25,849 nucleotides of DNA from Pseudomonadota bacterium (GTDB lineage Bacteria > UBA10199 > 2-02-FULL-44-16 > JBDRGF01). Positions within the stretch are counted from its first letter, which is position 1. The number at the start of each line of letters is the position of its first letter. Under the pieces are notes generated by a model. That model searched no databases and was not told the origin of the DNA. It worked only from the letters and a program-made list of their open reading frames with translations. Made by a program: the position numbers and the translations under genes. Positions 1 through 25,849 of the stretch are shown here, in pieces. Where the stretch lies: contig JBDRGF010000036.1 in assembly GCA_043818055.1 (NCBI GenBank), forward strand, positions 1-25,849, read 5' to 3'.

Positions 1-138
1 CAAAAAACAACCCTCTAATCAGAAAAACCTCGTCAGAAGGTTGACAAGGCTTGCCATCGAAATCCAAAAAAACAATCTCCCAACCAATTTCCCCATCCTC
101 CCTACACAAAATCCCTGACCCGATTGGCCGGTTAATTG

Positions 139-1419
139 CTAACTTTTATTGGGAGATAGTTTTTTTAATCTATCATATATGATCTTCTCATAGCCATTCT
201 GTGTGGGATTGTAGAACTTTTTGCCATTTAGTTTATCAGGTAGGTATGTTACTCCCTTCGCGATATTTCCGGGCTGACTCTGCGGGTCGACATAATCAGT
301 CCCGTATCCCAAATCCTTCATGAGCTTTGTCGGTGCGTTTCTGATGTGCAGTGGTACGGATAAATTCCCGTGAGCTTCGATCTCTCCCTTTGCAGCCCAA
401 TATGCCCTGTAGGCCGATTTGCTCTTGGGTGCGCTTGCAAGATATGTCGCGCACTGTGCGAGTGGAATCCACCCCTCCGGCATGCCGACGAAGTCGAAGG
501 CCTGCATGCAGCTTATCGCCACCTGTATCGCCTGTGGATCTGCGTTGCCGATATCCTCCGAGGCGAATATCACCATCCGCCTTGCGCAGAAGAGGGGATC
601 CTCACCGGCTTCGAGCATCCTGGCCAGGTAATATATAGCCGCGTCAGGATCACTTCCCCGCATGCTCTTGATGAAGGCGGATATGACGTTGTAATGTTCT
701 TCTCCACTCTTGTCGTAGAGGAGTGATTTTTTCTGGAGCGCTTCCTCTGCGGTTTTTAGATCGATGTTTGTCTTTTTTCTGCTCAGAGCGAGATCGGATG
801 AAATTTCCAAAGTGTTGAAGGCGCGCCTCGCATCACCGTTTGCGCTCTGGCAGATGAAATCAATAGCGTCATCGTCAATAGAGATGTTTAAAATTGTCAG
901 CGCCCTGTCGAGCAGTTTTTTTATATCCTCTTTGTCGATGGGATTTAGCACATAGACCTTCGTGCGCGAGAGGAGTGGCCCGATTATCTCGAAGGATGGA
1001 TTCTCAGTCGTAGAGCCGATTATCGTGATCGTCCCATCCTCCACATGCGGTAGCAGGGCATCCTGCTGCGCCTTGTTCCATCTGTGAATCTCATCGACGA
1101 AGAGTATATTTGGCTTCTCGTCATATTTGCGGTTTGATTTGGCTAATTCGATAATTTCCCTCAGATCCTTCACACCTGATAGGACCGCGGATATGTGATG
1201 AAAGTGGGCTTCAGTATGATTGGCTATCACCCTTGCGAGCGTTGTTTTCCCAGTGCCGGGAGGCCCCCAAAAGATTATGGATGGAATCGTATCCGCTTCG
1301 ATTAGCGTTTTTAAAGGTTTACCATCGCCTATGAGATGCTCCTGCCCGACAACTTCATTCAAAAACTTAGGCCTCATCCGCTCCGCCAGCGGGCTTATCT
1401 TTTGCTGCTTCGTTTTCAT
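139..1419 (-). CDS. rarA: Replication-associated recombination protein A (RarA/MgsA), clamp-loader-clade AAA+ ATPase
   Basis: PLAERMRP N-terminus, Walker [10 protein letters not shown], Walker [23 protein letters not shown], and MgsA C-terminal motifs [49 protein letters not shown]. Confidence 0.97.
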
Positions 1420-1549
1420 TAGTTAGAAGCCTATATCAGGGACAAAGGGTTAGCAGCAAGTGGAAAAACAGAACCAATCTGCCTGCAACCAGTATCCAGG
1501 GGCGAGCTATGTAGTCAAGATTGAAAGAAATTATAGGGTTTTTTGTTAA

Positions 1550-1631
1550 ATTGCAATTTTGTGCATTTATTGGATCGATTGTGCATTTTGTGCATTTATT
1601 TGTTGACTTGTGCATTTTGTGCATTTATTCT
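1550..1631 (+). promoter_or_regulatory. Sigma70-like promoter overlapped by three 22-bp direct repeats (probable operator array)
   Basis: TTGTGCATTTTGTGCATTTATT at 1579-1600 and 1608-1629; the copy at 1550-1571 shares the last 16 nt; period 29 bp. TTGACT (1603-1608)-N17-TATTCT (1626-1631). AGGAGG RBS precedes ATG 1657. Confidence 0.7.
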
Positions 1632-1656
1632 CATCTGAGCAGCTTTAGGAGGATCT

Positions 1657-2988
1657 ATGAAACTAGCAATTTATCCTGAAAGAGAATCAAAGTTATTGGA
1701 ATTCAAAGAGCGGCTTCCCAAATTATCATCTCTGGTAAAGACATGTGTCGCTTTTGCAAATGGCTCTGGAGGTAAAATTGTCATCGGAGTGGAAGATAGA
1801 ACTAGAAAAATTGTCGGTGTTGATTTCGATGATATCGATAGGTGCTATGAGAGTTTTTCGAATGTTCTGTATGACTCTGTCTCTCCGACTCTGACCCCGG
1901 AGATATATGAGCAAAATATAAACGGACACAATGTAATCATCATAAAGATAAATCCCGGAAATAAAAAACCTTATCTCATTAAAGGTGAGGGTTTGCCTAA
2001 AGGTGTTTACATCCGGACTGGTTCAAACACTAGAAGGGCAACCGATGAGTACATAGAGGAGCTTGTAAAAGAGCAGAAGCGAATCAATTTTGATGAGGAA
2101 CTCTCCGGTGCATCAGGAGACGAACTCAATGAAGACCTGTTAAAACACATCTATGGTAAAACAATAACAGATAATTTATTGTTAAGGGAGAGAGTTTTGC
2201 AATTAAACAGCGCCCGTCAATTATCTCCAACCAACGCTGGTTTGTTGATTTTCGGTAATCGTCCCGAGGAGCATATACCTGAAGCGTCGATTATTTGTAC
2301 AGTCTTCAGAGGTACTAAAGGACGGGATATTATCCAAACAAGGGAAATTCTGGGGCCGATTCCAGAGATATTGGAAACTTCACTACAACTGATTTCACAA
2401 TGGTTAGAACAAAATTATTCCTTATCAGGTTCAAGATATAGTGGAAAACCTGTTATTCCAATTGCAGCTTTGCGTGAGGCGATTACGAACGCCCTCATAC
2501 ATAGAAAATATTTTATCAGGGGAGCAGTCAAGGTAGCTCTGTTTCAGGATAGGCTTGAAGTCTTCAATCCGGGAAATTTCCCGGGTACGATATCACTGGA
2601 AAACCTGGGGGATGGAAGCACATATTTGCGAAACCCACTGCTTGCCAAATTTGCCAGAAAATTTAAGTTAATTGAGAAATTAGGATCGGGAATAAGATTG
2701 ATATTTGAAGAATGTGCGAAAGCCAGCCTAAAGAAACCTCAATATAATGAAGATGGCGATTTTGTGAAAGTCACTTTTTTTATGCAAAAGGAATTTAGTT
2801 CGGATATTCCAATTGAGGAAAAATTAAAAAAGCTTCTAGAGGAAAGAGAAACGCTTCGGGTCCATGAGGCTTTGATGTTTATAGATGTTTCCCGCAACAC
2901 GATCACAAATGCTTTCAATGCACTGATAAAAAAGAAGCTGGTTAAACGCATTGGGAAAGGACGCGGGGCTTATTACGTAAAAAATTGA
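1657..2988 (+). CDS. Schlafen/AlbA_2-domain protein with RecG-C-like (HATPase_c_4) domain and C-terminal winged HTH
   Basis: ESKLLEFKE and VAFANGSGGKIVIGVED (AlbA_2); ALREAITNALIHRKY, DRLEVFNPG, RNPLLAK, IEKLGSGI (HATPase_c_4); VSRNTITNAFNALIKKKLVKRIGKGRGAYY (wHTH). Confidence 0.88.
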   Translation: MKLAIYPERESKLLEFKERLPKLSSLVKTCVAFANGSGGKIVIGVEDRTRKIVGVDFDDIDRCYESFSNVLYDSVSPTLTPEIYEQNINGHNVIIIKINPGNKKPYLIKGEGLPKGVYIRTGSNTRRATDEYIEELVKEQKRINFDEELSGASGDELNEDLLKHIYGKTITDNLLLRERVLQLNSARQLSPTNAGLLIFGNRPEEHIPEASIICTVFRGTKGRDIIQTREILGPIPEILETSLQLISQWLEQNYSLSGSRYSGKPVIPIAALREAITNALIHRKYFIRGAVKVALFQDRLEVFNPGNFPGTISLENLGDGSTYLRNPLLAKFARKFKLIEKLGSGIRLIFEECAKASLKKPQYNEDGDFVKVTFFMQKEFSSDIPIEEKLKKLLEERETLRVHEALMFIDVSRNTITNAFNALIKKKLVKRIGKGRGAYYVKN

Positions 2989-3070
2989 AGTTGCTCGTTG
3001 GAATAGGGAATTAATGAAAGATTAATTTATCCCTGAGACTGTAACGAAGAGGATTTGTATTGAAGCATTT

Positions 3071-4147
3071 CTAAAACACAACATATTCTTTATCAGAGAT
3101 GATCACTTTTCTTTTTCCATCTGGAAATTCGATGGATGCCTCGGTTATCTGGATGGGGCTGTTCTTTGCATAGACGATGTCCTGATGAATTACATTTTCA
3201 GGCGATTTGAATTTATCTGGGGAGGTTGTCCCGCCCAAATGATCGCTCCGCCCGAAGGCCCAGTGAAAACCTGCCTTTTCATCCTCCAACACATTTCCCC
3301 ACACTACCGCCTTTGGATTGCAACCGAAGGCAAACTCAGCGAGGTTTGCCCTTGCAGGATCTTCTGAAAAGAAAGCATTCCATTTCTCTGCTTTTGTTTT
3401 TTCACCATCGACACCGATAATTTTGTTATTTTTGATGTTGAAAATAACTATGTCACCTTTGTCATAGACTGGAATCTTACCCTCGGTTTTGCTCGGTATA
3501 TTTTCTTTTTCTCCATCGTATGGTCCAAACGCCGTTTCACCACAGGGAAGGTTTATCAGTTTTAAGCCCTTTTTATTTCGGGGAAGCTGTCCATCATCTG
3601 TCAGGACTTCCCTATATCGTAAGTCAAAATAACATTCATCACCTGTAGAGAATTTCACTATTCCACCTACGGCCCCCGTCATCAGATCTTTTAATATATT
3701 GCATCTCTTCATTAGATCATAATAATCGACGTCGAGGGCTGTCTCTTCCATCCTCTTTGCGATCATAGGCATCGAAGCCGATCTGAAATCGGAATTTTCT
3801 TTTGAGTACATTATTAAAAACGCCGAAGCCGAATATTCTGTCAGTGCGAGCAAAATTGTAGCTTGAGAAAGAGCATCTCTCAGTTTTATGGGTTCGCCCT
3901 TTTCAAGCGGCAACTGAGCATTATGCGTACCTGTCGCGGGATATTTTATAAGCGGCAGGACTTTGAATCCAACTTCATGGGAGAGCTCCTTAAGCATGAT
4001 ATGCCAATTTTCTGCCATCACTCTTCGCTCTCTCCAGGCTGGATTATCTTTTATTTTTTCAGTAGGCTCATCAGAAATTATCAGAACGTTTTCATCAGAC
4101 TCAGGATGAAAAATATCTATAAATGACTTTTTTAAATCGAAACTCAC
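3071..4147 (-). CDS. Metallo-aminopeptidase, peptidase M29 (AmpS/AmpT)-like
   Basis: Metal-ligand motifs in M29 order: NLPCGE, LAEFAFG, EDEKAGFHWAFG, IHQD. GTG start overlaps the upstream TGA, with a GGAGG RBS. Confidence 0.75.
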   Translation of the reverse strand: MSFDLKKSFIDIFHPESDENVLIISDEPTEKIKDNPAWRERRVMAENWHIMLKELSHEVGFKVLPLIKYPATGTHNAQLPLEKGEPIKLRDALSQATILLALTEYSASAFLIMYSKENSDFRSASMPMIAKRMEETALDVDYYDLMKRCNILKDLMTGAVGGIVKFSTGDECYFDLRYREVLTDDGQLPRNKKGLKLINLPCGETAFGPYDGEKENIPSKTEGKIPVYDKGDIVIFNIKNNKIIGVDGEKTKAEKWNAFFSEDPARANLAEFAFGCNPKAVVWGNVLEDEKAGFHWAFGRSDHLGGTTSPDKFKSPENVIHQDIVYAKNSPIQITEASIEFPDGKRKVIISDKEYVVF

Positions 4148-4992
4148 TTGCCACCTCCGTCTTGATTAATTCTTTCTAAAAATATTTTTACAAGTCTATT
4201 CAGTTCTGAGGCGTAAACTTTTCGCTCCATTGCATCTTCTGACATGAATCTTGCGAATCGTTGTGGACCTATTTGGAGAAGGTCGGAGAAAAATTTTTCC
4301 ATGTAAGTAATGGCTTCCTTTGCTAAACCATGTTGCAATATTGGTTGAAAATCTTGAGCTAGCGCTTCAATTCCGCCTGGATAAAACTTTAGACACGAGT
4401 AAATATCATAAGCATCCTTTTCAGACTTTCTGGATTCAAAGGTGATGAGTTTTAAGACCAGATAAGCCGCACCGTTTGCAACCTTTACCATTTCGCTATG
4501 TAGAATGCCATCGGGTAACATTGCTGTGACATTGATTTCAACAGCATTATCAAAGACTATGTCGACACCTCTCGCCTTGTGAACATGAACTCCTTCTTGT
4601 ATTTTTTCTCTAAATCCTTTTTTAGCTTTTGTTCCATATTCAGGTCCAATGAGATCAACGACAACAACGTGAACCTTTTCTTCAAGTTCGATAATACGTT
4701 CAAAGGAAAATTTCAGATCATTTCCGTCCCGATCTTTTCTGTAGTGATATCCTCTTTTAAAAAGCAAATCAGCTATGGTTGCGTATTCCTGCTCAGAAAC
4801 ATTTTGTGAGTTTACTGCAAAATCGACATCATAGGTTCCTATATGTTTCGATTCTTTAGTAAATAACACTTTTGGAACTAAACCTCCGACTAAAACAAAA
4901 TCTTTTCTATATTTTCCTATGCATGAAATAACATCAACCATTACCGATAAACATAGCTGTGATAGGTTTTCTGTGTAGTCAGTCTTTTTCAT
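4144..4992 (-). CDS. Nucleotidyltransferase, AbiEii-like type IV toxin
   Basis: Pol-beta-fold motif VLVGG...HIGTYDVDF and C-terminal LKL...R...KDAYDI; lies 8 nt downstream of an AbiEi-like gene. Confidence 0.78.
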   Translation of the reverse strand: MKKTDYTENLSQLCLSVMVDVISCIGKYRKDFVLVGGLVPKVLFTKESKHIGTYDVDFAVNSQNVSEQEYATIADLLFKRGYHYRKDRDGNDLKFSFERIIELEEKVHVVVVDLIGPEYGTKAKKGFREKIQEGVHVHKARGVDIVFDNAVEINVTAMLPDGILHSEMVKVANGAAYLVLKLITFESRKSEKDAYDIYSCLKFYPGGIEALAQDFQPILQHGLAKEAITYMEKFFSDLLQIGPQRFARFMSEDAMERKVYASELNRLVKIFLERINQDGGGK

Positions 4993-5000
4993 TTATTTTC

Positions 5001-6035
5001 TCAAAATTTAAGTTTTTCTTCTCTTAAAAATGTTGCCTGTTCTTTTCCGCGTTTTGGATCGGAGTATAGATCAAGGTAAAGCTGTATCAAGCCAACGGTA
5101 TAAAATCCGTCAATTTTCATGGAAAAGTCAAAAATGCCTTCATCATAAGGTTCTAAAATTTTTACATTCTCACCGCTGTTGCCGCGAACTAAAAGAGCAT
5201 CTAACTTCTCCCATGTAGAGGTTATGTCAACACTCCCTTTATGATATGCTTCAATAACCTGATAATCTGCAAAAGGTGCTATTAGAGATGAGGCAGCTGT
5301 TCGAGTAAGAATATAATTTTCATTATGTTTAAAAAATTGCATTATTTCATTCAGAGGTTTGTTTATGAGAATTTTTGTTTCAATGTTGTTTTTCCTAAAG
5401 CTATAATTATCTGCCCACAGCTCCAATAATAGGCCAGGGTCAACAAGTGAAATTCCATCTTCTCGTGTAATAAAAGATTGTTGTTCAAGTGCATCGATCA
5501 CCTTTGTTACCAATGAAGGACTGACATGACACATCTTAGCTAATTCCGATGGTTTAAGTTTTTGGGGGTATGTTTCAAGTAATGTTCGGATAATGCGAGA
5601 TGATTTGCCTGAAAAAATATTTTTCAATGACTCCGTAAAAGGATAAAGATTTTGTTTGCCTGAAATCTGGATATGAACATCATGTTTCTGATTTGTGTTA
5701 TGTTGAAAAACATTAATTGAACAATTTCCAGAAAGGTCTAAAAAATTTACTCCTTCCTTTTCAAGAGTAGCCTGGGTGCCAGGAGGGAAATATGTTCCTA
5801 CAAAAAGATAATTCCCTTCTTTTGTTTTTACTCGTTTTAATAACGAATTCATCTCTGATGGATATGGACGTTTACACACCAAAAGGATAAAAAGATAAGT
5901 ATTGTTTTCAATGTTAATTTTTGCCTTAAAATCGGTTGAAGTTTCCACGATCTGTTTGATTGAAAGCCTTGGAAACAGGATGGCCGCTTCCTGTTCAAAG
6001 AGTTTGATGATTTTCTTTTGAGAAAATGATTTCAT
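5001..6035 (-). CDS. AbiEi-like antitoxin / transcriptional regulator (AbiEi_2-type)
   Basis: GVNFLDLSGN motif, central HTH (PSELAKMCHVSPSLVTKVIDALEQQSFI), LLELWADNY, C-terminal QLYLDLYSDPKRGKEQA. Confidence 0.75.
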   Translation of the reverse strand: MKSFSQKKIIKLFEQEAAILFPRLSIKQIVETSTDFKAKINIENNTYLFILLVCKRPYPSEMNSLLKRVKTKEGNYLFVGTYFPPGTQATLEKEGVNFLDLSGNCSINVFQHNTNQKHDVHIQISGKQNLYPFTESLKNIFSGKSSRIIRTLLETYPQKLKPSELAKMCHVSPSLVTKVIDALEQQSFITREDGISLVDPGLLLELWADNYSFRKNNIETKILINKPLNEIMQFFKHNENYILTRTAASSLIAPFADYQVIEAYHKGSVDITSTWEKLDALLVRGNSGENVKILEPYDEGIFDFSMKIDGFYTVGLIQLYLDLYSDPKRGKEQATFLREEKLKF

Positions 6036-6041
6036 AATGTC

Positions 6042-6101
6042 ATTTTACTATATAAGCAATTTTACTAGCTAGTAAAATAGGCTAAATAGTAAAATTGTCA
6101 A
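6042..6101 (-). promoter_or_regulatory. Promoter/operator of the AbiE-like operon: four symmetric 9-bp half-sites
   Basis: ATTTTACTA at 6042-6050 and 6059-6067; TAGTAAAAT at 6070-6078 and 6087-6095; all symmetric about 6068/6069. Minus-strand TTGACA at 6101-6096. Confidence 0.72.
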
Positions 6102-6162
6102 GTAAAGTTTTTAGCATTGGAAACAAAAAAGACTATCAGATCGTATTTAAATAAGCTTTTAC

Positions 6163-6191
6163 CCACATACTACATGCCACATGCTACATGC
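6163..6191. repeat. Heptamer tandem repeat (CYACATR)x4
   Basis: CCACATA CTACATG CCACATG CTACATG. Confidence 0.8.
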
Positions 6192-6259
6192 GTCTTTTGT
6201 CTTTCCTGGCCCCTGCTTTTCCATTGGACAACAACCCTATTCTTTTATAGATATCACCT

Positions 6260-7921
6260 ATGCTTCAAAGCCTTACAGTTAAGAATCTTGCGATAATCGA
6301 TGAAGTCACGATCGAATTTGAGAGGGGCTTCAATGTCCTGACTGGCGAGACAGGTGCGGGGAAGACGATCCTCATTCAGGCTATCAATCTCGTTCTCGGC
6401 GGTAGGATAAGGGGCGATATGATTCGCTCTGGATGCGAATTTGCCGAGGTGACTGCCCTTTTTACTCTCGACGATTCCCCTTTGGCTAAGAGGGCTCTGA
6501 ATGCGCTTGGCTGTGAAGTCGATGACGAGGTCATGATCAAGCGCTATATCGACAAGGATGGAAAGGGTAAAAGGTTTATCAATGGTCAGGCGGTGACGGT
6601 CGGCATGCTTCGACAGGTGGCCGAGACTTTAGTCGATATCTCCTCCCAGCACGAGCATCAGCTCCTGCTCGATCCTGAACATCATCTCAATATACTCGAT
6701 GCCGCAGGGGTCGATGAAAAGATATTGAAAGAATACCAACGCGCCTTCACAGCCTATCAGGGTGTCAGAACTAAGCTCAACGAGGCTAGAGGTGAGGAGG
6801 AAAGGCTCAAAGAGCAGCTCGACTTCATGAAGTTTCAGCTCGACGAGCTTGATAAGGCCAACCTCAAACCTGATGAGCTCGATGAGTTAGAGAGGGAGAG
6901 AAATAAGCTCAAACACGCTGTCGATCTTGCCAAGACCTCCTCAGAGGTTGATCGGAGGCTCTACTCAGGGGCTAATAGCATCATCTCGAGCTTAAGCATC
7001 TCTGCCTCCGATCTGTCGAGGCTTGAGGATGTAGAAGAGCTTTTTAAAAACTTCAGGGAGAGGCTGGATAATTGTCTCATCGAATTAAAGGATGTCGCGG
7101 GCGATCTGCAGCGCTATGTGAGATCTATCGACGCTGAGCCCGGAAGGCTCGATGCGTTGGATGACCGTATACACCTCATCCGCTCGCTCGCCAGAAAATA
7201 TGGTGGTTCGGTCGAGAGCTGCATCGAAAAACATAAAATTTTGAAGGAAAAGGTCGGGCTGATTACCAACTTCGAATCTGAGATCGCAAGGCTCGAAGAG
7301 GAACTTAGCTATAATTCCAAAGAACTGGAAACCGCAGGCACAATGCTTTCGAAGATGAGAAGGGAATACGCGCTCGATCTCGAAAAACGGGTGGAGGAGG
7401 AGCTACGCGAACTCTCCATGGAGCGGGCGCGCTTTGTCGTATCATTTGAGAAGAGAGAGTTGGGCCTTTGGGATAGACAAGGCCCGGAGAAAGGGGAATT
7501 CTACCTTACTCCAAATCAGGGGGAGGCGATAAAGCCGCTCAAGGATATTGCCTCAGGTGGAGAACTCTCACGCATAATGCTGGCGATCAAGAGCGTAGTG
7601 GGGGCTAGCTCCGAAGTCGTCGGATCCTTTATCTTCGACGAGGTCGATTCAGGCATAGGAGGAGAGGTCGCCGGAAACGTGGGCAAAAAACTCGCCCAGA
7701 TCGCAAAGTCAAAGCAGGTGATATGTATCACCCATCTGCCCCAAATCGCCTCAGAGGCGGGGCATCATTATATGGTAAGTAAATCAGTAAAGAACAAACG
7801 CACGCTGGCCTCCATAGTGAAGCTGAGTCGCAGCCAGAGGGTCGAAGAGCTGGCAAGGATGCTGGGAGGGAGTGTCAGAAGTGACGCCCTCATGGAGCAT
7901 GTCGATTCACTGATTGACTGA
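6260..7921 (+). CDS. recN: DNA repair protein RecN
   Basis: LTGETGAGKT Walker A, long coiled coil, ASGGELSRIMLA signature, FDEVDSGIGG Walker B, VICITHLPQIA, RVEELARMLGG; 553 aa. Confidence 0.97.
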   Translation: MLQSLTVKNLAIIDEVTIEFERGFNVLTGETGAGKTILIQAINLVLGGRIRGDMIRSGCEFAEVTALFTLDDSPLAKRALNALGCEVDDEVMIKRYIDKDGKGKRFINGQAVTVGMLRQVAETLVDISSQHEHQLLLDPEHHLNILDAAGVDEKILKEYQRAFTAYQGVRTKLNEARGEEERLKEQLDFMKFQLDELDKANLKPDELDELERERNKLKHAVDLAKTSSEVDRRLYSGANSIISSLSISASDLSRLEDVEELFKNFRERLDNCLIELKDVAGDLQRYVRSIDAEPGRLDALDDRIHLIRSLARKYGGSVESCIEKHKILKEKVGLITNFESEIARLEEELSYNSKELETAGTMLSKMRREYALDLEKRVEEELRELSMERARFVVSFEKRELGLWDRQGPEKGEFYLTPNQGEAIKPLKDIASGGELSRIMLAIKSVVGASSEVVGSFIFDEVDSGIGGEVAGNVGKKLAQIAKSKQVICITHLPQIASEAGHHYMVSKSVKNKRTLASIVKLSRSQRVEELARMLGGSVRSDALMEHVDSLID

Positions 7922-7950
7922 GGTCTAGATCTTAGATCTCTTTTTTCTTT
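7920..7950 (+). terminator. Possible weak intrinsic terminator after recN
   Basis: GAGGTCTA/TAGATCTC stem with one G-U pair, followed by TTTTTTCTTT. Confidence 0.35.
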
Positions 7951-8023
7951 GCAATTTTACGGCCGGATATATAGATTCATTTAGCGCCTTAGGGGGGCTT
8001 AAGATCACTACACAAGGGGAGTT

Positions 8024-8836
8024 TTGATGAAGATTGCCGCTTTTGGACTGTCGGATGTTGGTAAACAGAGACAAAAAAATGAAGACAGCTTTCTAGTTAA
8101 GAACGACTTAAGTCTCTTTGCGGTATGCGACGGCATGGGGGGACATCAGGGGGGCGACTATGCGAGCCTCGAAGCGGTCGACATACTCGAAGAGATCGTT
8201 TCAACTATCGAAAAGGATCCGAAAAAGGCGCTCGAAGGGGCTAACGAACTGAATCCGGATGATTTTCCATCCCGCTTAAAATACGCACTAAAGCTCGCAA
8301 GCCGGAAGATATATGAAAAGTCGGTTTCAAATGCCGAACTCAAAGGAATGGGTACAACTGCGGTTGTGCTCTACTTCAGGAACAACAAAGTCTACATAGC
8401 CAACGTAGGAGATTCAAGGGCTTACAGGGTTAGGAGTGGCAGGATAGTTCAGATCACCACCGACCATTCTCTGGTCAATGAGCAGCTCAAGGCTGGCGTC
8501 ATCACCAAGGAGGAGGCACGGGGACATAAGCTGAAAAATATTATCACACGCTCGGTCGGCTTTCAGCAGGATGTGGAGGTCGATGTCGATGTTCGTGCAG
8601 TTCTCAAAGAGGACCTCTTCATACTCTGTTCAGATGGTTTATCGAACATGCTCCCTGATAACGAGATTATGAAGATTACCAAGGGAGAGAATGATCTGGC
8701 GGTTATCTGCAGAAAGCTGATCGATTTGGCCAACGAAAAGGGCGGCGACGATAACATAACGGCGGTAGTTGTACGCGTTGATGAATTGGATGAGATGAAA
8801 GAGGGTGATGTTGAGGACTCCACAGTGGAGGCATAA
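8024..8836 (+). CDS. PP2C-type (Stp1/PrpC family) Ser/Thr protein phosphatase
   Basis: SDVGKQRQKNEDSF, AVCDGMGGH, GMGTT, NVGDSRAY, DHSLV, NIITRSVG, LCSDGL, GGDDNIT; start is TTG 8024 or ATG 8027. Confidence 0.95.
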   Translation: MMKIAAFGLSDVGKQRQKNEDSFLVKNDLSLFAVCDGMGGHQGGDYASLEAVDILEEIVSTIEKDPKKALEGANELNPDDFPSRLKYALKLASRKIYEKSVSNAELKGMGTTAVVLYFRNNKVYIANVGDSRAYRVRSGRIVQITTDHSLVNEQLKAGVITKEEARGHKLKNIITRSVGFQQDVEVDVDVRAVLKEDLFILCSDGLSNMLPDNEIMKITKGENDLAVICRKLIDLANEKGGDDNITAVVVRVDELDEMKEGDVEDSTVEA

Positions 8837-8874
8837 AGATTTAAAAATGTTATTTATCAAGTAGTTATACTGGG

Positions 8875-8903
8875 TTGACAGTGAAAAATTCATATGCTAG
8901 CGT
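8875..8903 (+). promoter_or_regulatory. Putative sigma70 promoter of the M23 peptidase gene
   Basis: TTGACA (8875-8880)-N17-TAGCGT (8898-8903) with TG at 8895-8896 (extended -10). Confidence 0.5.
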
Positions 8904-8936
8904 CTTCGAAATTTTTAAATTCGGAGGAGTTGAGAT

Positions 8937-9860
8937 TTGATTCAAAACTTATTCAAACAGATTTTTTCAAGAGAGGGCATACACCTCCTTCTCATGTCCA
9001 ACAAAAAGTCCTCCATCCAGAGGAAGACGATTTCCAGAAAGACGATTTTCTTCGTAAGCGCAGTTGTCTCTCTTTTCCTATTATGTTTTGGGGTTGTCAC
9101 TTTGGGGTTGGCCCATTATTCTTATCGTTGCTCGGTGCTGAGCGACTCAAACTTAAAGCTAGCTGAGTATGCAAGGGAGAGGGAGAGCGTCATGAACAAC
9201 ATCTCCCAGCTGAGAGAGTCCGTATCGAGAACCGAGAGATTTCTGGCTAGCCAGGGAGATATCTTAATCAAAGCCGATGCGGAGAGTGCTAAAAAAGCTG
9301 ATAATTCAAACCCTTCCGTCGATTGGAACTGGCGCTATTTCTCAAATGATTTAAAAGCAAATGGTATCGAATCTTTGGATCTTCTATTGGCTGAGAGTAC
9401 TGAAATAGAAAAGGTCGTTCATTCTTCTTTTTCAGCCACTCAGGATATGGTCTTCTATGTCGATTCCCAACCCAGAATTTGGCCTACGCGTGGATATGTT
9501 ACTTCTGAATTCGGCGGCTGGAGGAAGTGGGGTGGCGCGGATGGCCTGCACAGACATACCGGCATCGATATTGCCGCACCCACAGGAACCTCTATCAATG
9601 CAGTCTCAAGCGGCACTGTGACATATGTTGGATATCAGAGGGGTTATGGAAAGGTCGTCAAGGTCGATCATGGATATGGGATGACCACTCTTTATGCCCA
9701 TTGTTCCATGGTGTTCGCTGTTGAAGGAGAGAGAGTAAAGTCAGGGGACAGGCTGGCTGCCGTGGGCAGTACCGGCAGGAGCACAGGCCCCCATCTCCAT
9801 TTTGAGGTAAGAATCGACGGGGTACCTGTCAATCCAAAGCGTTATCTTCCGCATGCATAA
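8937..9860 (+). CDS. M23-family peptidoglycan endopeptidase with N-terminal membrane anchor and coiled coil
   Basis: Hydrophobic IFFVSAVVSLFLLCFGVVTLGL; WPTRGYVTSEFG, HTGIDIAAP (HxxxD), TLYAH, GSTGRSTGPHLHFEV (HxH). Confidence 0.93.
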   Translation: MIQNLFKQIFSREGIHLLLMSNKKSSIQRKTISRKTIFFVSAVVSLFLLCFGVVTLGLAHYSYRCSVLSDSNLKLAEYARERESVMNNISQLRESVSRTERFLASQGDILIKADAESAKKADNSNPSVDWNWRYFSNDLKANGIESLDLLLAESTEIEKVVHSSFSATQDMVFYVDSQPRIWPTRGYVTSEFGGWRKWGGADGLHRHTGIDIAAPTGTSINAVSSGTVTYVGYQRGYGKVVKVDHGYGMTTLYAHCSMVFAVEGERVKSGDRLAAVGSTGRSTGPHLHFEVRIDGVPVNPKRYLPHA

Positions 9861-9923
9861 AATTCCAAATTGTAACTATTCAGGCACTTCAACAACGTAT
9901 TGAAATAATTGATATTGTGTAGA

Positions 9924-10067
9924 GGCTGTTGCCGAAGTCTATTTTGTGAATTTGTTACGATTATCATATGTAGGGGCAGGTTTTAAACCTGCCCTAATTG
10001 TGATTTCGCGAGGGTTTGAAACCCTCCCCTACAATAATTCGATATACAAACGACTTTGGCAACAGCC
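9924..10067. mobile_element. MITE-like element with 16-bp terminal inverted repeats enclosing an inverted pair of GTAG-type REPs
   Basis: GGCTGTTGCCGAAGTC (9924-9939) vs GACTTTGGCAACAGCC (10052-10067), 15/16 complementary. Inside: GTAGGGGCAGGTTTTAAACCTGCCCT (9970-9995) and GCGAGGGTTTGAAACCCTCCCCTAC (10008-10032). Confidence 0.65.
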
Positions 10068-10111
10068 GTCTTCGCAGGAATAATAGATATCTAAAAGACT
10101 TATTCAATTTC

Positions 10112-10147
10112 TTGACTTGTATAACTATATTGTTATACTTTGTATAA
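10112..10147 (+). promoter_or_regulatory. Promoter with overlapping palindromic operator for the ATPase/nuclease gene
   Basis: TTGACT (10112-10117)-N16-TATACT (10134-10139) with TGn extension; GTATAAC-N6-GTTATAC palindrome at 10119-10138; extra TTGTATAA at 10140-10147. Confidence 0.6.
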
Positions 10148-10181
10148 GTTAAACACTACAGTGTTGAAAGAGGGTGCCCAC

Positions 10182-11588
10182 ATGGAAAAGTTTGTAGGAA
10201 GGGAGTATGAAATTCAACTTCTTGAAGAGGCATATAAAAAACATGTCTCACAATTGTTTATCATCCAGGGCCGTCGTCGCATTGGAAAAAGCACCCTTAT
10301 AGAAAAATTCATACATGATAAGAAACACCTGTACTTCATAGGTGGCGAAGAGAAAGAGACATTTCAAATCGAGCGATTTCTGCGTGAAGCAGCCGATGCC
10401 CTTAAAGAACCTCTGATAAATCAAATACGGCCAAATAACTGGGAAGAGGTTTTTAATGCAATAAACCCATTTCTATTAAAGAACAAAACTGTGTTCGTCC
10501 TCGATGAGTTTCAATGGATGGGAAAGGCCTCCCTTGACTTACTTTCCACGCTGCAACGCCAGTGGGATAAGACCTGGAAGAGGTCTGGTAAAATTTTTAT
10601 TATTTTATGTGGTTCATCTGTCAGTTTCATGGAACATGAAGTTCTCGGGGAAAAAAGTCCTTTATATGGCAGAAGAACGGGACAAATAAAACTTATGCCG
10701 TTTACTCCGCATGAATTAGCTTTGTACTTTCCCAATAGATCATACAGGGATCAGGCTCTGATCTTTTTTTGCGTTGGTGGAGTTCCGAAATATCTGGAGT
10801 TATTCGATAATAAACAATCGGTGTGGGATGTGCTGAACAAAGAAGCTTTTAGTAAAGATGGTTATCTGATAAATGAAATTGTTTTTCTGCTAAAGGAGGA
10901 GTTGAGAGATCCCGGATTATATTATGCCATTTTAAGCTCACTGATCAGGGGAGGAAAGAGCCTTACCGAGATAAGTAAATATGTTGGAAAAGAGAGGACT
11001 TCATTGAATTTTTTGCTCAGTAAACTACAGGAATTGAATTTTATTAAAAAGCAGTTGTCACTGCCGGGAAGTAGAACATCTATAAGATACAGAATCTCAG
11101 ACCCTTTTTTAAAATTTTGGTTTTCATTCATATTGCCTAATAAAAGTAAGATAGAAATTAATTATGGAGACTATCTGGTTGATGAGATTCTGGGGGATAA
11201 CTGGGCTGTCTATTGTGGTTTTGCCTTTCAGGATTTTTGTTTAGATCACGCTTCCTCCATAGCCAAATGCCTTGGAATAAAGTCTTCATATCGCGATGGT
11301 ACCTTTTTACAAAGGGCATCAAAAAAGCAAAGAGGCGTACAGATAGATTTGGTTATAGAGCGAAATGATGGAATAACGCATATAGGTGAATGTAAGTGGT
11401 TTAATAAAAAGATAGGAAAGGGGATTATTTCTGAGATGGAGGAGAAAATTAAGCTCTACCCCAATCCAAAAAAAAATACTATAAGCCCGGTTATAGTTAC
11501 TACTATGGGTGCTACAAAAGAATATAAACTTGCAACAGACTGGCCGGTCATTGTTTTGGAAGATATCTTCGAAGCTGGCAAAAAATAG
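10182..11588 (+). CDS. Archaeal-type AAA ATPase (ATPase_2) + wHTH + DUF234-like PD-(D/E)XK domain protein
   Basis: FVGREYE, Walker A GRRRIGKS, Walker B VLDEFQW, LCGSS, SPLYGRRT, GGVPKYL, YRISDPFLKFWF, QIDLV...IGECKW. ATG 10182 preferred because TTG 10140 lies immediately after the -10 box. Confidence 0.88.
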   Translation: MEKFVGREYEIQLLEEAYKKHVSQLFIIQGRRRIGKSTLIEKFIHDKKHLYFIGGEEKETFQIERFLREAADALKEPLINQIRPNNWEEVFNAINPFLLKNKTVFVLDEFQWMGKASLDLLSTLQRQWDKTWKRSGKIFIILCGSSVSFMEHEVLGEKSPLYGRRTGQIKLMPFTPHELALYFPNRSYRDQALIFFCVGGVPKYLELFDNKQSVWDVLNKEAFSKDGYLINEIVFLLKEELRDPGLYYAILSSLIRGGKSLTEISKYVGKERTSLNFLLSKLQELNFIKKQLSLPGSRTSIRYRISDPFLKFWFSFILPNKSKIEINYGDYLVDEILGDNWAVYCGFAFQDFCLDHASSIAKCLGIKSSYRDGTFLQRASKKQRGVQIDLVIERNDGITHIGECKWFNKKIGKGIISEMEEKIKLYPNPKKNTISPVIVTTMGATKEYKLATDWPVIVLEDIFEAGKK

Positions 11589-11647
11589 TAGGGGCAGGCC
11601 CCTGTGCCTGCCCTTTTAAGAGGGCAACCACAGGGGGTTGCCCCTAC
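11588..11647. repeat. GTAG-family REP doublet (REPIN-like)
   Basis: GTAGGGGCAGGCCCCTGTGCCTGCCCT...AGGGCAACCACAGGGGGTTGCCCCTAC: GTAGGGGC/GCCCCTAC ends with two internal hairpins; starts on the last base of the stop codon. Confidence 0.75.
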
Positions 11648-11788
11648 ATTTTAGTTCGGCAACAGGTTCGCGATGGCAAATTGAAGTTTTTAGATGTTCC
11701 ATTAACAACTAAATCCAGCAGTTGTAATTGCTCTGCTTCTTTGTTATAGAGCCTGCAATATCAGCCATTAATGAATGAAGGAGTTTTT

Positions 11789-14470
11789 GTGTTTAATAAT
11801 GTGTTGAAAAAAATATTCGGTACGAGCAACGAGCGCTATTTGAAGTCGATTCAGCCGATAGTGGCAGAGATCAATGCACTGGAGCCGTCGATTTCGAAGT
11901 TGTCCGATGCCGAGCTCAAATCAAAGACAGCCTATTTTAAGGAGCGTCTCGCTCAGGGCGCAACGCTTGATGATATTTTAGTGGAGAGCTTTGCTGTGGT
12001 GAGAGAGGTAGGAAAGCGGATTCTCAACATGCGCCATTTCGATGTGCAGCTCCTCGGCGGCGTCGTCCTTCACAGGGGGCGCATCACCGAGATGAAGACA
12101 GGTGAGGGTAAGACGCTGGTTGCGACGCTGCCGGTCTATCTGAACGCACTTTCTGGAAAGGGTTCACATGTCGTCACCGTCAACGACTATCTCGCCCGCC
12201 GTGATTCGGACTGGATGGGAAAGATCTATAATTTTTTGGAGATGAATGTCGGCGTCATCGTCCCGAACATGGATGACTCCGAGAGGAAAAAGGCGTACGG
12301 CGCGGATATCACGTACGGCACGAACAACGAGTTCGGTTTTGATTATCTCAGGGATAATATGAAATTCTCCTCTGAGCAATTCGTCCAGAGGCCTCTCAAT
12401 TATTGCATCGTCGATGAAGTCGATTCGATATTGATCGATGAGGCGAGAACACCGCTAATCATCTCAGGCCCTGCCGAGCAATCGACGAAGCTCTATTACG
12501 TAATCGATGGTTTAGTCCCCTTTCTCAAGAAGGAGAAGGATTATACGATAGACGAAAAGGCGCGCGCAGTTGCTTTGACAGAGGAGGGTGTTTTAACAGT
12601 TGAGAAGAAGCTCAACATAGAAAATCTGTACGACCCTCAGAATATCGATATCCTTCACCATGTGAATCAAGCGCTGAGAGCTCATTCGCTATATAAACTC
12701 GATGTCGATTATGTGATAAACGATGGCCAGGTTGTGATAGTCGATGAATTCACCGGTCGCCTGATGCAGGGAAGAAGATGGGGAGATGGGCTTCATCAGG
12801 CGGTGGAGGCCAAAGAAAAGGTGAAAGTCGAAAACGAGAACCAGACGCTTGCCACCATCACCTTTCAGAACTTCTTCAGGATGTATGAAAAGCTCTCCGG
12901 CATGACCGGCACGGCCGACACCGAGGCCGAGGAGTTTGCAAAAATATATAATCTCGATGTGAATGTTATACCGACCCATCTGAAAATGATCAGAGATGAC
13001 CAGTCAGACCTCATCTATAAGACGCAAGCTGGAAAGTACAAGGCGGTCGTCAATCATGTGAGGGAGCTCTACGACAAGGGACAGCCGGTGCTGGTCGGTA
13101 CAATTTCGATAGACAGATCCGAGCTGATTTCAAAGATGCTTAAAACTTTCGGCATTCCACATCACATTCTGAACGCAAAGCACCATGATCGAGAGGCGGA
13201 GATCGTCTCGCAGGCCGGAAGATACAAGGCCGTGACTATTTCAACTAACATGGCGGGCCGCGGAACAGACATCATGCTGGGCGGCAATCCTGAGTTCATG
13301 GCGAAGGCGAAGATGGATGCGAACACGGATGAGGAAACCTATAAGAAATATCTTGAGGAGTTCAAAGCTCTATGCGCCGAAGAGAAGAGGAAGGTTATAG
13401 AATGCGGCGGTCTCAAAATCCTCGGCACCGAGAGGCACGAGAGCAGACGAATCGACAATCAGCTCAGAGGACGTTCCGGCCGTCAGGGCGATCCCGGCGC
13501 AACGATATTCTACCTCTCCCTCGAGGATGATCTTTTGAGGGTCTTCGGCGGCGAGAGGATAAGCTCGCTCATGGATCGGATCGGCATGACAGAGGAGGAC
13601 GAGATCCAGCACTCGCTTATCGCGCGGGCCATCGAAAATGCGCAGAAGCGTGTTGAGGGACACAACTTTCAGATCAGAAAAAATCTTCTTGAATACGACG
13701 ATGTGATGAACCAACAGCGTTCCACCGTCTATTCCAGAAGACGTGAGATGCTATCTTCGGAAAACAACCACAGTATGGTCTGTGATATGATCGATCAGGT
13801 CGTCACGATGATAGTTGAGGAGACCATTCCGGATAAGATCACAGAGGAGTTTGATTCTTCGGAATTCGAAGAGAGGGTGAAACAGCTTTTCAACATCCAT
13901 GATTTCAGCTTCGCCCAGTTGAAACCTGACCTTAAATCACAGGAGGATGTCGGCAAGGCGCTTTATGACAGGGTGACAGCCTATTATAATGAAAGGACGA
14001 AGGTCAACGGCGAGGATGTCATGCGCCAGATCGAAAACTTCATCCTGCTCCACACGCTCGATGGTCTGTGGAAGGACAACCTCTTGCAGATGGATCATCT
14101 CAAAGAGGGAATCGGGCTGAGAGGATATGGTCAGAAGAACCCGCTTCTTGAATACAAAAAGGAAGGGTACATGCTCTTCAAGGAGATGATGGACAACTTT
14201 GTGACAGAGACGGTAGGAAAGCTCTTCAGGGTGCAGGTCACAAGCGAAGAGAGCATCAAGAAAGTCGAGAAGAGCGATCAAAAGGAGATAAAGAATATCT
14301 CATTGTCGAAGAGTGAAGTCAGCGCCTTCAAAGATTCAGCCCCCCCCGAAGCAAGGGGAGGAAGGCCTTTAACGCAAGGCACAGTCAAAAGAGATGCCCC
14401 AAAGGTCGGCCGAAACGACCCATGCACTTGCGGAAGCGGGAAGAAGTTTAAGAAGTGTTGCGGGAAATGA
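11789..14470 (+). CDS. secA: Preprotein translocase ATPase SecA
   Basis: [70 protein letters not shown]-terminal SEC-C zinc motif [16 protein letters not shown] 11789 follows AAGGAG; alternative ATG 11771. Confidence 0.99.
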
Positions 14471-14491
14471 CCTCCTTAGGAATCTAATAGT

Positions 14492-14528
14492 GTCATCGCG
14501 AGCGAGCCACAGGCGAGCGTAGCGATCC
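14492..14528. repeat. GTCATYGCGAG-type palindromic element, copy 1 (half element)
   Basis: GTCATCGCGAGCGAGCCACAGGCGAGCGTAGCGATCC; homologous to 21531 and 25499. Confidence 0.65.
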
Positions 14529-14535
14529 CCCCAGA

Positions 14536-14594
14536 CAATTAACAATATCCAATACCCAATACACAATTTCCAATTTCAATTTTTCAAATCCAAG
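14536..14594. repeat. Heptamer tandem repeat (CAATWNM)x~8
   Basis: CAATTAA CAATATC CAATACC CAATACA CAATTTC CAATTTC AATTTTT CAAATCC. Confidence 0.8.
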
Positions 14595-14686
14595 AAGTTG
14601 CTTGCCCGTAATAGCGAAAATATGTATATTACACGGAGTTTTTCTTAGGCATGTTCACATTTGCTTATTCGCAGTTAGGGGGGGGG

Positions 14687-14800
14687 ATGATTGAAAAATC
14701 ATTAGTTTTTTCTATCGATGAAGCTGCTGAATCTCTGCATATCCATCCTTCAACCATTAATCATTACATAGAGTTAGCTGAAATCACTCTCTCTCCGTGA
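14687..14800 (+). pseudogene. Small excisionase-like (HTH_17) DNA-binding ORF, 37 aa, possibly frameshifted
   Basis: My translation: MIEKSLVFSIDEAAESLHIHPSTINHYIELAEITLSP*. SIDEAAESLHIHPSTI fits the T(V/I)xEAAxxLx(V/I)xxxTI pattern. Preceded by a G9 tract and a candidate promoter TTGCCC-N17-TATATT (14602-14630). Confidence 0.5.
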
Positions 14801-14866
14801 TGAGAGTCGGGATTGTAAGATAAGGACGAATAAAAGTTAGTTCGGTTTTTTATGGGGGGATTCCAT

Positions 14867-15676
14867 ATGTCAGCACAGCTGGTTACGCCCGGGAGTTTGG
14901 CCAGGACCATCGCATTCGTTCATCATAAGGGCGGAACTGGCAAGACCACCGCATGTATAAATGTCGCCGGATGGCTCAATAAAATGAAAAAGAGGGTTCT
15001 CGTTATCGATCTCGATCCCCAGGGGAATGCGACCGCTGGCTTGGGAATTGACAGGTCATCGATTGAAGATACGATTTACGATGTCATGTTTGGTTTTAAA
15101 AATCTTGGAATGATTATTCTGGAAACGGAATCCGGCGTATATCTCGCCCCATCCTCTCTCGATCTTCTTGCCGCGGAAACACACATGGCCGGCCAGTCTG
15201 ATAACACGGCGATACTTAAGGGGAGCCTTAAGGATGTCGATAAATTTTTTGACTATATACTGATCGATGTCCCGCCCGGCTCTACCCTTTTGATGATCAA
15301 CGGAATTGTTGCGTCCGAAAACATTATAATTCCTGTCGATTCAGGTGTCTTTGCCTTTGAAACACTGGAGACGCTTAAAACTCTGATAATCGACCTTGCC
15401 GGGGAACTGGGAGTTGAAGTCAATGTAATGATGCTCCTCCTGAAACAGCACCCGGGTCCTGGATTCTGGAGCAATCCCACAAAAGAGATCAAAGGCATGT
15501 TAAAGCGCTTTCTGTCAGAAAACAATATTTCAGAAGTTGATATATATAAAATTCCTTTTTCCACAAAGATATACAAGGCGCAGATGAAGGGGAGTCCGAT
15601 ATCACACTTTGCGCCAAGAAGTGATGTGGGAAAGGCATATAAGAGGATAACTAAGGGCATTCTTAATAGCGTATAG
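14867..15676 (+). CDS. ParA/Soj-family ATPase associated with the chemosensory operon (PpfA/ParC-like role inferred)
   Basis: Deviant Walker A KGGTGKTT, VLVIDLDPQGNATAGLG, DYILIDVPP; no parB in the window. ATG 14867 follows GGGGGA; alternative ATG 14852. Confidence 0.92.
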   Translation: MSAQLVTPGSLARTIAFVHHKGGTGKTTACINVAGWLNKMKKRVLVIDLDPQGNATAGLGIDRSSIEDTIYDVMFGFKNLGMIILETESGVYLAPSSLDLLAAETHMAGQSDNTAILKGSLKDVDKFFDYILIDVPPGSTLLMINGIVASENIIIPVDSGVFAFETLETLKTLIIDLAGELGVEVNVMMLLLKQHPGPGFWSNPTKEIKGMLKRFLSENNISEVDIYKIPFSTKIYKAQMKGSPISHFAPRSDVGKAYKRITKGILNSV

Positions 15677-15734
15677 TGTTTTGCGTATAGGATTATTATA
15701 GCCCTATACGCTATACGCTCCGCGCTATTCGCTA
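15667..15734. repeat. Heptamer inverted-repeat element (TAGCGTA / CTATACG) at the parA-mcp junction
   Basis: Left arm TAGCGTA TAGTGTT TTGCGTA TAG contains the parA stop; right arm CTATACG CTATACG CTCCGCG CTATTCG CTA. Confidence 0.85.
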
Positions 15735-15750
15735 AAAAATGGAGGTTTTT

Positions 15751-18700
15751 ATGGCTAAGGAACCAACACGTGGTCAGGGGAGGAAGGCGCTTTTCGGGAC
15801 CAAAAATGAGCAGGATACAAAGGAGTACATGGCGCGGAAAGAACTTTTGACAGAGGATGAACCAGTTGAAAAGGAGGGGAGGGCTGCTAAAATTCTGATA
15901 CAGAAAAGTGACGAACTTGTAGAGAAGAGACTTCAAGGCCTTCTTGATGCCCTCGAGGCTGTCAGGAACGGAGACCTCTCAAAGCGTTTGAAGAGGGAGT
16001 ACAACGATATCTTTGGTGAACTGGCCGATTCATATAATTCGATGGTCGATAACTTGAGCGTATTTGGCGGCGAGGTCACGCGTGTTGCCAAAGAGGTGGG
16101 TACGGAGGGAAAGCTCGGTGGACAGGCCAAGGTTCCTAATGTCATAGGTATATGGAGAGAGTTGACTGATAATGTCAATACGATGGCCAATAATCTTACG
16201 AATCAGGTGCGAAATATCGCAACAGTATCAGCCGGTATTGCAAACGGCGATCTGACACAAAAGATCACCGCCGAGGCACAGGGTGAGATTCTTCAGGTGA
16301 AAGAGACAGTCAATAAGATGGTCGATAATCTGAACCTCTTCAATAATGAGGTGACGCGTGTTGCGCGCGAGGTGGGAACCGAGGGGAAACTCGGCGGTCA
16401 GGCAAACGTTCCTGGCGTTGCGGGTGTCTGGAAAGACCTCACCGATAATGTCAATACTATGGCCAACAATCTGACAGGCCAGGTACGAAATATAGCAACG
16501 GTGGCGAGCGGTATTGCGAACGGAGATCTGACACAAAAGATCACCGTTGAAGCGCAAGGTGAAATATTGCAGGTTAAAGAGACGGTCAACAAGATGGTTG
16601 ATAATTTAAATCTCTTCGGTGCTGAAGTTACGCGTGTTGCGCGCGAGGTGGGCACCGAAGGTAAGCTCGGTGGACAGGCTTCTGTTCCGGGAGTTGCCGG
16701 CACATGGAAGGCTCTGACCGAGAACGTCAATATAATGGCTGTCAATCTCACGAATCAGGTGCGTAATATCGCCAAGGTCGGTACTGCAATTGCCCAGGGC
16801 GACCTGACACAAAAGATCACGGTTGAGGCAAAAGGCGAGATAGCGGAACTGAAGGAGACGCTCAACAAAATGGTTGATAGTCTGAATATTTTTGCCAGTG
16901 AAGTGACCCGTGTTGCTGGAGAGGTCGGCACTGAGGGTAAACTCGGTGGTCAGGCAAAGGTGCCGGGAGTCGCGGGCACATGGAAGGAGCTGACGAACAA
17001 TGTGAATATGCTTGCCGGAAACCTGACTGTCCAGGTGAGAAATATCGCACAGGTTACAACGGCGGTGGCGAACGGAGATCTCTCGCAGAAGATCACAGTC
17101 GAGGCAAAAGGCGAGATATTTGAACTTAAGAACACGATAAACAAGATGGTGGACAGCCTTAACGTTTTTGCCAGTGAAGTGACTCGTGTGGCTGGAGAGG
17201 TGGGCACCGAAGGAAAGCTTGGTGGTCAGGCAAAAGTGCCTGGCGTGGCAGGTGCGTGGAAGGAATTGACAGATAATGTAAACGCGATGGCGAGCAACCT
17301 GACAACACAAGTGCGAAACATTGCGACCGTGGCCACAGCGGTGGCGAATGGTGATTTGAGGCAGAAGATTACAGTGGAGGCAAAGGAGGAGATCCTCGAA
17401 CTCAAAAATACGCTCAACCAGATGGTGGACAATCTCAACCTGTTTGGTGCGGAGGTGACGCGCGTTGCCCGTGAGGTGGGGACCGAGGGTAAACTCGGTG
17501 GCCAGGCTGTAGTGCCAAATGTCGCTGGTACGTGGAAGGAACTGACGGACAACGTGAACGCCATGGCGAGCAACCTGACAACACAGGTGCGAAATATTGC
17601 GACGGTAGCCACTGCTGTGGCAAACGGAGATCTCTCACAGAAAATAACGGTCGAGGCAAATGGCGAGATCCTCGAACTCAAGAATACGCTCAACAAGATG
17701 GTGGACAACCTCAACCTGTTTGGCGCGGAGGTGACGCGAGTTGCCCGTGAGGTGGGGACAGAGGGCAAACTCGGTGGCCAGGCTATAGTGCCAAATGTCG
17801 CCGGTACATGGAAGGAACTTACTAATAATGTGAACGCCATGGCCGCAAACCTGACCTCGCAGGTCAGGAACATCGCACAGGTCACGACGGCTATCGCGAA
17901 CGGAGACCTTACGCAGAAGATCACCGTGGAAGCGGCAGGTGAAATATTGGAGCTCAAAAATACTATCAATCAAATGGTTGACAGTTTAAACAGATTGGCC
18001 GCTGAGGTTGCGCGAGTTGCTCAGGTCGCAGGAGCGGAGGGGAAACTCAGTGAAAGGGCAGAGGTTGAGGGTGTGAAGGGAAGCTGGAAAGAGGTCGTCG
18101 ATACGTTGAACACACTTCTCGATTCCATCGTTTCACCAGTGCAAGAGGTTATTCGGCTGGCCGTTGCCCTCTCTAAGGGGGATCTTACACAGAGAGTAAC
18201 CATCAGTACGGCAGGTGATATAAAAACCCTTGCGGATGCCCTCAATAAATCCTTCGATGATCTCGGCACGCTGATCAGGCTGGCAGTGGATGGTTCAGGA
18301 AAGGTTTTCAACGCATCAGAACAATTGGCCAATTCATCGAGGCAGGTTAGTAGGGCGCTTAATGAGGCCGCGACGACGACGAATCAGATCGCCGGCGGTG
18401 CCAAGGAGCAGTCCAAAAAACTGGAGGGTTCGACAAAGATTGTTGCAGATCTCTCCAATTCTATTTCTCAAGGGTCGGCTAACGCGAAGATTGCGGCAGA
18501 GGTTACATCGGAGGCAGCCAAATTATCACAAAAGGGGACGGAATCTGGTAAACAAGCGGCAAACAGACTGAAATCGATAGATGATATAGTGAAGGGGAAT
18601 ACCGCTACGGTCAAAGAACTAGACAAGAAGGCAAAGGAGATCGCGATTATCGTGGGTACGACAAAAGATATAGCCGACCAGACGAACCTGCTTGCACTCA

Positions 18701-19248
18701 ACGCGGCAATCGAGGCTGCACACGCGGGTGAGGCTGGCCGAGGATTTGCCGTCGTTGCCGATGAGATAAGAAAGCTGGCCGAGGGGACTAAAAAGGCCGC
18801 TGTTCAGATCGAGGGAATGGTCAGCACAATAGCAGAGTCCGTGACCGAAGTGGTCGGAGGCATGACAACAGGTACGACTCAGGTCACAGAGAGTATCGAC
18901 ATTGTCAACGCGGCACTCTCCGTATTAGATCAGATCGGTGCCGGCGCCTTGGAGATCACGTCGAAGGCACAAGAGATCTCAATGGCTACGGAACAACAGT
19001 CAGGTTCTGCCCAACAGGTGGCAAAAAATATCGAAGAGATCGCCGCCACTTCAGAGCAAGCCGCTGTCAGTTCATCCCAGATGGCAACATCTATCCAACA
19101 GCAGAGCGCCACGATGCAGCAGATGGCAAGTTCTTCCCAGGCCTTGACTGATGTATCCACAGAGCTCAGAAATTCGCTGACCAGGTTCAAGATCATGGGA
19201 ACGGAAAATGTCAAAGGGGTGGAGGCAGAAGCGGCAAGAACAGAATGA
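15751..19248 (+). CDS. Cytoplasmic methyl-accepting chemotaxis protein with poly-HAMP array
   Basis: MCP tip [38 protein letters not shown]; methylation-type helices ([19 protein letters not shown]); eight 92-aa HAMP repeats; no hydrophobic TM segment visible. ATG 15751 follows GGAGG. Confidence 0.95.
16072..18279 (+). repeat. Eight 276-bp coding tandem repeats (92-aa poly-HAMP units)
   Basis: The [19 protein letters not shown] motif starts at 16072, 16348, 16624, 16900, 17176, 17452, 17728 and 18004 (last copy diverged), exactly 276 bp apart. Confidence 0.95.
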
Positions 19249-19337
19249 ACAAGTAGCAGATAGCATTGAGCGACCTTGTGATATGTGTCAGGAATGAAGA
19301 ACGCACAAAGTATGTCGCACGAAAGACGAGGTGAATT

Positions 19338-19988
19338 ATGGAACAACAAGCTACCACATTGGCCGAAAGAATTAAGAAGGCGCGTGCGGGAACCCCGTAT
19401 AGTGCGGAAGCACAATTGGAACAACTGATTATCTTCCGCCTCGGAGAGGATGAATTTGGGGTTAGGATTGATGAGGTGAGGGAGATCATCAAAGCGGGAT
19501 CCATAACTCCCATACCCGATTCGCCTGAATTTATAAGAGGTATAATTAACGTAAGGGGAGAGGTGATCATCACGGTAGATCTCAAGTCGCGTTTCTTTCT
19601 CCACTTAAAACGAAAGATCGAAAATCTGCACATAATTGTTACCAGAGAAGAAAGAAATCCGTTTGGACTTCTCGTTGATGAGGTCACCGAGGTGATGAGA
19701 CTGCCTAAATCTGACATAAAAGACACACCCGGTCTTGTGACCAAGATTCACGAGGATTATGTTGTCGGTGTGGTGACGCACGAAAATCGTTTGATTATCC
19801 TTCTCGATCTCAAAAAGGTTCTATCAGAGAATGAGCTTGTGAAATTGACGGATGTACAGAGAAAACACGGTGCAACATTAGATTACGCAGAAGAGGCGCA
19901 GGTTGTTGACAAGGCTGTATCAGTTAAGGAGACAAAAACAGCTATTGGTGCCAGAGATAACGGGAAAAAGAAATCAAAGAAAAAATAG
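19338..19988 (+). CDS. cheW: Chemotaxis coupling protein CheW with N- and C-terminal extensions
   Basis: LIIFRLGEDEFGVRIDEVREII, ITPIPDSPEFIRGIINVRGEVI, FGLLVDEVTEV, LIILLDLKKVL. Confidence 0.95.
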   Translation: MEQQATTLAERIKKARAGTPYSAEAQLEQLIIFRLGEDEFGVRIDEVREIIKAGSITPIPDSPEFIRGIINVRGEVIITVDLKSRFFLHLKRKIENLHIIVTREERNPFGLLVDEVTEVMRLPKSDIKDTPGLVTKIHEDYVVGVVTHENRLIILLDLKKVLSENELVKLTDVQRKHGATLDYAEEAQVVDKAVSVKETKTAIGARDNGKKKSKKK

Positions 19989-20047
19989 CGTTGTGAGTCA
20001 TGAATTAAGACTGCATGTCGCGTTACGCTAACAACCCGGGGGTTAAT

Positions 20048-20410
20048 ATGTCGAAAATAATGATCGTGGACGATTCATCATTTATCAGGCTGAGGTTGAA
20101 AAACATCTTAAAGGAGAGAAAACACGATATTGTGGAGGCGAAATCGGGTCCCGAGGCCGTAATGCTATTCAAAAAGGAGAAGCCCGATCTGGTTTTTCTG
20201 GATATCATCATGCCTGAAGGTGAGGAGGAGGGTGTCAACATCTTGAAAGAGATTATGAAAATAGATTCCAAAACCAAAGTCTTAATGCTCACCGCCGTGG
20301 GATATGACAAGATTGTGGCAGAGTGTAAATCGATTGGCGCAAAGGAATATATTATCAAACCATTTACAGAAGAAGAGGTGCTTGGAATGGTGGATAAATA
20401 CCTGGCGTAG
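20048..20410 (+). CDS. cheY: Chemotaxis response regulator CheY
   Basis: Stand-alone REC domain: IMIVDDS, PDLVFLDIIMP, MLTAVG, YIIKPF; position in the che operon. ATG 20048 gives 120 aa. Confidence 0.9.
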   Translation: MSKIMIVDDSSFIRLRLKNILKERKHDIVEAKSGPEAVMLFKKEKPDLVFLDIIMPEGEEEGVNILKEIMKIDSKTKVLMLTAVGYDKIVAECKSIGAKEYIIKPFTEEEVLGMVDKYLA

Positions 20411-20451
20411 AGCGTGTAGTATTATAATCTCCCTTACGATGGAGCGATGAA

Positions 20452-21504
20452 TTGATAACAGCCCGAACAATCAAAGTTCTCATAGTTGATGATTCACTGT
20501 TTATGCGCCAGTTGATATCGCGCATGCTTGAGTGCGCCCCTGATATAACTGTTATCGATACCGCCAAAGATGGTGATTCAGCCCTCCAAAAAATTGCAGC
20601 ATTAAAGCCGGACGTCGTGACCATGGATCTCAAGATGAAGGGGTTGGATGGATTGACGACATTAAAAAGGATCATGAAAGAATGTCCGACGCCTGTCGTA
20701 ATACTCTCCGCGTATAGTAAAGAAGATGCTGATATTACACTGCAATGCCTCGGCGCAGGCGCAGTGAGTTTTCTCCTAAAACCCTCGGGGGAGTTATCCC
20801 TCGATATAGAGGTAGTTAAAGACCATCTTTTAGAACAGATCAGGGCGGCTTCAAAGGTCAATGTTGGGAAGATCAAATCGCTAGCGGCAAAGGGTGAGGG
20901 TGCCCCTGAGTGTGGTCTTACCGGTATAGACAAGATCATAGTTATCGGGGCATCAACAGGGGGGCCTCAGTCGCTGGAGGTGATACTCTCCTTTCTTCCC
21001 AGAGATTTTCCCGCGTCGATCATAGTTGTTCAACACATGCCGACAATAGCCTTCACAGAAAGCGTAGTGAGAAGGCTAAAAAAGGTCTGTAAGTTGGTCG
21101 TAAAAGTTGCTGAGGATGATGAGTATCTCCATCCGGGCACGGTTTACTTTGTTCCAGCCGGTTATGATCTGTTGCTGATCGCGAGTCGCTTGTCGTTGGT
21201 TGCCGACAAAGAGAGTAGCAGCGCTCAGCGACATTTTATCACCCCATCGATCAATGAGACCATGAAAAAAGTTTCGGCTATATATAAAGACAAGATGCTT
21301 GGAATAATACTGACCGGCATGGGTTCCGACGGAGTAACTGGCATGGGAACGATCAAGGAACATGGCGGTAAAACTATCGCGCAGGACGAATCTTCTCTAA
21401 TATTTGGTATGCCCAAAGAGGTAATCGACGCGGGCTTCGCCGATAAAGTGTTGCCACTGGAGAAGATCGCCGATGATATGCTAAAGTTTGTTGGTAGTGG
21501 ATAG
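20452..21504 (+). CDS. cheB: Chemotaxis methylesterase CheB (REC + esterase)
   Basis: VLIVDDS, PDVVTMDLKM; catalytic triad motifs IGASTGGP, VQHMP, ILTGMGSDG; IAQDES..FGMPK. Confidence 0.95.
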   Translation: MITARTIKVLIVDDSLFMRQLISRMLECAPDITVIDTAKDGDSALQKIAALKPDVVTMDLKMKGLDGLTTLKRIMKECPTPVVILSAYSKEDADITLQCLGAGAVSFLLKPSGELSLDIEVVKDHLLEQIRAASKVNVGKIKSLAAKGEGAPECGLTGIDKIIVIGASTGGPQSLEVILSFLPRDFPASIIVVQHMPTIAFTESVVRRLKKVCKLVVKVAEDDEYLHPGTVYFVPAGYDLLLIASRLSLVADKESSSAQRHFITPSINETMKKVSAIYKDKMLGIILTGMGSDGVTGMGTIKEHGGKTIAQDESSLIFGMPKEVIDAGFADKVLPLEKIADDMLKFVGSG

Positions 21505-21530
21505 TTATGAGAACAGATTTCCCCTATGGT

Positions 21531-21624
21531 GTCATTGCGAGGAGCCAGGATGGCGACGTGGCAATCTAGGGGAATGCCCCCGTGCCTGCCCTTTTAAGAA
21601 GGCAGCCGCGGAGGGTTGCTTAAC
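21531..21624. repeat. GTCATTGCGAG element (copy 2) fused to a degenerate copy of the 11588 REP doublet
   Basis: GTCATTGCGAGGAGCCAGGATGGCGACGTGGCAATCT (21531-21567), then TAGGGGAATGCCCCCGTGCCTGCCCTTTTAAGAAGGCAGCCGCGGAGGGTTGC, colinear with 11589-11641. Confidence 0.7.
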
Positions 21625-21662
21625 AAAGAAAGTCGGTGGAACGCTTTATCGTATGATTAATA

Positions 21663-21704
21663 CTCTACGCTAAACGCTATCCGCTAACTATTATACGCTG
21701 ACTA
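21663..21704. repeat. Heptamer array (right-arm orientation) before cheA
   Basis: CTCTACG CTAAACG CTATCCG CTAACTA TTATACG CTGACTA. Confidence 0.85.
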
Positions 21705-23455
21705 TGACAACAGAAAAACTGACAGAGATTCAAGAGTTCAATGACGCCTTTCTCAGGGAGGCAAATGAGCATCTTGAATCGATGAACGATGCCCTCCTTA
21801 AAATGGAAAAAAAACCGGGTGATATGAATCTTGTCTATAGGATCTTTCACGCCGCTCATTCTTTCAAGTCGATGGCCGCGCTGATGGAGTACCGAAAGAC
21901 CGAAACATTATGTCATGCGATGGAGGATGTCCTGTCGGCTGTTAAGAAGAAAGAGATTAAGTTAGAACAGTGTATCGATATACTCTTTGAATCGGTCGAC
22001 AAGTTGGAATCAACTGTTAAGAATATAGCCAAAGGAAAAAAAGAACTCGATGCCTCTGCACTTGTTAATAAGCTGCGCAGACTGGCGAAGCAGGATGAGC
22101 GGATAGCGGATAGCGTAGAGCGTATAGAAGACCAGGACGTCGATGATATGCCAGACTCCGAACTCACAACTCAGAACTCAGAACTTGTCCACACACCCAT
22201 ATCTACCATCGAAGTCAAAGTCGAGCGTCTTGATCGTCTCATGAATCTGGCCGAGGAGCTTTTAGTCAATAAGATGTGGATGGACAGAATCAAAGGGGAT
22301 CTCGAATCGCCGGAACTTACCTCCGCCGTGAACAACCTGGACAGGTTGGTAACCGAGATCCAGTTCGACGTTATGCAGTCACGGCTTGTACCTATCGGTT
22401 TCGTATTCAGGCGATTTCCAAGAATGGTGAGGGACATGGCCAAGCAGCAGGGAAAGAGGATCGAATTGCAGATGGAGGGAAGCGATATAGAATTGGACAG
22501 GGCCATTATAGATGAAATAGGCGAGGCCATGGGCCATCTCTTAAGAAACTGCATCGACCATGGTATTGAGAAGCCGGATGAAAGAAAGAGAGCAGGCAAA
22601 CCGCCTGAAGCTATCATCAAGTTGACGGCGCTCAGGGACAGGGGGCTTGCTGTCATTGAGATCCAGGACGACGGTCGCGGGCTTGATGTTGAAGAGATAA
22701 AAAGGACCGCAATAAAAACGGGGTTGTTGACTCAGGGCGCAAGCAGGGAAGATGTAATAGATACCGTCTTCCATGGTCTGAGTACGACAAAGCAGGTTAC
22801 TAAGACCTCCGGCAGAGGTTTTGGCCTGAATATCGTTAAAAAAAAGGTGGAGTCTCTGGGCGGTGTAATCAAGATAGAGACTGCTGAGAAAGAGGGAACC
22901 GTTTTCAGGATAGAGGTTCCCCTGACACTTGCCGTTATCAAATCGCTCTTTGTGGGTGTGGGTGGAAAATCCTATGCGATCCCTGTTGCGAATGTGGTGC
23001 GACTCGTCACAGTTAAAAAAGATGAAATAAAGGGGATGCTGGAAAACGAAGGCATAATATTAGATGGAGAGGATATCCCAATAACCCGCCTTAATGTGTT
23101 GTTTAAGACTAAAGACAATGATGGGCGTACAGCGGATAGCGCAGAACAACATAAGCGGGTAGCGGATAGCGTAGAGCGTATAGAAAAAGATGATGATCTA
23201 TCCGCTATACGCCATACGCTAAACGCTAGTGAGAATCTGCCCATGGTTATTGTAAAAAAGGGTGGAGAGATGATGGGACTTTTAGTGGACGAATTGCTGA
23301 GCACTCAGGAGATAGTCATCAAGCCGCTTCATAGATTGATGACAGAGGAGGGGTATTCCAATAAATACTTTGCCGGTTCAGCAATCATCGGAACAGGAGA
23401 GGCCATATTGGTGCTGGATGTTGGAAATTTAGTTTTATCTTGTCGTGGCGCATGA
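21704..23455 (+). CDS. cheA: Chemotaxis histidine kinase CheA lacking P2, with repeat-derived insertions
   Basis: P1 IFHAAHSFKS; P3 VKVERLDRLMNLAEEL; P4 HLLRNCIDHGIE, DDGRGLD, SGRGFGLNIV; P5 PLTLAVI...QEIVIKPL...LVLDV; only 583 aa. Confidence 0.96.
   Translation: MTTEKLTEIQEFNDAFLREANEHLESMNDALLKMEKKPGDMNLVYRIFHAAHSFKSMAALMEYRKTETLCHAMEDVLSAVKKKEIKLEQCIDILFESVDKLESTVKNIAKGKKELDASALVNKLRRLAKQDERIADSVERIEDQDVDDMPDSELTTQNSELVHTPISTIEVKVERLDRLMNLAEELLVNKMWMDRIKGDLESPELTSAVNNLDRLVTEIQFDVMQSRLVPIGFVFRRFPRMVRDMAKQQGKRIELQMEGSDIELDRAIIDEIGEAMGHLLRNCIDHGIEKPDERKRAGKPPEAIIKLTALRDRGLAVIEIQDDGRGLDVEEIKRTAIKTGLLTQGASREDVIDTVFHGLSTTKQVTKTSGRGFGLNIVKKKVESLGGVIKIETAEKEGTVFRIEVPLTLAVIKSLFVGVGGKSYAIPVANVVRLVTVKKDEIKGMLENEGIILDGEDIPITRLNVLFKTKDNDGRTADSAEQHKRVADSVERIEKDDDLSAIRHTLNASENLPMVIVKKGGEMMGLLVDELLSTQEIVIKPLHRLMTEEGYSNKYFAGSAIIGTGEAILVLDVGNLVLSCRGA
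22097..22186 (+). repeat. Two in-frame heptamer arrays in the CheA P1-P3 linker
   Basis: GAGCGGA TAGCGGA TAGCGTA GAGCGTA TAG (22097-22127) and AGACTCC GAACTCA CAACTCA GAACTCA GAACTT (22153-22186). Confidence 0.85.
23123..23228. repeat. In-frame heptamer hairpin element inside CheA P5
   Basis: AAGCGGG TAGCGGA TAGCGTA GAGCGTA TAG (23153-23183), 14-nt loop, CTATCCG CTATACG CCATACG CTAAACG CTA (23198-23228); three more heptamers at 23123-23143. Confidence 0.9.
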
Positions 23456-23475
23456 CGCTAAAATAGGAGGCAATA

Positions 23476-24072
23476 ATGAAGAATCCAATCAAAACAAGGA
23501 TGACTGAGGTCAATGAGAATGCGGCTCGAAACACGTCGGAGGCAATGACCAAATTGATTGGCAGACAGGTTGACGTTACGATCAAGCGCTCGGAAGTGAT
23601 CAATGTGAAAGATGTCAGTCCGGACATAAAGTCCGAGGATATCGTAGCCGGAATATATCTGCCTATTACGGGTGAGGCCAAAGGAGCTGCATTAGTGATC
23701 TTTCCCGATACCACCGCATTCAAACTTTGTGATCTCCTTATGGAAAAAGAACAAGGCACGACGCGACAGATCACCAAGATGGATGAAGCCGCGTTGAAAG
23801 AGGTTGGTAATATTATCTGCGGAAGCTACTTTACAATTCTCTCGAACAAACTCGATATCAAGATAATTGAAAACATCCCCGACTTCAGTTTTACGATGTT
23901 CGGTTCAATAATGGAGGAGATTATCGCTAACTATGTGCTGCGGACTGAAAAAGCTCTGGTCATTGAGGTGATAATTGATATCAAACCACTTACGCTTAAA
24001 GGATATTTTATTCTGCTGTTTGAGACAGAAAATATCGAAGCGATGTTATCTTCATTCGAAGAATTGAAATAA
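23476..24072 (+). CDS. cheC: CheC-family CheY-P phosphatase
   Basis: SEAMTKLIGRQVDV, AALKEVGNIICGSYFTILSN, IENIPDF; located between cheA and cheD. Confidence 0.88.
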   Translation: MKNPIKTRMTEVNENAARNTSEAMTKLIGRQVDVTIKRSEVINVKDVSPDIKSEDIVAGIYLPITGEAKGAALVIFPDTTAFKLCDLLMEKEQGTTRQITKMDEAALKEVGNIICGSYFTILSNKLDIKIIENIPDFSFTMFGSIMEEIIANYVLRTEKALVIEVIIDIKPLTLKGYFILLFETENIEAMLSSFEELK

Positions 24073-24109
24073 AGGAGATTGGCGGAGCGCTTCACCACAT
24101 GATTAATTT

Positions 24110-24132
24110 CATGCGCTAAACGCTATCCGCTC
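24110..24132. repeat. Heptamer array (right arm) at the cheC-cheD junction
   Basis: CATGCG CTAAACG CTATCCG CTC; shares CGCTAAACGCTATCCGCT with 21668-21685. Confidence 0.75.
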
Positions 24133-24139
24133 GAAGCTG

Positions 24140-24628
24140 ATGGAGAAAAATGTCAAAATGGGTGAGATAGCGTTTTCTAAGGAGACTGAGACTCTGGTTT
24201 CTGCCGGTGTCGGCTCCTGTCTGGTCATTACGCTCTATGACCCGAAATTGAAGTTCGGCGCGATGGCACACGCAGTACTCGCCAGATCAGTGTATAGCAT
24301 AGAACTTATGGCTGCCAGGAAAAAGGATCTAAAAACTGCCCGCTATCTGCTGGACACGAAGTACGTGCAGGATGCCATAGATGCCATGCTTGTCAGAATG
24401 CAGGATGCGGGCTCGAGAAATTCGAATATAGAGGCAAAACTCGTCGGCGCCGCAAACATGTTTTCTTCGCTAGAGACCGGTGTGGGCAGGGAATCTATCG
24501 ATGAGGCAAAAAAGAGGCTGAAGGAAAAGGGCATAAAAATCGTAGGCGAATCGGTCGGAGGAAACATGGGAAGGTCGGTAGACTTCAACCCGAAGAGCGG
24601 AATTGTTACGGTGTCAATAAAGTTTTGA
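24140..24628 (+). CDS. cheD: Chemoreceptor glutamine deamidase CheD
   Basis: VKMGE, GVGSCLVITLYD (Cys), GAMAHAVL (His), EAKLVGAANMF, ESVGGNMGRSVDF. Confidence 0.93.
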   Translation: MEKNVKMGEIAFSKETETLVSAGVGSCLVITLYDPKLKFGAMAHAVLARSVYSIELMAARKKDLKTARYLLDTKYVQDAIDAMLVRMQDAGSRNSNIEAKLVGAANMFSSLETGVGRESIDEAKKRLKEKGIKIVGESVGGNMGRSVDFNPKSGIVTVSIKF

Positions 24629-24678
24629 GTTATAAGGATTAAAAAATAAACTTAATCCTTACAGCTTATGGCTAAGTA
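24620..24678. repeat. 7-periodic AT-rich hairpin at the cheD-REC junction
   Basis: TGAGTTATAAGGATTAA (24626-24642) pairs with TTAATCCTTACAGCTTA (24652-24668); right arm CTTAATC CTTACAG CTTATGG CTAAGTA; contains the cheD stop. Confidence 0.65.
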
Positions 24679-24689
24679 GCGGAGTAAAA

Positions 24690-25454
24690 ATGAAGCGAGT
24701 CCTACTCATAGAGCCCGACAAAGAGCTCGCCGGGTCGTTTGTCGGCTGGCTTGAAGGGAATAACATAGGCGTTAAGCTTGTGGATGATCCGGATGGTACG
24801 CTGAATCTTCTCTCTAATGATCAATTCGATATGTTGATTGTCGATATCGATTATCCCGGAACGACCGAATCTCTTCTTGAACTCTGCAAAACCCTTAAAC
24901 AAGATACCCGTTACTCAGATATCCCGATAACAGTTCTTACGTTCAAGAAGGAGGTGGAGAAGATTGCAGCCGCAATTGAATCGGGCGTAGATGGCTTGAT
25001 ACTCAAACCCTTTGAAACCGGATATTTTATAGATCGTATAGAGGCGTTACTCGCACAGAGCAAACTTAAAAAAAAGGGTAAAAAGGTCCTGGATCTCAAC
25101 TTTATCAATTTCATAATCAATCTTGCGATCGACCTTGACCGTGATGGATTTTTTGCCCTCATGACAACGGTGTTTAACGAGTTAATTATAAATAAAACCA
25201 AAGGGATTCTCGGTGAACCGGTCATAATAGTTCTCATGAAAAGGATCAATGAGATGATGGAAGACGACTGTGCATTTATGAAGCAGATGCAATTTGCAGA
25301 TGGTCGTTTTCGGCTTGATGAAATTGCTATGGCTGCAAAGAATGTGAGCCCTGACAAACTTGCTATTGGCTGTAGAAGATACATAGATTATTTTTTATAT
25401 CTGATTCAGACATTGACATCGGATGTCCTGATGGACAAGGGGAGGATCCGCTAG
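24690..25454 (+). CDS. Response regulator: REC domain plus unrecognised helical C-terminal domain
   Basis: VLLIEPD, DMLIVDIDYP, IPITVLT, GVDGLILKPF; the ~130-aa C-terminus has no motif I recognise. Confidence 0.85.
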   Translation: MKRVLLIEPDKELAGSFVGWLEGNNIGVKLVDDPDGTLNLLSNDQFDMLIVDIDYPGTTESLLELCKTLKQDTRYSDIPITVLTFKKEVEKIAAAIESGVDGLILKPFETGYFIDRIEALLAQSKLKKKGKKVLDLNFINFIINLAIDLDRDGFFALMTTVFNELIINKTKGILGEPVIIVLMKRINEMMEDDCAFMKQMQFADGRFRLDEIAMAAKNVSPDKLAIGCRRYIDYFLYLIQTLTSDVLMDKGRIR

Positions 25455-25498
25455 TGTGTGTCCTCATTTTTTTAAAAAATTATGTAATACAATGTGTT

Positions 25499-25557
25499 GT
25501 CATTGCGAGGAGTGAAACGACGAAGCAATCTCGGGGTGAGCAAAAACCGAGATCGCC
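25499..25557. repeat. GTCATTGCGAG-type palindromic element, copy 3
   Basis: GTCATTGCGAGGAGTGAAACGACGAAGCAATCTCGG...CCGAGATCGCC. Confidence 0.7.
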
Positions 25558-25595
25558 AGGGTTGAAAAAAAATAACATAAAGGAGCTGGAAAAAA

Positions 25596-25712
25596 ATGCA
25601 TAAAATTTTGATTGTGGATGATTCTGTGGATCATTTAGAGATGTTAAAACTTGCGCTGGAGTCAGCCAGTTTTGAAGTTATTGCAGAGTCTGATCCTAAC
25701 AGGGTGGTTAAG
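25596..25712 (+). pseudogene. 5' fragment of a response regulator gene interrupted by an IS
   Basis: MHKILIVDDSVDHLEMLKLALESASFEVI is a REC N-terminus with an AAGGAG RBS; similarity stops before the phospho-Asp strand, where IS sequence begins. Confidence 0.8.
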
Positions 25713-25849
25713 GAGCTGTCACAAAATAACTTGAGGTTCTTGAGGCTAGAATTTTCTGGGCTTGATTGTATAATTCCATTCCCCGTGAAATTTGTTCTTG
25801 TTTATTCTTAAGTTTTTCATTTCATCGTCGGGAACTTTTTTTCCTTTTG
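25713..25849 (-). mobile_element. 3' end of an ISAzo13-family insertion sequence (transposase C-terminus 25746-25849, partial)
   Basis: Minus-strand frame reads KGKKVPDDEMKNLRINKNKFHGEWNYTIKPRKF* (TAG at 25748-25746), matching the ISAzo13 transposase C-terminal FHGEWNYTI motif. Probable terminal IR GAGCTGTCACAAAATAA at about 25713; exact end uncertain. Confidence 0.85.

What the first reader, a model, noticed from the sequence alone, without database searches (positions are those of the whole stretch)
14867..15798. Chemoreceptor starts with a ParB-like ParA-activation peptide directly after an orphan parA: candidate self-partitioning cytoplasmic array
Seen: the MCP begins [16 protein letters not shown], and the gene just upstream is a ParA ATPase with no parB in the window. 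Established: chromosomal ParB/Spo0J proteins engage ParA via a basic N-terminal LGRGLxALx peptide, and Rhodobacter PpfA (a ParA) partitions cytoplasmic clusters using the N-terminus of the soluble receptor TlpT. Inference: [10 protein letters not shown] is a ParB-type GxGxxAL(F/L)G motif on the receptor, so the MCP itself is the cargo adaptor. This parA + ParB-peptide/poly-HAMP/MCP arrangement is my best candidate for an undescribed system here.
Basis: partly seen in the sequence, partly recalled or inferred. Interest (0 to 1): 0.82.

Follow-up and report, generated by a model that had tools for sequence, protein, structure and literature searches.

The report
Tagged chemoreceptor with DNA-blind ParA
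A membrane-free chemoreceptor begins with a short conserved tag that, in methanogens and scattered bacteria, travels with its own family of ParA-type ATPases; the tag likely docks the receptor cluster on this ATPase, which has lost the usual DNA-gripping arginines and may position the cluster on the membrane instead.

Summary
A separate parA (the genome's parAB is on another contig) precedes a soluble 17-HAMP chemoreceptor whose start codon has a strong ribosome site. The peptide is real, but its conserved core is GRKALF, not GxGxxALFG. It shares only G-x-x-A-L-F with ParB; ParB's activating arginine and two key leucines are missing in register.

The ParA defines its own clade (HHKGGTGKT), common in Methanoregula and Methanoculleus and patchy in bacteria. 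Of 49 informative loci, 46 put the tag on one receptor or PAS-CheW protein per cluster. The 3 untagged loci have also lost the ParA pocket residues that bind ParB's arginine in a known system.

The family lacks both nucleoid-binding arginines (0/63 and 1/63, against 76/76 and 75/76 in controls). It carries an insert there, predicted as a MinD-like amphipathic helix in archaeal members.

The system likely works like Rhodobacter PpfA–TlpT, a known kind, but probably not on DNA. Binding is untested; the complex predictor was unavailable. The scan noted this ParA–receptor pair before in an Omnitrophota genome. The tag, the pocket covariation and the insert were not in the lines I saw.

The parts
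14867..15676 (+). Orphan ParA/Soj-fold ATPase of a distinct chemosensory-linked clade (Walker A HHKGGTGKTT at 14921-14950)
   Evidence: own clade with SH-aLRT 100 in a quick tree, apart from Vibrio/Pseudomonas ParC and chromosomal ParA
15077..15163 (+). Y71/D72 to D99: equivalents of M. xanthus ParA Y81/E82/D110, the site that binds the partner peptide's basic residue
   Evidence: Mapping through PDB 8ray; kept in tagged loci, lost in untagged loci
15446..15475 (+). Loop that replaces the Soj 'DxR' DNA-binding loop (QHPGPGFWSN, 7 residues longer than controls); long amphipathic insert in archaeal relatives
15741..15745 (+). Ribosome-binding site GGAGG, 5 nt before the receptor start
   Evidence: Sequence
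15769..15798 (+). N-terminal tag [10 protein letters not shown] (residues 7-16); conserved core GRKALF at 15778-15795
15751..19248 (+). Soluble chemoreceptor: tag, acidic linker, about 17 HAMP units in 92-residue repeats with the kinase-type junction Trp, MCP signalling domain; no sensor domain
19338..19988 (+). cheW
   Evidence: Pfam CheW
20015..20410 (+). cheY-like single receiver domain
   Evidence: Pfam Response_reg
20452..21504 (+). cheB with receiver; catalytic motifs present
21704..23455 (+). cheA; best NCBIfam match is the haloarchaeal CheA model, below its cut-off
23476..24072 (+). cheC
24140..24628 (+). cheD
24690..25454 (+). Receiver protein with an unassigned C-terminal half; possible output of the cluster (inference)

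Best explanation
The receptor's N-terminal GRKALF tag likely docks on the dimer of the co-encoded ParA, which would then hold and position the membrane-free chemoreceptor array, probably on the membrane or a landmark protein rather than on the nucleoid. Shown: gene order; a soluble receptor; one tagged protein per cluster across archaeal and bacterial loci; covariation of tag and ParA pocket; loss of the DNA-binding arginines; an insert in their place. Inferred: ATP-bound ParA dimers bind the tag through the A-L-F face in the partner cleft, with a basic residue at the Y71/D99 site. The family's conserved D176, in place of a mostly basic or leucine residue, could pair with the tag's arginine and keep it apart from the cell's own ParB. 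The tagged receptor is built into the array through its signalling tip and CheW, so ParA moves or anchors the whole array. Least sure: the surface ParA uses. In methanogens the insert is predicted as a free amphipathic helix like a MinD membrane anchor. In this bacterium it is only a short loop with an aromatic pair.
For: Tag in 46 of 49 informative ParA loci, out of 64 loci with a whole ParA. It sits on unrelated bodies: poly-HAMP MCP, PAS MCP, PAS-CheW. In 13 of 13 two-receptor loci only the second receptor is tagged. ParA Y71 is kept in 46 of 47 and D/E99 in 47 of 47 ParAs of tagged loci, against 0 of 3 for each in untagged loci. In 17 ParA-receptor pairs inferred from equal contig length, Y71 is kept in 13 of 14 tagged and 0 of 3 untagged pairs (one untagged pair is L144 again). 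No tag was found in 27 receptor loci from 15 same-class genomes that lack this ParA (best score 1.0 bit). M. xanthus R235/R238 positions are Arg in 0/63 and 1/63 family members, against 76/76 and 75/76 controls. The segment there is 34-72 residues against 27-28. An amphipathic pattern occurs in 20 of 45 long inserts, against a mean of 0.43 in shuffles and 0 of 75 controls. AlphaFold places an extra helix 204-212 on low-confidence linkers in the L122 ParA. Precedent: PpfA acts through the TlpT N-terminus (passage); partners bind through N-terminal peptides (passages).
Against: No binding, ATPase or localisation data. About half of the closest receptor orthologs have a weak tag or none (44 of 96 score at least 12 bits, 51 of 96 at least 8). 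ParA is retained in at least three loci with an untagged receptor (L115, L144, L165). The covariation rests on about two independent losses (one clade plus L165). One tagged pair has lost Y71 (P0062/P0145), and so has L151. Loci were collected by ParA, so the frequency of tag without ParA was not measured directly. Many loci are close kin. In the window's own ParA, K234 replaces R238 (Lys in 116 of 148 bacterial-clade proteins) and the C-terminal part has net charge +9, which would allow DNA binding by other residues. The amphipathic pattern was drawn up after seeing the inserts and matched 0 of 18 short inserts, including this one.
Confidence: 0.55

Rival explanations
1. Same tag-ParA docking, but the ATPase coats the nucleoid with non-canonical basic residues and segregates the array by a diffusion ratchet, as PpfA does.
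For: The fold is closest to Soj. K234 and net charge +9 in the C-terminal part of the window's ParA. The inserts also carry Lys/Arg. PpfA precedent.
Against: Both canonical arginines and the DxR loop are gone; the R238 position is Glu in 20 of 63. The tag lacks the arginine that M. xanthus ParB needs for stimulation.
Confidence: 0.25
2. ParA is the receptor's input rather than its carrier: binding of the ATP dimer to the tag pushes a signal down the sensor-less poly-HAMP rod.
For: The receptor has no sensor domain. Coles et al. suggest that HAMP arrays may couple N-terminal inputs to output (passage). The genome has no flagellin or FliG.
Against: The same tag sits on PAS receptors with their own sensors and on PAS-CheW proteins with no signalling domain. 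A charged linker of about 40 residues separates tag and first HAMP.
Confidence: 0.1
3. The tag works without ParA, as a basic DNA-binding tail like that of Myxococcus FrzCD or as an array-assembly peptide, and the gene linkage is historical.
For: Residues 1-20 have net charge +3. FrzCD binds the nucleoid by a basic tail (passages). ParA persists beside some untagged receptors.
Against: FrzCD tails conserve charge, not sequence, whereas here A-L-F is nearly invariant. Tag loss coincides with pocket loss on ParA.
Confidence: 0.1

Closest known systems
PpfA-TlpT of Rhodobacter (Cereibacter) sphaeroides cheOp3
   Same: Orphan ParA encoded beside a soluble chemoreceptor and thought to act through the receptor's N-terminus (passage). 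Such parA genes occur in che operons of 77 of 206 species (passage).
   Different: PpfA is chromosome-associated, and its Walker A is listed as KGGVGKT. This family has KGGTGKT and lacks the DNA-binding arginines. The cluster has CheC and CheD.
ParC-ParP of Vibrio and Pseudomonas
   Same: A ParA-type ATPase in a che cluster. The tagged PAS-CheW proteins of some archaeal loci resemble ParP in joining an N-terminal partner segment to a CheW-type domain (ParP per the abstract).
   Different: The ParC-type proteins L243 and L244 fall outside this clade. ParC serves membrane-bound polar arrays and keeps basic DNA-binding residues. Their downstream partners do not begin with the tag.
Chromosomal ParA-ParB (M. 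xanthus, H. pylori Soj-Spo0J; PDB 8ray, 8jmj)
   Same: Same fold. Y81/E82/D110 equivalents kept. The peptide ends in G-x-x-A-L-hydrophobic.
   Different: No ParB CTPase or DNA cargo. The tag lacks L11, R13 and L15. Pocket positions E117, L150 and L187 differ. The DNA-binding arginines are lost.
MinD/FlhG and Haloferax MinD4
   Same: MinD4 positions archaeal chemosensory arrays and needs an amphipathic membrane-targeting helix (passages). The inserts here resemble such helices.
   Different: Here the helix is internal, not C-terminal, and the ATPase is Soj-like by sequence and fold. Membrane binding is untested.
Poly-HAMP kinases and chemoreceptors (M. xanthus AskA; Coles et al. 2026)
   Same: 92-residue double-HAMP repeats without a sensor domain.
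   Different: The array has the junction Trp of kinase arrays (8 of 8) yet ends in an MCP domain, as earlier scan notes e1-2050275 and e1-2050276 said.

Membership tests
ParA/MinD ATPases | Deviant Walker A KGGxxK[ST] and Soj/MinD fold | tested here: met
   KGGTGKT; AAA_31; TM up to 0.89 to 8ray
Chromosomal ParABS | parB (ParB_N domain) encoded next to parA | tested here: not met
   ParB_N only on C125 and C101; no family locus read showed parB next to parA
Chromosomal ParABS | Partner peptide L-G-[RK]-G-L-x-A-L-[IL] with four hydrophobic residues and a central Arg/Lys | tested here: not met
   The tag keeps G, A, L, F only; the central position is P/Q/A/T/S in 42 of 42 aligned tags (definition)
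Nucleoid-binding ParA (Soj, PpfA, McdA type) | C-terminal DNA-binding arginines (M. xanthus R238 region; DxR loop) | tested here: not met
   0/63 and 1/63 against 76/76 and 75/76; DxR 1/63 against 71/75. The window protein has Lys at the R238 position
PpfA-TlpT type positioning | Orphan parA in a che cluster beside a soluble receptor | tested here: met
PpfA-TlpT type positioning | The receptor N-terminus binds or stimulates the ATPase | tested here: inconclusive
   Covariation only; no binding model or assay
PpfA-TlpT type positioning | Orthology to PpfA | not tested
ParC-ParP | Membership of the ParC clade | tested here: not met
   Quick tree: separate clades, each SH-aLRT 100
MinD/FlhG membrane-bound ATPases | C-terminal membrane-targeting helix | tested here: not met
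   The proteins end after the last core helix
MinD/FlhG membrane-bound ATPases | ATP-dependent membrane binding (here through an internal helix) | not testable with these tools
   Pattern and predicted helix only

The most novel reading that the evidence does not exclude
A Soj-type ParA has swapped nucleoid binding for an internal membrane-targeting helix and, through a six-residue GRKALF tag on one receptor per cluster, tethers otherwise soluble chemoreceptor arrays to the membrane. It is the array-positioning system of Methanomicrobiales, and it has spread with a whole che cassette into non-flagellated bacteria.
Probability: 0.35. Interest if true: 0.8.

Novelty: new variant of a known kind. 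Interest (0 to 1): 0.6.

Why it matters
How archaea other than haloarchaea place their chemoreceptor arrays is open in the papers I could read. This gives a named candidate pair in cultured methanogens (Methanoculleus, Methanoregula), with a six-residue tag and specific ParA residues to mutate. A ParA-fold protein with an internal membrane helix in place of its DNA-binding surface would blur the usual split (ParA on nucleoid, MinD on membrane). The tag is also a candidate orthogonal 'luggage tag' for synthetic positioning (idea).

Tried and rejected
The family Walker A pattern was not found in 151 sampled genomes of a methanobacterial phylum or in viral contigs. Neither ParA nor the receptor signalling domain matched PLSDB plasmids at the thresholds used. 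Metagenome loci could not be used as genome handles, so no genome-wide co-occurrence test in Methanomicrobia or Omnitrophota was possible. The profile search of 1.84 billion proteins with the peptide alignment gave only 22 hits; the 19 whose sequences I fetched all begin with the tag, but a short motif makes this search insensitive. Link to gas vesicles rejected: the only other same-class genome with the cassette (G014) has no gvpA match, and 11 other genomes with gvpA lack the ParA. Alternative start at MARKELL rejected. The promoter scan was at chance level (5 found, 3.0 +/- 2.0 expected). One groundwater RNA library holds near-identical contigs over parA, the receptor and most che genes; no silent control was laid, so this does not show transcription. 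The tree is the quick version; the careful search did not finish. Roberts 2012 and Briegel 2015 were not held. No supplements were read; Supplementary Fig. 14 of PMC12462528 and Additional file 5 of PMC2829493 may bear on whether this family was already listed.
Full report
**1. What is in the window.** The window is the whole contig C36 of a 2.93-Mb, 93.6% complete genome. After secA comes a same-strand run: parA (14867-15676), a 1165-aa chemoreceptor (15751-19248), cheW, cheY, cheB, cheA, cheC, cheD and a receiver protein. The receptor has no transmembrane or sensor domain. It is a tag, a linker of about 40 residues, about 17 HAMP units in 92-residue repeats and an MCP signalling domain. Each repeat has the junction Trp that Coles et al. 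assign to kinase-type arrays (passages). The start at 15751 has GGAGG 5 nt upstream. The MARKELL start has a poorly spaced site and is not conserved (4 of 39 tagged orthologs have a Met in the linker).

**2. Genome context.** The chromosomal parA-parB pair is on C125, and that ParB begins with an ordinary LGKGLESL motif. The only CheR belongs to a second che cluster on C122. No flagellin or FliG was found; PilT and a gas-vesicle cluster are present. The output is therefore unlikely to be a flagellar motor (inference; the genome is incomplete). Only 2 of 93 genomes of the class carry this ParA. The closest listed ParA relatives are 59-84% identical; those with a named source include Omnitrophota, Scalindua and a Lokiarchaeia record. 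This patchy spread suggests horizontal transfer of the cassette (inference).

**3. The ParA family.** With the window and G014, 64 loci held a whole ParA (duplicate L094 dropped). In a quick tree the 76 family rows form one clade (SH-aLRT 100, long stem), apart from chromosomal ParA, Vibrio/Pseudomonas ParC and a methanobacterial ParA (midpoint root, no direction of transfer tested). Named cluster members place many loci in Methanoregula and Methanoculleus. The Methanoregula- and Methanoculleus-type loci read have the order parA-MCP-cheW-(MCP)-cheR. Bacterial-type loci have parA-MCP-cheW-cheY-(cheB)-cheA-cheC-(cheD).

**4. The tag.** Of the 64 loci, 7 had no readable cargo and 8 ended before the second receptor. 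Of the other 49, 46 carry a GRKALF-like tag near the start of a receptor or PAS-CheW protein: 39 within one mismatch and 7 with two or three, judged by eye. Three do not (L115, L144, L165). The 46 include the window itself, and many loci are close kin. In all 13 loci with two readable receptors, the one next to parA is untagged and the second is tagged. The tag sits on poly-HAMP receptors, PAS receptors and PAS-CheW fusions, so it behaves as a portable module marking one protein per cluster.

**5. Controls and contrary results on the tag.** Among 107 receptors found by the signalling domain alone, 96 had a complete start (11 set aside, one of them tagged). Of these, 44 score at least 12 bits and 51 at least 8 on a tag profile. 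So about half of the closest orthologs have lost or eroded the tag, including named Legionella proteins. Receptors in 27 loci from 15 same-class genomes without this ParA score at most 1.0 bit; most look membrane-bound, so this is a weak control. Pairing ids by equal contig length found a family ParA for 11 of 35 tagged and 3 of 43 untagged receptors on contigs of 7 kb or more (Fisher p 0.007). That pairing was done by eye from truncated lists and is only suggestive.

**6. Is it a ParB peptide?** In M. xanthus ParB, L11, L15, L18 and I19 are needed for binding and R13 for stimulation (PMC12462528: abstract, passages, section 10 part 1 and section 14). Control ParB starts read LG[RK]GLxAL. The tag aligns G-R-K-A-L-F to G14-L15-x-A17-L18-I19. 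L15 becomes Arg, R13 becomes Pro, Gln, Ala, Thr or Ser (42 of 42), and L11 becomes mostly Glu or Arg. The window's first Gly is incidental. The tag resembles the second half of the ParB peptide but is a different motif. This genome's own ParB start scores 3.7 bits on the tag profile.

**7. The ParA surface changes with the tag.** Mapping through PDB 8ray, the site for the partner's basic residue (Y81, E82, D110) corresponds to Y71, D72, D99. Y71 is kept in 46 of 47 and D/E99 in 47 of 47 ParAs of tagged loci, but in none of the 3 untagged loci. The one tagged exception there, L151, has the variant GRDALF. Contig-length pairs agree: Y71 in 13 of 14 tagged and 0 of 3 untagged. This rests on about two independent losses. 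Other pocket positions differ from chromosomal ParA. E117 is Tyr or His in 47 of 63, and the L187 position is Asp in 59 of 63 against R, K, L or Q in most controls. The Asp could pair with the tag's new Arg (inference).

**8. The matrix-binding face is rebuilt.** The positions of M. xanthus R235 and R238 are Arg in 76 of 76 and 75 of 76 controls, and in 0 of 63 and 1 of 63 family members. The DxR loop is present in 71 of 75 controls and 1 of 63 family members. The segment is 27-28 residues in controls and 34-72 in the family. In 45 long inserts a post hoc amphipathic pattern occurs 20 times, against a mean of 0.43 in 200 shuffles and 0 of 75 controls. AlphaFold predicts the L122 insert (LALFLKRLF) as an extra helix on low-confidence linkers. 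Its likeness to MinD membrane anchors is partly recalled; that such anchors are short amphipathic helices is. The window's ParA belongs to the short-insert clade. It has a 7-residue extension with Phe-Trp (a hydrophobic pair in 133 of 148 relatives), but also K234 and net charge +9, so its matrix is less clear than in methanogens.

**9. Mechanism.** I put docking of the tag on this ParA at about 0.85. Given docking, I favour anchoring or positioning of the array on membrane or a landmark (0.55 overall) over a nucleoid ratchet (0.25) or ParA as signal input (0.1). A ParA-independent role gets 0.1. Binding was not modelled because the complex predictor was unavailable.

**10. What is known.** PpfA positions the Rhodobacter cytoplasmic cluster through the TlpT N-terminus (PMC3964821, passages; the primary paper was not held). 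Orphan parA genes are common in che operons (PMC2829493, passages). N-terminal partner peptides are the general rule (PMC10241942 and PMC11407121, passages). Haloferax uses MinD4 (bioRxiv 2020.04.03.021790, passages). Also read as passages: PMC9178275, PMC13446029, PMC5716589, PMC6509185, PMC7289035. A full-text search for GRKALF or PGRKALF found 0 papers. Searches pairing methanogen names with ParA, MinD or chemoreceptor terms listed nothing whose title or abstract start concerns this family. The library lacks most subscription papers. That cytoplasmic arrays were imaged in methanogens (Briegel 2015) is recalled; the paper was not held.

**11. Verdict.** The feature is real and is a new variant of a known kind. 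The additions here are the defined tag, its one-per-cluster use in methanogens, the matching changes on ParA and the loss of the DNA-binding surface. Interest 0.6.

Noticed in passing
G000:C14:33371-53146 (own genome): Large gas-vesicle gene cluster (four GvpA-family matches, GvpL/F-like repeats, a GvpN-like ATPase, Hsp70, AAA ATPase, ArsA-like protein) headed by its own Soj-like ParA and a MinD/FlhG-like ATPase; a candidate positioning system for gas vesicles. GvpA-family genes occur in 12 of 93 genomes of the class.
   Followed up: partly
P0249-P0259 (Rufibacter poly-HAMP receptors): Seven of these 11 unrelated soluble receptors begin MALGKNLKLNKDKLIG, closer to the ParB motif ALGKGL than the tag studied here; their neighbours were not examined.
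   Followed up: no
L159:10824-13205, L155:4466-6775, L129:6861-9203, L148, L096: Proteins of 770-800 aa with the tag, several PAS domains and a C-terminal CheW domain but no MCP domain, directly after parA and (L159, L155, L129) before a cheR-like gene: ParP-like adaptors in methanogen-type loci.
   Followed up: partly
L093: Tandem duplication of the parA + 1700-aa tagged poly-HAMP receptor unit.
   Followed up: no
L141: parA and the tagged receptor are divergently transcribed rather than in one operon.
   Followed up: no
window 15739-19248 and P0193, P0307-P0313: The same poly-HAMP receptor (72% identical signalling region) occurs in several named Legionella species without the tag; no Legionella-named ParA of this family was listed.
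   Followed up: partly
window 24690-25454: Receiver protein with an unassigned helical C-terminal half closes the cluster; in other loci a PAS protein takes this place (L158). The cluster's output is unknown.
   Followed up: no
window 15829: A second ATG with AAGGAG 3 nt upstream could give a minor untagged receptor form; not conserved (4 of 39 orthologs have a Met there).
   Followed up: yes
window 4144-6035 and 10140-11588: A predicted nucleotidyltransferase plus regulator pair (AbiE-like by recall, not tested) and an archaeal-type AAA ATPase with DUF234 lie near the cluster, in low-GC stretches.
   Followed up: no
G000:C122:4781-12093: Second che cluster (cheW, membrane receptor, cheA, cheB, cheW, long cheR) holding the genome's only CheR.
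   Followed up: partly
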